NCBI GenBank assembly: GCA_963790205.1
Contig: CAWBNQ010000003.1
Span: 960,001 to 1,024,000, forward strand
Origin: Nitrospirota bacterium
Lineage (GTDB): Bacteria; Nitrospirota; UBA9217
Direction of reading: 5' to 3'
Length of the DNA stretch: 64,000 nucleotides
Position numbers and translations under genes: made by a program. Numbering within the stretch: the first letter of the stretch is position 1; each line of letters starts with the position of its first letter. Below the pieces are notes generated by a model that saw nothing but the letters and a program-made list of their open reading frames with translations, was not told where the DNA came from and made no database searches. Positions 1-64,000 of this stretch are shown here, piece after piece.

Positions 1-710
1 AACTCACCTGTCTGCGGATCGGGCATTGTCGAACGGACTTCCGTGCCGCTGACCTGGGCGGAGACCATCACGTTATCGGCAAGCAGCGAAGGATCGATAA
101 ACCCGTCGATGCCGGTGAGCAGGTTCGGAAGGACCGTGATAACAGGCTTCAGCGCGTAGCTGCCGTTGCCCCGTCTGACGACCGACTTCAACGCGTTGAA
201 ATCCAGCACGAGGTCGACGTGCTGCCCGGGGGCCACGTCGAATTCGTGGATCAATTTGATCCCGCTTTGCACCCCGCTCGGCGTAGAGAGCGGGATCTCG
301 GCCGTTGTGCCGGAGAGGACGACCGAGTTGGCAGGGGTCGTCCCGGTGTTCGCTGAGAGCACGAGGCGCAGCTGGGTATAATGGCCCGCCGGAAGCGATG
401 TCTGTCCCAGCGTGTCGAGCACTCCGTTGGTCAAATTGAGCAGGTTGATCTTCTGCGGGAGGGTGAGCGTTATATCCGACCAGCCTGAAGCGTTTCCCGA
501 AGCCGTCGAACTCTGGTGCACCCTGACTTTGCTCACCGTCACATTGACCGCGTCAAAACCTGCGGCGGGCGCATCGGTAAGTGAAACAGCCAGGGTCCCG
601 GATTGGGAGGTGCTGGGGCTGCTTGAACTGCTGGAGTTGCCGCATCCGGACACAAGAACAGTCAGGAGTGTCGCACAGGACAAGGCCAAAAAGCTTCTGT
701 ATTTGTTCAT
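1..710 (-). CDS. DUF4382-domain lipoprotein (3' end runs off the window)
   Basis: Not in ORF track. Manual translation from ATG at 710 (RBS GAGGAGG): MNKYRSFLALSCATLLTVLVSGCGNSSSSSSPSTSQSGTLAVSLTDAPAAGFDAVNVTVSKVRVH...LRLVL...LDFNALKSVV...YALKPVI. Lipobox VSGC, Ser linker and the LTDAP motif typical of DUF4382. Confidence 0.85.
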   Translation of the reverse strand, partial: MNKYRSFLALSCATLLTVLVSGCGNSSSSSSPSTSQSGTLAVSLTDAPAAGFDAVNVTVSKVRVHQSSTASGNASGWSDITLTLPQKINLLNLTNGVLDTLGQTSLPAGHYTQLRLVLSANTGTTPANSVVLSGTTAEIPLSTPSGVQSGIKLIHEFDVAPGQHVDLVLDFNALKSVVRRGNGSYALKPVITVLPNLLTGIDGFIDPSLLADNVMVSAQVSGTEVRSTMPDPQTGE

Positions 711-1356
711 TTGAGTCTCCTCCTCGCGATAGAAAGTATTGTATTGAGGATAAGTATAGCACCTGAGTCTCTCCGGAGGCAGACGGAAAACGGAGGCCTT
801 ATTTGTTGCGGTGTCATTAATTACGAAAGTATAACTAAAGACTGAGGGAAAATATGTGAATCAGGTTGCAGAATATAAGGGCAGTCATCAGTCGGCAGAG
901 TAGAGAGTTCAGAAGGCCCTCTTGGCGAACAAAAGCGCCTCTCGCGGAGTACGGGGAGAACACCAGATGAAAATCCCTTCCGAAAATTTCAGGGAGGCGG
1001 GAAAGAGAACATCTGAGGTCAGATCCTTTTGTTTTGACATTCTCCCTTATTCCATGATTGCATCGCTGCATGACCCGCCCCCTTGTGGCTTGTCCGGGTC
1101 GAGTAGCGTTACGTTTGTCCCGTTCTCCTCAACTTCCACTCTGCTGATAGAACATCTCAGATCTACTTTCTTGTCATTGAAGTCCTTTGGGGACAGGCTA
1201 TGATGTTTGCGTTTGCACTCGTGCACTGAATTTCTTCCCATCTTTTCGCAATTGTTGACAAAGCTCAGCTTATAAAGTAGCATGCTCCAGGCATATAGGC
1301 AGATCGGATTTTGAATGGGTTAAGAAGGGCAACACGATGGATACGGGATATGGCAT

Positions 1357-1554
1357 ATGGCATCATTACTCTGGGGTCTTTTGTTCGGCTCGATCGGCAT
1401 GGGCTACTTTGTATACGGTAAGAAACTAGGACGAGGCGTTCCGCTGATATCCGGCATTGCGCTGATGGCTTTCCCTTACTTTGTCACGAGCTCGGTTTTA
1501 ATCGTCCTGATCGGGCTTGTGCTGATGGCCGTGCCCTATTTTATCAGATACTGA
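1357..1554 (+). CDS. small conserved membrane protein
   Basis: 65 aa, very hydrophobic, FGSIGMGYFVYGKK...LMAFPYF pattern seen in a widespread small uncharacterised family. Confidence 0.7.
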   Translation: MASLLWGLLFGSIGMGYFVYGKKLGRGVPLISGIALMAFPYFVTSSVLIVLIGLVLMAVPYFIRY

Positions 1555-1614
1555 GCCACGCTCCGCGCCCAAGCGGGAACCGGGGGCCTTCCTGCGCTGC
1601 TTTTCCTGAAAGAA

Positions 1615-1893
1615 ATGGACGATCCTGAGATTGACGAAGTGTCGGGCGTGGTCAGATGCGAACGGTGCGGATCCCGGCTCGAAGGCGAGATCGAATGCCC
1701 TTTTTGCTCCCTTTTCCAGAAACCCGTGAGAAAGGATGCCTTGCCGAAATGGGTCTACCTGACGGCATGCTTTCTTACTTCTCCGTTCAGCATTTATTTC
1801 ATTTTTAAAGACAAGCGTTTAAATATTTTTGAAAGAATCGCAGCTGTATCCGGCTGCTGTTTGTGGTTTGTTTTTTGCCTGTGGCGGCTTTAG
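1615..1893 (+). CDS. hypothetical protein with Zn-ribbon-like N-terminus and hydrophobic C-terminus
   Basis: CERC...CPFC Cys pairs followed by two hydrophobic segments. Confidence 0.5.
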   Translation: MDDPEIDEVSGVVRCERCGSRLEGEIECPFCSLFQKPVRKDALPKWVYLTACFLTSPFSIYFIFKDKRLNIFERIAAVSGCCLWFVFCLWRL

Positions 1894-2041
1894 GTGCATT
1901 TGGCAGTTCAAATTCTCTCCAGGAACATCTGAGGGGACATCGCAGCGGACCCATCACCGCTATTGGTCCGTTCTTTTTGAAAGTGACATCCTGTCTCTCT
2001 TGATTCATTGCCGACCGATCAGGAAAGAGCTCTTTGCATTC

Positions 2042-3004
2042 ATGAAGATAAATAAGCATGCGCAGCCTGTGGCCATACTGCTCGTGGTGGCCATGGTAGC
2101 CGTTGCGGGCTATGCCCGCGAAAAGGACATAATCTTTCCGGAGATTGCCGCCCTTGTCTTCGGATCATGGGTCATGAAAGAATCTCCCTGGCAAGGCAAG
2201 AACCGCCACCTCTGGCTGTCTCCTTCCCTTGCCGCCTTGACCGGGGTCATTATCCTGCGATTGACTCCGGCTGCACCCTCTGTCGCGATTGCGGCCGCTT
2301 TTATTGCGGTTGCCGTGCAAATGAAGTTGATGCGTTCGGCAGTGCTGCCGTCGCTTTCCGCCGCGATCCTTCCGGTCCTTCTTCATTGTGACAGCTGGTA
2401 CTATCCTCTGTATGTATCCGTTTTGACGGGAATCATCGCGCTCGGGCGTCATACGTTGGATCATTTCAGCGGGGAGACAAGCGCCCTCGACTTCGCAACT
2501 CCTGAAAATGGGAGCAGTGCTTCGCAAAAACCTTTCGATGAGTTGCTTCACTGGGGAAAGCTTTTGGCGGTTGTGTTGATCGTTACCGCCCTGGCGATCA
2601 CGTATCACTGGATGTTCGCAATTGCTCCGCCCTTGATCGTCACCTTCGTGGAGTTGTCGAAACCGAGCGGGACCTTGCGCCGAAAATCAGGACGGATCTT
2701 TGTGCTGCTCGTTCTCGCCGCTTTTTCCGGCGTGTTTTGGCTTTATGCAGGCACGCATGTTCTGCAATGGCCGGTATGGGTTTCCGCCGCGCTGTCCATG
2801 GTATCCGTTTACCTTTTTTTTCATACCTTGCGGCTGTCCTTCCCGCCCGCCGCTGCCATTGCGCTCCTGCCGACGATCATACCGGCCAAAAGTTTGTGGT
2901 CCTATCCCTGGCACGTCGCAATCGGAAGCGCGATCTTCATCCTCGTGAGCTTGTTCTGGTTCAAACAGCCGGAGCCCCTCAGTATTACCGCGGAAATTGA
3001 TTAG
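2042..3004 (+). CDS. HPP-family-like integral membrane protein
   Basis: Two internally repeated hydrophobic halves (IIFPEIAAL / IAPPLIVTFVE; PSLSAAILP / PPAAAIALLP). Start placed at ATG 2042 within ORF 1829-3004. Confidence 0.65.
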   Translation: MKINKHAQPVAILLVVAMVAVAGYAREKDIIFPEIAALVFGSWVMKESPWQGKNRHLWLSPSLAALTGVIILRLTPAAPSVAIAAAFIAVAVQMKLMRSAVLPSLSAAILPVLLHCDSWYYPLYVSVLTGIIALGRHTLDHFSGETSALDFATPENGSSASQKPFDELLHWGKLLAVVLIVTALAITYHWMFAIAPPLIVTFVELSKPSGTLRRKSGRIFVLLVLAAFSGVFWLYAGTHVLQWPVWVSAALSMVSVYLFFHTLRLSFPPAAAIALLPTIIPAKSLWSYPWHVAIGSAIFILVSLFWFKQPEPLSITAEID

Positions 3005-3229
3005 ACGCAGGGCATTGTGACTGTTCCTTCCTCGGTTCATGAAAGCGGGCAGAGCAATAGATCGAAGGAAAAAACGACTTTCTTCTTTTTCAAACTCCAG
3101 GATCGTAAAAAACTTCCCTCCCGCGCGGCGGAAGAGGCGGCTCAAGGGGCATGGTCCGGAAGAATTAATTCCAGGCGAGATGGCGTAATTTACCCTGCGG
3201 AAGAAAGGGGCTTGCGCTGAACCATTAAA

Positions 3230-3265
3230 ATTGGTTTAAACCAATAAAATACCCTAAAAATACCC
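3230..3265. promoter_or_regulatory. palindromic operator plus 11-bp-period direct repeat upstream of PhnD-type gene
   Basis: Perfect palindrome ATTGGTTTAAACCAAT (3230-3245), then AAAATACCC at 3246-3254 and 3257-3265. Confidence 0.5.
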
Positions 3266-3347
3266 CTCCCGGGCGATATGCAGAGCTGTGAAAATGGTAT
3301 ATCGTAGTCCACAGTAATTCCTGCTCCCTATATAAGGAGGAAGAACA

Positions 3348-4244
3348 ATGAACAAGACACCGGGAAGGACCATTTATCTTTTTCTCTTCGGAATTGTGCT
3401 GTCTGTTCTCCTGCCCACGAGCTCCGGAGCTGCACAGCTACAGTTCAGGATCGCTTTTACGCAGGACCAGAAGAACGTTGAGAAGAAGTTAAACCCCCTG
3501 ATGGATTATCTGGCAAAGAAAGGGGTCGTTCCCTCCTATGAAGAGGCAAAGGACTATCCCGCTGCAGCCACCCTGTTTGCGAGCGGCGCGGTGGATGCGA
3601 TGTTCTGCGGATCGGGCGTGGCAGGCGCTTTCATGATCAGCGAACTGGCTGTGCCGCTGGTCCGTTCCGTGAATACGGACGGGCACAGCACCTACTGGGC
3701 GGTGATCCTCGCCCCAAAGGGTTCGCCGCTCTTCGCCGGCTCCGCCGAATATTTCAAGGGCAAGAAGGTGACCTTCACCGGCCTTGACTCGGCAGGCGAT
3801 TTTTATTTCGATTCCTTGCCCGGCGCGGCGCAGGCTGATGCAATACGGCTCAAGGCCGATTCCTACGGCGACGCCATCGAAGCGCTCGATAAAGGCCAGG
3901 CCGACATCGCTATCGTGAAAAACAGGGTATGGGACAGCGTGCAGCACCGGTATCCTAATCTCGCGATGGTAGGGGAGGACAAGGGGGAGAACCCCGACAA
4001 CACCTTGATCGTATCCGTAAACATGCCGATCTCCTTGAGAGCAAAGATCGCCGCCGACCTGGTCGCAATGCAGAACGATCCCTCGCCTGAAGCGCAGGCG
4101 GCCAGAAACAGCATGAAAATATCCGGGTTCATCAGAACGTCGGAGAAGGATTTCGAGCATACGCTGGCCCTGTTGAAGAGCGCCGGCGTAACCAAGTCGT
4201 TCCTCTTTGCCCGGAAACCCGTGAGCGTGTCTGCGCTGAAGTGA
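3348..4244 (+). CDS. PhnD/PtxB-type periplasmic substrate-binding protein
   Basis: RBS AAGGAGG, signal peptide, motifs Y(W)AVILAPKGS, DSAG and PDNTLIV typical of the phosphonate-binding fold. Confidence 0.75.
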   Translation: MNKTPGRTIYLFLFGIVLSVLLPTSSGAAQLQFRIAFTQDQKNVEKKLNPLMDYLAKKGVVPSYEEAKDYPAAATLFASGAVDAMFCGSGVAGAFMISELAVPLVRSVNTDGHSTYWAVILAPKGSPLFAGSAEYFKGKKVTFTGLDSAGDFYFDSLPGAAQADAIRLKADSYGDAIEALDKGQADIAIVKNRVWDSVQHRYPNLAMVGEDKGENPDNTLIVSVNMPISLRAKIAADLVAMQNDPSPEAQAARNSMKISGFIRTSEKDFEHTLALLKSAGVTKSFLFARKPVSVSALK

Positions 4245-4327
4245 TCTGTTTTTTTGAAACGTTCTCAGCATGCGTTGTTGCTGCTCTCCTTTGAACGGTC
4301 CACAAGATGGCTTTTCCCCCGAAGCCC

Positions 4328-4362
4328 TGCCGGATGCTTTCACAGCATCCGGCAATTTTTTT
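4328..4362 (+). terminator. rho-independent terminator
   Basis: TGCCGGATGCT-ttcac-AGCATCCGGCA stem followed by ATTTTTTT. Confidence 0.7.
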
Positions 4363-4558
4363 ACTCTTGTATCAGCGCCGTTTTGATTCGGTTGATCATT
4401 CACCTATCCCTATTTGGAAAATTCTGCATTCCGAATTCCACATTCCGCATTTGGAACGCATCAGCAAGAAGGTCTGTAAAAAAAAACTTTTTTATGGTAT
4501 ATTTCCTCTGTCTTGACCAGTCCTGCTCCAGACAGAAGGCCGTCAGCGAGGTGAGACT

Positions 4559-5128
4559 ATGAACGCAGTGATCGAGGCGATCAAGAAAAGACGGGCTGTC
4601 CGGGCCTATGAACCGAAGCCGGTCCCCCGGGACGTCCTGAACGCGGTCATCGAGGCGGGGAACGAGGCGCCGTCCGCAATGAACAGCCAGCCCTGGAGGT
4701 TTGTCGTTGTCGAAGACAAAGAGGCGAAGAAAAAGCTCCTGGCTGCCGCAATGCCCAAGGCGAAGGCGATCACCGAGAAAGTGAAGGACATCGACCCGGA
4801 GCGGTACGAGGCGATCAAGAAACGATACGCCGAACTGCCGGACCCGGTATATTATTCAGCCCCCGCGATCGTGTTCGTCATCGGCAACGGGATGTATGCC
4901 GATCATTCGTGCCCGCTGGCCTGCGAGAACATGATGCTGGCTGCCTGCTCGCTGGGCCTGGGGAGCTGCTGGGTGGGCTTCGGCGCGATGGTGACGGACG
5001 ATCCGGCGGTGAGGAGCCTTCTTGAGCTAAAAGAAGGGGACGCGATCTTCGGCCCGATACTTCTCGGATATCCAAAGACCAGTCCTCCTCGCCCGCCGAA
5101 GAAGGACCCGAAAGTTAAGTGGATTTGA
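4559..5128 (+). CDS. nitroreductase family protein
   Basis: RRAVRAY, APSAMNSQPWRFVVV, ENMMLAA.SLGLGSCWVG and LGYP motifs. Confidence 0.92.
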   Translation: MNAVIEAIKKRRAVRAYEPKPVPRDVLNAVIEAGNEAPSAMNSQPWRFVVVEDKEAKKKLLAAAMPKAKAITEKVKDIDPERYEAIKKRYAELPDPVYYSAPAIVFVIGNGMYADHSCPLACENMMLAACSLGLGSCWVGFGAMVTDDPAVRSLLELKEGDAIFGPILLGYPKTSPPRPPKKDPKVKWI

Positions 5129-5157
5129 TATACAGTATAATAATAATGAAGGAGACT

Positions 5158-7263
5158 ATGGCGGGCAAGACAGTTATGGAGCACGGACCGACCGAAAAAT
5201 CCCTTGTTTCACTTCGGCGTCATGGTTTGAAGGCGGGCATCGCGTTTGCGGCGATACTTGCGCTGGCAACAGGAGCGACCGCCTTTGCAGGCGAAAATGT
5301 GACGTATGGGATGGAAAAGGTTGTGCCCTACGAGTATCGCGGAGACGTTCGCGAGTTGGCCCGGTTCCCCCTGGCGGCCCCGCAGAAGCAGCCGTATGTT
5401 CACCCGGTGCTAAGGCCGCCCAGGACGAAGAAAGCTCCGCTCCTTTTTGGTGCGCCGGAAACTCCGTCAATGAATGTTCCGCTTAAGGCCCCGCTTGCCC
5501 CCATGCCGGCTTCGATCGTGAATTTTCCCGGCATGAATTTCAGCGACTCCTGTACCGGAGGGCAGTGCGGCGCAGGCTGGCCCCCGGACCCGAACGGCGA
5601 TGTCGGACCAAATCATTATATCCAGGCGGTGAACGACGCCTATGCCATCTATAATAAGACCGGCTCGCGACTCGCTTCGTTCACCGAGGATTCGTTGTGG
5701 TCTGGCACGGGATCGAATCCCTGTAACGGCAATTCCGAGGGCGATCCGATTGTGTTGTATGATCAACTGGCAGACCGGTGGATACTCACCCATTTTGCCT
5801 TCGCGCTCGACAGCAATGGCAACCCCCTGGCGCCCTTTTATCAATGTATCGCGGTCTCGAAGACAAACGACCCGGTCTCGGGCGGATGGTGGCTCTATCC
5901 CCTGCGCATGGACCCGGGCGGCACGGGGAAGCCGCCCTCTGGCGCGATGAACGACTACCCCAAGTTCGGGATATGGCCCGACTGCCTCTATATGTCTGCG
6001 AACGAGTTTGCCATGCCTGGCGGTAGTTTCGTTGGGACGTCGTATGCTTCTCTCAGCCGCAGCGATTTGGAAAGCGGCGTGCCTCTTACCTGGTCGCTGG
6101 GCTTTCTTGATTACCCGGCGCATGACGTCTTTACCATGATCCCGAGCAGTGTGCTCGGCTCTGCGGCAGGCTCGCTGCCTCCTGCCGGGACTCCAAACTA
6201 CTTCGTCTCTGAATCGATAAATGGTTTCAACTTCGAGGTCAGAAAATTTACGGCAGGACCAAACTGCGGGGCCGGTGGAACACTGAGCTCGCCGGTAAAT
6301 GTAAGCCAGTCGAGCTATGCTTCGATTCCCGCCAATACCAACATTGTCCCTCAACCGGGCACCACGAACACGCTGGATATGATCGACGACCGTTTGATGC
6401 AGAAGGTGCGATATCGGAATATCAGCGGCACGGAATCCCTGTGGGTCGTTCATAATGTTCTGACTTCTTCCACCGGCACGGTTGTTCCCCAATGGGCGCA
6501 GATCGACGTTACCGGCGGCACGATTAATACAACGCCGGTCCAGCAGCAGATCTATGCGCCTGATACGGTGCTCCATCGTTGGATGGGCAGCCTGGCAGTG
6601 GACAATGCCGGGAACATGGCGCTCGGGTACAGCACCTCGAACAGCGTTTCGCCGAACTTTCCGAGCATCGCCTATTCAGGCCGCCTCGCAGGCGATGCAC
6701 TAAACACGTTGCCGCAAACCGAAACGCAGCTGATCGCAGGATCAGGTTCGCAGACCCTCTCGTTCAGCGGCCAGTTCGTCAGCCGCTGGGGCGATTACAC
6801 TGCGATGAGCATGGACCCCTCTGACGACTGCACCTTCTGGTACACGAACCAATATTACGGCAGCCCGTCGAACGGTGGCAGCGGCAACTGGCAGACGCGC
6901 ATCGGCTCGTTCAAGTTCTCATCATGCGCGCCGGTGCTCGTGTCCGCGCCGGTCGTCACCACTGCGGCGGTTACGAACATAAAATATTTGACGGCTACGG
7001 GAGGAGGCACCGTTATCGCCACTGGCGGGGCGCCGGTCACCGCCAGAGGGGTCTGCTGGAACACGACAAACAATCCTACCACAGCTGATACCTGCACGAA
7101 CAACGGAACGGGAACAGGCCCATTCACGAGTTCCATCACCGGGCTGACGCAGGCCAGCGTATATTATGTGAGGGCCTATGCCACCAATGCCGCTGGCACG
7201 GCATACGGCAATCAAGTGGCAGTGATACGCCCCAATCCTCCGACAGGACTGACGGTCAAGTAG
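5158..7263 (+). CDS. large secreted beta-rich protein with C-terminal FN3-like domain
   Basis: Signal-like segment (AGIAFAAILALATGATAFA), PPDPNGDVGPNHYIQAVN, GDP..LYD, DYPK and RWGDY motifs, C-terminal ITGLTQASVYYVRAYATN. Start uncertain (5146-5176). Confidence 0.7.
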   Translation: MAGKTVMEHGPTEKSLVSLRRHGLKAGIAFAAILALATGATAFAGENVTYGMEKVVPYEYRGDVRELARFPLAAPQKQPYVHPVLRPPRTKKAPLLFGAPETPSMNVPLKAPLAPMPASIVNFPGMNFSDSCTGGQCGAGWPPDPNGDVGPNHYIQAVNDAYAIYNKTGSRLASFTEDSLWSGTGSNPCNGNSEGDPIVLYDQLADRWILTHFAFALDSNGNPLAPFYQCIAVSKTNDPVSGGWWLYPLRMDPGGTGKPPSGAMNDYPKFGIWPDCLYMSANEFAMPGGSFVGTSYASLSRSDLESGVPLTWSLGFLDYPAHDVFTMIPSSVLGSAAGSLPPAGTPNYFVSESINGFNFEVRKFTAGPNCGAGGTLSSPVNVSQSSYASIPANTNIVPQPGTTNTLDMIDDRLMQKVRYRNISGTESLWVVHNVLTSSTGTVVPQWAQIDVTGGTINTTPVQQQIYAPDTVLHRWMGSLAVDNAGNMALGYSTSNSVSPNFPSIAYSGRLAGDALNTLPQTETQLIAGSGSQTLSFSGQFVSRWGDYTAMSMDPSDDCTFWYTNQYYGSPSNGGSGNWQTRIGSFKFSSCAPVLVSAPVVTTAAVTNIKYLTATGGGTVIATGGAPVTARGVCWNTTNNPTTADTCTNNGTGTGPFTSSITGLTQASVYYVRAYATNAAGTAYGNQVAVIRPNPPTGLTVK

Positions 7264-7292
7264 CTTTTTTGAATTGTCAAGGAGTACTCAGT

Positions 7293-7643
7293 ATGAGAAA
7301 ATATTTCTTGCGTTTGGCGGTGTTGCTTATAGTCTTATTGATGATGTCCTGCGGCGGTGGCGGCGGAGGAGGAATTATAATACCGACCGGTTCCGCGACT
7401 CTTACCTGGGTAGTTCCGACCATGTATGATGACGGCGTCACGCCGTTTACCGATCTCGCGGGATATAATATCCACTACGGCACTTCACCAGGCCGCTATA
7501 CGAGCACCATAAATGTCCGCAACGTGACCACCTATAGGGTGACAAATCTTCCCGCAGGGGCCACTTACTATTTCGTGATCACGGCCTATAACACGTCGGG
7601 AGTTGAGAGCGCTCCCTCAATTTGGGCAAGCAAAAAAATATAA
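7293..7643 (+). CDS. fibronectin type III-domain lipoprotein
   Basis: Lipobox MMSC plus poly-Gly; ATLTW..P, LAGYNIHYG and YYFVITAYN..G.ES motifs. Confidence 0.8.
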   Translation: MRKYFLRLAVLLIVLLMMSCGGGGGGGIIIPTGSATLTWVVPTMYDDGVTPFTDLAGYNIHYGTSPGRYTSTINVRNVTTYRVTNLPAGATYYFVITAYNTSGVESAPSIWASKKI

Positions 7644-7721
7644 AAAAGCGATGTGCCGGGCAGCTTTGTTTTTTGCCCTCGGACGTCACACCGATCTCAA
7701 ATCTATTTGTAAGGAGATTTT

Positions 7722-8225
7722 ATGGACACTACTCATGAAGATGTTACCGGCGGGCACATCAGCTCGACCATCGGGCTCGAGATGCTTGTGCGGGACGTGA
7801 TGACAAAGGGCGTCATCTCGATCACGAAATTCGAGAGCATCATGCACGTGGCGGACATTTTAACGGAGAAAAACATAAGCGGGCTTCCCGTGGTGGACAA
7901 GGAAAAAAAGGTGGTCGGCATCATCACCCAGGCCGACATTCTCTCGATGGTGGGGGTGGGAAGGGAACATACGTTCAAGGACCTGTTGAAATACATGCTG
8001 GGAGAACCGCTTCCCGAACGCAGGCTCGGGGACCATGTGGGCGACATCATGACCTCCCCGGCGCTCACCATAAAACCAGGCGCGAACATTGCCGAAGCCG
8101 TGCGGATCATGGATGAGAAGAGGATCAGGCGGTTGACCGTGGTGGACGAAAAACAGGTGCTCATCGGGATCTTGACGAGGGCCGACATCCTGAAGGCGGT
8201 CATCAAAAAAATAAAAATGGCCTGA
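7722..8225 (+). CDS. CBS domain pair protein
   Basis: VRDVMT, ISGLPVVD...GIITQADIL, VGDIMT, IRRLTVVD...GILTRADIL; RBS AAGGAG. Confidence 0.92.
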   Translation: MDTTHEDVTGGHISSTIGLEMLVRDVMTKGVISITKFESIMHVADILTEKNISGLPVVDKEKKVVGIITQADILSMVGVGREHTFKDLLKYMLGEPLPERRLGDHVGDIMTSPALTIKPGANIAEAVRIMDEKRIRRLTVVDEKQVLIGILTRADILKAVIKKIKMA

Positions 8226-8410
8226 CCGTTGTGAAACGATCGATAATCGGTGGATCAGAACAGGGATAGGGCGAGACAGTGCTTTGCGGGTAGCCGTTTC
8301 CGGTCCAATAAACCCGTAGGAAAACAAATCCGGGGCAGGGGAAGGTGAAAGGGTCAAATCCCCGCTCGTGGCCATACTGTCACGGACGAAGATCCGGCCC
8401 TTCAAGACCC

Positions 8411-9064
8411 TTACTTCATGAACTTCTTCGGGAACTGTTTCACTATCCCGTTTGTGAGCACGTCGGCAAACATGAGCATATGAGCGTGCCCTTTGTCGTA
8501 GGCCTCGATATCCGACGCCCAGTCTTTTTTAAGCCTCGATACGACCTCCGTCGTTGTAAGGGCGAGGTGCACGTAGAGCATGTTTTTCAGGGTCTGCACC
8601 GGCCAATTGGGGTTCGCGCCGCTCAAAAAAACCGCGATTTCATCGGCATTTTCCGTCCATCTCTTTTGTCCTTTTGCCACGCCGTCGTTGTCGCCCGTCT
8701 TGGCCGCCTTCACGATGTCCGCGGCGATCAGAATGTGCTCCCTGAGCAGGGCGGACAGCTTTGTGCCCGCGGCTTCGCCGTAGAACGGCTTGATGGCATT
8801 GCCGATGTCGTCCTGGTTCCTGAGAAGCCGTTCGGCGACGATACCGGTGTCGTCAAGGCCCGCCACGGCGCTGGTAATGAAGCTCCGGGTATAGACGATA
8901 TGGTCTTCCCAGAGCTGCCGCATGGCGTTCCGCAGGTCAACAACGGACTGCGTGTAGACCACGGCACCTCCCTTCATTTTTTCCATGGCCCGTGCCGGCG
9001 CGGCAAATGCCAGTGCCATAAGCACCATGCCCGCCAGAATTCCTGCAACAATGGTCTGTTTCAT
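8411..9064 (-). CDS. secreted all-helical protein with repeated His-containing helices
   Basis: Signal peptide (AAPARA), LRNAMRQLWEDHIVYTR, LLREHI, MLYVHL and HMLMFADVL; RBS AGGAGG. Function unknown. Confidence 0.75.
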   Translation of the reverse strand: MKQTIVAGILAGMVLMALAFAAPARAMEKMKGGAVVYTQSVVDLRNAMRQLWEDHIVYTRSFITSAVAGLDDTGIVAERLLRNQDDIGNAIKPFYGEAAGTKLSALLREHILIAADIVKAAKTGDNDGVAKGQKRWTENADEIAVFLSGANPNWPVQTLKNMLYVHLALTTTEVVSRLKKDWASDIEAYDKGHAHMLMFADVLTNGIVKQFPKKFMK

Positions 9065-9133
9065 GGGCGTATCCTCCTTTTTTTAACTGCATGTCCGAAC
9101 CTGCTTCAAGCATAGCGCAATAATTATAATAAA

Positions 9134-9183
9134 TCAAATAAGTTTTTTAGTTATTTGACAATTTCTCGAATTGAAGCTATAGT
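9134..9183 (+). promoter_or_regulatory. sigma70 promoter with overlapping inverted-repeat operator
   Basis: TTGACA (9155-9160), 17 bp spacer, TATAGT (9178-9183); TCAAATAA-N9-TTATTTGA (9134-9158) overlaps the -35. Confidence 0.7.
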
Positions 9184-9209
9184 AGGAGTGAGAAAGGACG
9201 GGTGGCAGG

Positions 9210-9845
9210 ATGGTGACGCCGTTGAATATGGAAAAACCGGGAGGCGCGAGGGACCGGATCGTGCGTATTTTGCTCGAGCGCCGGAATACCGTCGAGGCGC
9301 TGGCGAGCAAGCTCGGGGTCACTGAAAACGCCGTTCGGGCGCAGATCGCGCTGCTGCAACGAGAGGGGATCGTCGAGATCCAGGGTGAGATAAAGGGCAC
9401 GCGCAGGCCGGCCGCGGTCTACGGCCTCCGTCCGGGAGCGGACATACATTTTTCCAAAGCCTATCCCGTTTTCCTCTCTCAGCTGATTCGCGTGCTGGCG
9501 CAAAAGTTGTCGCAGACCGAATTCAGGTCCGTTATGCGCGGCCTCGGGAAGCGGCTGGCAGGCTCCGTGCCGCGCCCCACCGGCGATCCCCGCGAGCGGG
9601 TCAAGGCGGGCCTCAAGTTCCTCAAGCTGCTCGGGTCCGCGGCCGAAATGACCGAAGAGAAGGGAACGATCGTCATTACCGGCTTTGGCTGCCCCATTGC
9701 AGAGGCGGTGAGCGCGGATGAGCGGTCCTGTATCGCGATGGAAACGCTCTTAAAGGAATTGACCGGGCTGCCCGTTGCCGAACGTTGTGATCATGGCGAG
9801 CGTCCAAGCTGCAGGTTTGAAATTAAAATACCCGCGGAGAGATGA
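9210..9845 (+). CDS. winged-HTH transcriptional regulator with Cys-rich C-terminal sensor domain (SufR-like)
   Basis: TVEALASKLGVTENAVRAQI..L...G.V HTH, RRPA.VY.L, C-terminal GCPI, SC, RC and SCRFEI. Start may be 9228. Confidence 0.8.
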   Translation: MVTPLNMEKPGGARDRIVRILLERRNTVEALASKLGVTENAVRAQIALLQREGIVEIQGEIKGTRRPAAVYGLRPGADIHFSKAYPVFLSQLIRVLAQKLSQTEFRSVMRGLGKRLAGSVPRPTGDPRERVKAGLKFLKLLGSAAEMTEEKGTIVITGFGCPIAEAVSADERSCIAMETLLKELTGLPVAERCDHGERPSCRFEIKIPAER

Positions 9846-9965
9846 AGCGCGTTCGGCCAGGATATGCTTTGATGGTCATCGGCTCCTTTTATTCCGGGCC
9901 GGACCGGTTCATTCGCTGTTCTTTGCCGGCAAATTCCACCATTCGCACCCTTTGAACATGCATGA

Positions 9966-11213
9966 CTAGGTATCTTCGCGTACGCGGCCGTCAGAGGTGT
10001 GGAGGTCGAGCTCTGGACGTTTGCCCGCTCGAGTGTCCCTTCCTTCATCGACAACCGTGATGTCTCCGTGCTTTACGCGCACGATGATCCTGTCTAGATC
10101 CTGCACGGGAACGCGAATATGCGCAATGCCGTCGATGTCCGTAAACAGGCCATCGGGGACGACGCTATAGCGCAGCGTCGGCAACGGCGCCTCCTCCAAC
10201 TTCCACGTTACGCTGAAGTCGCTGTTCGGCAGGCCGAACCCGTGAACGGCCCCCGAGCACTCGATCTCGCCGGGCGGTCCCGCGACCAGGCTGAGTTCCA
10301 CGTCGAGCGTGTCGGCGGTCACTTCGAGGACCTTTGGTTCCGAGGGGAAATCTCTGAGCCGGACACGGGCCGCCAGGTCGGCATAGTGGGGATTGGCGAA
10401 CAGGCCGCCGCCGATGATGCCCGCACCGACGAGGACCGACAACGCGATCACCGCTGCCTTCAACCGCGGGTTCTGCCTGAGCAGGGGATACAGTACCGAG
10501 CGGGAGTCTTCGCGCGCCGGGACCATCAGAACGTAGTAATAGAGGACGTGGGCAATGCCGAGGGCGATCAGCGCCGACCAGACGGCATCGGACAGATAGT
10601 GCCCGCCGTCGGTCATGCGCCCGATGCCGAGCAGCGTCCCCATGACCAGCCCCGTCGCGAGGGACGCCGCTGCCCGTCGCGGATGACTTCGCCGCCACAT
10701 CCACCAGCCGGCGCCGTAGAGATACCCCACCGAACAATGGCCGCAGGGGAAGGACTTGCCGCCCGCCTGAAAAGGAACAAGCGGTTGTGAGTATTCCGAA
10801 CTGCCTCCGAACTCGACGAGCTGCCGGGGCCGCGCGCGCCCCCAGTGGTCCTTGAGAACGAGGTTGATGATGAGTCCCGGCCCGATGATCACGCACAGGA
10901 GGATGAAGGTCCCGTACAGCCGGAGTTGTCTGGATTTTTCCCGCATCACCCCGGTTATAAGCAGGGCAACGCCGGTCACTGCCAAAGAGCCCGTTATCCA
11001 CGGCGCGGAACGGTAGAACAGCAGCCACAGCGGGTCGTTCGCGACAGGCCAGGGTCCCTCGAGTTCCGGATGGTAGAACGGCCGGATGGAGACAAGGTCC
11101 AGATCGGTGACCGCAAACAGGACCACCGTGGCGAGGGTGAGCAAGGCCAGCACGACCGCCTCGGGCAGCCAGTAGCTGCGGTAGCTTATGATCGGGCCTC
11201 GTTCATTATTCAT
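9966..11213 (-). CDS. PAP2-family phosphatase (LpxF-like) with extra C-terminal domain
   Basis: KDHWGRARP, SFPCGH and GRMTDGGHYLSD catalytic motifs, multiple TM segments, soluble C-terminal extension. Confidence 0.85.
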   Translation of the reverse strand: MNNERGPIISYRSYWLPEAVVLALLTLATVVLFAVTDLDLVSIRPFYHPELEGPWPVANDPLWLLFYRSAPWITGSLAVTGVALLITGVMREKSRQLRLYGTFILLCVIIGPGLIINLVLKDHWGRARPRQLVEFGGSSEYSQPLVPFQAGGKSFPCGHCSVGYLYGAGWWMWRRSHPRRAAASLATGLVMGTLLGIGRMTDGGHYLSDAVWSALIALGIAHVLYYYVLMVPAREDSRSVLYPLLRQNPRLKAAVIALSVLVGAGIIGGGLFANPHYADLAARVRLRDFPSEPKVLEVTADTLDVELSLVAGPPGEIECSGAVHGFGLPNSDFSVTWKLEEAPLPTLRYSVVPDGLFTDIDGIAHIRVPVQDLDRIIVRVKHGDITVVDEGRDTRAGKRPELDLHTSDGRVREDT

Positions 11214-11227
11214 TGACGGCACCTTGT

Positions 11228-11379
11228 TAGAAGTTTGAAGGGTGAAGTTTGAAGTCTGGTGAACAAGTAGAAGCTAGAAGTTTGAAGAGTGAAGTTTGAA
11301 TCCATGCGGAATCGGTTCCGGAATAGAAGTTAGAAGTTTTCGGTTATTTCATCCATCTCACTTCTCACTTCAAACTTCC
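11228..11379. repeat. degenerate heptamer (GAAGTTT-like) repeat array with inverted arm
   Basis: 26-bp direct repeat at 11228-11253 and 11275-11300 (1 mismatch); inverted units TCACTTC TCACTTC AAACTTC overlap the phoR stop codon. Confidence 0.8.
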
Positions 11380-13127
11380 ATAAAAATCCTCACCCTCGTC
11401 CCTTTGCCCGGCGTGCTCTCTATCTGCATGTCCCAGCCGTGCGCCTTCACCAGATGCTTCACGATCGCCAGGCCGAGGCCCGTGCCGCCCATGCTTCGCG
11501 ACCGGCCGGGGTCTACGCGGTAGAACCGTTCGCCGATCCGCGGCAGGTGCTTCTGCCTGATGCCGATGCCGGTGTCTTCCACGAATAAATAAGTCGTACC
11601 GTTCTCCTCGGCATCGCCGAACTTCACCCCGCCTTTTTCCGTGAACTTTATCGCGTTGTCAACGAGGTTGGTCAGGATCTGGATAAGCCGATCCCGGTCC
11701 GCTGCAACGGTCCGCGGCGTCGGGAGTATCTGCGCCTCTATCGTCAGGTTCTTTTCAGCGGCCTTGCTGCGCAACAGCGTAAGGACATGGTCGGCGACCT
11801 CCTGGAGATCGACGGGCGACTTTTCCACCGTTATCACGCCCAGTTCGATCTTCGAGATGGTCATAAGATCGTCAATGAGGCTGTTGATCCGTTCGCTGTT
11901 CGCCTTGATGGTCCGCAGGAAGGTGACGGCATGGTCGCGGTCCTCAAGGGCGCCCTCGAGCAGGGTCTCGGCAAATCCGGTGATAGCCGTGATCGGCGTC
12001 TTGAGCTCATGGGAGATGTTGGCGACGAAATCTTTTCTCGTTTGTTCAAGTTTTTTGAGTTGCGTGATGTCGTGGAAGATGGCGACGAACCCCGACAGTT
12101 CGCGTTCGTTGTAAAAGAGCGGGGAGACCTGGACCACGCAGTATTGCTCCAGGGGGGAGTCGAGCTTTATCTCGGCGCTCGCGCTCTTCTCCTCCCGCCG
12201 GACCGCTTCCATCAGCGCCAGGAACTCGCTGTTCCGGACGACCTCGATGAACGGCCTTCCCTGGAGCGCGGTCTCGCCGAACAGGTTCCTGGCCGCCCGG
12301 CTCGACAGACGGACCGTATTGTTTGCATCGATTATGAAGAGGGCGTCGGGAATGCTCCTGAGGACCGTGTTCAGCCGATTGTGCTCCTCCTCATGGGCTG
12401 CGATGCTGTTCTTCAGTTCCCCGGACATGGCGTTGAGGCTTTCGGCGATCTCATCGAACTCGCCCGCCCGCTCAAGGAACAGTTTTCTGCCGACTTCCCC
12501 CCGTGCAAGCGCTTTGGAAAAGTCCCTTATCTGCCGCGTCAATCTTCGGATCCGTTCTATTTGCCACAGGGAGAAGACGCCTGTCGCGAGCAGGATGAGC
12601 GTGACGACAAGGATGATCCTGACCCTGAGCAGGTTGATCGCCGCATCGACGTCCTTGAGCGGCTTGCTTAAACGGATAAAGCCTTTGGAGTGCGCTCCGC
12701 CGTCGACGTGTATCGCCACGTAGAGGAAATCGTACTTCAGGGTATCGCTGAAACGGATTGCCATGCCGGTCCCGTTCAGCGCGGCCTGCTGTATCTCCTG
12801 ACGATGGCCGTGGTTCTCCATGCGGGTCGAATCGGTTTCCGAGTCCCCGAGGACCCTTCCGTCGGGCGCGATGACCGTGACCCTTGCACCGGTTGTTTCC
12901 TTGAGCTGTCTGCAAAGGCCGTCGAGCGGGGACGATGCCTCGAATGGTATGTCGGCGGAGATGAGTTTTGCCTGGACCGTGAGATTGTCGTGCAGGTCGT
13001 TGATGTAATTTTCCCTGACCGCATCGGTAATGGAGAGCTCGATAATGATCACCGCCAGGAGCAGAATGAGCGAATAGGTGATGAATATCCGTCGGAAGAT
13101 GCCGCGCTTCACGGAATTATTCGACAT
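11370..13127 (-). CDS. phoR: PhoR-type sensor histidine kinase (periplasmic domain, HAMP, PAS, HisKA, HATPase)
   Basis: RKDFVANISHELKTP H-box, NLVDNAIKF, DTGIGI, ERFYRVD..RSR.MGGTGLGLAIVKH. Start at 13127 overlaps the regulator stop. Confidence 0.85.
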   Translation of the reverse strand: MSNNSVKRGIFRRIFITYSLILLLAVIIIELSITDAVRENYINDLHDNLTVQAKLISADIPFEASSPLDGLCRQLKETTGARVTVIAPDGRVLGDSETDSTRMENHGHRQEIQQAALNGTGMAIRFSDTLKYDFLYVAIHVDGGAHSKGFIRLSKPLKDVDAAINLLRVRIILVVTLILLATGVFSLWQIERIRRLTRQIRDFSKALARGEVGRKLFLERAGEFDEIAESLNAMSGELKNSIAAHEEEHNRLNTVLRSIPDALFIIDANNTVRLSSRAARNLFGETALQGRPFIEVVRNSEFLALMEAVRREEKSASAEIKLDSPLEQYCVVQVSPLFYNERELSGFVAIFHDITQLKKLEQTRKDFVANISHELKTPITAITGFAETLLEGALEDRDHAVTFLRTIKANSERINSLIDDLMTISKIELGVITVEKSPVDLQEVADHVLTLLRSKAAEKNLTIEAQILPTPRTVAADRDRLIQILTNLVDNAIKFTEKGGVKFGDAEENGTTYLFVEDTGIGIRQKHLPRIGERFYRVDPGRSRSMGGTGLGLAIVKHLVKAHGWDMQIESTPGKGTRVRIFMEV

Positions 13128-13806
13128 AATACCCCACGCCCCGTCTTGTTTTGATATGCACGGGGTCCGATGGATCGTCTTCAATTTGCGTGCGCAATCT
13201 TCTGATGTGCACGTCCACGGTCCTCGGCTCGACGAAGGACTCGTCCTTCCATACGGCATCGAGGAGTTGATCGCGGCTGAAGACCCTGCCTTTTCTCTCA
13301 ACGAGAAACAGGAGCAGTTTGAACTCCGTCGCGCTGAGATGCACGGAGGTGTCCTTCTTGGTCACGGTGAAGGTCTCCCGGTCGATGCGGAGCTCCCCGA
13401 GGCGGATGACCTTTTCTTTGGCCGCGAGCGCTCCCGTGCGCCGCAGGACCGTGTTCACCCGGGCGGCAAGTTCCTTCGGGCTGAAGGGTTTGGTCATGTA
13501 GTCGTCGGCGCCGGTCTCCAGGCCGCGTATCTTGTCCGCGACCTCGCCTTTGGCGGTCAGCATGATGATGGGAATGGTCTCTGTTCTCGGATTGCTCCTG
13601 AGCATGCGGCAGAGCTCAACGCCCTGGATGCCGGGGAGCATAAGGTCAAGGATGATGAGGTTATACCCGTCCTTGCGGACCTTCTCGAGCGCATCCTCCC
13701 CGGTGGAGGCTGAGGAGACTTTAAAGCCTTCTTTCCTGAGATTGTAGGAAACAAGCTCCACCAGATCGGGTTCGTCGTCTACAACGAGTATTTTTATCGT
13801 TTCCAT
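13117..13806 (-). CDS. phoB: PhoB/PhoP-type response regulator (OmpR family)
   Basis: ILVVDDE, LDLMLPG, IPIIMLTAKGE, GADDYMTKPFSP, SRDQLLDAVW and RTVDVHIRRLR. Confidence 0.85.
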   Translation of the reverse strand: METIKILVVDDEPDLVELVSYNLRKEGFKVSSASTGEDALEKVRKDGYNLIILDLMLPGIQGVELCRMLRSNPRTETIPIIMLTAKGEVADKIRGLETGADDYMTKPFSPKELAARVNTVLRRTGALAAKEKVIRLGELRIDRETFTVTKKDTSVHLSATEFKLLLFLVERKGRVFSRDQLLDAVWKDESFVEPRTVDVHIRRLRTQIEDDPSDPVHIKTRRGVGYYVE

Positions 13807-13982
13807 CGTTCCGGTGAAAATGAAGCTGAGACAGAATTTGACTCCCTTGAAACGGTATGCGGAAAACTATACCATAAACAGAAGGATTAATAAACGTGTT
13901 TTACGCGAAGAGAAATCAGGGGATTTTGATGCTATAATAATAAACATCAGAGGGTTAAAACGTTAACGATAAGGAGGGCAAC

Positions 13983-14489
13983 ATGAGGTATGTCAAATTG
14001 ATGGTCGCAATACTGGTATTGTCATTGCCTTTTACACTGGCTGTTCGTGCCGATGAGATGAAACAGGATGCCGCGCCCGCAACCGCGCCGGAAGTCAAAC
14101 CGGAAGCGAAAGGGGAGACGCAATCCGCTACGATCGATCACGGCATCAAGGAGAAACGCTTTGTCGCGACCGTCGGGCCGGACGGCGTGCAGCACGTGGA
14201 GATCACGGGCGGAGAATATTATTTCGATCCCAATTATATCGTCGTGAAGGTCAATGTGCCTGTAGAACTGAGCGTAAAGAAGGCGAAGGGGTACGTTCCC
14301 CATGACATCATGGTAAAGGCCCCGGATGCGGGTATTGATTTCAAAACAGAGCTCAGCGACAACGCAAAGATCATCAAGTTCACGCCCACCAAGGTCGGCA
14401 AGTACGAGATGGAATGCGACAAACGCTTCCTGTGGTTTAAGAGCCACAAGGACCGGGGCATGGACGGCTTTATAGAAGTCGTGCCGTAA
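13983..14489 (+). CDS. secreted cupredoxin-domain protein
   Basis: Signal peptide; YYFDPNYIVVK, PHD and FTPTKVGKYEMECDK...H...GM giving a His/Cys/His/Met type-1 Cu ligand set. Confidence 0.8.
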   Translation: MRYVKLMVAILVLSLPFTLAVRADEMKQDAAPATAPEVKPEAKGETQSATIDHGIKEKRFVATVGPDGVQHVEITGGEYYFDPNYIVVKVNVPVELSVKKAKGYVPHDIMVKAPDAGIDFKTELSDNAKIIKFTPTKVGKYEMECDKRFLWFKSHKDRGMDGFIEVVP

Positions 14490-14544
14490 TCCGGCGGGCG
14501 CCCGGCGGCCCGGCGCGCGGCCGGAGAAGGAAAAGCTGAACGTC

Positions 14545-14988
14545 ATGGACTATCCCCTCATCGACAGACAACTGCTTTCCTACCTCCGGCTGGCGCACGC
14601 GGGTTTTAATTCTCTCGTTATGCTGATGTTTTTCCATCACGCGCGGCTCGGCATGACGATCAGGCGCGCGCGCAAAGCACACGGGCCGCTCCCGTTTCCG
14701 GTGATCAAACGGCACCGGAAGCAAGGGCCGATTCTGGCCGTGATGGGCATCTTCGGCTTCTGTATCGGTTTTACCCTCGTCATGCTCGATACCGGAAAAG
14801 TTCTTGAATTTCCATCGCATTTCCTTGTGGGATGCACTATCGTTCTCTGTCTTATCACTACCTTCGTTCTCTCACGGAAGATCAAAGGACCCGACTCGCC
14901 CTATCGCACGCCCCACTTCTACCTCGGCATCGCCATCCTCTGTCTTTACCTTGTCGAGGCTTTCCTCGGGATCGGAGTGCTGTTTTAG
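14545..14988 (+). CDS. DUF4079-like four-helix membrane protein
   Basis: Four hydrophobic helices each near a His (LAHA, RHR, SHF, PHF), cytochrome b561-like pattern. Confidence 0.65.
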   Translation: MDYPLIDRQLLSYLRLAHAGFNSLVMLMFFHHARLGMTIRRARKAHGPLPFPVIKRHRKQGPILAVMGIFGFCIGFTLVMLDTGKVLEFPSHFLVGCTIVLCLITTFVLSRKIKGPDSPYRTPHFYLGIAILCLYLVEAFLGIGVLF

Positions 14989-15131
14989 GAGACTTCTCAT
15001 TCATCTGGTTCATCTGGTAAAACAAGCCCTCACCATATGTTTTTTATTTATAAAAGAGCCGCAAAGCGGACCAGTGTGGTATAATCAGCCGCAAGGTGTT
15101 CAATAAAAAATGTTTTGAAGGGGAGGACTCC

Positions 15132-15473
15132 ATGAAGGGGCGAGTATCGTTTGCTGCAGTAGTGATGGGACTGGCAATTGCGCTGTTGACGGTCGGAGCA
15201 TATGCTGCCGATGCCCTCCATGATCCCGGCATCCAGAAGCGGTTTGAGCACCAGCAAAAGCGAATTGATCAGGGGATCGCTTCCGGTCAGTTGACCAAGG
15301 ATGAGGCGGCACTCGTGCAGGACAACTTGAACAGGATCATGGCGGACGAGGCCCGGTTAAAGGCTGCCGGCAAACTTACGCCGAAAGAAAAAGCCCGTCT
15401 TGAACATAAGCTCGACCTGAACAGCGACATGATCTATCGGGAGAAGCACAACGTAATCAAACGCATTGATTGA
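15132..15473 (+). CDS. small secreted helical-repeat protein
   Basis: RBS GGAGG, signal peptide, QQKRIDQGIASGQLTKDEA and GKLTPKEKARL repeats. Confidence 0.75.
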   Translation: MKGRVSFAAVVMGLAIALLTVGAYAADALHDPGIQKRFEHQQKRIDQGIASGQLTKDEAALVQDNLNRIMADEARLKAAGKLTPKEKARLEHKLDLNSDMIYREKHNVIKRID

Positions 15474-15485
15474 AACGGTCCTTCC

Positions 15486-15525
15486 AACTGAGGCCTTCCC
15501 TGCCGGGGAAGGCCTCAGTTTTTTT
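15486..15525 (+). terminator. rho-independent terminator
   Basis: AACTGAGGCCTTCCC-tgccg-GGGAAGGCCTCAGTT followed by TTTTT. Confidence 0.85.
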
Positions 15526-15608
15526 CGTCCGCCGATCAGCGCCGTAACGTGGCGTCTTTTCTGAAAAAAAGCTTGCAACCTCAGCATAAAATCAGTAATA
15601 TTAACGAC

Positions 15609-16244
15609 GTGAAAAAAATAAAGGATTTCTTCAAGAAATATTTCATCACCGGACTGCTCGTGATCCTTCCGATCTGGGCGACCTACTACGTGCTCTCCGC
15701 CCTGCTCGGCATGATCGACGGCATGCTGGGAGACCTGCCGCACGATCTTCTGGGGCTGAAATTCCCCGGCCTGGGAATCATCACGCTCGTTTTATTAATA
15801 GTGATCATCGGCATGCTGTCCGCCAATTATCTTGGCACCCGCCTCGTCCGGTACAGCGATCGTTTGATGCAAAAGGTCCCCCTGGTGCGCGGAGTATATA
15901 CCACGGTCAAGCAGATCATGGAGACCTTCTCCGTGAAACATAACTTCCACGGCGTGGCCCTCGTGGAGTACCCGCGCAAGGGATGTTACAGCGTCGGTTT
16001 CATGACCGGCGAGGTAAAGGGCGAGTCCATCGGCCTCACGGGAAAATTCAAAACAGTATTCGTTCCGACCACGCCGAACCCCACCGCCGGGTTCCTCCTG
16101 ATCCTGCCCGAAGCGGAAATTACGGAGATCGATATGACCGTCGAGCAGGGGATGAAATTCATCGTCTCCCTGGGGCTTGTGCCCATGGGGGAGATAGAGG
16201 CCAACAAGCTGAAACATCGCCACCATCAGGAGGCCGGCAAGTGA
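15609..16244 (+). CDS. DUF502 domain membrane protein
   Basis: KYFITGLLVILP, YTTVKQI, LVEYPRKG and VFVPTTPNPTAGFL; GTG start assumed at 15609. Confidence 0.9.
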   Translation: MKKIKDFFKKYFITGLLVILPIWATYYVLSALLGMIDGMLGDLPHDLLGLKFPGLGIITLVLLIVIIGMLSANYLGTRLVRYSDRLMQKVPLVRGVYTTVKQIMETFSVKHNFHGVALVEYPRKGCYSVGFMTGEVKGESIGLTGKFKTVFVPTTPNPTAGFLLILPEAEITEIDMTVEQGMKFIVSLGLVPMGEIEANKLKHRHHQEAGK

Positions 16245-17638
16245 AACCGACCGTGGTTATTCTCGCCGCGGGCCTTGGAACGCGCATGAAATCCGGGCTT
16301 GCCAAGGCGCTCCATCCGCTTGCAGGCCGTCCCCTGATCCAGCACGTACTGAACGCGTCCCTGGCAGTCAATCCCGGGAACCTCGTCCTCGTCCTCGGCC
16401 ATCAGGCCGACAAGGTCCGGGAGGCGGTCAAAGAGTACAAGCCGGAGTTCGTTCTTCAGTATGAGCAGCTCGGTACCGGGCACGCCGTGCGCCAGGCCCG
16501 GGAAGCCATTGCGGGAGCCGCGGGACCGGTGATGGTCCTCTGCGCCGATACGCCGCTCCTCACCGGCGGGACGCTCAAAAAGGTTATCGAACTCCACCAG
16601 AAGTCGCGTGCGGCGATCACGCTTGTAACCGCCGTGGTTCCGGACCCGTTCGGCTACGGCAGGGTGGTGCGCGGCAAGACCGGGACCATGCGGATCGTCG
16701 AGGAAAAAGATGCAACGGCTTTGCAGAAAGAGATCAAGGAAGTAAATGCGGGCATCTACTGCTTTGAAAAGGAGTTCCTGCTTGCGTCCCTGGACGGGCT
16801 CGGAAAGAACAATGCCCAGGGAGAGTACTACCTTCCCGACGCCGTCGCTCTTGCGAGAAGGAAAAAACTCGGGGTCTCCGCTTTCGTCAGCGAGGACGTC
16901 GATGAGGTCATGGGCGTTAACACGCGGCATGATCTGAGCCGCGCGGAAGCCGTCATGCGCGACCGGGTGAACCGGACGTGGATGCTCGAGGGCGTCACCC
17001 TGCTCGACCCTGCCAGCACGTTCATCGGCAGCGAAGTCATACTCGGCCGTGATAGTGTTCTTTACGGGAACGTGCGGCTCGAAGGCAAGACCCGGATCGG
17101 CGAGGCCTGTACCGTGTACCCGGGATCGCGTATCGCGGACAGCGTGATCGGCAGCAACGTCACGGTGAAGGATTCCTCGGTGATCGAGGAGAGCGCTATC
17201 GCCCCCGGCGCCTCCATCGGCCCCTTCGCGCATCTGCGGCCGGGTTCCGTCATCGGCGCCAGGGCGAGGATAGGGAATTTCGTCGAGGTCAAAAAATCGA
17301 CGATCGGCGAGGGGAGCAAGGCGAACCACCTTTCCTATATCGGCGACGCAACCATAGGGCGGGACGTGAACATCGGCGCCGGCGTCATCACCTGTAATTA
17401 CGACGGATTTGAGAAGCACCTCACGGTGATCGAGGACGGCGTGTTCGTGGGCAGCGATTCCCAGCTGGTGGCGCCCGTGACCATCGGGAAAGGGGCGCTC
17501 ATCGCGGCTGGAGCCACCATCACCCGGAACGTCCCTCCGGACGCCCTGGCCATCAGCCGCGTTCCCCAGGACATCCGAGAAGGGTTTGCAAGCCGCAGAA
17601 GGAAACTGAAAAAGAAAATAGAGAAAAATTCCAAATAA
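16241..17638 (+). CDS. glmU: bifunctional UDP-GlcNAc pyrophosphorylase / glucosamine-1-P acetyltransferase
   Basis: VILAAGLGTRMKS, EQLGTGHAV, NAQGEYYL, GPFAHLRP, IGNFVEVK, HLSYIGDA and TCNYDG; GTG start at 16241 with RBS AGGAGG. Confidence 0.97.
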   Translation: MKPTVVILAAGLGTRMKSGLAKALHPLAGRPLIQHVLNASLAVNPGNLVLVLGHQADKVREAVKEYKPEFVLQYEQLGTGHAVRQAREAIAGAAGPVMVLCADTPLLTGGTLKKVIELHQKSRAAITLVTAVVPDPFGYGRVVRGKTGTMRIVEEKDATALQKEIKEVNAGIYCFEKEFLLASLDGLGKNNAQGEYYLPDAVALARRKKLGVSAFVSEDVDEVMGVNTRHDLSRAEAVMRDRVNRTWMLEGVTLLDPASTFIGSEVILGRDSVLYGNVRLEGKTRIGEACTVYPGSRIADSVIGSNVTVKDSSVIEESAIAPGASIGPFAHLRPGSVIGARARIGNFVEVKKSTIGEGSKANHLSYIGDATIGRDVNIGAGVITCNYDGFEKHLTVIEDGVFVGSDSQLVAPVTIGKGALIAAGATITRNVPPDALAISRVPQDIREGFASRRRKLKKKIEKNSK

Positions 17639-17750
17639 CAAGCATTAAGTTCCAGATGAATTCCAAGCACCAAGTACGAATATGCAAACGGTTGGAATGG
17701 TAATTTGGAATTTGAATATGATTTGAGATTTGTTATTTATGATTTTTCTG
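17625..17750. repeat. degenerate inverted heptamer array between glmU and glmS
   Basis: Left arm AAATTCC AAATAAC AAGCA...AATTCC AAGCACC; right arm ATTTGGA ATTTGAA...ATTTGAG ATTTGTT ATTT. Confidence 0.6.
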
Positions 17751-17771
17751 AATGCAGGAGTGTAGCGACAT

Positions 17772-19601
<1,830 letters not shown>

Positions 19602-19603
19602 TT

Positions 19604-19692
19604 TAATTGCGAATTGCGTATTGGCGAATGTATTGTTTTGAGGATTTCGGATTGATGATTGCGGATTGACGGCATCCATTCCGCAATTCGCC
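19604..19692. repeat. degenerate heptamer array (ATTGCGN) between glmS and pcrA
   Basis: ATTGCGA ATTGCGT ATTGGCG...ATTTCGG ATTGATG ATTGCGG ATTG, then inverted ATTCCGC AATTCGC. Confidence 0.65.
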
Positions 19693-19759
19693 TGCGCCCA
19701 GCGTTTACGAGTGCCCCGCGCGAGTGCAGGGTGAAATTTTCAATCCACAATGATATTAT

Positions 19760-22003
19760 ATGGATTACCTAGATAATTTAAACCCTCCCCAGCGCGAGGC
19801 GGTGTTTTACGGCGATGGGCCGCTCCTGATCCTGGCGGGCGCGGGGAGCGGAAAGACGCGCGTGATCACCTGCAGGATAGCGCACCTGATCCGGGAGCGG
19901 GGCGTTGATCCGGGAAATATCCTCGCGGTCACCTTTACGAACAAGGCGGCGAACGAGATGCGGGAGCGGCTCGAGCGGATGCTCGATATTCCGCTCGGGC
20001 GCGGCATCGGGTACGGCGGGCTCTGGATCAGCACGTTCCACTCGGCCTGCGTCAGGGTCCTGCGGCAGCACATCAACGCGCTCGGCTACAAAAAGAACTT
20101 TGTGATCTACGACGAGACGGACCGCTCGTCGCTCGTGAAGGCCTGCGCGGCAGACCTGAGGATCGACACGGAGCGGTACCAGCCGCGCGCGATCGGGGCA
20201 AAGATCAGCGCGCTCAAGAACAACCTGACTGACGCCGGGGAGTTCGCAAGAACGGGCGCCGGGTTCGGTTTCGACGAGGCCGTCAGCCGGGTCTATTCGC
20301 TGTATGAGGAGAAGCTCAAAGAGTCGGGCGGGCTTGATTTCGACGACCTGCTCATGCTCACGGTGCGGCTCTTCGAACGGGACCGCGACGTACTTGCGTA
20401 TTACCAGGGCCTGTTCCAGCACATCCTGATCGACGAGTACCAGGACACGAACCGCGCCCAGTACCGGCTCGTGCGGCTGCTCACGGCGCAGCATAAGAAC
20501 CTCTGCGTGGTGGGGGACGACGACCAGAGCATTTACAAGTTCCGCGGGGCCGACATCTCGAACATCCTGAACTTCGAGAAGGACTATCCCGATGCGCGGG
20601 TGATCAAGCTGGAGCAGAACTATCGCTCGACGCAGAACATCCTGGGCGCCGCCGGCGCGGTGGTGGCCCGCAACCTCGGCAGGAAGGCCAAGGAGCTCTG
20701 GACGGAGAGGCGCGGCGGCGACAAGATCCTGTGCTACAAGGCGCAGGACGAGAAGGACGAAGCGCGCTATATCTGCAAGACAATTCAGAAAGAGGTGGAT
20801 GAGGGCAGGAGCCTGCGGGAGATGGCGGTGCTCTACCGCACCAACGCCCAGTCGCGCGCGCTTGAGGATTCGCTCAGGAACTGGGGCACCCCGTACCGGA
20901 TCTTCGGCGGCCTGCGGTTCTATGACCGCAAGGAGATCAAGGACGTCATCGCCTATCTCCGGGTCCTGCAGAATCCCGCCGATCTCGTGAGCCTGCACCG
21001 GATCATCAATGTGCCTGCGCGCGGCATCGGTGATACGACGATCGAGAAGCTCGAAACAGCGGCGACAGAGGCCGGCGTCAGCCTGTACCAGGAGGTGGTC
21101 GATCCGGAACGTGCGGCGATCACGCCGTCGGCGCGGAAAAAGCTCGGTGAGTTCGCTGCGATGATGGAACGCCTGCGATCGGACCTGGGATCGTTGTCCA
21201 TCACGGACCTTGTGCGCCGGGTCGTCCATGAGAGCGGATACGCGGCGGCCCTCGAACAGGATAAGAACGTGGAGTCCCGGATCAGGCTGGAAAACCTGAA
21301 CGAACTCATGACCGCGACCGAGGACTTCCAGGAGCAGAACCGGGACGCGTCGCTCGGGGCCTTTCTGGACCAAGTGGCCCTGATCACCGATTCGGAGCAG
21401 CAGGTTTCAGCCGAAGGCAGACGCGGCAGCGGCGACACGGTGACGCTCATGACGCTCCATAATGCCAAGGGGCTCGAGTTTTCCGTGGTCTTCATGGCGG
21501 GCATGGAGGAAGGGCTTTTCCCTCATTCACGTTCGGCGGAGAGCGAGGAGGAGCTCGAAGAGGAGCGCCGACTGTGTTACGTCGGGATCACGCGGGCCAA
21601 AGAACGGCTTATTCTTACCCACGCTGCCGAGCGCAGGCTCTATGGATATCCCCAGGCCAACCTGGTTTCGCGCTTTGTGCAGGAGATCCCGGCAGATGCC
21701 ATGGAAAAGACAGGCGGAGATGAAGCTGAAGCGTATACTTTCCGGGACCGGACGCAGTGGAGTTCCGGCCTCTCCAGCCCCGCAGAACAAGCCGTAAAAA
21801 TGACGAGTTTGCCACGCCAGTCGGCGAAAGCCGGGGCGAACGCCCCGTATTACAAAGGCGCCGTGGTGCGGCATGCGAAGTTCGGACTCGGCACGGTGCA
21901 GCGCTCGGAGGGGGCAGGGGACGAGCTCAAGATCAGCGTCAGTTTCCCCGGGCACGGGGTGAAGATGCTTGCGGTGAAATACGCGAACCTGGAAGTGATT
22001 TAA
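19760..22003 (+). CDS. pcrA: ATP-dependent DNA helicase PcrA/UvrD
   Basis: AGAGSGKT, TFTNKAA, DEYQDTN, VGDDDQSIY, LEQNYRST, TLHNAKGLEF, EEERRLCYVGITRA and C-terminal VRHAKFGLG Tudor-like domain. Confidence 0.95.
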   Translation: MDYLDNLNPPQREAVFYGDGPLLILAGAGSGKTRVITCRIAHLIRERGVDPGNILAVTFTNKAANEMRERLERMLDIPLGRGIGYGGLWISTFHSACVRVLRQHINALGYKKNFVIYDETDRSSLVKACAADLRIDTERYQPRAIGAKISALKNNLTDAGEFARTGAGFGFDEAVSRVYSLYEEKLKESGGLDFDDLLMLTVRLFERDRDVLAYYQGLFQHILIDEYQDTNRAQYRLVRLLTAQHKNLCVVGDDDQSIYKFRGADISNILNFEKDYPDARVIKLEQNYRSTQNILGAAGAVVARNLGRKAKELWTERRGGDKILCYKAQDEKDEARYICKTIQKEVDEGRSLREMAVLYRTNAQSRALEDSLRNWGTPYRIFGGLRFYDRKEIKDVIAYLRVLQNPADLVSLHRIINVPARGIGDTTIEKLETAATEAGVSLYQEVVDPERAAITPSARKKLGEFAAMMERLRSDLGSLSITDLVRRVVHESGYAAALEQDKNVESRIRLENLNELMTATEDFQEQNRDASLGAFLDQVALITDSEQQVSAEGRRGSGDTVTLMTLHNAKGLEFSVVFMAGMEEGLFPHSRSAESEEELEEERRLCYVGITRAKERLILTHAAERRLYGYPQANLVSRFVQEIPADAMEKTGGDEAEAYTFRDRTQWSSGLSSPAEQAVKMTSLPRQSAKAGANAPYYKGAVVRHAKFGLGTVQRSEGAGDELKISVSFPGHGVKMLAVKYANLEVI

Positions 22004-22007
22004 TACA

Positions 22008-22084
22008 TTAACCACAGAGCACGCAGAGAGTAAAACTAGAATCTTCAATTTTTAATGCATTACTCTGTGACCACTGTGGTTAAA
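22008..22084. repeat. imperfect inverted repeat built of roughly 9-mer units between pcrA and gatC
   Basis: TTAACCACAGAGCACGCAGAGAGTAA ... TTACTCTGTGACCACTGTGGTTAA. Confidence 0.7.
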
Positions 22085-22096
22085 AGGGGATTTTCT

Positions 22097-22384
22097 ATGA
22101 AAATTACAAAACAGGAAGTTGAACATGTGGCAAAACTCGGCAGGCTGGAGCTTTCGGAGCAGGAGAAGGTGCATTTAACGGACCAGCTCTCGAACATCCT
22201 CACGTATGTGGAAAAGCTCAATGAGCTCGACACCAAAGGCGTGGAGCCGACGTCTCACGTGCTGGACATCAATAATGTCATGCGCGACGATGTCCCCGGA
22301 GAGAGCCTTTCCCAAGAACGGGCGCTGTCCAACGCGCCCGACAAGGCAGCCGGACACTACCGCGTGCCGCTGATCATCGAGTAA
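22097..22384 (+). CDS. gatC: Asp/Glu-tRNA amidotransferase subunit C
   Basis: MKITKQEVEHVAKLGRL, LDTKGVEPTSH, ALSNAP and VP.IIE. Confidence 0.96.
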   Translation: MKITKQEVEHVAKLGRLELSEQEKVHLTDQLSNILTYVEKLNELDTKGVEPTSHVLDINNVMRDDVPGESLSQERALSNAPDKAAGHYRVPLIIE

Positions 22385-22457
22385 GTGCGGATTGCGAATT
22401 GCGGAATGAAAGTTACCAGCCGCATGTTTTATTTTAGCTAAGGAATTGAGGAATGAA

Positions 22458-22835
22458 ATGTTCAGACTGATGCTGCGATCAAAGATCCACCGTGCAACCG
22501 TGACGGACGCGAACCTCGAGTACGAAGGGAGCCTGACGATAGACCCCCTACTCCTGGAGGCCGCTGATATGCTTCCGTATGAGCAAGTGAGGGTATCGAA
22601 CCTCAATAACGGAGAACGGTTCGAGACCTATATCATACCGGGCAAACGCGGGTCGGGTGATATGTGCCTGAACGGCCCGACGTCAAGGAAGGGAGCAAAA
22701 GGAGATAAGATCATCGTCTTCTGCTACGAGTATTACAACGAGCAGGAGCTGAAGACCTTCAAACCCAATATCGTGCTGGTCGATGACCATAATCTGATCG
22801 TTTCCGTAGGCCACACCATTAAAGATAAGGAGTAG
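22458..22835 (+). CDS. panD: aspartate 1-decarboxylase
   Basis: [21 protein letters not shown] (Gly-Ser self-cleavage site), NGERFETY and LNGP. Confidence 0.96.
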
Positions 22836-22837
22836 GC

Positions 22838-24298
22838 ATGGAGCTCTACCATCTCACGGTCCACGAACTGCACGACATGCTGAAAAAAGGCGAGACCACT
22901 TCCCAGGCCATTACTGAATCGGTACTTGGCAGGATCAAAGCCGTGGACGACAAGGTCAAGGCCTACCTTACGGTGACCGGGGACATCGCCCGCGCGCAGG
23001 CGCAGGCAGCGGACAAACGCATCAAGGCGGGTGACACTGCGTCGCCGCTTCTCGGCATACCGATCGCGATCAAGGACAATATGTGCACCGAGGGCATCAG
23101 GACCACCTGCGCATCGAAGATACTCGAGAATTTCGTCCCTCCCTATGACGCGACCGTTGTCCGGAAGCTGAACGAGGCGGGCATGGTCCTTTGCGGCAAA
23201 CCGAACATGGACGAGTTTGCCATGGGCTCGTCCACGGAAAACTCGGGGTTTTTCATCACGAAAAATCCGTGGGACCTCGAACGCATTCCCGGCGGATCGA
23301 GCGGCGGCTCGGCGGCAGCGGTAGCGGCCGATGAGTGCATCGGTTCGCTCGGCTCCGATACGGGCGGCTCCATCAGACAGCCGGCGTCCTGCTGCGGGGT
23401 TGTGGGGCTCAAGCCGACCTACGGAAGGGTCTCCCGCTACGGGCTGGTGGCGTTCGCGTCCTCGCTGGACCAGATCGGCCCGATCACCAAGGACGTCAAG
23501 GACGCGGCGCTGCTTATGAATGTCATTGCAGGCCATGATCCCAAAGACTCCACATCGGCAAATATTCCCGCACCCGATTTTACCAAAGCGCTCAAAAAAG
23601 ACGTAAAAGGCCTGAAGATCGGTTTGCCGAAGGAGTATTTCATCGAAGGCATGGACCCGGATGTGGAGAAAGCGATCAGGGACGCGGTCAAGACCCTCGA
23701 GGGCCTGGGGGCGAAGGTGGTCGAAGTTTCGCTTCCCCACTCGGACTATGCCGTTGCCACCTACTATATTCTCGCAACGTCCGAGGCGAGCTCGAACCTC
23801 GCGCGCTACGACGGCGTGAAGTACGGTTTTCGCGCCCAGGGCGCCAGGGACCTTCTGGACATGTACATGAAATCCCGCAGCCAGGGTTTCGGGTCCGAGG
23901 TGAAACGCAGGATCATGCTCGGCACGTACGCGCTCTCCGCCGGATATTATGAGGCCTATTACAAAAAAGGGCAGCAGGCGCGGACGCTGATCAAGCGCGA
24001 TTTCGATGAAGCATTCAAAAGCGTCGATGTCATCGCGACCCCGACGGCCCCCACGGCGGCGTTCAAGATCGGGGAGAAATCCTCCGACCCGCTCCAGATG
24101 TACTTGTCGGACATATTCACTATCAGCGTGAACCTTGCGGGCATCCCGGGGATGTCGCTTCCCTGCGGATTTACGAAAGGAAAACTTCCGGTCGGGCTCC
24201 AGCTCCTCGGCAGGCACTTCAACGAGGAAGCGATCATCCATGCGGCCTATGCCTACGAGCAGGCGACGGAGTGGCACAGGATGAAACCGAAATTGTAG
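22838..24298 (+). CDS. gatA: Asp/Glu-tRNA amidotransferase subunit A
   Basis: Amidase signature [31 protein letters not shown] and [10 protein letters not shown]. Confidence 0.98.
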
Positions 24299-24332
24299 AT
24301 TTCGGATTGAAAAAACATCAGCGAGGTAATTC

Positions 24333-25769
24333 ATGAAATACGAGGCAGTGATCGGGCTGGAAGTGCATGCGCAACTCCAGACGAATACGAAAATATTCTG
24401 CGAATGTGAAACGAAATTCGGAGAAGACGCCAACACCCGGACCTGCCCGGTCTGCATCGGCATGCCCGGCGTGCTGCCGGTGCTGAATAAAAAGGCCGTC
24501 GAGTTCATCGTTAAAACCGGCCTCGCCACGCACTGCACGATCAGCTCTTACAGCCGGTTTGCGCGGAAGAACTACTTTTATCCCGACCTCCCCAAAGGTT
24601 ACCAGATCTCTCAATATGAGCTGCCGGTTTGTGAAAAGGGCTATGTCGAGATCGTGGTCAACGGAAAGGTCAAGCGCATCGGGCTCACGCGGATCCATCT
24701 CGAAGAGGACGCGGGCAAGAACCTGCACCAGCCCGAAGGCGGGGCGAGCCTCGTGGACCTGAACCGGGCCGGCACGCCGCTCATGGAGATCGTGTCCGAG
24801 CCGGACATCCGCACCTCCGAAGAAGCGTCCGAGTATCTCAAAAAACTTCGCGCGATCCTCCGCTACATCGAGGTATCGGACGCGGACATGGAAAAAGGCA
24901 ACTTCCGGTGCGACGCCAACGTCTCGATCCGGCCTGTCGGCGCAAAGGAGTTCGGCACCCGGGCCGAGGTGAAGAACGTGAACTCCTTCAAGTTCGTGCA
25001 GAAAGCGCTCGAGTATGAGATCAAGCGGCAAGCGCAGGTCCTCGACGATGGAGGCAAGGTCATCCAGGAGACACGGCTCTTCGATTCGACCAAGGGCGTT
25101 ACCTTCTCCATGCGGAGCAAGGAAGAGGCTCACGATTACCGGTACTTCCCCGAGCCCGACCTCGTGCCCATCGTCGTATCGCGGGAAACCGTCGAGATCA
25201 TCGGAAAGACCATCCCCGAGCTTCCCGACGCCAGGCGGGAACGGTTCGCGAAAGAGTATGGCCTGCCCGAGTACGACGCCGATATGCTGACCCAGAGCAG
25301 GGCCACGGCTGATTATTATGAGAAAATGGTAAAAAAAGTCACACCATCCAATGCAAAAGAAGCCGCAAATTTGATGTTGGGAGAGTATTTAAGATTGCTG
25401 AATTTAGATAATAGAGATTTTAGTACTTCTACATTATCTCCGGAAATAAGTGGAGGAGTTATCGCTTTAATTGATAAAGGGGTCATTTCCAAAAAGATAG
25501 CCAAGACCGTGTTCGAGGAGATGTATAAAACGGGAAAGGACGCGGAAACGGTTGTCAAGGAGCAGGGGCTGGTACAGGTGTCGGACACCGGCGCCATCGA
25601 AACGATCATCGATGAAGTGATCAAGGCCAATCCGGCCCAGGCCTCGGATTATAAAGCGGGGAAAGAAAAGCTGTTCGGTTTCTTCGTGGGCCAGGTGATG
25701 AAGGCGAGCAAGGGCAAGGCGAACCCCGAGCTCGTGAACCAATTGTTGAAGAAGAAGCTGACCGAATAG
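24333..25769 (+). CDS. gatB: Asp/Glu-tRNA amidotransferase subunit B
   Basis: [44 protein letters not shown] and [15 protein letters not shown]. Confidence 0.98.
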
Positions 25770-25816
25770 TAAACTCGCAATTCGAATTTCGAAATTATAC
25801 GGTAGGGGGATAAACA

Positions 25817-26509
25817 ATGCTTCAGTCAATGCACAAACACATGAAATGGATTATGTGGGCCATCGTCGTTCTCGTGACGGTCACCTTTATGTTCTTCGGC
25901 ATGTATCCGTCATCCGTAAGCGGCAGAACGGTCGCGAGGGTGGACGGCTATGTGATCAGCGCCGATGACCTGAACCGGGTTTACCGGAACATGGAGGAGA
26001 ATTACCGGCAGATCATGAAAGACCAGTTCAACGAAAATTTTGCAAAGACGCTCAGGAGCCAGGCGCTCCGCGAACTGGTCCAAAACAGGCTGCTTGTTCA
26101 GGAGGCTGATCGCGTCGGCCTGCGCGTTACCGATGAGGAGCTCCAGTCCTATATCATGCAGATACCGGCCTTCCTCGTTGGGGGCAGGTTCGACAAAAGG
26201 GTTTATGAGCGCGCGCTCCAGAACATCAATATGACGCCGGCGCAGTTCGAAGCAAACCAGCGCGAATATCTGCTCAGGCAGAAACTGGAACATCTCGTTG
26301 AAGACGGCGTCGCGGTGACGGATGCAGAACTTTCCGCGGCGTACGCGTCCAAAAACCCGAAAGCTAAGCCCGGTGATTTTGAGAAGAACAAGGTCGCTTT
26401 CAAACAGACCTACCTGGCGGAGAAGCAGAGGACCGCACTCGACGCTTTCGTGAGGGGTCTCGGGAACAAGGCCACGATAACGATAGACGATAAGGCGCTT
26501 GCTTCTTAA
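25817..26509 (+). CDS. SurA N-terminal domain protein (PpiD-like, no PPIase domain visible)
   Basis: N-terminal TM helix, VARVDG..I, LL.QEA...GL.VTDEEL...I..IPAF and GRFDKR.Y. Confidence 0.85.
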   Translation: MLQSMHKHMKWIMWAIVVLVTVTFMFFGMYPSSVSGRTVARVDGYVISADDLNRVYRNMEENYRQIMKDQFNENFAKTLRSQALRELVQNRLLVQEADRVGLRVTDEELQSYIMQIPAFLVGGRFDKRVYERALQNINMTPAQFEANQREYLLRQKLEHLVEDGVAVTDAELSAAYASKNPKAKPGDFEKNKVAFKQTYLAEKQRTALDAFVRGLGNKATITIDDKALAS

Positions 26510-26569
26510 GAGCGCCTGTTGTCTGACCTGAGCTTGCCGGGGGCTCCCACGGCTCCCGCTTTCGCTCTA

Positions 26570-27979
26570 TCAAAAATATCCCGGATACTGATCAGCGGCC
26601 AAACAGTCAAAGAGGTGAATCAGGCTTTTGCAACCTTTTTCCCAGTCGGCGATCAGAAGGCTTTCGTTTTCAGAATGGGCGGCCGTGTACGGGTCGCCGA
26701 CACCGAAGAGCAGGGCCGGTACGCCGCCGAGCGCGTCTGTCATGGTCTGTACAAACGGTATGGACCCGCCCGCCCCGACAACGACGGGTTTTTCCCCGTA
26801 GCCCTTTTCGAGCGCCGAAAGCGCCGCTTCAAACATCGGGCCCCGCGTATCGGTCCGCCACCAGCGCGAAGGCGATTCCGGCTCGATCTTCACCTCCACT
26901 CCCCAGGGCGCCTGTTTCAACAAGTGCTGCTTAAGCAGCGTGAGCGTCTCTTCCGGATCCATGTCGGGGACGATCCGGATGCCGACGCGCGCCCACGCCA
27001 CGTCGTTGATGATGTTTGCAGCCTGCTTGCGGCTGCTCGCCTCGATTGCGTTGACGGCAATAGACGGCCGGTGCCACATTTTTTCGTATACCGATCCGTC
27101 GCCGCCGGTGATCGCAACGCCTTCCAGAATATTCCCCTGTTTTCGATAGAGGGTTTCATCAAAGGGCAGGCTGTCCAGTGCCCTCTTTTCTGCCGGGGAG
27201 ATGCGTCGTACTTTGTCAAGCAGGCCCGGAATGGCGGGCCTGCCCTGTTCATCGACAAGGCTTGCGAGCATCTTTGACAATGCAAGTACCGGGTCCGGGA
27301 GCGGTCCGCCCCAGGTGCCCGAATGCACGCTCGACGAAAGGGAGCGCACCTCGACGTTCACCGTCACAATGCCGCGGAGCGAAGCGGTCAGAGAAGGGAC
27401 GCCGCTGTCGAAGTTTTCGCTGTCCGCAATAAGGACCACATCCGCCGAAAAAAGTTCTCGATGGTCCTGGAGCAGTTTATCCAGGTTCGTCGATCCCACC
27501 TCTTCCTCACCCTCGATCAAAACCTTCACGTTCACAGGCAGACCCCCGGTTGAAGCAAGATACGACGCGATGGCCGCGGCTTGCATCACGACCCCCGCTT
27601 TGTCGTCTGAGACCCCCCGTCCATACAGCCGTCCCTTTCGCTCGGTTGGCTCGAAGGGGGGAGATGTCCACAGTTCCTCCCGACCGATCGGCTGGACGTC
27701 ATGGTGAGCATACAGCAGGAGCGTCGGCTTCCCGGGCGCCCCCGTCCATTGACCGAATATTGACGGATGGCCGTCTCCGGTCTCAAGAATGCGGACGTTC
27801 TTGAGCCCGCTTCGTGACAGGAGCTTCGCCACGGCCCCGGCACTTATTCTGACCGGGACCGGATCGAAGCCCGGGAAACTCACGCTCGGGATGCGGACGA
27901 GGTCTTTGAGATCGTTCAGATGTTCAGCTTTATGTCTGCTGAAATGTTCGAGCGCGGAGTTCAGGGTTTGATTGCTCAT
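26570..27979 (-). CDS. M20 family dipeptidase
   Basis: LLYAHHDVQP, LYGRGVSDDKAG, IEGEEEVGS, HSG, GGSIPF and AHSENES; start at ATG 27979. Confidence 0.93.
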   Translation of the reverse strand: MSNQTLNSALEHFSRHKAEHLNDLKDLVRIPSVSFPGFDPVPVRISAGAVAKLLSRSGLKNVRILETGDGHPSIFGQWTGAPGKPTLLLYAHHDVQPIGREELWTSPPFEPTERKGRLYGRGVSDDKAGVVMQAAAIASYLASTGGLPVNVKVLIEGEEEVGSTNLDKLLQDHRELFSADVVLIADSENFDSGVPSLTASLRGIVTVNVEVRSLSSSVHSGTWGGPLPDPVLALSKMLASLVDEQGRPAIPGLLDKVRRISPAEKRALDSLPFDETLYRKQGNILEGVAITGGDGSVYEKMWHRPSIAVNAIEASSRKQAANIINDVAWARVGIRIVPDMDPEETLTLLKQHLLKQAPWGVEVKIEPESPSRWWRTDTRGPMFEAALSALEKGYGEKPVVVGAGGSIPFVQTMTDALGGVPALLFGVGDPYTAAHSENESLLIADWEKGCKSLIHLFDCLAADQYPGYF

Positions 27980-28291
27980 GAAACACCTCTTCTGATGTGA
28001 TGACCTGACAGCGTATGAAAATACTTTTTTATTATATACTACATCCATCATTTCAACCAACTTTTTTTAATTTACCTCTATATGGGGAGAGGCGAAAAGG
28101 ACTTACCGCGCATGCCCGATCAAAATAAACGGCAGGGAGCGCCGGACAGGGAAAGCTTTAAAACAAATTAAGAATATCCTGCACGGACCATACTGCTTCC
28201 CGTATCGCGCGAATAACGTCGTATTCCGGAATAAAACAATATTATATTTTGGTGATATTAATTAAATAATATAAATGGCAACGAATAAAAC

Positions 28292-28336
28292 TTGACAAGA
28301 GCGGCCATGCCTGTTAATGTTGTGTGCATATGCACA
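28292..28336 (+). promoter_or_regulatory. sigma70 promoter and palindromic operator at the start of the co-oriented island
   Basis: TTGACA (28292-28297), 17 bp spacer, TAATGT (28315-28320); perfect palindrome TGTGCATATGCACA (28323-28336). Confidence 0.7.
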
Positions 28337-28351
28337 ATAAAGAGGATGGAT

Positions 28352-28627
28352 ATGTCGCCAAGGTGCAAGAAGCCGCGGAACTGCAAATGCAAGTTTAAAG
28401 GCAAAGCGTTCAAGCCCACATGCATTCCGATGTCCGAGATCGAGCAGGTGCCCTTGTTGCGTGAAGAGCTTGAGGCTTTAAAACTTTGCGATCTTGATGA
28501 CCTTACTCAAGCGGAGGCCGGCACGAGGATGGGTGTATCAAGAGGAACCATTCAAAGAATCCTCACCGTTGCGAGGAAAAAGGTTGCGAAAGCCCTGAGC
28601 AAAGGCCAGGCTATCGTATTTGAATAA
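28352..28627 (+). CDS. DUF134 domain HTH protein
   Basis: MSPR.KKPR.C, FKP..IP, EELEALKLCD..LTQ.EAG.RMGVSRGTIQRIL..ARKKVA.AL. Confidence 0.92.
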   Translation: MSPRCKKPRNCKCKFKGKAFKPTCIPMSEIEQVPLLREELEALKLCDLDDLTQAEAGTRMGVSRGTIQRILTVARKKVAKALSKGQAIVFE

Positions 28628-28661
28628 TCGTCGTATAAACCATACCAAGGAGGAACATCAC

Positions 28662-29042
28662 ATGAAAATCTGTTTTCCAGTCCAGAATGACAATGGCATC
28701 GAGAGCGCCGTGTACAATCACTTCGGCTCCGCACCGGTATTTGTCGTTTTCGATACGGACACGAACAGTGTCGCGTCGATCAACAATCGGGACCAGCACC
28801 ACACGCATGGCGCATGCAACCCGATGAAGGCACTTGACAATCAAAAAGTAGATGCTATTGTCGTTGGCGGCATCGGAGCGGGCGCGCTCACGAGGCTGAA
28901 CCAGATGGGGATCACGGTGCATCGCTCACAGGGGGAGACAATACGGGAAAATATTTCGATGTTTCAGGCTAAAACCCTTCCCGTACTGACGGTCCAGGGG
29001 TGCTGCGGCGGCCATAGCGACGACGGGGGCTGCGCCCATTAA
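28662..29042 (+). CDS. NifB/NifX-family (IssA-like) metallocluster-binding protein
   Basis: MKICFP, HFGSAP.F, HG.CNP, VDAIVVGGIGAGA and a Cys/His-rich tail. Confidence 0.9.
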   Translation: MKICFPVQNDNGIESAVYNHFGSAPVFVVFDTDTNSVASINNRDQHHTHGACNPMKALDNQKVDAIVVGGIGAGALTRLNQMGITVHRSQGETIRENISMFQAKTLPVLTVQGCCGGHSDDGGCAH

Positions 29043-29073
29043 GAATCATCGTCAGCATCACAAGGAGAATAAG

Positions 29074-29442
29074 ATGGAAAACAAGGAATTCGTCTTCGTG
29101 CTCTCTCATTCGTATGATGCTATTGAACGCGCAGCTGCGGCGCTCCAACTTGCCACGAACATGGCGGCTTTCGACGCCAAAATAGATTTCTTTCTTATAA
29201 ATGAGGGAGTGCATCTCGCCAAAAAAGGATTCGCCGAATCGGTCACTTGGCAGAAGGGATTTTCACCTGTTGCTGAGCTTATGAAAAGCCTGGTTGAGGA
29301 GTTCGACTGCAAGTTTTATATCTGCGCATCCTGCGTAAAACCCTACGGGCTTGAAGGCGCTGAGTGGATTAAGAATGCAGAGGTCAAACCTGGCTCCTAT
29401 CTCGGCGAATTGCTTATGAAAAGGCAGAATGTGACGTTTTAA
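29074..29442 (+). CDS. DsrE-family sulfur relay protein
   Basis: FFLINEGVHLAKKG and FYICASC motifs. Confidence 0.85.
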   Translation: MENKEFVFVLSHSYDAIERAAAALQLATNMAAFDAKIDFFLINEGVHLAKKGFAESVTWQKGFSPVAELMKSLVEEFDCKFYICASCVKPYGLEGAEWIKNAEVKPGSYLGELLMKRQNVTF

Positions 29443-29521
29443 AGAGGGTGCCGCTCACAGAATGATCCAAGCGTATCTCCGGAAAGAACTACGACTATCA
29501 CAGACAAAGAGGGAAAGAATT

Positions 29522-29923
29522 ATGGCTAGAATGCTGGCAGCAATCATCGTGAGCATCATGCTCGCTGCAGCAGTTAATCAGGCGCAGGCGGGCAATCCGC
29601 CAGCTCCGCTCAGTACTCCGGAGATAAGGCGGAGCATCAGCTCCGGCAAAAAGACGATCATCTTTTTTCTCAATCCGAACGGAGGCCCCTGTAGGGCTCA
29701 GAACGAGGTGCTCACCGGTCTTCAGAAGGACAGAAAGAACAATTTCAACGTTGCCTATGTGAGCGCAATGCAGCAGGAGAACCGGAAGGCTTTCTATGAC
29801 TATGGAGTGCGCGGTCTTCCGACGCTGGTGCTCGTGGACGGCAGCGGCAAGATCAACAGGGTGTTTCCTCCAGGCATCCAATCCTATGATGCTCTGGCAG
29901 CGGCGCTGGATGGCATCAAGTAG
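29522..29923 (+). CDS. exported thioredoxin-fold protein (single Cys)
   Basis: Signal peptide, FFLNPNGGPC, YGVRGLPTLVLVDGSGKI cis-Pro loop. Confidence 0.8.
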   Translation: MARMLAAIIVSIMLAAAVNQAQAGNPPAPLSTPEIRRSISSGKKTIIFFLNPNGGPCRAQNEVLTGLQKDRKNNFNVAYVSAMQQENRKAFYDYGVRGLPTLVLVDGSGKINRVFPPGIQSYDALAAALDGIK

Positions 29924-30564
29924 TGGGTATTAATTTACCCAACATGGTTCTTGCCGTGGGCGCGGGTCTGGCGAGCGTGTTGTCGCCCTGCGTATTGCCG
30001 GTCGTGCCGGTCATCGTAGCTGGTGCAGACAGAAAGGACCGGCTTCGTCCCTTCTTGATCGTGCTTGGTCTGTCATCGACATTCATGGCCATGGGGGCGA
30101 TCTCATCGTTGTTCGGCGCCTACCTGATCGGCCGCACACGGTACATCGAGATCGCCGGCGACCTGATCATTATTCTCATGGGCGCGATGGTGCTTTTCGA
30201 CATGAGCGTTTTCAAACGCTTCTACCAGCTTTCAAATATTCAGGTGAACGGCAGCGGGCGTTTTAGCGGGCTGGTGCTCGGCATGGCTCTCGGCCTGGTC
30301 TGGGTGCCGTGCATCGGCCCTTTCCTGTCCAGCATCCTTGCCATGGTGGGAACGGATGGAAAAATATCGCAAGGCATCCTCATGCTCGGTTTTTACTCAA
30401 TCGGCCTTGCGATACCTATGCTTTTCGTAGCCTATTCATCACACATGCTCCAAAGCAGGCTTCGGGCGCTTGCACAGCATGATACAGTCCTGCGATACGT
30501 GTCCGGCAGCATTCTCATCGGGTTCGGAGTCTATTCGATCGCCATCGGGAACATCGCCTTTTAA
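29923..30564 (+). CDS. ccdA: CcdA/DsbD-family membrane disulfide transporter
   Basis: SVLSPCVLPVVP and LGLVWVPCIGPFL motifs. Confidence 0.9.
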   Translation: MGINLPNMVLAVGAGLASVLSPCVLPVVPVIVAGADRKDRLRPFLIVLGLSSTFMAMGAISSLFGAYLIGRTRYIEIAGDLIIILMGAMVLFDMSVFKRFYQLSNIQVNGSGRFSGLVLGMALGLVWVPCIGPFLSSILAMVGTDGKISQGILMLGFYSIGLAIPMLFVAYSSHMLQSRLRALAQHDTVLRYVSGSILIGFGVYSIAIGNIAF

Positions 30565-30669
30565 CGGCCTAGGGATCATGAGTCGTTAGGGAATTCCATG
30601 TGTTTACTTTACCCAAAAGCGGATAAGTACCGGCACCAGAAAAAAGAATCCCGGCTAAAGGAGGCAGTT

Positions 30670-31125
30670 ATGAAAACAGCAAGAATTGTCAGCGTGGCAG
30701 TTGCGTTATCAGTGCTTTTTCTCTTTTCGGCCGCCCTTGCGGGCCCCTGGCAAGGCTGGCGAGGGAGCGGGGGGTGGGGGATGGGCTCATCCTACCAGAG
30801 GATGTACAACCCGGCGACGGTGGAGACCGTTTCGGGCGTTGTTGAATCAGTGGACAAAATCACGCCGGTGAAGGGGATGTATTCGGGTATCCATCTCGCG
30901 CTTAAGACCGACAAGGAGACCATAGCCGTTCATCTCGGCCCGGAATGGTACATTGAGCGGCAGGACGTGAAGCTCGAAAAAGGCGACAAGATCGAGGTGA
31001 AGGGATCACGGATAACCTTCGATGGCAAACCGGCCATCATCGCGGCAGAGTGCAAAAAAGGTGACAGCGTTCTTGTCCTGCGGGATAGCGCGGGCGTTCC
31101 CGCATGGGCGGGGTGGAGAAGATAA
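30670..31125 (+). CDS. periplasmic OB-fold protein (MamS/MamX-like domain), copy 1
   Basis: Signal peptide, Gly/Trp-rich linker, YNPATVETVSG.V, VHLGPEWY, GDKIEVKGS and LRD..G.PAW. Confidence 0.75.
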   Translation: MKTARIVSVAVALSVLFLFSAALAGPWQGWRGSGGWGMGSSYQRMYNPATVETVSGVVESVDKITPVKGMYSGIHLALKTDKETIAVHLGPEWYIERQDVKLEKGDKIEVKGSRITFDGKPAIIAAECKKGDSVLVLRDSAGVPAWAGWRR

Positions 31126-31197
31126 ATAATTTAAAAAGGCCCGTTCTAAGCCGGGGCGGGCTCTTTCCTTGACCAAAAGGAACGATGGGGAGTCATT

Positions 31198-31680
31198 ATG
31201 TCTGAGAACGAGAAGGAAGAGCTGGAGGGGTCCTTAACAGGATATAAACAGAAAATCAACCATCTGTCCAAGGCGACACTGTCCTGGGACAAGGAACTGA
31301 TATTCGTCGGCAGGACCCAGGAAGGGTATGAGATAGAGTTTGACGCCCATGTCCAGTGGGGCTGCAAACCGACGGACGGCCTTCTCTTGAGCCTTGCCGG
31401 GTGCATGGGAATCGACGTGGTCATGTTCCTGCAAAAGATGAAAATGGAACTGGAAAGCTTCAAAGTGGACATTATCGGCGAGAGGAACCCCACTCCGCCG
31501 CAATATTTTAAAACAGTTGACCTGGTCCTGCATCTGAAAGGGAAAAACCTCAATCCCAAGAAAGTCGCCCGCGCCGTATCCCTTTCGCACGAAAAATACT
31601 GCTCCGTTTACAACTCACTGCGAAAAGACATGGATGTAAAGGTCTCGTATAACATTACCGATACCGCGTCCGGCAATTAA
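31198..31680 (+). CDS. OsmC family protein
   Basis: KPTDGLLLSLAGCMGIDVV and LSHEKYCSVYNSL. Confidence 0.9.
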   Translation: MSENEKEELEGSLTGYKQKINHLSKATLSWDKELIFVGRTQEGYEIEFDAHVQWGCKPTDGLLLSLAGCMGIDVVMFLQKMKMELESFKVDIIGERNPTPPQYFKTVDLVLHLKGKNLNPKKVARAVSLSHEKYCSVYNSLRKDMDVKVSYNITDTASGN

Positions 31681-31717
31681 TTTTCACGTTCATAACCATG
31701 GAAGGAGAATAATAAAA

Positions 31718-32290
31718 ATGAGAAAAAAATGGCTCATGTTTTCCCTTGTACTTGTCCTGAGCGCGGGTCCCGCAATGGCGGACGATCTTGCGAAATTTCA
31801 GGAAGAGAGCCGCGCTGTTGTTAAAGAAATGGTTTCCAGGCTTGGCGGCGCGCTGCAGAAAGAGATGACGGCAAATGGCCCGGCTGCGGCAATCACGGTA
31901 TGCAAGGACCTTGCCCCGGCAATTACCTCCGATCTTTCCCGCAAGACCGGGCAGCGCATCACGCGGGTTTCCTTAAGGACACGAAATCCCCTGCTTGGCT
32001 CGCCGGACGCATGGGAACAGAAGGTATTGGCTGATTTTGCACGTCGCGCGGAAAAGGAAAATCCCGCAACGATAGAATACGCTGAAATCGTTACGGAACC
32101 TCAAGGCAAGTTTATGCGCTATATGAAAGCGATCCCGATGCAGGATGTCTGCCTCAAGTGTCATGGTTCATTGGAAACCATTGCACCGCAGGTCAAGGAA
32201 CGGCTTGATGCCGAGTATCCGCACGATAAAGCCACCGGCTACGCAATCAATCAAATACGCGGCGCATTCTCAATTAAGAAAGCGATGTAA
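31718..32290 (+). CDS. Tll0287-like (DUF3365) c-type heme protein
   Basis: Signal peptide, AITVC, RVSLRTRNP...PD.WE, RYMKAI, CLKCHG and YPHDKATGY...IRGAFS. Confidence 0.9.
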   Translation: MRKKWLMFSLVLVLSAGPAMADDLAKFQEESRAVVKEMVSRLGGALQKEMTANGPAAAITVCKDLAPAITSDLSRKTGQRITRVSLRTRNPLLGSPDAWEQKVLADFARRAEKENPATIEYAEIVTEPQGKFMRYMKAIPMQDVCLKCHGSLETIAPQVKERLDAEYPHDKATGYAINQIRGAFSIKKAM

Positions 32291-32324
32291 AGCATGTTGC
32301 CTGTATTGTAGTTTATCAATAAAC

Positions 32325-32363
32325 AACGGCCGCTGCCTCCAATAGGATTCAGCGGCCGTTTTC
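32325..32363 (+). terminator. probable terminator hairpin
   Basis: AACGGCCGCTG ... CAGCGGCCGTT followed by TT. Confidence 0.55.
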
Positions 32364-32469
32364 ATGCAAATAAAGAAGCGCCGCGTACATCATCAAGCCT
32401 TGCCTCTCCTGACGCAGACAATAAAATAAAAATATTTATATGTATATTGTAAAAAACTAAATAAAAACC

Positions 32470-32515
32470 TTGACAGGGCAGCTATCATTATATAATATAT
32501 AAATATATATTTATA
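32470..32515 (+). promoter_or_regulatory. ars cluster promoter with candidate ArsR operator
   Basis: TTGACA at 32470-32475, AT-rich -10 region, perfect 18-bp palindrome TATAAATATATATTTATA (32498-32515). Confidence 0.6.
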
Positions 32516-32531
32516 CGATGAGGAGGTCGCC

Positions 32532-33479
32532 GTGCTTAAGGAATTCGCCGACTACATTACCTATACACTCCTGAAACTGGAACCGACCAGCCATTTGGGG
32601 GACGCCCTCAATTTCTTTATCTACGATACCCTTAAGATATTCCTGCTGCTCACCACCATTGTATATGTAGTGGCGATCATCCGGGCATACTTCCCGCCTG
32701 AAAAAACCAAGCGGATACTGTCGCACAAGCGTTTATACATCGGTAATATCATGGCTGCCTTGCTTGGTATCGTCACACCGTTTTGTTCCTGTTCCGCAGT
32801 CCCGCTCTTCATCGGCTTCGTAGAAGCCGGAGTGCCTCTCGGCGTTACCTTCTCTTTCCTCATCTCCTCGCCCATGGTAAACGAAATTGCCTTGATCATG
32901 CTGTGGGGCCTCTTTGGCTGGAAGATCGCCTTGGTCTACACCGGCACCGGGGTCGTCCTGGCGATCCTGTCCGGTATCGTCATCGGCAAACTCAAGATGG
33001 AAAAGTATGTCCAGGACTATGTCTGGGAAATAAAGGCGGGAACAGGGGAGATCGTGGAAACGAACTTCCGCGAGAAACTCATTTATGCGCGTGACTATAC
33101 AACGGAGCTTTTGAAGAGGATCTGGCCGTATGTGATCATCGGTATTGCGCTGGGCGGCATTGTTCACGGCTACATCCCTACCGATTTCGTGGTCAAATAT
33201 GCGGGACGCGACAACCCCTTCGCCGTACTGGTCGCTGTTTTGATCGGCGTCCCGCTTTACAGCAACGCTGCCGGCATGATTCCTGTCGTACAGGCCCTTG
33301 TGGGAAAAGGAATGGCCATGGGCACGGTGCTTGCCTTTATGATGTCGGTTACCGCGATATCATTTCCCGAGGCGGTTATTCTCAAGAATGTACTGAAGAT
33401 GCGTCTCATCTATACTTTCTTCGGGATTGTGGCAGTGGGCATTATTATTGTTGGCTATCTGTTTAACGCAATTTTATAG
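32532..33479 (+). CDS. arsP: ArsP/DUF318 family permease
   Basis: FFIYDTLKI, TPFCSCSAVPLFIG, FLISSPMVNE, GVPLYSNAAG and GTVLAFMMSV; ars context. Confidence 0.85.
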   Translation: MLKEFADYITYTLLKLEPTSHLGDALNFFIYDTLKIFLLLTTIVYVVAIIRAYFPPEKTKRILSHKRLYIGNIMAALLGIVTPFCSCSAVPLFIGFVEAGVPLGVTFSFLISSPMVNEIALIMLWGLFGWKIALVYTGTGVVLAILSGIVIGKLKMEKYVQDYVWEIKAGTGEIVETNFREKLIYARDYTTELLKRIWPYVIIGIALGGIVHGYIPTDFVVKYAGRDNPFAVLVAVLIGVPLYSNAAGMIPVVQALVGKGMAMGTVLAFMMSVTAISFPEAVILKNVLKMRLIYTFFGIVAVGIIIVGYLFNAIL

Positions 33480-33491
33480 GAGGATTCAGTG

Positions 33492-33734
33492 ATGGAAATC
33501 AAAGTGCTCGGACCCGGTTGCGCGAATTGTGTCAAGATGGAGGACCTGGCGAAGACCGCCGTGAAAGAACTCGGTATCGAAGCAAAGATCGAGAAGATCA
33601 CGGACCTCGGCCAGATCGCCAGGCACGGCATTCTATCAACGCCGGGTCTTATTGTGAACGGCAAGATCAAACATTCCGGAAAGCCGTTGCCCAGCCTGGA
33701 CAAAGTAAAAGAGTTGATCAAAGGCGAAGCGTAG
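33492..33734 (+). CDS. small redox-active disulfide protein (MTH895-like thioredoxin family)
   Basis: MEIKVLGPGCANC and GILSTPGLIVNGK. Confidence 0.92.
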   Translation: MEIKVLGPGCANCVKMEDLAKTAVKELGIEAKIEKITDLGQIARHGILSTPGLIVNGKIKHSGKPLPSLDKVKELIKGEA

Positions 33735-33743
33735 GAGAAAACT

Positions 33744-34118
33744 ATGAACGATCTGGTGACGATATTCAAGGCACTTTCCGACGAAACCAGGCTCAGGATC
33801 ATCAAGCTTCTGGAAGAAGGCGAGCTGTGCGTGTGCGACATCACCGCTGCGCTCGATATGGTGCAGCCGAAAGTGTCCTTTCATCTCAGCGCCCTGAAGG
33901 AAGCGGGGCTCATCAAGGACCGTAAATCGGGTAAATGGATACATTACAGCCTGAATGAAAAAGATCTATTCAGGCGAATGCTGATCCTGTCCGCCTGCGA
34001 GCGGATGCAAGACGGCGCGGTATCGGGAGACAGAAAACGGTTAACTGCCTTTCTGGGGAGCAAGGAATCCGGAGGCAAGGTCGTTACGCTGAAGAGCAAG
34101 TCCCGGTGCTGTGGGTAA
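33744..34118 (+). CDS. arsR: ArsR family As(III)-responsive repressor
   Basis: FKALSDETRLRI, ELCVCDI, QPKVSFHL..LKEAGLI and C-terminal CC. Confidence 0.92.
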   Translation: MNDLVTIFKALSDETRLRIIKLLEEGELCVCDITAALDMVQPKVSFHLSALKEAGLIKDRKSGKWIHYSLNEKDLFRRMLILSACERMQDGAVSGDRKRLTAFLGSKESGGKVVTLKSKSRCCG

Positions 34119-34160
34119 CCGAATACCACGCAGAAACTTTGTAAAAGGGGGAGGTAGCCA

Positions 34161-35237
34161 ATGGGTGAAAACACAGGGAAAAAGCTTTCGTTTATGGACC
34201 GGTTTCTTACGCTCTGGATCTTCGCGGCAATGGCTTTCGGTGTCGGCCTCGGGTATTTCATCCAGGGCACCGAAGCCTTTATCAACAGCTTCCAGGTCGG
34301 AACGACCAATATCCCGATTGCCGTTGGGCTCATCCTCATGATGTACCCGCCGCTGGCCAAGGTCAAGTATGAGGAACTCGGCGAGGTCTTCCGGAACAAA
34401 AAGGTCCTGGGCCTCTCGCTCGTCCAGAATTGGGTTATCGGCCCCATTCTGATGTTCGCGCTCGCGATCATCTTTCTCCGGTCCTATCCCGAATACATGG
34501 TCGGTCTCATCATGATCGGCCTTGCCCGGTGCATCGCGATGGTGATCGTCTGGAACGACCTTGCCTGCGGCGATCCCGAGTACGCCGCCGGTCTCGTGGC
34601 GTTCAACTCTATTTTCCAGGTTCTTTTCTTTTCCATCTATGCCTATATCTTCATAACCGTGCTCCCTGTCTGGTTCGGACTTAAGGGGGTTGTCGTCCAT
34701 GTGACGATAGGCCAGATCGCCGAAAGCGTGTTCATCTACTTGGGCATACCTTTTATAGCAGGCATGCTGACCCGTTTCGTACTCATCAAGATCAAGGACC
34801 GCCAGTGGTACGAGTCGGTCTTCATCCCGAAGATCAGCCCGATCACGCTCATCTCGCTCCTGTTCACCATCATCGTTATGTTCTCGCTCAAGGGCAACTA
34901 TATCGTCAGGCTTCCCCTTGATGTGCTGCGCATCGCCGTCCCGCTGCTGATCTATTTCGTGGTCATGTTCCTGGTGTCGTTCTATCTCGGGAAGAAGATC
35001 GGGGCGGATTATCCGAAGACCGCGACGCTTTCTTTTACTGCCGCGAGCAATAACTTTGAACTGGCAATTGCCGTGGCAGTGGCCGTTTTCGGAATCAATT
35101 CAGGAGCCGCCTTCGCGGCAGTCATCGGGCCGCTGGTAGAGGTTCCGGTGCTGATCGGGCTCGTGAACGTGTCACGATATTTTCAGAGGAGATATTTTTC
35201 TGTCGAGTATTGCCGGGTAACCAAGACGGCACAGTAA
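34161..35237 (+). CDS. acr3: Acr3 arsenite efflux transporter
   Basis: [43 protein letters not shown] and GPLVEVPVL. Confidence 0.96.
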
Positions 35238-35262
35238 TCATAGTAATCAAGGAGGATCAGGC

Positions 35263-35643
35263 ATGAAAATATTGAAAACAACCTTGACGACATTCATAGG
35301 GATACTGCTTCTGGCCGGCTACAGCCAGGCGAGCGACGTTGACAACGTGCTTGCCCAGGCAAAAAAGGACGGCAAGGTCGTTATGCTGGAGCTTGGCTCC
35401 GTGGGCTGCATCCCCTGCGAGCAGATGAAGCCGGTGATGGATAAGCTCAGGTCCGGCTACAAAGACAAGCTGGAAGTCTATTTCGTCGACCTAAGAAAGG
35501 ACAATGCAACCGGTAGGCGTTTCGGCGTGTACGTAATCCCGACGCAGGTCTTCCTGGACCAGAACGGCAAGGAATTCCACCGACACGTCGGGTTCTATGC
35601 CTATGATGAGATTACGCCGGTATTAAAGAAGGCGGGATTGTAG
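35263..35643 (+). CDS. exported thioredoxin family protein
   Basis: Signal peptide, ELGSVGCIPCEQM and IPTQVFLD.NGKE..RHVG. Confidence 0.9.
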   Translation: MKILKTTLTTFIGILLLAGYSQASDVDNVLAQAKKDGKVVMLELGSVGCIPCEQMKPVMDKLRSGYKDKLEVYFVDLRKDNATGRRFGVYVIPTQVFLDQNGKEFHRHVGFYAYDEITPVLKKAGL

Positions 35644-35664
35644 CAGAGATGCGAGGTGTCTGCA

Positions 35665-35889
35665 ATGGCGAATCAAATATGCTGCTGTTTCGGTTACACC
35701 GATGAAGACATCATCAGGGATGTACAGGGCAATAAGGGCGTCTCGACCATTCTGGAAAGAATCGTGAACGAGAAGAAAAAGGGCGGGTGCAACTGCGGGA
35801 CCAATCATCCGCTCGGGCGGTGATGCATGGCTGATGTCCGCCGGGTCGTGGACAAGGCAAAAGAGCAGCTCGGGACTATCGGAGGATAA
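35665..35889 (+). CDS. probable selenoprotein: BFD-like (2Fe-2S) / CopZ-associated Cys-rich metallochaperone-like domain, 74 aa with Sec53
   Basis: Not in ORF track. RBS GAGGTG, ATG 35665: MANQICCCFGYTDEDIIRDVQGNKGVSTILERIVNEKKKGGCNCGTNHPLGR-[TGA 35821]-CMADVRRVVDKAKEQLGTIGG-TAA. Read-through fills the gap to the next gene; hairpin follows the TGA. Confidence 0.8.
35835..35854 (+). other. candidate bacterial SECIS hairpin
   Basis: TGTCCGC-CGGGTC-GTGGACA (7-bp stem with one G-U pair, G-rich loop) beginning 11 nt after the in-frame TGA. Confidence 0.65.
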
Positions 35890-35901
35890 GAGGCGAACAC
35901 C

Positions 35902-36617
35902 ATGAAATTCGCTGTACTCGGAGACATACACGGCAATATCGAGGCGCTCACTTCCGCTTATTCCGCCGTCCAGCTCCTGAAGCCGGACAAAGTGTATCAT
36001 CTCGGCGACCTCGGAGGCTACTCACCGTTCGTAAATGAGGTAGTGGCTTTTCTCATCGAGCATAACATCGAGGGCGTTCAAGGGAATTACGACGAGACCG
36101 TCGCGAATGACCGGGAGCACTGCGGGTGCAAATACGAAGACCCGGTCCAGGAAGAGATGGCGAACAAGTCTTTTGAGTGGACGAAGAAGCATGCTTCCCC
36201 GGAGACGAAAGAGTACCTGAGAAAGCTTCCGTTCTCGATATCGTTCGCTGTGGAGGGGAAAAAGGTGCTGCTGTTCCATGCCACGCCTTCGAAGAACAAC
36301 TTGTATTGGTTCGAGGACCGGCCGGATAAGTTCTTTCGGGAAATGGCGGCGAAGACCGACGCCGATGTGATGATCTACGGACATACGCACAAACCGTATT
36401 GGAAGGATTTTGGCGGCACGGTCTTCGTCAATGCCGGAAGCGTGGGCAAATCAAAGACGGGAATCCGAGGGCTTGTGTGCCCCTGATCACTATAATAGCG
36501 GACAAGGTGAATGTCGAGTTTCTTCGGGTCCCTTACGATGTACAAAAGACGGCTGACGCTATTATTGCGAGCGGGCTGCCGGGGTATTTTGCGGACAGGC
36601 TGAAAGAGGCCAGATAG
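35902..36617 (+). pseudogene. metallophosphoesterase family protein with a single frameshift near 36451
   Basis: GDIHGN, HLGDLGGY, QGNYD, HCGC, YGHTH and NAGSVGK in ORF 35902-36486; expected continuation KDGNPRA...VEFLRVPYDV...A.AI..SGLP..FA.RL lies in ORF 36399-36617. Confidence 0.8.
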
Positions 36618-36621
36618 AGGC

Positions 36622-37311
36622 ATGGAATCCCTGTTCAACAACATTCAGCACATCATCCAGCACCGGCAGGGGATGGCGTTCCTCGCCGTCTTCGTAGCCG
36701 GGCTCATTTCCGCCGCCAGCCCCTGTGTGCTTGCGGCCATTCCGCTCATCATCGGCTATGTGGGAGGTTACTCGGAAGGGAACAAGAAAAAAGCGGCCCT
36801 CTATTCGCTCGTCTTCATTCTCGGTCTTTCCATCACCTTTACGCTTCTCGGCGCAGCTGCATCGCTCATGGGCGGATTACTCGGCTTCATGGGCAGGTGG
36901 CTCTACATTGCGCTTGCGGTCATCGCTGTGATCATGGGTCTTCAACTCATGGGCGTCCTCTCAATTCCGCTGCCGTTTCAGAAGATCAGGATGGTCAAGA
37001 GCAAGGGGCTATGGGGTGCCTTCTTCCTCGGGCTTCTGACCGGCACGGTCTCTTCCCCCTGCGCCACGCCGGTTCTGGCCGTGATCCTTGCTTATGTATC
37101 CACCCAGGGCGATATCCTGTACGGCGGGTCGCTGCTCTTTGCGTATGCTGTGGGACATTGCGCGTTGATTTTCATCGCCGGTCTTTCCATCGGTCTCACG
37201 GAGAGCATTGTAAGTTCGAAAGGTATCAAGAATTTCTCTCTCTATTCGAAACGGTTCAGCGGCGTATTGCTGACGTTGGCCGGGCTGTATATCGGCATAG
37301 TAAACTTTTGA
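36622..37311 (+). CDS. CcdA/DsbD-family membrane disulfide transporter, second copy
   Basis: ASPCVLAAIPLIIGYV and SSPCATPVL motifs. Confidence 0.9.
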   Translation: MESLFNNIQHIIQHRQGMAFLAVFVAGLISAASPCVLAAIPLIIGYVGGYSEGNKKKAALYSLVFILGLSITFTLLGAAASLMGGLLGFMGRWLYIALAVIAVIMGLQLMGVLSIPLPFQKIRMVKSKGLWGAFFLGLLTGTVSSPCATPVLAVILAYVSTQGDILYGGSLLFAYAVGHCALIFIAGLSIGLTESIVSSKGIKNFSLYSKRFSGVLLTLAGLYIGIVNF

Positions 37312-37457
37312 GGACGCAATTATGCGGCAACGAAAAGTAAGAATTAAAAAACGTTTCTCCGTCATTTGCCACTGCTGGTGGAACGGCTGGTAACTCGGTT
37401 GAGGTAATGGAGTTCAATGTTCGACGTAAAACCAACTCATCACAACGGAGGTCCGCC

Positions 37458-38066
37458 ATGAAAGAATTTAATGAGTATTTTGACACCGCACTGAAGTTTC
37501 ACGGCCATAAGTGTCCGGCCATGCCCATGGGTCTGAGGGCCGGTCTCGCTGCCATGAAGGTGCTCGGCGTTGAAAGGTCGCAAGACAAGGAACTCTTCGT
37601 GGAAGCGGAAACAGGCAAAGGACATGCCGCCGGATGTTTCCTGGACGGGATCATGACCGCCACCGGCTGCACCTACGGAAAGGCGAACATCCAGAAGCTC
37701 TATTACAACAAAATGGCCTTCACGCTCATAGACGCCAAGAGCGGCAAGGCGGTCCGGGTCTCTCTGAAGCCTGAATTCTTTGAAAAGGCCCTCAATTCGC
37801 CCTTTGTACAGGAGAGGAAAAAAGGCGTGCCGCCTCAGGATATTCCCGCATCGATTACGGACCCTCTCGTCGATCGGATATTGGGACTTTCTGAAACCGA
37901 CTTCCTGAATATCAGCGACGTGTTCCATAAAGACCAGAAGAAGGGATCTTCGAATTTCGAGATCAAACGCTGCGCGAAATGCGGAGAGGCGGTGTTCACC
38001 GATAAACTGACAAAGGCTCCTGACGGACGGCTTCTTTGCATCCCCTGCGCTGAACACGGGAAATAG
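37458..38066 (+). CDS. FmdE family protein with C-terminal Zn finger
   Basis: FHGHKCP...[20 protein letters not shown] and CAKCGE...CIPC. Confidence 0.9.
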
Positions 38067-38229
38067 GAAGCCTGTCGTACCCGTCGCGCAGAAAGCCAAA
38101 CTTACAGCAGAGGTCGCAGAGAACGGAGACTTTCTCTGTTCCTGAGAGGATCTTTTTCTCTGCGCTCTTTGCCTTCCTTGATGTGGTCAGTTCTGCGCGA
38201 GTACGATACGGCAAAAAAGGAGACCTGTC

Positions 38230-38982
38230 ATGCTTACCATCAATGCAGCCGCGGCCGCCCTCGTCTTTGTCTTCACCACGTTTCTGACCATTGCGGGCGT
38301 AGGCGCGGCCTTCATAGTGATCCCAACGTTCTACTGGCTCGGGGTACCGCTTACCGAGGCCATGGCCATCGGCCTGCTCTTGAACGCCATCAGCATGACC
38401 TTTGCTTCGGCCAACTATATCCGCTACAAACTTGTCGTGTTCCGAACGGCCGTACCCATCATCGTGCTTGCCATCGTCTTTTCTCCCCTGGGCGCGTACT
38501 CGACGCGGTATTTTCCTAAGAACGTTCTTATTCTGCTCTTCGTGCTCTTTCTCGTATTCGCTGCATCAATGATGCTTTTTTACAAGCCGAAGAAGAGAAC
38601 GGATGGCCAGGGAGACAGCGGGAAGGAACTCAAGACCGGCATTGGTCTGGGCATCGGGGCTGGGTATCTGGGCGGCCTCCTGGGTGTCGGCGGTGGGAAC
38701 TTCATCGTTCCGGCCCTCGTCTGGCTCGGATTCGATCCTAAAAAAGCATCCGCTACTACTGCCTTCATCGTTGTCTTCTCCTCGCTCTCGGGCTTCTTCG
38801 GCCATGCGGCCACAGAGTCCGTTAACTGGAGCCTTCTGGCGTTTGCAGCAATCGGCTCGGTCGCGGGGGCGATCCTGGGCTCATGGCTCATGCACAAGAA
38901 GCTTAATGCAAATCAGGTGAAGAAGATCATCGGTGTCGTGCTCTATGCCATAGCAGCAAAGATGGCGTGGGGATTGCTGTAA
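38230..38982 (+). CDS. TauE/SafE family sulfite exporter-like permease
   Basis: AGVGAAFIVIP and GGLLGVGGGNFIVP...KKA.ATT repeats, about 8 TM segments. Confidence 0.88.
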   Translation: MLTINAAAAALVFVFTTFLTIAGVGAAFIVIPTFYWLGVPLTEAMAIGLLLNAISMTFASANYIRYKLVVFRTAVPIIVLAIVFSPLGAYSTRYFPKNVLILLFVLFLVFAASMMLFYKPKKRTDGQGDSGKELKTGIGLGIGAGYLGGLLGVGGGNFIVPALVWLGFDPKKASATTAFIVVFSSLSGFFGHAATESVNWSLLAFAAIGSVAGAILGSWLMHKKLNANQVKKIIGVVLYAIAAKMAWGLL

Positions 38983-39046
38983 ACACATTCAGGCGAAAGG
39001 CGTCAGACATTTTCCGCACAGCGCAACGGACTAACGAGGTGTTTCT

Positions 39047-40354
39047 ATGCGTTCATACGCTATTTTGCTCCATCTTGCTTTGCTGATACAAATTCCTCTC
39101 GCTGCTTACGGCGAGCCCCTTACTCTCAAGGAGTGCCTCACGGCGGCTTTAAGCAACAATCCGGCCGTGGCCGAAGCGCGGCTGAACGTGGCAGCCGGAG
39201 AACAGGGGATCGCGAGCGCCTCGGGAAAGCATTATCCCCGTCTTTCACTCAACGCGAACGTCACCGAGCTTGAATATCCCGTACCGTACATCCCGGCGCA
39301 ATCAGTGACGATAGCGCCCCACTTCAGCGACTACTATGCCTCGTGGGCAGCCCAGATGACCGTGCCCCTCTACCAAGGGGGGCAGATCGTGAACGGCGTT
39401 GACCTGGCGAAGGTCAGAAAGGACATCCAGGAACAGGGATTTTCCCTCACCCGTTACGAGCTCATCGCCAATACGGTGAATACCTACAACAAGATCCTTC
39501 AATTGCAAAAGCTCCGGGAAGCATCCCAGGCGTCGGTGAATGCCCTTGAGGAGCAGCACAAGAACGCGCAACTTCTCTTTAATGTGGGGAGGACCGCCCG
39601 CGTCGATCTTCTGAAAGTGGACGTGCAACTGGCCAACGAGCAGCAACGGCTCCTCACGGTGGACGAGGCGCTCAAGACCTTGTCGGCGACGCTTCGGTTC
39701 CTGATGGGTGAACAGTCTGATGCTTCTCCCGGGGTCCCGACGCTTGCCGACCCGCTCGCAATGCCTCCCGTAACAGCCGATTTTAACGACGGGCTGGCCG
39801 CGGCACGCGCCGGCAGGCCGGAGTACATGATCGCCCGCGCCGGCGTGGCGGAGGCTGAGTTGAGCAAAAAGATCGCTACTGGAAAAATGCTGCCTGCAGT
39901 GAATGCCTTTGCCGGGTACCTCGACCAGTACGGCTTCAACCCGAGGTTCGATGAGGGGAGCTGGTTTGTAGGAGCCACTCTAAGCATCCCACTTTTCGAC
40001 CGGTCACTTTACGCTGACCGCGCCCGCGAACGGATCCTGCAACTTCGCGCCGAGCAGCGGCTCAAGACCGTCGACAACCAACTGCGGCTCGATATTGAAA
40101 CGGCCTCTTCTTCCCTCGCGGACAGCAGGAGCCGTGTGACAACGGCCGAACGGGTCGTGGAGCAGGCCGACGAGTCATTCCGCATCGAGCAGGAGAGGTA
40201 CAGACTCGGCGCAGGCGCGATGGTGGACCTGCTTCTTGCTCAGGCGGCCGACGTGACAGCCGTTGCGAATTACACCCAGGCCCTTTACGACTATAACGCG
40301 GCCGTTGTCGCCTACCGAAAGGCGACCGGCACTTTGGAGGAATACCTCAAATGA
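39047..40354 (+). CDS. TolC family outer membrane efflux protein
   Basis: Signal peptide, LTL.ECL..AL.NNP, two OEP repeats (PLYQGG; SIPLFD) and ERYRLG....DLL.AQ. Confidence 0.92.
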   Translation: MRSYAILLHLALLIQIPLAAYGEPLTLKECLTAALSNNPAVAEARLNVAAGEQGIASASGKHYPRLSLNANVTELEYPVPYIPAQSVTIAPHFSDYYASWAAQMTVPLYQGGQIVNGVDLAKVRKDIQEQGFSLTRYELIANTVNTYNKILQLQKLREASQASVNALEEQHKNAQLLFNVGRTARVDLLKVDVQLANEQQRLLTVDEALKTLSATLRFLMGEQSDASPGVPTLADPLAMPPVTADFNDGLAAARAGRPEYMIARAGVAEAELSKKIATGKMLPAVNAFAGYLDQYGFNPRFDEGSWFVGATLSIPLFDRSLYADRARERILQLRAEQRLKTVDNQLRLDIETASSSLADSRSRVTTAERVVEQADESFRIEQERYRLGAGAMVDLLLAQAADVTAVANYTQALYDYNAAVVAYRKATGTLEEYLK

Positions 40355-41538
40355 AACGGAACATTCTCATAGCTGTTATCTGCATTGTGGCGATTGCCGG
40401 TGTAGCCATCGTCGCACTCAAGGCGCGAAAGATCGCGGCCCTGCCCAAACCTCAGGTCGTTCCTCCGGCCGTGCAGGCCGCCCTGGCAGTGAAGGGTTCG
40501 CTGGAGATAACGACCCACTATTTGGGAAGCATAGAGCCGTTTACCAGAAGCGATCTCTCCGCGCGCATATCGGGGAACATCGTGAGCATCTCCAAGCGGG
40601 AAGGGGACCTGGTCCGGCAGGGCGAGGAACTCATCGTTATCGACGACCGGGAACTGGTTGACCGCTCCACGGCAGTACAGTCCGAAGTGCTGGCAACTCA
40701 GCAGAAGCTGGCCGGAGCAAAAAGCGCCTACGAAACCCAGAAGTCCGTCTATGATCGGGACGTGGCCCTGCTGAAGATCGGGGCGATCTCCCAGGAGGCG
40801 CTGGAGCGGTCCCGCGCGACATTGGACGGCGTTAAGGCGACCGTGGAAGCCTACGAGGAAAGCATTAAGGGGCTCTCGATGAACAGCGCCGTGGCCCGGA
40901 CCCAGGCCGGCTATGCACACATCACCGCGCCCTTCACCGGCATCGTGTCCAAGCGGTGGGCCGATCCCGGAGATCTGGCAACGCCGGGAAAACCGCTTCT
41001 CACCATTGAGAAAACCTCGACCTATAAGGTCCTGGCCCAGGTGCCGCAGGAGGACCTGGCCGAAATACGCCGGGGTACACGCGTCTACTTGACGAGCGGC
41101 GAACGGAGCATCGAAGCAACGATCAACCGGGTCTACCCGGCGCTGGGCAAGAACATGCTGGCTACGGTGGAGGTGCTGACCAGGACATCGCCCTTCAATT
41201 TGCCCTCGGCTTCCACCGTCGGCTTTGACCTGGTCACGAGGCGGGTCAAGGGGCTGATCGTCCCGGACCAAGCCGTGGTGAAGACCGATAAGGGGACCTT
41301 TGTGTACCAGGTAAAAGACGGCCTGGTCCAGATCGTGCCGGTCACGCTTCTTGGCATGGGGAACGGCAAAGCGGCGATCAGCGGTGTGGAGCCCGGCGAT
41401 CAGGTAGCCGTGGCCCAGGAGAACAAACTCCTCACCCTGGCTGAAGGCAGCAAAGTCACCTTGCCGGCACAGGAGAAACCGGGGGTGTCAGCCCAAGGCG
41501 CCGAGAGCAAATCGGTTCCTGCCGGAGGCAAGCCATGA
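40351..41538 (+). CDS. RND efflux periplasmic adaptor subunit
   Basis: LSARISG.I....REGD.V..GE.L, ITAPFTGIV.....PGD and LIVPDQAVV. Confidence 0.92.
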   Translation: MKRNILIAVICIVAIAGVAIVALKARKIAALPKPQVVPPAVQAALAVKGSLEITTHYLGSIEPFTRSDLSARISGNIVSISKREGDLVRQGEELIVIDDRELVDRSTAVQSEVLATQQKLAGAKSAYETQKSVYDRDVALLKIGAISQEALERSRATLDGVKATVEAYEESIKGLSMNSAVARTQAGYAHITAPFTGIVSKRWADPGDLATPGKPLLTIEKTSTYKVLAQVPQEDLAEIRRGTRVYLTSGERSIEATINRVYPALGKNMLATVEVLTRTSPFNLPSASTVGFDLVTRRVKGLIVPDQAVVKTDKGTFVYQVKDGLVQIVPVTLLGMGNGKAAISGVEPGDQVAVAQENKLLTLAEGSKVTLPAQEKPGVSAQGAESKSVPAGGKP

Positions 41539-44500
41539 AATTCGTGGAGCGTTATATTCGCAAGCCTCACCTGGTGCTCTCCGTGGTGTTGCTTCTCTCC
41601 GTTGTGGGCATTATCGGGTACCAGCGGATGCCCTTCAACCTGTTCCCGGACACCGATCGCCCGCAGATCAGCGTGATCACGGTCATGCCGGGGGCCGCGG
41701 CCGACGACGTGGAGTCGGACATCACTCGGCCTGTTGAAAAAGAGCTTTCCACCCTCGACATGGTGCGGCGTGTCACCTCCACGTCCAAGGACGAGGTCTC
41801 TGTCGTCACCGCCGAGTTCGAGTATGATAAAGGGCTGGACGCCGCGGCCACCGACGTTGCCAACGCTCTGAGCAAGGTGAGCGCGCGGCTCCCGCAGGGG
41901 ATACGGCCGCCCCAGATCTTCAAGATCAGCCAGGCCACCCAGCCGACCATGACGCTTGCCCTTTCGCCCAAGCAGGGGTACCCCGTTGATCTCCGCAAGA
42001 TCCGTGAGCTGGCCGACAACCAGATCAAAGAGGAACTGCTGCGGCTTCCCAATGTGGCCAACGTGGAAGTCTTCGGCGCCAACCAGCCGGAGGTGGGGGT
42101 CTCGATCGACCAGGACCGGCTCAGCCGATTCGGGGTCGGCATGGGAGACGTGCTCGGGGCCCTGGCGGCCCAGAACCAGAACATTCCCCAGGGGCTCATT
42201 ATCCGCAAAGAAGGGCAGTATCTCTTCAAGACCGCCGGCGAGGTTAAAGAGCCGGAGGAGCTGAACGACCTGGTGATCAGCCGCAAGGAAGGGGGCACGG
42301 TCCATTTGCGGGACGTGGCGCGGATCACAGCCGGGGTCCAGGAGCCGCAGTCGGCCTATCACGGCAACGGCAAGGAGGCGATCGGGATCAACATCCTTCG
42401 GGCCCAGAACGGACACACCCTCGACGCTGTCCAGTCCGCAATGGCCGACATCCCCGCTCTCGAGAAAAAATATCCCTTTATCGACTTCGCGGTCAGCTAC
42501 ACGCAGAAGGACCTGATCGAGCGAAGCGTCGACAACATGCTGGGAGCGCTCCGGGACGCGATCATCATCACGGTCATCGTCATCTTCCTGTTCCTCGGCA
42601 ACCTGCGGACGATGTTTCTCTGCGCCATCTCTATCCCCTTCACCTATCTCATCACTTTTGCCGTGATGTGGCTCTTTGGCTTCGAGTTCCATATGGTCAC
42701 CCTCACCGGAGTGATCCTGGCGGTGGGGATGCTGCTGGACGACGCCATTGTCGTGATCGAAAATATAGAACGTCACTACCGCGAATCCAGCAAGGACCTG
42801 GTCGAACTGGTGGCGGGAGGGACCGAGGAGGTCATGCTCGCCATCTTCTCGGGCACCTATGCCACGGTGGTCGTGCTGGTGCCGATCATCTTCATCGGCG
42901 GCTATGTCCAGACCGTGCTCCGTCCCCTGTCGCTTTCGCTCACCATCGCCCTGATCGCGTCCTACGTCGTTTCGGTCACCATCATCCCGATCCTGGCGCC
43001 GTACATCCTGAAGAAGGAGGCGAGGGAAAACCGGTTCGAGGCATTTATCAAACAGGGGAGCGACCGCTTCGTCGGCGCCATCCGTGACTTCTTCGGCAAC
43101 TCCCTCAACTTCGCCCTGCAGCACCGCGCCGGCTTCGTCGTCGCGGCGTTCGTGCTCCTCGTGATAAGCGGCAAGTTCGTCAAGCCGCTGATCGGCCAGG
43201 ACGTCATGCCCCCCATGGACACCGGCATCGTCAAGATCAACTTCGAGGCGGACAGCAATTCGTCGCTGGCCCAGACCAACGCCATTCTCGCCCGGATGGA
43301 GGAGATCATCAAGGGCGAAGAGGGGGTGGTCGCAATCAGCTCCACGCTCGGCTCGGAGCCGTCAGTGGTCTCCTTCGGCAGTGGAAAGAATCCCCAACAG
43401 GGGAACATCACCATCAACCTCGTGGACCGGTTCCACCGTAAACAGACCATGTGGCAGATCGAGGGCGACATGCAACGCAAGTTCCTGGCCATCCCCGGCA
43501 TGAAGTCGGTGGATGTCTTCGACTACGGCGCCACGCCGCTCTCCTCCATTCGCTCCACGGTGGACGTGATGGTGAGCGGCCCCGATCCCCGGGTGCTCGC
43601 CGGCATCGGCCGGGACATCGAACACCGGCTTGAGAACGTGCGGGGGCTGAAGTCGGTCTCCCTTTCCTGGACCGCTGACAAGAAGGAGGTCAACTTCATC
43701 GCCAGCCGGGAAAAGTGCGCCCTCTACGGCATCTCTCCCAAGGACATCGCTTCGCAGGTCCAGGCCTCGGTTCAGGGAGGACCGGCCTCGATCTTCCGGA
43801 TCGCCGGCGAGGACGGCTTCCTCATCCGCGCCAGGTACGAAGCCGCGGACCGGGACAGCATCGCCCGCATGGCAGCGCTTAAGGTACGGACTCCGCTGGG
43901 CCAGGTGCCGCTGTCGGCCCTCGGGACCACCACGACTTCCTACGTCCCGATGCTCCTGACACGGCAGAGCATGCAGAATACGATCGACGTCTTCGGCTAC
44001 CGCGAGAAAGCCGCGGTCTCCCATATCATGGATAACGTGAAGAGCGCGCTGGAGGGGCTGAAACTCCCGACGGGGTACAGCATCTCCCAGGAAGGGGATG
44101 CCAAACAGGCCGCGGAGTCGTTCTCGGCCCTCATGGCGGCTTTGATGATCGGGATGGTGCTGCTTTACTTCTCCCTGGTCCCGGCCTTCAAGTCCTTCGT
44201 CCACCCGCTCACGATCATGGTCGCCATACCCCTTGCCCTGATCGGAGCGCTCTGGTCCATGCTGATCACCGGAAAGCACCAGTCCATGGGCTCGTTCATG
44301 GGGCTGATCCTCCTGGCCGGGATCGTGGTGAAGAACTCGATCCTGCTGATCGACTTTATCGAGATGGCCAAGGAGCAGGGAATGTCCACCTTCGACGCGC
44401 TGCGCGAGAGCGTGCGGGTCAGGACCCGTCCGATCCTGATGACCGCCTTCGGCACGGCGGTCGGTATGGTGCCCATCGCCATGGAGTGGGCCATCGGCCT

Positions 44501-44696
44501 GGAGCGGCTGTCGCCTCTTGCGGTCGTGGCCATCGGGGGGCTGATGGTCTCGACCTTCCTGACGCTGTTGTATGTGCCGATCTTCTACACAATTTTCGAG
44601 GACGTGGTCGCCTGGCTTGCGCGGATGAAGTCGAAAATAGGTTCACGCGGGAAAGTGACGGCGTCATTGGACAACGCACCGGACCGGGCATCATAA
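41535..44696 (+). CDS. RND efflux permease (AcrB/AcrD/AcrF family)
   Basis: 1053 aa; GMLLDDAIVVIENI, GIVVKNSILLIDF, RTRPILMTA and GGLMVSTFLTL.YVP. Confidence 0.95.
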   Translation: MKFVERYIRKPHLVLSVVLLLSVVGIIGYQRMPFNLFPDTDRPQISVITVMPGAAADDVESDITRPVEKELSTLDMVRRVTSTSKDEVSVVTAEFEYDKGLDAAATDVANALSKVSARLPQGIRPPQIFKISQATQPTMTLALSPKQGYPVDLRKIRELADNQIKEELLRLPNVANVEVFGANQPEVGVSIDQDRLSRFGVGMGDVLGALAAQNQNIPQGLIIRKEGQYLFKTAGEVKEPEELNDLVISRKEGGTVHLRDVARITAGVQEPQSAYHGNGKEAIGINILRAQNGHTLDAVQSAMADIPALEKKYPFIDFAVSYTQKDLIERSVDNMLGALRDAIIITVIVIFLFLGNLRTMFLCAISIPFTYLITFAVMWLFGFEFHMVTLTGVILAVGMLLDDAIVVIENIERHYRESSKDLVELVAGGTEEVMLAIFSGTYATVVVLVPIIFIGGYVQTVLRPLSLSLTIALIASYVVSVTIIPILAPYILKKEARENRFEAFIKQGSDRFVGAIRDFFGNSLNFALQHRAGFVVAAFVLLVISGKFVKPLIGQDVMPPMDTGIVKINFEADSNSSLAQTNAILARMEEIIKGEEGVVAISSTLGSEPSVVSFGSGKNPQQGNITINLVDRFHRKQTMWQIEGDMQRKFLAIPGMKSVDVFDYGATPLSSIRSTVDVMVSGPDPRVLAGIGRDIEHRLENVRGLKSVSLSWTADKKEVNFIASREKCALYGISPKDIASQVQASVQGGPASIFRIAGEDGFLIRARYEAADRDSIARMAALKVRTPLGQVPLSALGTTTTSYVPMLLTRQSMQNTIDVFGYREKAAVSHIMDNVKSALEGLKLPTGYSISQEGDAKQAAESFSALMAALMIGMVLLYFSLVPAFKSFVHPLTIMVAIPLALIGALWSMLITGKHQSMGSFMGLILLAGIVVKNSILLIDFIEMAKEQGMSTFDALRESVRVRTRPILMTAFGTAVGMVPIAMEWAIGLERLSPLAVVAIGGLMVSTFLTLLYVPIFYTIFEDVVAWLARMKSKIGSRGKVTASLDNAPDRAS

Positions 44697-44747
44697 GGAA
44701 AAGGATGTGTCAAATTAAAAAAGAAAGCAAAGTCAGAGGGTTTAATC

Positions 44748-46373
44748 ATGCGAAAGTCATTTGCGGTAATGGGAGCGGCATTTTTCTTAGCGGCGATCAT
44801 GTCGTATCCTGCCGCGGCGAAGGATATGTCGCCAACGTCAGCCCCTCAGATCTCGGGCGCACTGTCCGGCGGCTCGGCCGATCACTTGAAATTCAAGGAC
44901 CTTAAAAAAAAGTTTACATCCGGTCCGGAAGTGACAAAGGCCTGCTTGAGCTGCCACACGGAAGCAGGCAAACAATTCATCAAGAACATACACTGGACGT
45001 GGACCTACAAGGACCCGGAAACCGGCCAGACCCTGGGCAAGCGATATCTCGTCAACAACTTCTGCACCAATGCCCGGGGGAACGAGGGCATGTGCGCCGA
45101 GTGCCATCCCAGTTACGGGTATAAAGACGATCACTTCGATTTTAAAGACCAGACGAAGATCGACTGCCTTGTTTGCCACGATACGACTGGCACCTATTAT
45201 AAATTGCCGCCCACGAAAGGGAATGCGGCCTGCGCCATACTGTCAGAGGCAAAAAAGCCGATTGATTTAAACAACGTGGCCCGGCATGTAGGGCTGCCGA
45301 AACGGCGGAATTGCGGGTCCTGCCATTTCTACGGCGGCGGAGGAGACAATGTGAAGCACGGCGATCTTTCTTCCGTACTGAACGACCCGCCAAAGTCCAT
45401 TGACGTGCATATGGCGAAAGACGGGCTCAACCTGTCCTGCACCGCCTGCCATGTAACGAAGAATCATCTATGGACGGGCAGCCGCTACGCGGTGCATGCC
45501 AAAGACACGAAGGGAATCGGCAAGGCAGGTCTTCGCCGGTATGTGACGACCTGTGAGGCCTGCCACGGGACCTATCCGCATAACAATCTTTCCTTGAAAG
45601 GTCTCAAGCTGAACAGCCACGTGGATAAAGTTGCCTGCGAGACCTGCCACATTCCCGCGTTCGCGCGGGGCGGCGTCGCCACCAAGACGGACTGGGACTG
45701 GAGCACCGCGGGCAGGACGAAGAACGGCAAAGGCTACACGATCGAAGAGTATGTCCAGGGCAATGGAGAAAAGCGTGAAACCTACTGGTCCATCAAGGGC
45801 ACTTTCAAGTACGCGGAAAACGTCGTGCCGTACTATGCGTGGTTCGACGGTCAGATGCACTATATCACCATCGACACGAAGTTCGACCCTTCGAAACAGC
45901 CGATTGAGATCAACTACTTCAAAGGCTCCTACAGCGATCCGAAATCGCGCATCTGGCCGTTCAAGCGCATGCATACAAAGCAGCAATATGACAAGGTTAA
46001 TAACACGCTCGTCTACACCCATCTCTGGGGCACCGATGACGCGGCTTTCTGGGGAAATTTCAATATGAAGAAAGCGATCGCCTACGGGATGAAGGAGTTC
46101 AACAAGCCCTATAGCGGACAATTCGGCTTTATCGAGACCTATTCTTACTGGCCGATCACCCATATGGTGGCTCCTAAAAAAGATGCGCTTACCTGCGGGG
46201 AATGTCACGCGCGGGAAGGCCGGTTGAAAAATGTCAACGGCTTTTATTTGCCCGGCCGGGACTACAACAGGTGGGTTGACGGTTTCGGACTGTTCCTTGT
46301 CTTCGCAACATTCCTCGGCGTGCTGGTTCATGCCGCTGTCCGTGGTTTCCTGGCCAAGAGGAGGAGAAAATAA
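44748..46373 (+). CDS. otr: octaheme tetrathionate reductase-family cytochrome c
   Basis: Signal peptide; eight CxxCH motifs counted; HWTW, LGK...VNNFC, GGGGDNVKHGDL and THMVAPK; C-terminal TM helix. Confidence 0.9.
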   Translation: MRKSFAVMGAAFFLAAIMSYPAAAKDMSPTSAPQISGALSGGSADHLKFKDLKKKFTSGPEVTKACLSCHTEAGKQFIKNIHWTWTYKDPETGQTLGKRYLVNNFCTNARGNEGMCAECHPSYGYKDDHFDFKDQTKIDCLVCHDTTGTYYKLPPTKGNAACAILSEAKKPIDLNNVARHVGLPKRRNCGSCHFYGGGGDNVKHGDLSSVLNDPPKSIDVHMAKDGLNLSCTACHVTKNHLWTGSRYAVHAKDTKGIGKAGLRRYVTTCEACHGTYPHNNLSLKGLKLNSHVDKVACETCHIPAFARGGVATKTDWDWSTAGRTKNGKGYTIEEYVQGNGEKRETYWSIKGTFKYAENVVPYYAWFDGQMHYITIDTKFDPSKQPIEINYFKGSYSDPKSRIWPFKRMHTKQQYDKVNNTLVYTHLWGTDDAAFWGNFNMKKAIAYGMKEFNKPYSGQFGFIETYSYWPITHMVAPKKDALTCGECHAREGRLKNVNGFYLPGRDYNRWVDGFGLFLVFATFLGVLVHAAVRGFLAKRRRK

Positions 46374-47026
46374 TGAGTACGCGAAAAGTAATGATCTACA
46401 GCCGTTTCGAGCGGTTCTGGCACTGGACGCAGATGGCGCTGATCGTGACGCTGCTCTTTACCGGGTTCGGCATCCACGGCTTTCATCACCTGATCAGCGT
46501 TGAACTCGCCGACAGGATCCATACTTACAGCGCCCTGGGGGTCATGGTCCTGTGGTTGTTCGCCATTTCCTGGATCCTGACCACGGGCGTCTGGAAACAG
46601 TTCCTGCCGACCAGCCGGGGTCTCTGGCGCGTGGTCCGGTTTTATTCCTACGGCATCTTCAAGGGCGAATCGCATCCCTTCAAAAAGGCCTATAAGCGCA
46701 AGCTCAATCCTCTGCAGGCCCTGACCTATCTGTCGCTCAAGCTGGTGCTGTTCCCGGCGATCTGGCTATCGGGGGTTGCTTATCTGACATATGGGTTATG
46801 GGAGCGCTTCACATCCTCGGGCACACCGTTCGCGGCCGTTGCTTTAATCCATACTGCCGCGGCTTTCGCCATCGTGGCATTCGTAACCATTCATGTCTAT
46901 ATGCTCACGACGGGACATTCATTCATAGGGCATGTCATGCCCATGATAACCGGTTTCGACGAGGTGGACCTTTCGCCTGCTGAAGAGGCCTATCTGAAAT
47001 CCGATGAACCGGGCCATATCCGGTGA
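46373..47026 (+). CDS. cytochrome b subunit (PhsC/FdnI-like)
   Basis: RFERFWHW, IH, K.NPLQ.L.Y, IHTAAA...IHVY and MITG; start overlaps the otr stop. Confidence 0.9.
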   Translation: MSTRKVMIYSRFERFWHWTQMALIVTLLFTGFGIHGFHHLISVELADRIHTYSALGVMVLWLFAISWILTTGVWKQFLPTSRGLWRVVRFYSYGIFKGESHPFKKAYKRKLNPLQALTYLSLKLVLFPAIWLSGVAYLTYGLWERFTSSGTPFAAVALIHTAAAFAIVAFVTIHVYMLTTGHSFIGHVMPMITGFDEVDLSPAEEAYLKSDEPGHIR

Positions 47027-47083
47027 GGCGGGATGTGCCCATATAACAATCAGATTTTTACGAATATAGCTCGAAAGGACACC

Positions 47084-47989
47084 ATGGACGATAAATCACA
47101 AAAAAGGCTGTTCCTGAGTCTGCTCGTAACAATTGTCATACTTATCGCCGAAGTAGTCGGCGGGATCATGAGCCACAGTCTTGCCCTCCTGAGCGATGCG
47201 GGGCATGTGCTCACCGATGCCTTCGCGCTCGGCCTGAGCCTTGTTGCGCTCCTGATCATGAAACGGCCTTCCGACCACCGGGCGACCTACGGGTACCAGA
47301 GGATCGGCCTGATTGCGGCCTTGATCAACGGTGTGAGTCTTGTGGTCATAGCCCTGTTCATCTTTATTGAGGCTTATAAACGCTTCAGTTCTCCTCCCGA
47401 AATAAACACCTCGGTCATGCTGTCAATCGCCACGGCCGGCCTTCTCGGCAATCTCATCATGGCATGGATTCTCGGGCATAAGCATGATGATCTGAACATG
47501 AAAAGCGTCTGGCTCCACGTGCTCGGCGATACCATATCGTCGGTCGGCGTCATTGTTGCCGGGCTGGTCATTAAACTTACGGGCTGGGTGCTTGCCGATA
47601 CCATAGCCAGCGGTATTGTCGGCGTTATGATCATTATCGGCGGGAGCCGGGTTATCAAGGAAACTCTCTGGATACTGCTCGAACTCAGTCCCGTAGGATT
47701 TCATGCGGAGGACATCTCGGCAAAAATCGCGGGGATTCCGGAGGTGCGGAGTATTCATGACGTGCATATATGGTCAATTGGGCACGGCATACCGGCCTTT
47801 TCCGGGCATGTTCAGGTTCCTGACCAGAAGATCAGCGAGACGGATGCCATAAGAAAGAAAATCGAACGCTTGCTTGTTGATCAAGGGATAAAACATGCAG
47901 TAATACAAATGGAATGCGCGGACTGCTGCAACAATGACCTCTATTGCAATGTGAACACTGAAAATGGCCTGGCAGATCATCTGCATTAG
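47084..47989 (+). CDS. cation diffusion facilitator (ZitB/CzcD-like)
   Basis: SLALLSDAGHVLTD, TYGYQR, LNMKS.WLHVLGD, IHDVHIWSI and H..IQ.E. Confidence 0.93.
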   Translation: MDDKSQKRLFLSLLVTIVILIAEVVGGIMSHSLALLSDAGHVLTDAFALGLSLVALLIMKRPSDHRATYGYQRIGLIAALINGVSLVVIALFIFIEAYKRFSSPPEINTSVMLSIATAGLLGNLIMAWILGHKHDDLNMKSVWLHVLGDTISSVGVIVAGLVIKLTGWVLADTIASGIVGVMIIIGGSRVIKETLWILLELSPVGFHAEDISAKIAGIPEVRSIHDVHIWSIGHGIPAFSGHVQVPDQKISETDAIRKKIERLLVDQGIKHAVIQMECADCCNNDLYCNVNTENGLADHLH

Positions 47990-48016
47990 TATAAATGCGA
48001 ACGAAACGGGGACATC

Positions 48017-48421
48017 ATGAAAATAGAATTTGAGCCGATAGGTTTCGTGAAAACCGATGTTGAGAAGGTCCCGAGGCACTGGACTGTTTCCGAAGCGGAA
48101 GGAGTGATAGTTGTCAACGAAGAGTATGCCGCAGGGCTCAAGGACATCAAAGCTGGGCAGCGCATCGTCGTGCTTTTCTATTTTCACGAAAGCCAGCAGT
48201 TCACTCCGCAATTTCTGGTGCAAACGCCTCCGCACTGCGACGAGCCGTTGGGTGTGTTCAGCATCTGTTCGCCGGTCAGGCCGAATCCCATCGGCATGTC
48301 GGTTGTGGAAGTCCTCGGCGTCGAAGGCCGCGCCATCCGCATCAAAGGGCTGGACATGCGGGACGGGACGCCTGTCCTTGACATTAAGCCGGTGACGGAA
48401 ACGGGGACGCCGCGCCGGTGA
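48017..48421 (+). CDS. TsaA/TrmO-like SAM-binding protein (single domain)
   Basis: PIGFV, GVFSICSPVRPNPIGMSVV and GLDMRDGTPVLDIKP. Confidence 0.88.
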   Translation: MKIEFEPIGFVKTDVEKVPRHWTVSEAEGVIVVNEEYAAGLKDIKAGQRIVVLFYFHESQQFTPQFLVQTPPHCDEPLGVFSICSPVRPNPIGMSVVEVLGVEGRAIRIKGLDMRDGTPVLDIKPVTETGTPRR

Positions 48422-48442
48422 TCGTGGAGGTTATCGAAAAAC

Positions 48443-49159
48443 ATGCCGCTGATTGAGATTACCCGGCTCGCCTTTCATGCGGGCGATAAAACAATACTCG
48501 ACGGGATCTCCCTCGCCATGGAGGCGTCGGAGGTCCATGCCCTTCTCGGCACAAACGGGACCGGCAAGAGCACCCTCGCCTGTCTCATTATGGGCTGCGG
48601 GGGGCGGCGGCCGACATCAGGGAACATAGTGTTTGACGACAAGGTCATCAACGACTTAAATATCCATGAACGGGCCCAGCTCGGGATCACCATGGCATGG
48701 CAAGAACCTGCGAGATTCGAGGGTATATCGGTCAGGGACTATCTGACCATCAAGAATAAAGATAGAGATCCGTCATCTTGCCTTGAGATGGTCGGACTTC
48801 ATCCGGAGCTTTACCTTCACAGAATGGTTGATAAGTCCCTGAGCGGAGGAGAGAGGAAGAGAATCGAGCTTGCGTCCCTGCTGGCGATGAATCCGCGGCT
48901 CGCAATCCTTGACGAGCCCGATTCGGGAATCGACATGCTTTCAACGCAAGACATCATCAATGTGATACAAGCTTTCAAGCAAGCGGGGTCTTCAGTCCTG
49001 CTCATTACCCATAGGGAGGAAGTGGCTCTTATCGCCGACCGGGCCTCGCAGGTATGCAAAGGGAAGATCGTCTGTTCCGGCAATCCGGAGAAGGTCGCCG
49101 AATACTACAAAACAAGAAAATGTCTTGTCTGCGACGGGGAGCGCTGCGTCTATGTCTGA
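48443..49159 (+). CDS. sufC: SufC-like ABC ATPase (SmsC-type)
   Basis: GTNGTGKST, AWQEPARFEG, LSGGERKRIELAS, LDEPDSGID and C-terminal CLVCDGERC. Confidence 0.8.
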   Translation: MPLIEITRLAFHAGDKTILDGISLAMEASEVHALLGTNGTGKSTLACLIMGCGGRRPTSGNIVFDDKVINDLNIHERAQLGITMAWQEPARFEGISVRDYLTIKNKDRDPSSCLEMVGLHPELYLHRMVDKSLSGGERKRIELASLLAMNPRLAILDEPDSGIDMLSTQDIINVIQAFKQAGSSVLLITHREEVALIADRASQVCKGKIVCSGNPEKVAEYYKTRKCLVCDGERCVYV

Positions 49160-50087
49160 GCTCGATGAATTGCTACAGGCGTTCGGAGAGGCGGGAGGGG
49201 ACAAGGGCGCGCTCGCTGACACGGGCATCGCGCACTTGTCTGTAAGTGGAAGTAATATCCTGAGCGCCCGCGAGGTCGAGGGAATAGACGTTCACGCGAG
49301 GGAGATGAGGAACGGCATCAGCGCAAAGGTCACGGTCCGTGAAGGTGTGAAACTTCAGAAGCCCGTTCACCTGTGCTTTGGTGTGCTCCATAAAAAGGGG
49401 ACGCAGAAGATCGAGATGGACGTGAAGCTCGAAAAGAATTCATCAGCTACCTTTATAGCTCACTGCATATTCCCCAAGGCCGAGAAGGTAAGACACCTCA
49501 TGTACGCCGTGGTCGACATCGGTGAAGGGGCCGAGATGCGCTATTCCGAGACCCATTATCACGGTCTTTACGGCGGCATAGAAGTCGTACCGAAGCTCAC
49601 GGTCGTTGTAGGCAAGAACGGCAGGTTCTATACGGACTTTACACTCGTGCATGGGAGGGTCGGCAAGCTCGAGATAGATTACGACGTTAACGCAGGCGAG
49701 AATGCCGTGGTCGAGCTTGTTACCCGTGTTTTCGGACATGCGACCGACGATTTGAAGATCAAGGAGAAGGTCACGCTCGCGGGCGAGAACGCCCGAGGAC
49801 TCATCAAAGCGAGGGTCGCGATCGAGGATGAGGCCACGGCCGAGGTCAAAGGAATCACCGAAGGCAATGCCGCCGGCGCGCGAGGTCACGTCGACTGCAT
49901 GGAGATTGTGAAGGACAACGCGGTAGCGAAGGCGATTCCCGCGGTAAGTGTGACTCATCCGCTCGCGAAGGTGACTCATGAAGCAGCAATCGGCAGCGTG
50001 GACAAGCGGCAACTTGAAACGCTCATGGCCCATGGCCTTTCTCCCGAGGAAGCGGTGGATGTGATCGTGAAGGGGATATTGAAATGA
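49152..50087 (+). CDS. sufB: SufB/SufD-family Fe-S scaffold (SmsB-type)
   Basis: PVHLCFG, AHC.FP, ARGHVDC.EIV, AKVTHEAAIGSVD..QLETLMA.GL; about 311 aa. Confidence 0.8.
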   Translation: MSELDELLQAFGEAGGDKGALADTGIAHLSVSGSNILSAREVEGIDVHAREMRNGISAKVTVREGVKLQKPVHLCFGVLHKKGTQKIEMDVKLEKNSSATFIAHCIFPKAEKVRHLMYAVVDIGEGAEMRYSETHYHGLYGGIEVVPKLTVVVGKNGRFYTDFTLVHGRVGKLEIDYDVNAGENAVVELVTRVFGHATDDLKIKEKVTLAGENARGLIKARVAIEDEATAEVKGITEGNAAGARGHVDCMEIVKDNAVAKAIPAVSVTHPLAKVTHEAAIGSVDKRQLETLMAHGLSPEEAVDVIVKGILK

Positions 50088-50380
50088 AGCGATTTGTCTC
50101 GTGCAAAGACCTGGACAAAAGGAAGAACAACGATTACAAGAATACTCCAGTGAAGTAAGCGCGAGTCAGCATCAGCAGAACGCGTGTGGATCAGATACGC
50201 GAAAGAGTAAAAAAATGAAGCGAAGCGCACTATCCTGCATCGTGATACAAAGTCTGCCGGCATACTTGTTTCAATAGTCAACAGCGTGACGCAAAAAGCA
50301 GTCCCGGCAGGGAAAAGTCAACTAAGAAAGCCAGCACGTGTCATAATAAATAAAACGACGCATGAACATGGAGTAATTCA

Positions 50381-50809
50381 ATGATCGAAGACATAGGACG
50401 GGTCGTTAGGATCATTGGTGAGAAAGCCGCCGTAGAGGTTGAGCGGACATCCGCTTGCGCTCAGTGCGGTCTGCAGGAGGTCGAGGACCTGGCAATGGGT
50501 GGGAAGGTCGTGCTCGAAGCGGTAAATGTTGCTCAGGCAAAGGTCGGCGACCGTGTGCGGGTCCGCGTTGAGTCCGTTGCCTACATGAGGGCCGTGGCCG
50601 CGGTGTACGGGATACCAGTCCTGCTGTTTCTGCTTGGCATTGCGGCAGGCATTCCGCTTGCGGCCCGGCTTGGGTGGCCGTCCGAGCTTACGAGTGTTGC
50701 GCTCGGCATGCTCGGACTGATCGTCGGTGTTCTAGTCCTGCTCCTGTTGCGCAAAAGAACAACAAAGAAGGAATATCTTCCCGTTATTGCGGAGGTGCTT
50801 GGAGAATAG
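50381..50809 (+). CDS. RseC/MucC family protein
   Basis: MIEDIG.V, R.SACAQC, N...AKVGDRV, YGIP and two TM helices. Confidence 0.85.
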   Translation: MIEDIGRVVRIIGEKAAVEVERTSACAQCGLQEVEDLAMGGKVVLEAVNVAQAKVGDRVRVRVESVAYMRAVAAVYGIPVLLFLLGIAAGIPLAARLGWPSELTSVALGMLGLIVGVLVLLLLRKRTTKKEYLPVIAEVLGE

Positions 50810-50961
50810 GCGGGATATGGTGTCTCGAAATAGCAAAACTACTCATTAGCATCGAATAATGTTCTTATGTTCGGAATAATACTCACGGCACTTTTATTCA
50901 GCCCGACGATCCCGCGGCAGCGGCGCATGCGCTGATGTCTGAAGCCATCAGGAGGTGATAC

Positions 50962-51855
50962 ATGAGGATTTTACTTGCCACAGACGGTTCGGAATACTCG
51001 GATGGGGCGGTGCGTTTTCTGGCGCGGTTCGACTTTTCGCAAACAGACGAGATTGTAGTGCTGCACGTTATTCCCGGCGTGCCGTTTCCCCACTGCAACG
51101 GGCCCTACAACGCGGCTTTGATGCAGATCGGCGATGAACTTGCGCCTAGGATCGTTGATGCGACCGCCAGACTTCTGAAAGACCTCCGGGCGAACGTGTC
51201 CACCGTGGTGACCGCCGGCTATCCCGCTGAGGCCATCATTGACGTGGCAGCGCAATCCGGTTCCGATATGATCGTTATGGGCAACCGGGGAATGAAGGCG
51301 ATCGGTTCGCTGCTGCTCGGGAGCGTGACGCGGGCCGTGGCAATCAGCTATCCGCAGTCCATTCTGGTCGTCAAGCCGCCCCAGGGGAAACCCGATGGCC
51401 CGCTCAAGGTGCTCTTTGCCACCGATGGTTCGGACTGCGCCAGGGAAACGGAGAGGGTCCTTTCCTTGATACCCTTTCATCCCGACACGAGCGTCACGGC
51501 TGTTTACGTCTCGCTCTTGACGTATATGGACATTCCAGACCGGTTTTGTCCGGGACTTGACGAGCGGCTAAAGAAAATCATGGCAGGGATGAAGGAATCC
51601 GAATCGAAACATGCGGAAAAAGTTCTGGATCAGGCCAGAACTCGGATGAAGGACAAATTCCGGAACGTGACGGCGCTGATCAAAAACGGAGATCCGTCGG
51701 AGCAGATCCTCCAGGCAGCACGGGAAACACGGGCTGACGTCATTGCTCTCGGAAGCAGAGGGATGCGCGGCGTCAGCGGCATGCTCGGGAGCGTGGCCCG
51801 GAACGTCCTCTCCCACGCGGACTGCTCGGTTCTGATCTGCAAGCTCAAGGAATAG
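50962..51855 (+). CDS. tandem universal stress protein, copy 1
   Basis: ILLATDGSE, IVMGNRG...LLGSV, LFATDGS and LGSRG...LGSVARNVL. Confidence 0.92.
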   Translation: MRILLATDGSEYSDGAVRFLARFDFSQTDEIVVLHVIPGVPFPHCNGPYNAALMQIGDELAPRIVDATARLLKDLRANVSTVVTAGYPAEAIIDVAAQSGSDMIVMGNRGMKAIGSLLLGSVTRAVAISYPQSILVVKPPQGKPDGPLKVLFATDGSDCARETERVLSLIPFHPDTSVTAVYVSLLTYMDIPDRFCPGLDERLKKIMAGMKESESKHAEKVLDQARTRMKDKFRNVTALIKNGDPSEQILQAARETRADVIALGSRGMRGVSGMLGSVARNVLSHADCSVLICKLKE

Positions 51856-51953
51856 ACGATTTAAACCGGGGGGGACTGGCAGCCTTCGGCGGCTTTCCGG
51901 GGAAAGACAGACTCGTCTTTAGTGTTTACGGTTTTATGGCAAGGAGGCGAACA

Positions 51954-52187
51954 ATGAAGATCGAAGTGTGCGGTTCAGGCTGCAGTAAATGCGCGGAGCT
52001 TGAGAAAAGGGCAAAGTCAGCGGTCGCGATTGCCGGCATTGATGCCACGGTGGAACATGTCTATGATATGGGCAAGATCATCGAGCGGGGGATCTTCATG
52101 ACGCCTGCGCTCGTGATCGACGGCAAGACCGTGGCAAGCGGAAAGATCCCCACTGTAGAGGAGATCGCGGTACTTTTGCGGAGGTAA
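51954..52187 (+). CDS. small redox-active disulfide protein, second copy
   Basis: MKIEVCGSGCSKC and GIFMTPALVIDGK. Confidence 0.9.
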   Translation: MKIEVCGSGCSKCAELEKRAKSAVAIAGIDATVEHVYDMGKIIERGIFMTPALVIDGKTVASGKIPTVEEIAVLLRR

Positions 52188-52188
52188 T

Positions 52189-53235
52189 ATGAACACCATC
52201 TCCCTTTTGGTTACCTCAGGACTTGAGGCCATCTACGACTATGTGCTTGCGCACACGCTGTTCTGTCTTGTTCCGGCCTTCTTTATCGCCGGAGCAATGG
52301 CGGCGCTCATTCCTAAAGACCTGCTGTTGCCATACCTTGGAAAGAAATCCCCCAAACACATCGCCTATCCCATTGCCGTTGTTACCGGTCTACTTCTTGC
52401 GGTCTGTTCCTGTACGGTGCTCCCGCTCTTTGCGGGGATACGCAAGGGCGGAGCGGGCATAGGCCCGGCAATCGCTTTTCTGTATACTGCCCCTGCGACA
52501 AACATTGTGGCGATCCTGTACACAGGCAGCCTTATCGGATGGGATATTGCCCTGGCCCGCATATTCTTTTCCATTCTGTTCGCAGTTGTCATTGGAATGC
52601 TCATTAATGGGCTTTTCCGTGACGACGGCGAATCGGATGTCGCCGATACCTTCGCGAAAAGCGATGCAAAATACGATACGAAACGGTTGTGGTATCTTTT
52701 TTCAGCCCTGATCGGAATTCTCCTGGCAGGGACGAGGATAAGCGACCCCGTGTTTAAGTACGCGACCGTTCTGTCGCTTATCGCAATCGCTGTAGTAATC
52801 GCAAAGAAATATTTTACAAAGGATGAAGTCCATGGCTGGATGCTGGAAAGCTGGGGTTTTGCCAAAACGATTGCGCCTCTGCTTCTGGCCGGGGTATTTG
52901 TATCAGGAATCGTCAGGGTCGTGTTGCCCCAGGAGTTTGTCGCAAAGTATGTAGGGTCAAATTCTCTATCCAACATGATCATCCCGGTCATCTTCGGCGT
53001 GCTCGTCTACTTTCCGACGCTTGTGGAAGTGCCGATGGCAAAGACTTTTCTTGATCTCGGCATGGCAAAAGGACCGCTTCTGGCTTATCTTCTTTCCGAT
53101 CCCGTGCTGTCGCTTCCGAGCATTCTGGTCGTCAGCAAAATCATGGGGGCAAAAAGAACCGCAGTCTATGTGGCTTTAATCATTGTCTTTACCATTTGCG
53201 GCGGATATCTGTTCGGTCTCATGCAGGGAAAATAA
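52189..53235 (+). CDS. ArsP/DUF318 family permease, second type
   Basis: H.LFCLVPAFFIAGA, LAVCSCTVLPLFAGI, GAG.GPA.AFL, YFPTL.EVP and SLPS. Confidence 0.88.
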   Translation: MNTISLLVTSGLEAIYDYVLAHTLFCLVPAFFIAGAMAALIPKDLLLPYLGKKSPKHIAYPIAVVTGLLLAVCSCTVLPLFAGIRKGGAGIGPAIAFLYTAPATNIVAILYTGSLIGWDIALARIFFSILFAVVIGMLINGLFRDDGESDVADTFAKSDAKYDTKRLWYLFSALIGILLAGTRISDPVFKYATVLSLIAIAVVIAKKYFTKDEVHGWMLESWGFAKTIAPLLLAGVFVSGIVRVVLPQEFVAKYVGSNSLSNMIIPVIFGVLVYFPTLVEVPMAKTFLDLGMAKGPLLAYLLSDPVLSLPSILVVSKIMGAKRTAVYVALIIVFTICGGYLFGLMQGK

Positions 53236-53245
53236 GGATGTTGTT

Positions 53246-56104
53246 ATGACCGATGAAGCCTACCATTGCCTGACCAGTGATGAGACGGCAAGGCGTCTTG
53301 ATACCGGCATAAAAAATGGCTTGAGCGCCGGGGAAGTTGCTAAGCGCACCAGGGAGCACGGCTACAATGAGCTCAGAGAGCGGCCCCGGGCCGGCTTTCT
53401 GAACCTGCTGTTCGAGCAATTCAACAATTTCCTGGTGATCATCCTGGTTCTGGCTGCGCTGGTGTCTCTCCTGCTGGGTGAATATGTCGACGCAATCGCC
53501 ATCATGGTCATTGTACTCATAAATGCCGCGGTAGGGGTGATCCAGGAGTCAAAAGCCGAGCAGTCCCTTGCGGCGCTCAAAAAAATGGCAGCCCCGAATG
53601 CCCAGGTTATCCGTGACGGTTGCCGGCAGTCCATCCCCTCAAGGGAACTCGTGCCGGGCGACATTGTTTGTATCGAGGCGGGCAACTACGTGCCCGCTGA
53701 TATGCGGTTGGTGGAAGCGTACAACCTGAAAGTGGGGGAAGCCTCTTTGACCGGGGAATCGGTCCCTGTTGAAAAGGAAGCCGCGGTAGTTCTGGACAAA
53801 GAACTTCCCCTTGGGGACCGAAAAAACTCCGCCTTCATGACAACACTCGTCACGTACGGCAGGGGCAAGGGCATCGTCACCGGGACGGGCATGCACACTC
53901 AAATCGGGTTGATCGCGGACATGCTCCAGTCCTATGAGGAAGAGCCGACGCCTCTTCAAAATAAACTCGATCAACTGGCAAAGACGCTCGGAGTCGGGTG
54001 CCTTCTGATTTGCGGATTTATTTTTGTGTGGGGCCTTATCCGGGATACTCATCTGCAGGTTGTCCTGCAGGATGGTTTATTTGCCTACCTTATCGCGGAA
54101 AGAAAAGATATCGTCAACCTGTTCATGACCGCCGTAAGCTTGGCCATTGCGGCGGTCCCGGAAGGTTTGCCCGCGGTGGTTACGATTTGTCTCGCCATGG
54201 GCATGCGGCGAATGCTCCGGCGTCATGCCCTGATTCGCAAGCTCTCCGCTGTGGAAACACTCGGGTGCGCGACGGTGATCTGTTCGGATAAAACCGGAAC
54301 GTTGACAAAGAATGAGATGACCGTCGTTCAGGCTTGGGCCGGCGGCAGGCTGTTCAAGGTTTCAGGGGAAGGGTACAGCCCCGTGGGGCAATTCTCCTTC
54401 TATGACAGGCCCTTTGATCCCCTTAAGGATGCCGGCGTATCCCTTTTGTTGCATGGAGCGGCGCTCTGCAATGACGCCAAACTGGAAGTGGCCGGAGAGA
54501 CAACAGGGGGGAAGGCCTGGCGTATAATCGGCGATCCAACGGAAGGGGCCATGCTTGTTGCCGCCGAGAAGGGCGGGCTCCGGCAACAACAGCTTGAGGT
54601 TTTCCTTCCCAGGGTTTCCGAGATTCCATTTGATTCAGAGCGAAAGCGGATGACCACGCTTCACAATCCCGGGGGGAAAGATTTACTGAACCTGGATAGC
54701 CCGGTCGGAGACGGCCCTGTGGTCGCCTTTGTCAAAGGCGCACCCGACGTCCTGCTCATGCTTTGTGAAAGCATTGTGATGGACGGGAAAGTCGTTCCCC
54801 TTGATGAGGAGAGGAAGCAGGCGGTCCTGGAAGTGAACCGGAATATGGCAAAACGCGCAATGAGGGTGCTGGGAATCGCTTTCAGGCCGATGGATGCGAT
54901 CCCTGAATCCTGCAATGCCGCTGCTGTGGAACAACAACTGACCTTTGTCGGACTTATGGGAATGATCGATCCACCCCGGCAGGAGGTCAGGGACGCAATC
55001 AGGATTGCTCAAGGCGCCGGACTGAAGAGTGTGATGGTCACCGGAGACTATAAGGACACTGCAGAGGCCGTGGCCGGCGAGATCGGACTTTTATCAACTT
55101 ACGGTAAAGTGCTCACGGGCGCGGAACTCGATGCCATGAGCCGGGAGGAACTCTTTAAAGTCATTGACCAGGTGGAGGTCTGCTGCCGCGTTTCTCCTCA
55201 GCACAAGACGATGATCGTGGAGGCCTTCAAGACAAGAGGGCACATAGTAGCGGTGACAGGCGATGGAGTGAATGACGCCCCGGCCCTCAAGCGGGCGAAC
55301 ATTGGTGTGGCGATGGGGATCATCGGCACGGACGTGGCCAAAGAAACCGCTGATATAGTGCTTACCGATGACAACTACGCGAGCATTGTCTCAGCCGTGG
55401 AGGAAGGACGGATCATTTACGCGAATATCCGGAAATTTGTTTACTATCTTCTTGTCTGTAACGTCGGCGAAATTCTGATCGTATTCGTTTCCATGCTGTT
55501 CGGCATGCCACTCCCGTTCAGGCCGATCATGCTTCTGTGGCTGAACCTGGTCACGGACGGCGCTCCTGCGCTCGCCCTAGGACTGGAAAAAGGCGACCCC
55601 GATATTATGAAGCAGCCGCCGAGACCCGCGAAGGAACCGGTGATCAATCGGGAAATGGCGGTGGGGCTTTTCATCGTCCCGTTTGTGGATACCGTGGCCA
55701 TTCTGAGCATGTTTGCAATAGGGCAGGCGCTCCATCCCGAAAACCTCGCCACGGCTCAGACAATGGCTTTTGTCGCTCTCTGTATCTCGGAGTTATTAAG
55801 AGCGTACACAGCGAGATCGGAACATTACAGTGTCCTGTCGATCGGGGTCTTCGGCAATCGTTGGATGAACCGCGCTGTTCTGAGTTCTCTTGTTCTCGTC
55901 TTCATTACCGTCTACATCCCCTTTCTGCGGCCGATTTTCGGGACCGGGTCCCTGGGAGGGAAGGACTGGTTCTTCATGACTCCGTTTATATTCATGGCCC
56001 CTGCGGCAGCTGAAGTCGTAAAGATGTATCTGAAAAAGACCGCTATGAATTCGGCGGCGATGGTTTCTGTACGGGCTCAGCAGCCGCAAGAAAAATTATC
56101 CTGA
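53246..56104 (+). CDS. P-type ATPase, type II (Ca2+/cation-translocating)
   Basis: LTGES, PEGLP, ICSDKTGTLT, KGAP, DPPR and TGDGVNDAPALK. Confidence 0.95.
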   Translation: MTDEAYHCLTSDETARRLDTGIKNGLSAGEVAKRTREHGYNELRERPRAGFLNLLFEQFNNFLVIILVLAALVSLLLGEYVDAIAIMVIVLINAAVGVIQESKAEQSLAALKKMAAPNAQVIRDGCRQSIPSRELVPGDIVCIEAGNYVPADMRLVEAYNLKVGEASLTGESVPVEKEAAVVLDKELPLGDRKNSAFMTTLVTYGRGKGIVTGTGMHTQIGLIADMLQSYEEEPTPLQNKLDQLAKTLGVGCLLICGFIFVWGLIRDTHLQVVLQDGLFAYLIAERKDIVNLFMTAVSLAIAAVPEGLPAVVTICLAMGMRRMLRRHALIRKLSAVETLGCATVICSDKTGTLTKNEMTVVQAWAGGRLFKVSGEGYSPVGQFSFYDRPFDPLKDAGVSLLLHGAALCNDAKLEVAGETTGGKAWRIIGDPTEGAMLVAAEKGGLRQQQLEVFLPRVSEIPFDSERKRMTTLHNPGGKDLLNLDSPVGDGPVVAFVKGAPDVLLMLCESIVMDGKVVPLDEERKQAVLEVNRNMAKRAMRVLGIAFRPMDAIPESCNAAAVEQQLTFVGLMGMIDPPRQEVRDAIRIAQGAGLKSVMVTGDYKDTAEAVAGEIGLLSTYGKVLTGAELDAMSREELFKVIDQVEVCCRVSPQHKTMIVEAFKTRGHIVAVTGDGVNDAPALKRANIGVAMGIIGTDVAKETADIVLTDDNYASIVSAVEEGRIIYANIRKFVYYLLVCNVGEILIVFVSMLFGMPLPFRPIMLLWLNLVTDGAPALALGLEKGDPDIMKQPPRPAKEPVINREMAVGLFIVPFVDTVAILSMFAIGQALHPENLATAQTMAFVALCISELLRAYTARSEHYSVLSIGVFGNRWMNRAVLSSLVLVFITVYIPFLRPIFGTGSLGGKDWFFMTPFIFMAPAAAEVVKMYLKKTAMNSAAMVSVRAQQPQEKLS

Positions 56105-56178
56105 GTTTTATGGCCACACCTGAGTTTGCGTGATGCGGAATATGCAAATTAATTTATCTCGTCTGAGGGAGGTGCACG

Positions 56179-56523
56179 ATGGAACCGCTTGTTAAACCCT
56201 GGCATGGGATTCCGAGAGAAGACATCAAATGGCATCCCACGGTGGATGAAAAGAAGTGCATCGGCTGCGGCATGTGCGTGACCGGGTGCGGCAGGAAGGT
56301 TTACGGGTTCGATTACGAAAAGAAGAAACCCGTGGTGCTGAAGCCTGTCAACTGCATGGTGGCCTGCGTGACCTGTGCCAACACCTGCCTGCAGGACGCA
56401 ATAAGCTTTCCTCCTGTTGAGCAGGTACGGGAACTTATCAGGAAGGAAAAGCTTCTCGTGAGGGCGAAGGAAGAACTGAACGCGCGCAGGGAAGAGTTGA
56501 AGGTGTTGCCTAAATATGATTGA
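56179..56523 (+). CDS. 2x[4Fe-4S] ferredoxin-like protein
   Basis: WHGIPRE.I.W.P, CIGCGMCVTGC and CMVACVTCANTC. Confidence 0.9.
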   Translation: MEPLVKPWHGIPREDIKWHPTVDEKKCIGCGMCVTGCGRKVYGFDYEKKKPVVLKPVNCMVACVTCANTCLQDAISFPPVEQVRELIRKEKLLVRAKEELNARREELKVLPKYD

Positions 56524-56791
56524 TAACATCTTGCTTGCTGCGAAGTCCGACGCCCGGCTCGCCTCGCTTCTTGACGAGGCGCGGGAGTACGCCCAGATTT
56601 ACCTTCTCGCCAAGGAGCGGAAGAAAGGCTGTGAGGGAACAGGGGAACTCATGACCCTGCGCGAGGAATTCCGGGACGCGATCGGGAAGCTTGTGAAATA
56701 CAGCGGGGAGAAGGGTTATCTGTGCGGACTCACCCCCGATGACCCGGATGCCGCAGCGCTGGCGTTGTCAATAAATGTGATCAGGAGGTGA
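56516..56791 (+). CDS. hypothetical protein
   Basis: 91-aa ORF overlapping the upstream stop and ending 3 nt before the next start. Confidence 0.65.
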   Translation: MIDNILLAAKSDARLASLLDEAREYAQIYLLAKERKKGCEGTGELMTLREEFRDAIGKLVKYSGEKGYLCGLTPDDPDAAALALSINVIRR

Positions 56792-56794
56792 CCC

Positions 56795-57691
56795 ATGAAG
56801 GTGATACTTGCAACGGACGGTTCCGAGTCGTCGGAGGGCGCGGCCCGCTTTCTTACGCGGTTCAGATTCACGCCGGCTGACGAGATCGCGGTGCTGCACG
56901 TGGTTCCTGGCGTCCCTTTCCGGCACGCGGGAGAGCCCTATTCCGCCGCATTGATGCAGCTCGGTGAGGAAATCGCGCCCGGCATCATTGACGCGACCGC
57001 CGGAATGCTGAAAGGGCTCCGTGCGACCATTTCCACCGCTGTGACCACCGGACATCCCGCTGACGCCATCCTCGACGTGGCGGCGCAGTCCGGCTCAGAC
57101 CTCATCGTCCTGGGGCATCGGCGCGGGAGCGGGTTCGGCCCGCTCCTTTTAGGCAGCACGGCCAGGGCCGTGGCAATCGCCTCTCTTCGGCCGGTCCTGG
57201 TCGTCAAACCGTCGCAGGGGAGGCCCTTCCGACCGGTCAATACGCTCTTCGCCACCGACGGCTCGGAGTGCTCGAAGGAAACGGAAAAGCTGCTGGTCAG
57301 TCTGCCTTTCCCTGAGGACGCGGGAATGACAGCGGTGTACGCTTCCCCCTCAACGTATCTGGAAGTGCCCGACCGTTTCTACATGGAGCTAGACGAGCGG
57401 GTGAAGAAAATCACGGAGAACCTGAAGGGAGCCGAGATGAAGTTCGCCGGTGAGGTGCTGGAACGGGCCAGGGAGGCGCTCAAGGCCCGATTCGGGAAGG
57501 TGACGATCATTACGGCGTATGGGGAGCCTTCGGAACAGATCCTCCGGACCGCGAAGGAAATGAGGGCCGATATCATCGCCCTCGGAAGCAGGGGAATGCG
57601 GGGCGTCCGCGGCATGCTCGGGAGCGTCGCCAGGAATATCCTTGGCCATGCGGAATGCTCGGTGTTGATCTGTAAAGCAAAGCATGGATGA
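56795..57691 (+). CDS. tandem universal stress protein, copy 2
   Basis: Same architecture as, and clearly paralogous to, 50962-51855. Confidence 0.92.
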   Translation: MKVILATDGSESSEGAARFLTRFRFTPADEIAVLHVVPGVPFRHAGEPYSAALMQLGEEIAPGIIDATAGMLKGLRATISTAVTTGHPADAILDVAAQSGSDLIVLGHRRGSGFGPLLLGSTARAVAIASLRPVLVVKPSQGRPFRPVNTLFATDGSECSKETEKLLVSLPFPEDAGMTAVYASPSTYLEVPDRFYMELDERVKKITENLKGAEMKFAGEVLERAREALKARFGKVTIITAYGEPSEQILRTAKEMRADIIALGSRGMRGVRGMLGSVARNILGHAECSVLICKAKHG

Positions 57692-57739
57692 TAGAAAGAT
57701 GGAACATTACACTAGCAAACCGGCTCAAAGGAGGCAACA

Positions 57740-58195
57740 ATGAGAAGAAAGGGCATTATAAGTCTGGTGGTAGCAGTGGCAGTGCTCGTAACGGCGTCAA
57801 TAGCTTTTGCAGGCCCCTGGAAAGGCTGGCGAGGAAGCGGCGGCTGGGGCATGGGGTCGCAGTATAACAGGATGTACAACCCCGCGACGGTGGAGAATGT
57901 TTCGGGTGTCGTCGAAGCGGTGGATAAGAGCACGCCCATGAAGGGTATGTACTCAGGAATACATCTGATGGTAAAGACGGACAAGGAGACGATCTCCGTC
58001 CAACTTGGCCCGGAATGGTATATCGAACGACTGGACACGAAGATACAAAAGGGCGACAAGATCGAGGTGAAGGGTTCTCGGGTGACCTTCGCAGGCAAGC
58101 CCGCTATTATTGCGGCCGAGGTCAAAAAGGGCGACAGCACGCTCGTGTTGCGAGACAGCGCGGGGCTCCCCGCATGGGCGGGATGGAGAAGGTAA
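57740..58195 (+). CDS. periplasmic OB-fold protein (MamS/MamX-like domain), copy 2
   Basis: RBS AGGAGG; mature region closely matches 30670-31125. Confidence 0.8.
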   Translation: MRRKGIISLVVAVAVLVTASIAFAGPWKGWRGSGGWGMGSQYNRMYNPATVENVSGVVEAVDKSTPMKGMYSGIHLMVKTDKETISVQLGPEWYIERLDTKIQKGDKIEVKGSRVTFAGKPAIIAAEVKKGDSTLVLRDSAGLPAWAGWRR

Positions 58196-58206
58196 TTGCG
58201 AGTCAG

Positions 58207-58250
58207 GCAGCCCTGCTGTGAGCCGGGGCAGGGCTGTTGTTTTGATTTTT
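58207..58250 (+). terminator. possible terminator hairpin
   Basis: CAGCCCTGC ... GCAGGGCTG followed by TTGTTTTGATTTTT. Confidence 0.5.
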
Positions 58251-58265
58251 ATAAGGAGAAACAAC

Positions 58266-58970
58266 ATGGGTCTCATAATGGCGGAAAATATTCGAAAAGA
58301 CTACCGGATGGGGGACGTAACGGTATCGGCATTGAAAGGGCTCAGCTTCGAGATCGAGCCCGCTTCCTTTGTTTCCTTCGTCGGACCTTCGGGGAGCGGC
58401 AAAACTACGCTTCTGAACCTGATTGGCTGCCTCGACAGGCCCACAGGCGGCAAGCTCTCCGTCGCCAATACGGACACGATGGCCCTTGACCGGAAACAGA
58501 GCGCTGCGTTCAGGGGAAACAATATCGGCTTTATCTTTCAGGACTTCAATCTTATTCCGGTGCTCACGGTGTCTGAGAACATCGAGTACCCGCTGCTGAT
58601 GGTCCAGAGCACGCCTGCTGAAGAAAGGGAAAAACGTGTTACCGCTCTCCTGCAGGCGGTAGGCATGAGCGAGCAGAAAGACAAGTATCCCGACCAGATA
58701 TCAGGCGGACAGAAACAACGGGTTGCCGTGGCCCGGGCCCTGGTCACGAACCCGAAGCTTGTGCTGGCCGACGAGCCCACGGCGAACCTCGATCACACAA
58801 CGGCCTATATGGTTATCGATCTGATGAAGAAGATGCGGGACGAGTTCAGGACGACGTTTATCTTCTCGACCCATGACCAGAAGATCGTGGGTGAGGCCGA
58901 GATCATCTATACCCTCGAGGACGGCGAACTGAAGGGCAGGCAGGTGAGGGGAGGGAAGAACAATGGGTAA
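58266..58970 (+). CDS. ABC transporter ATP-binding protein (LolD/MacB-like)
   Basis: GPSGSGKTT, IGFIFQDFNL, SGGQKQRVAVARAL, ADEPTANLD and STHD. Confidence 0.93.
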   Translation: MGLIMAENIRKDYRMGDVTVSALKGLSFEIEPASFVSFVGPSGSGKTTLLNLIGCLDRPTGGKLSVANTDTMALDRKQSAAFRGNNIGFIFQDFNLIPVLTVSENIEYPLLMVQSTPAEEREKRVTALLQAVGMSEQKDKYPDQISGGQKQRVAVARALVTNPKLVLADEPTANLDHTTAYMVIDLMKKMRDEFRTTFIFSTHDQKIVGEAEIIYTLEDGELKGRQVRGGKNNG

Positions 58971-60201
58971 TCTCTTCAAGATAGCGGTCAGGAACCTCCT
59001 TCGATACAAGCGGCGAACGCTGCTCACCGCCTCGCTCATCACCATCGGCGTGGTTTTCGTACTCGTGTTCATGTCCGTGTCAGGCTCTTTCAAGAACATG
59101 ATGATCGGACTGATAACCGATTCCATGCTCGGCCACGTGCAGGTGCACCGCAAGGGCTACGTCGCATCCATCGACAACCTGCCTTTGAACCTGAACATGA
59201 AGGCGGGCGCCGTAAAGCGGGTCGAGGCGGTCCTGAATGACCTGCCCGAGATCGCGGCCTGGTCGCCGCGCATCAAATTCGGCGGCATGTTCAGCAACTT
59301 CGCGGAGACCACAAATATCAGGCTGAACGGCGTCATCCCCGAAAAGGAGGTCGCCACCGTGCCGCTGCTTATGTCGCGGGTCATCGAAGGCGAAAAAGAA
59401 ATAAAACGGGGCGAGATCCTTATTCCCGAACTCCTGGCAAAGGGCATGAAAGTGAAAGTCGGCGACATGGTGGTCATCGTGGCCACGAACAAGGACGGCT
59501 CCGTGAACGGCAAGCAGTTCAAGGTCGGCGGCATCCTCCAGAGCGTTTCGGGTCCCGGTGGCCGGGACGGTTATATTCACTTCGACGATGCCGTGGAGGT
59601 CCTGAGGATGGAAGAACCGGAGGTGAGCGAGTTTGCGATCAGGCTGAAAAAGTTCGACGCGCTGCATAGCTTCGCGGCGGCGCTGCAGGCCAGGCTCGCG
59701 CAGGAGTTGAACAAAGACGGCAAGCCTATCTTCGAAGTCCATACCTGGGAGCAGCTCACCCCCTTTTACAACGTAGCCCGCATGATCGACGTCATGACAT
59801 TTTTCGTGAAGCTCATGCTTATCGCCATCGTTTTGATCAGCATCATGAACGTGATGATCATGGCCGTCTATGAGCGGATACGCGAGATCGGCACCATCGC
59901 GGCCATCGGGACCCTGCCGGGGAAAATCCTCAACATGTTCGTGATCGAGGGGTTCTGTCTCGGCGTTGTGGGCGCGATCATCGGCAATATTGTCGGGATA
60001 GCATTGATCATTATCCTCAACATGTCCAGGGTCACCTTCAACTTTGGAATGCAGCAGGGCCTGGTCCTGCAGGCAACCATAAAACCGGCCGATCTTTTGA
60101 TTATCTCGCTGACGGTAATAATCGTCTCGGTGATCGCCAGCCTCCAGCCCGCGTTCAAGGCGTCGCGGATGGAGCCTATCGAGGCGCTGAGACATGTGTA
60201 G
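58963..60201 (+). CDS. ABC permease (LolC/E, FtsX-like)
   Basis: IAVRNL.RYKRRT, periplasmic domain, ERIREIGTI.AIG and PAFKASRMEPIEALRHV. Confidence 0.92.
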   Translation: MGNLFKIAVRNLLRYKRRTLLTASLITIGVVFVLVFMSVSGSFKNMMIGLITDSMLGHVQVHRKGYVASIDNLPLNLNMKAGAVKRVEAVLNDLPEIAAWSPRIKFGGMFSNFAETTNIRLNGVIPEKEVATVPLLMSRVIEGEKEIKRGEILIPELLAKGMKVKVGDMVVIVATNKDGSVNGKQFKVGGILQSVSGPGGRDGYIHFDDAVEVLRMEEPEVSEFAIRLKKFDALHSFAAALQARLAQELNKDGKPIFEVHTWEQLTPFYNVARMIDVMTFFVKLMLIAIVLISIMNVMIMAVYERIREIGTIAAIGTLPGKILNMFVIEGFCLGVVGAIIGNIVGIALIIILNMSRVTFNFGMQQGLVLQATIKPADLLIISLTVIIVSVIASLQPAFKASRMEPIEALRHV

Positions 60202-60211
60202 GAGAATTGCC

Positions 60212-60940
60212 ATGCTGAAAATACTGATAGTCATCATAACGGCGCTCTTCACTGTCCCCGCATACGCCGTGGACGGAACGGCGCTTCTGAAACAGATCGA
60301 CCGGAACCTGAACCCGACATCCTACGAGTCTTACCGGAAGCTCATCAACATCGAGCCCGACGGCAGGAAGAAGGAATACACGCTTTTTACCGTCAAGAAA
60401 GGTATCGATAAGGTCGCGGGGCTTTTCATCGCGCCGGCCAGCGAAAAAGGCAGAAGCACGCTCCGGCTCGGGGACAACATGTGGCTCTACATCCCGAACG
60501 TTGGCAAGCCCATCCGGATCACGAGCCTTCAGTCCGTGGTGGGCGGGGTATTCAACAACGCCGACATCCTGCAGCTCGATTACGCGGCGGAGTACACTGT
60601 CGAGAAGGTGGAGGAGCAGGGGAACGAATACCTCCTTCACCTCAAGGCGAAGACGAAGACCGTGGCCTACGACCGGATACGGCTTTGGGCCGAGAAGGAG
60701 CGAAAGCTCCCGACGAAGATTGAGTGCCTCACGGAAACCGGCATGCTGATCAAGACGCTTTACTTCAAGGACGTTAAGGATTTTGGTGAAGGCATCGTGC
60801 GGCCCGCGGTCATCGAGACCGACAGCCCGCTCTATAAGAACTATAAATCGATCATGATATTGGCAAAGATCAAGGCGCGGGGCTTCAAGGACGAGGTCTT
60901 CACGCTCACGTTCATGCCGAACCTGGAGTCGTTGCGGTAA
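60212..60940 (+). CDS. outer membrane lipoprotein-sorting (LolA-like) protein
   Basis: Signal peptide, F.APASEKG...L..GDNMWLY.P, F.N.D and Y..I.LW motifs; RBS AGGAG before ATG 60212. Confidence 0.8.
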   Translation: MLKILIVIITALFTVPAYAVDGTALLKQIDRNLNPTSYESYRKLINIEPDGRKKEYTLFTVKKGIDKVAGLFIAPASEKGRSTLRLGDNMWLYIPNVGKPIRITSLQSVVGGVFNNADILQLDYAAEYTVEKVEEQGNEYLLHLKAKTKTVAYDRIRLWAEKERKLPTKIECLTETGMLIKTLYFKDVKDFGEGIVRPAVIETDSPLYKNYKSIMILAKIKARGFKDEVFTLTFMPNLESLR

Positions 60941-60942
60941 GG

Positions 60943-62289
60943 ATGAGGCGCATGATTTACGCCATGGGGCAGGGAACGATGAAAGCCTATTGGGCCTGCT
61001 TTGCACTCTACCTTTTTTTTTGCATGCGCTGTTTCCCGGCCCTGGCGTTTGGTGCGGACGAATACGCCTTCGATTTGTCGGAGGTAGAAAAAAAACCGTA
61101 CCATATCGGCGGGTACGCGGAGCTCCGGCCTGTGCTGTACGGGCTAGATCGGGACGCGGCCTTGTACCAGCTGCGATTCTACAGCCTGGACGAAGGCCAT
61201 ACCCTGCCGGAATATAACGCAGCTCTTCAGCTTGAAGGCGGTATTGAAAAGGGAATCACAAAGTTTTTCTCGAGAACAAATACCGCGTATCAGGACTCCT
61301 ATCTTGGCGCGACCTCCACGACGACGGTGTACGAAGCTTTTTTATCCGTCAAGCCCGCACCGTCCCTTACGATCGACGCGGGCAAAAAAACGCTCAAATG
61401 GGGCAAGGGCTATGCCTGGAACCCCGTGGCATTCGTGGACCGGCCGAAAAACCCCGATGAGCCGGACCTGAACCTCGAAGGTTACGTCGTGGCTTCGGCT
61501 GATTACATCAAAAGCTTCAGCGGCCCGCTCAAGACGTTTTCTATAACGCCGGTGCTCGTCCCGGTCTCGGGGCGCGTGAACGACGATTATGGAAAAGCGA
61601 ACCATCTGAACACGGCCGGAAAGGTCTATTTTCTTCTCTATGATACGGACATAGACTTCCTGTTCCTCTCAGGTGGTAGTAAACCTTCGCGTATGGGCAT
61701 GGACTTCTCCAGGAACATTACGACGAACCTTGAAGTCCACGGAGAACTCGCCCGCATTAATGATATCATGCAGAGCTTCATCGGCGGCGACGGCAGCTCT
61801 CATCAGGCCGTCTACGACGCAACAAGCTGGCTCCTCGGCCTCCGGTATCTTACCGAAAAGGACATGACGTACATCCTCGAATACTACCGGAACGGGACGG
61901 GCTTTACGGAGCAGGAGATGAAGGACTATTTCACCTTCGTGCACGGCGCTTATGATACCTATCGGTCTACGGGAAACGATACGCTGCTTCAGTATGCGGC
62001 TACTGCGTCCGCGAAAAGCTATGGCATGCCGAATATCGGGCGGGAGTATCTGTACCTGAGAGCGAGCCAGAAGGACCCTTTCGATATTCTCTATTGGACG
62101 CCGGCATTAACATGGATGATCAACGTGGAGGATAGAAGTTATTCGCTCTCGCCTGAAATCATGTATACAGGGATTACGAACCTGGAACTCCGACTTAAAG
62201 CCATTGTCCTGGCAGGAGGCACATTAACCGAGTTCGGAGAGAAACCATACGATTATCGCGCGGAGCTAAGGGCGCGGTATTATTTTTAG
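60943..62289 (+). CDS. putative outer membrane beta-barrel protein
   Basis: Signal peptide, GKKTLKWGKGYAWNPV, amphipathic strands, C-terminal RARYYF. Start may be later. Confidence 0.7.
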   Translation: MRRMIYAMGQGTMKAYWACFALYLFFCMRCFPALAFGADEYAFDLSEVEKKPYHIGGYAELRPVLYGLDRDAALYQLRFYSLDEGHTLPEYNAALQLEGGIEKGITKFFSRTNTAYQDSYLGATSTTTVYEAFLSVKPAPSLTIDAGKKTLKWGKGYAWNPVAFVDRPKNPDEPDLNLEGYVVASADYIKSFSGPLKTFSITPVLVPVSGRVNDDYGKANHLNTAGKVYFLLYDTDIDFLFLSGGSKPSRMGMDFSRNITTNLEVHGELARINDIMQSFIGGDGSSHQAVYDATSWLLGLRYLTEKDMTYILEYYRNGTGFTEQEMKDYFTFVHGAYDTYRSTGNDTLLQYAATASAKSYGMPNIGREYLYLRASQKDPFDILYWTPALTWMINVEDRSYSLSPEIMYTGITNLELRLKAIVLAGGTLTEFGEKPYDYRAELRARYYF

Positions 62290-62484
62290 GCTGCTAATCA
62301 TGGTACTGACGTAAGGGGTGAGGACAAGTATCCAGGAAGGGCGGGGCGGAAAAATAAAAACCCTGAATTTTGCCTTGTTTCCAGTTTCATATGCGGAATC
62401 AGAGGATGACGGCTTTATGATGATTCTGTCATTTTCGATTATTTTACCCTCCCGGATTTGTTTTACATTACTGACCGTTTCGCC

Positions 62485-62602
62485 TGCATTCGCAGGACCC
62501 TGGAAGGGCCGGCGGGGAAGCGGCGGCTGGGGCATGGGGTCGCAGTATAACAGGATGTACAATCCCACACCGGTGGAGACCGTGGCGGGAACGGGAGGCT
62601 AG
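62485..62602 (+). pseudogene. truncated remnant of the OB-fold gene (copy 3)
   Basis: AFAGPWKGRRGSGGWGMGSQYNRMYNPTPVETVAG then stop; 47 bp (62516-62562) identical to 57833-57879. Confidence 0.8.
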
Positions 62603-62671
62603 GAATGGCATCCAGCGTCAGCTCAGCTTAACGTGTTGTAATTCACAGCGCTAAAAAATCAGGGAGGCATT

Positions 62672-64000
62672 ATGATGAACGATAATTACGACGTCCTGGT
62701 TATTGGGGGTGGCCCGGGTGGGACGCCTGCCGCCATGCAGCTGGCTTCCAGAGGCAAGAAAGTGTTATTGGTCGAGAAGTCAGGCAAATTGGGCGGGGCT
62801 TGCCTGTTTGTTGGCTGTATTCCATCGAAGATCATCAAACATGCAGCAGATGAATATGATTCTACCAGTCGCGCTGCTTTCGGCAGACAAGCAGCTTCAG
62901 AAGACAGGAGCGTTGTCTGGAGGAACATTCGGGCGACCATGGACCGGATCTTGTCCTCAAGGTCGGACGCCGCCCTGCAGAGAGTCAAACGAATTCCCGG
63001 TTTGACGTTCGTTGCCGGGAGTGCGCGCTTTGCTTCAAACCGCCGGGTTGAAATTGAAGAAAGCGGCGGGAAGAAGAACTCCTGCACATTCGAACAGGCG
63101 ATCATTTCCACCGGTTCGGTGCCGTCAATTCCGCCGTTCGGGGGAAATGCCGCGCAGAAGGTACTCACCAGTGAAATGCTTTTCGAACGGGATGCCCTTC
63201 CCGAATCGCTGGTGATCATCGGCGGCGGTCCGATCGGTGTTGAGTTGGCGCAAATGCTGTCAAAATTAAACGTCAAATGCACCATTATCGAAATGCTGGA
63301 CACCATCCTGCACGGAATTGTCGAACCGGAGTTCGTGGATCGTCTCACGCAAAAGCTTTATGAGTCAAATATTGGTGTTTACGCTTCCTCAAAGGTGCGG
63401 GAAATAGAGCGGTCGGACAGGGATTTTTACACGTCTTTCACGGATGCACAGGGTGATAGAAAAACCATTCAATCCCAACAGGTAATGGTTGCAGCCGGTA
63501 GATTGCCCAACGTGGGAGATCTAAATCTGGAAGCGACCGGCATACAGTTTTCTCAAAGAGGCATTGCTGTAAATGAATATCTTGAAACGCACGTGAAAGG
63601 AATCTATGCTACGGGGGACGTTATCCCAGGTCCGAAATTTGCGCATACTGCCACCTACGAGGGTCATATCGCAGCCGCAAACATCCTGAAGGGCAATGTC
63701 CAAAAGGCGGATTTTTCAAAAAACTCCTGGGTCTTGTTTTCGGAACCTGAGGTGGCATCCGTCGGATATACACAAGCTGAAGCCATAAATCATGGACATG
63801 AAATCATTACGGGAAGCTATAACTACGAAATCGATGCCGCGGCTCAAATATCCGGGAATCCCTTCGGCGTGCTGAAATTTGTTGTGGATAAGAAAACCCG
63901 GCAGATTATCGGCGTTCATATCTTCACCCGGGGTGCCGCCTCGATTATCGGAGAAGCTGCTTTGATTGTATCCGGGAAATTAACCCTCCAGGATGTTGCC
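62672..64000 (+). CDS. class I pyridine nucleotide-disulfide oxidoreductase (dihydrolipoyl dehydrogenase-like), 3' end off window
   Basis: Not in ORF track. RBS GGGAGG; MMNDNYDVLVIGGGPGG...GGACLFVGCIPSK, IIGGGPIGVELA and IYATGDV. Confidence 0.9.
   Translation, partial: MMNDNYDVLVIGGGPGGTPAAMQLASRGKKVLLVEKSGKLGGACLFVGCIPSKIIKHAADEYDSTSRAAFGRQAASEDRSVVWRNIRATMDRILSSRSDAALQRVKRIPGLTFVAGSARFASNRRVEIEESGGKKNSCTFEQAIISTGSVPSIPPFGGNAAQKVLTSEMLFERDALPESLVIIGGGPIGVELAQMLSKLNVKCTIIEMLDTILHGIVEPEFVDRLTQKLYESNIGVYASSKVREIERSDRDFYTSFTDAQGDRKTIQSQQVMVAAGRLPNVGDLNLEATGIQFSQRGIAVNEYLETHVKGIYATGDVIPGPKFAHTATYEGHIAAANILKGNVQKADFSKNSWVLFSEPEVASVGYTQAEAINHGHEIITGSYNYEIDAAAQISGNPFGVLKFVVDKKTRQIIGVHIFTRGAASIIGEAALIVSGKLTLQDVA

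Follow-up and report, generated by a model that had tools for sequence, protein, structure and literature searches.

A probable selenocysteine in a short CopZ-associated BFD-like domain protein from a Nitrospirota arsenic-resistance cassette

Does an in-frame TGA in a small open reading frame (ORF) of a bacterial arsenic-resistance cassette end the protein, or does it encode selenocysteine (Sec), and what might the product do beside arsenic transporters? The question is raised by a window of 64,000 nucleotides from a Nitrospirota genome (assembly GCA_963790205.1, contig CAWBNQ010000003.1, positions 960,001 to 1,024,000). In this window a gap of 258 bp, between the stop of a thioredoxin gene at 35643 and the start of a metallophosphoesterase gene at 35902, holds an ORF that is crossed by a TGA. 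The original prediction, made from the letters of the window, read this ORF as an unannotated selenoprotein with a BFD-like or CopZ-associated cysteine-rich domain that could act as an As(III) chaperone or an Fe-S redox partner. Comparison with homologues makes it nearly certain in our judgement that the TGA is recoded as Sec. What is new in the present analysis is the genomic context of the gene, namely an ars cassette, along with a mer context for its Cys-containing relatives.

The gene and its cassette

The genes from arsP through tauE all lie on one strand. The features of this region are:

32470..32498, plus strand: sigma-70-like promoter TTGACA-17-TAATAT, 5' of arsP, likely operon start (consensus match only; the scan found 9 sites against 5.1 +/- 2.2 in shuffles)
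32532..33479, plus strand: ArsP-family permease (PF03773, 277 bits)
33489..33734, plus strand: MTH895/ArsE-family thioredoxin-like protein (TIGR00412, over cut-off)
33744..34118, plus strand: ArsR/SmtB repressor with an ELCVCD motif, which we take to be of the As(III) type
34161..35237, plus strand: Acr3 arsenite efflux transporter (TIGR00832, 462.7 bits, over cut-off)
35263..35643, plus strand: thioredoxin (CIPC) with a signal-peptide-like N-terminus by eye, likely periplasmic
35653..35658, plus strand: Shine-Dalgarno-like GAGGTG in the sequence, 6 nt 5' of the ATG at 35665
35665..35889, plus strand: predicted selenoprotein ORF of 74 aa, a stand-alone CopZ-associated BFD-like [2Fe-2S]-type domain (form 1) with U53
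35821..35823, plus strand: in-frame TGA, codon 53, the inferred Sec codon of a G-R-U-C motif
35835..35854, plus strand: bSECIS-type hairpin with a 7-bp stem and a 6-nt loop, CGGGUC, with G at loop position 2
35902..36617, plus strand: YfcE-type metallophosphoesterase with a frameshift near 36452 in the assembly
36622..37311, plus strand: CcdA/DsbD-transmembrane protein with a weak ArsG-like match under cut-off
37407..38982, plus strand: FmdE-family protein and TauE/SafE exporter, often in the same cassette

Past the TGA the frame stays open for 21 codons (CMADVRRVVDKAK...) and closes with a TAA at 35887-35889, 12 nt ahead of 35902. The gap, ribosome-binding site, TGA, in-frame extension, TAA spacing and hairpin are thus all seen directly in the sequence as first described. 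The claim that the gene is unannotated holds in part: gene callers do call it, but the call stops at the TGA, giving 52 residues. This truncated product is already present in a public protein collection, within a cluster of 56; among the cluster members listed, 14 of 15 have 52 aa, and the named ones among these 14 are labelled 'hypothetical protein'. By a pattern count, 85 of the best 150 database representatives stop just short of the Sec position, and ars-operon inventories of anaerobes therefore likely miss the gene. Five database proteins (P0004, P0006, P0010, P0015 and P0142) have W at the Sec position, which probably reflects translation of the TGA as Trp by gene callers under another code.

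The frameshift in the metallophosphoesterase gene is either an assembly error or a strain-specific lesion, since contigs from all four runs compared have one base more near 36452. A second copy of this gene lies immediately before the window (C3:958273-959061). An ArsC-type arsenate reductase is encoded on another contig (C8:62480-62908), none being present in the ars cassette of the window. Upstream, at 28292-32290, there is a redox/sulfur cluster coding for DUF134, a NifB/FeMo-co domain, DsrE, a second CcdA, OsmC and a Tll0287-like protein; a thioredoxin in this cluster has the sequence NPNGGPC, which resembles the Cys-containing variant of the TsoC motif (weak NF045708 match). A distant second ArsP-like permease was detected with tblastn at 52297-53217, and the window scan gave no TGA-plus-hairpin candidate at it. 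Across the whole window, the search for other combinations of TGA, Cys motif and hairpin returned only two implausible antisense frames besides the gene under study.

Recoding of the TGA

The nearest named contigs carrying homologues are from Nitrospirota. In a sample of this phylum 53 of 401 genomes gave a match, and 36 of the resulting 57 rows (34 genomes) have a TGA. These 36 rows and four further TGA loci make up the 40 Sec loci analysed below, together with 14 of the 21 stop-free rows, seven weak ones being left out. The TGA falls at position 53 in 40/40 of the short genomic homologues, all of which are short stand-alone domains; one of them has a stop 30 codons upstream and another has a long upstream frame with no recognisable domain. 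Two-domain proteins account for 13 of the 14 Cys loci, with 138-188 open codons 5' of the site. The proposal that the TGA occupies a Cys position is borne out by these alignments, as the corresponding codon is TGY in all 14 fetched Cys-form loci. Short forms with Cys also occur among database representatives. A plasmid collection yielded only six matches, all distant (35-38% identity), one of them under a merA gene.

The homologues continue past the TGA rather than ending at it, and the downstream conservation that the original prediction called for is present: C54 and D57 are invariant in the 40 loci and V58, R60 and V61 almost so, with a conserved C-x-x-D-V following the TGA both in the short genomic homologues and in the closest metagenomic ones. 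Among the best 80 of 381 metagenomic loci, which comprise 68 distinct cores and are close kin of the query, the TGA is present in 80/80 and the hairpin rule is passed by 76. The TGA is retained across eight Nitrospirota families and in one Phycisphaerae contig, and in a tree of 54 rows and 65 columns the 40 Sec rows all fall on one side of a branch (99/97).

The hairpin begins 11 nt past the TGA, with arms at 35835-35841 and 35848-35854, its loop 18 nt from the UGA and an energy of -9.1 kcal/mol. According to a passage of PMC13188914, bSECIS elements have a loop of 3-9 nt, a stem of 4-16 bp, a G in the first two loop positions, a spacing of 16-37 nt and an energy of -7.5 kcal/mol or lower; all these rules are satisfied by the hairpin, as scored with our own script rather than bSECISearch. 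Taken alone, the hairpin is modest to weak evidence. In this genome 1707 long ORFs end in TGA; the same rules are passed at 93 of these ends, and at 57 the stability is at least as high. The z-score of the hairpin is -2.58 for a trimmed 31-mer as against +0.37, no better than shuffles, for a 60-mer. At gathering thresholds Rfam gave no match in the window or in the selA and selB loci.

Because it is conserved across homologues, the hairpin nonetheless goes far beyond chance. Its loop lies 18-19 nt from the UGA in all 40 TGA loci, in 36 of them at -7.5 kcal/mol or lower, and a SECIS-type hairpin is found in 0/14 Cys-form loci (one of them clipped by a contig end). The codons of the stem are frozen (V58 as GTC in 37/39, R59 as CGC in 29/29 and V62 as GTG in 24/25), in contrast to P49 and G51 outside the stem, which use all four codons. 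Over 33 distinct sequences pairing in the stem amounts to 97.4%, and 11 changes are two-sided, a combination matched by 0/500 shuffles; the two-sided covariation is confined to two stem pairs, and 97/500 shuffles get that many.

The genome, which is 98% complete, has the Sec machinery that the original prediction asked for: selA, selB and selD are each over the profile cut-off and ARAGORN made two tRNA-Sec calls, one about 6 kb from selB. The SelD of this genome has an in-frame TGA of its own with a SECIS-type hairpin. The second tRNA-Sec call, a candidate, lies at C1:656899-656993, distant from selAB. Among the other TGA-form genomes selA is present in 33/33 (32 over the cut-off and one in pieces), compared with 7/19 Cys-only genomes and 191/401 genomes of the phylum sample, an association in which kin are not independent and the families involved are mostly selA-positive.

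These data bear on the view that the TGA is a true stop, arising from a nonsense mutation or an assembly error and leaving a 52-residue fragment. Gene callers do record 52 aa, and the hairpin by itself is equalled by about 3-5% of ordinary TGA ends. Against this stand the persistence of the TGA through eight families and a second lineage with both protein and RNA conserved downstream, the exact Cys/TGA pairing, and the finding that the TGA form occurs only in selA-positive genomes among those tested. Moreover, two further runs, both belonging to one study, gave contigs that cross the ORF without gaps, with no difference at the TGA among those listed (11 of 12 and 9 of 10 differences are shown). 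We consider a true stop extremely improbable; SelB would almost certainly bind the hairpin and direct Sec insertion at codon 53.

Family, fold and the predicted cluster site

The cysteines of the 74-residue protein were compared with the Archaeoglobus fulgidus CopZ structure 2HU9, whose Cys75, Cys77, Cys109 and Cys119 we take to be the [2Fe-2S] cluster ligands:

35680..35688, plus strand: C6-C7-C8 (CxC), with C6 and C8 aligning to Cys75 and Cys77 as predicted cluster ligands
35788..35796, plus strand: C42-x-C44, with C44 aligning to Cys109 as a predicted ligand
35824..35826, plus strand: C54, aligning to Cys119 as the predicted fourth ligand, which needs read-through of the TGA

U53 aligns with Cys118, adjoining Cys119, so that if these ligands are right Sec would occupy the position of a free cysteine beside the cluster. 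It is part of a G-x-U-C motif (G51-R52-U53-C54) whose G51 is kept in 38/40 loci. C44 is kept in 39/40, and C42 is invariant in the subfamily and has no counterpart in 2HU9. Codon 7 (35683-35685) is Cys here as against Tyr in at least 90% of the aligned homologues, giving CCC and not CYC, probably through a strain-level substitution. In one locus (L052, genome G271) Ser replaces C44, the sole loss of a predicted ligand among the 40; there the gene follows an ArsA-like ATPase gene (by eye) and faces an ArsC-like gene.

The originally proposed kinship with BFD-like and CopZ-associated domains is upheld by profile searches. The C-terminal half of NF047645 (CopZ_Nterm_CC, putative Fe-S cluster-binding metallochaperone; profile positions 86-137) is matched at E 1e-10, and a profile of the mixed long-plus-short family recovers 2HU9 at E 1.1e-24. 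All 34 aligned homologues match NF047645. The protein differs from that model in having no N-terminal Zn-type domain and UC in place of CC, and its 42 bits on a single domain fall below the two-domain, 100-bit level of the model. A search of this genome for a partner gene coding for the missing Zn-type domain gave none with the queries used. Weak matches were also obtained to NifU, to NF045877 (E 1.1e-5, 25.4 bits against a cut-off of 190) and to Pfam Fer2_BFD (PF04324; 14.4 bits, E 0.049, under the gathering score of 26). With a short-form-only profile 2HU9 appeared at only E 1.2, and phmmer with the single protein found no match in the PDB.

An AlphaFold model (pLDDT 87.0, pTM 0.73) has as its two best fold matches among 48,161 chains Pseudomonas Bfd [2Fe-2S] proteins (PDB 4E6K and 6E6Q; Z 5.8 with rmsd 2.5 over 54 residues, and Z 5.7 with rmsd 2.4 over 53), whose small helical [2Fe-2S] scaffold the model may share, with a longer loop between the last two ligands than in Bfd. 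This likeness is only suggestive, and Foldseek returned nothing at E <= 0.001 (E 6.9 for the Bfd comparison). No bfr neighbour was seen in the annotated loci. A BFD-like fold binding a [2Fe-2S] cluster via C6, C8, C44 and C54 is predicted on these grounds, with U53 as a non-ligand selenolate next to the cluster and the invariant C42 as a possible partner thiol.

The alternative of a cluster-free selenoprotein, whose six Cys and Sec residues would bind Zn, Cu or As in the manner of a small metallothionein or an ArsD-type chaperone, could draw on the two conserved thiol or selenol positions beyond what a [2Fe-2S] cluster needs, and on the score below the Pfam BFD cut-off. It appears quite improbable to us, since all four cluster-region positions of 2HU9 are conserved (C44 in all but one locus) and the best fold matches are [2Fe-2S] proteins. 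No ArsD family model occurs among the NCBIfam or Pfam matches, and an ArsD-like way of working would be compatible with the data.

In terms of published families, this protein is very likely a member of the (2Fe-2S)-binding protein CopZ family form 1 selenoprotein, having the expected GxUC motif, bSECIS-type element and Sec machinery, along with a domain of the cd10141 type as judged from the NF047645 and 2HU9 matches. The novelty implied at the outset is overstated, since published lists of selenoproteins already have the family, the motif and the short form that stands alone. The deep-Sep supplement (PMC12013277) has four short stand-alone members, including those of Cloacibacillus porcorum, Desulfosarcina widdelii and Desulfosediminicola flagellatus, which share the layout CxCF...CxC...NPxGxUCLxDV with our protein; compared by eye, our protein agrees with the D. 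widdelii entry in 33 of 63 columns. As the short form is printed there, both it and the family were already known as predictions. The catalogue representative WP_245779778.1, as given in a catalogue passage, has the two-domain form, unlike this short protein. Form 2, Csac_0668 (NF045877), belongs to the same domain family; in the catalogue passages the Sec of this form lies in an N-terminal CU motif, with CC kept where UC occurs here; the present protein has no N-terminal domain.

A. fulgidus CopZ itself shares the positions C6/C8/C44/U53/C54 (Cys75/77/109/118/119); it differs in that no Zn domain or fused HMA copper-chaperone domain is matched in our 74 residues, and in that our protein has the additional invariant C42, Sec at 53 and an ars rather than a cop context. 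The Fe-S domain of A. fulgidus CopZ mediates Cu(II) reduction, according to part of a review (PMC7558416). Neither CopZ nor 2Fe-2S occurs in the main text of PMC2398784, PMC5029168, PMC12013277 or PMC13326102, neither fulgidus nor Bfd in that of PMC11672702, and the first approximately 4 million characters of the BSepDB supplement hold no match. The catalogue passages and literature searched contain no description of the Nitrospirota subclade of form 1, and the portions of the literature covered link the family to no ars operon, a point that Haft and Tolstoy 2025 and its supplements may address.

Genomic context and possible functions

Flanks of up to about 7 kb, many of them shorter, were available for the 40 Sec loci. 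The neighbours encode ArsR in 20, Acr3 in 19, ArsE in 17, thioredoxin in 15, ArsP in 14, CcdA in 12 and HgcA in 4. Counting as ars-linked those loci with Acr3, ArsP, ArsA/ArsC, or ArsR plus ArsE, we found 23/40 to be so linked, and two short contigs carry other cassette genes. One Nitrospirota subclade has the cassette arsP-arsE-arsR-acr3-thioredoxin-(gene)-ccdA. In the best 80 of 381 metagenomic loci thioredoxin is a neighbour in 73, CcdA in 59 and Acr3 in 56; where present in these closest loci, the thioredoxin and CcdA genes are almost always the flanking ones. Of the loci in this set that span at least 4 kb, all close kin, 28 of 31 are ars-linked.

The reading that we prefer, tentatively and at a little below an even chance, is that of a cytoplasmic [2Fe-2S] selenoprotein which would capture or reduce As(III) or methyl-As(III) for Acr3 and ArsP; a cytoplasmic location is likely because the protein has no hydrophobic stretch. 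Judging from gene order, its gene would share a transcript with the cassette under control of the ArsR repressor, and arsenic would induce it. The U53/C42 site might then bind As(III) or methyl-As(III), or else reduce oxidised arsenical adducts via the cluster and the ArsE-type thioredoxin, and trivalent arsenic species would be handed to Acr3 or ArsP. The two-domain Cys relatives, where they stand beside mer genes, could play the corresponding part for Hg or Cu. The ars cassette and the mer context of the Cys forms together give a concrete hypothesis of metalloid handling, with one residue as a clear target for mutation. Here selenium chemistry would once more be directed against arsenic. The system is of a kind already known, and the main outcome is a corrected annotation, together with a hint of function.

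ArsE, ArsF and ArsG function as a redox chain. The same selenoprotein might never bind arsenic itself and might instead pass electrons, as donor or relay on the cytoplasmic side, to the CcdA and periplasmic thioredoxin encoded next to it, in an ArsE/F/G-like chain by which thiols of the envelope, or arsenicals, would be kept in the reduced state. Thioredoxin and CcdA genes are commoner than Acr3 in the closest metagenomic loci, a signal-peptide-like N-terminus is seen on the thioredoxin of the loci examined, and the cassette has both ArsE-family and weakly ArsG-like genes. This relay is the main rival of the preferred reading, and we regard it as fairly unlikely: in several ars-linked loci (G169, G385, G267, G135, G107, G185 and L010) the thioredoxin gene is absent and Acr3 is directly upstream, and the usual electron source of CcdA is a cytoplasmic thioredoxin, a part that ArsE could play.

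All ars-linked Sec copies fall inside one subclade of 27 rows (95/91), so the arsenic link probably represents one recruitment rather than many. No ars genes were found within the flanks of 15/40 Sec loci, several being short contigs; the neighbours in ars-free loci are, for instance, DsrE/TusA sulfur-transfer or housekeeping genes. Among the 14 Cys-form loci the neighbours include MerR in seven, a MerP-like protein in seven and MerF in three. These observations, with the presence of hgcAB in the same cassette in 4/40 loci, would suit a general soft-metal(loid) or redox buffer that has no arsenic specificity and was captured once into a mobile detoxification cassette. Such a buffer is in our estimate unlikely, as the place of the gene in the ars cassette is kept through many rearrangements of its neighbours, and a long Cys form from another branch of the tree also belongs to an ars operon.

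This long Cys form lies behind acr3 and a metallophosphoesterase gene in three loci of one genus (L077, L078 and L079, from genomes G039, G030 and G085), the order in L077 being arsR-acr3-MPE-(gene)-arsM-arsC; selA was not found in the three genomes of this genus. In the tree it branches separately from the Sec loci, and its occurrence here suggests that the domain came into ars operons a second time. On the most far-reaching interpretation, the Nitrospirota subclade would be a dedicated and hitherto undescribed component of arsenic resistance, a Se-dependent [2Fe-2S] micro-chaperone or reductase, and ars operons would have taken up the domain on two occasions, as the short Sec form and as the long Cys form. 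We consider this doubtful; if true, Sec beside the cluster would capture As(III) or methyl-As(III) and feed Acr3 or ArsP in anaerobes, and the hgcAB-bearing cassettes would tie selenium supply to both arsenic resistance and an operon of mercury methylators.

The hgcA gene occurs in the selenoprotein cassette in 4/40 genomic loci and in 3 of the best 80 of 381 metagenomic ones, HgcB matches being left uncounted because they included generic ferredoxins. Co-location of hgcAB with ars genes has already been reported, as stated in part of bioRxiv 2022.10.17.512643. The genome studied here has hgcA, with the cap-helix motif NVWCAAGK, and hgcB at C1:146827-148244 and is therefore a putative mercury methylator. 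In another locus (L070, genome G154) the long Cys form is fused C-terminally to what by eye is a MerT-like membrane domain, and the fusion gene stands between merR and a MerP-like gene.
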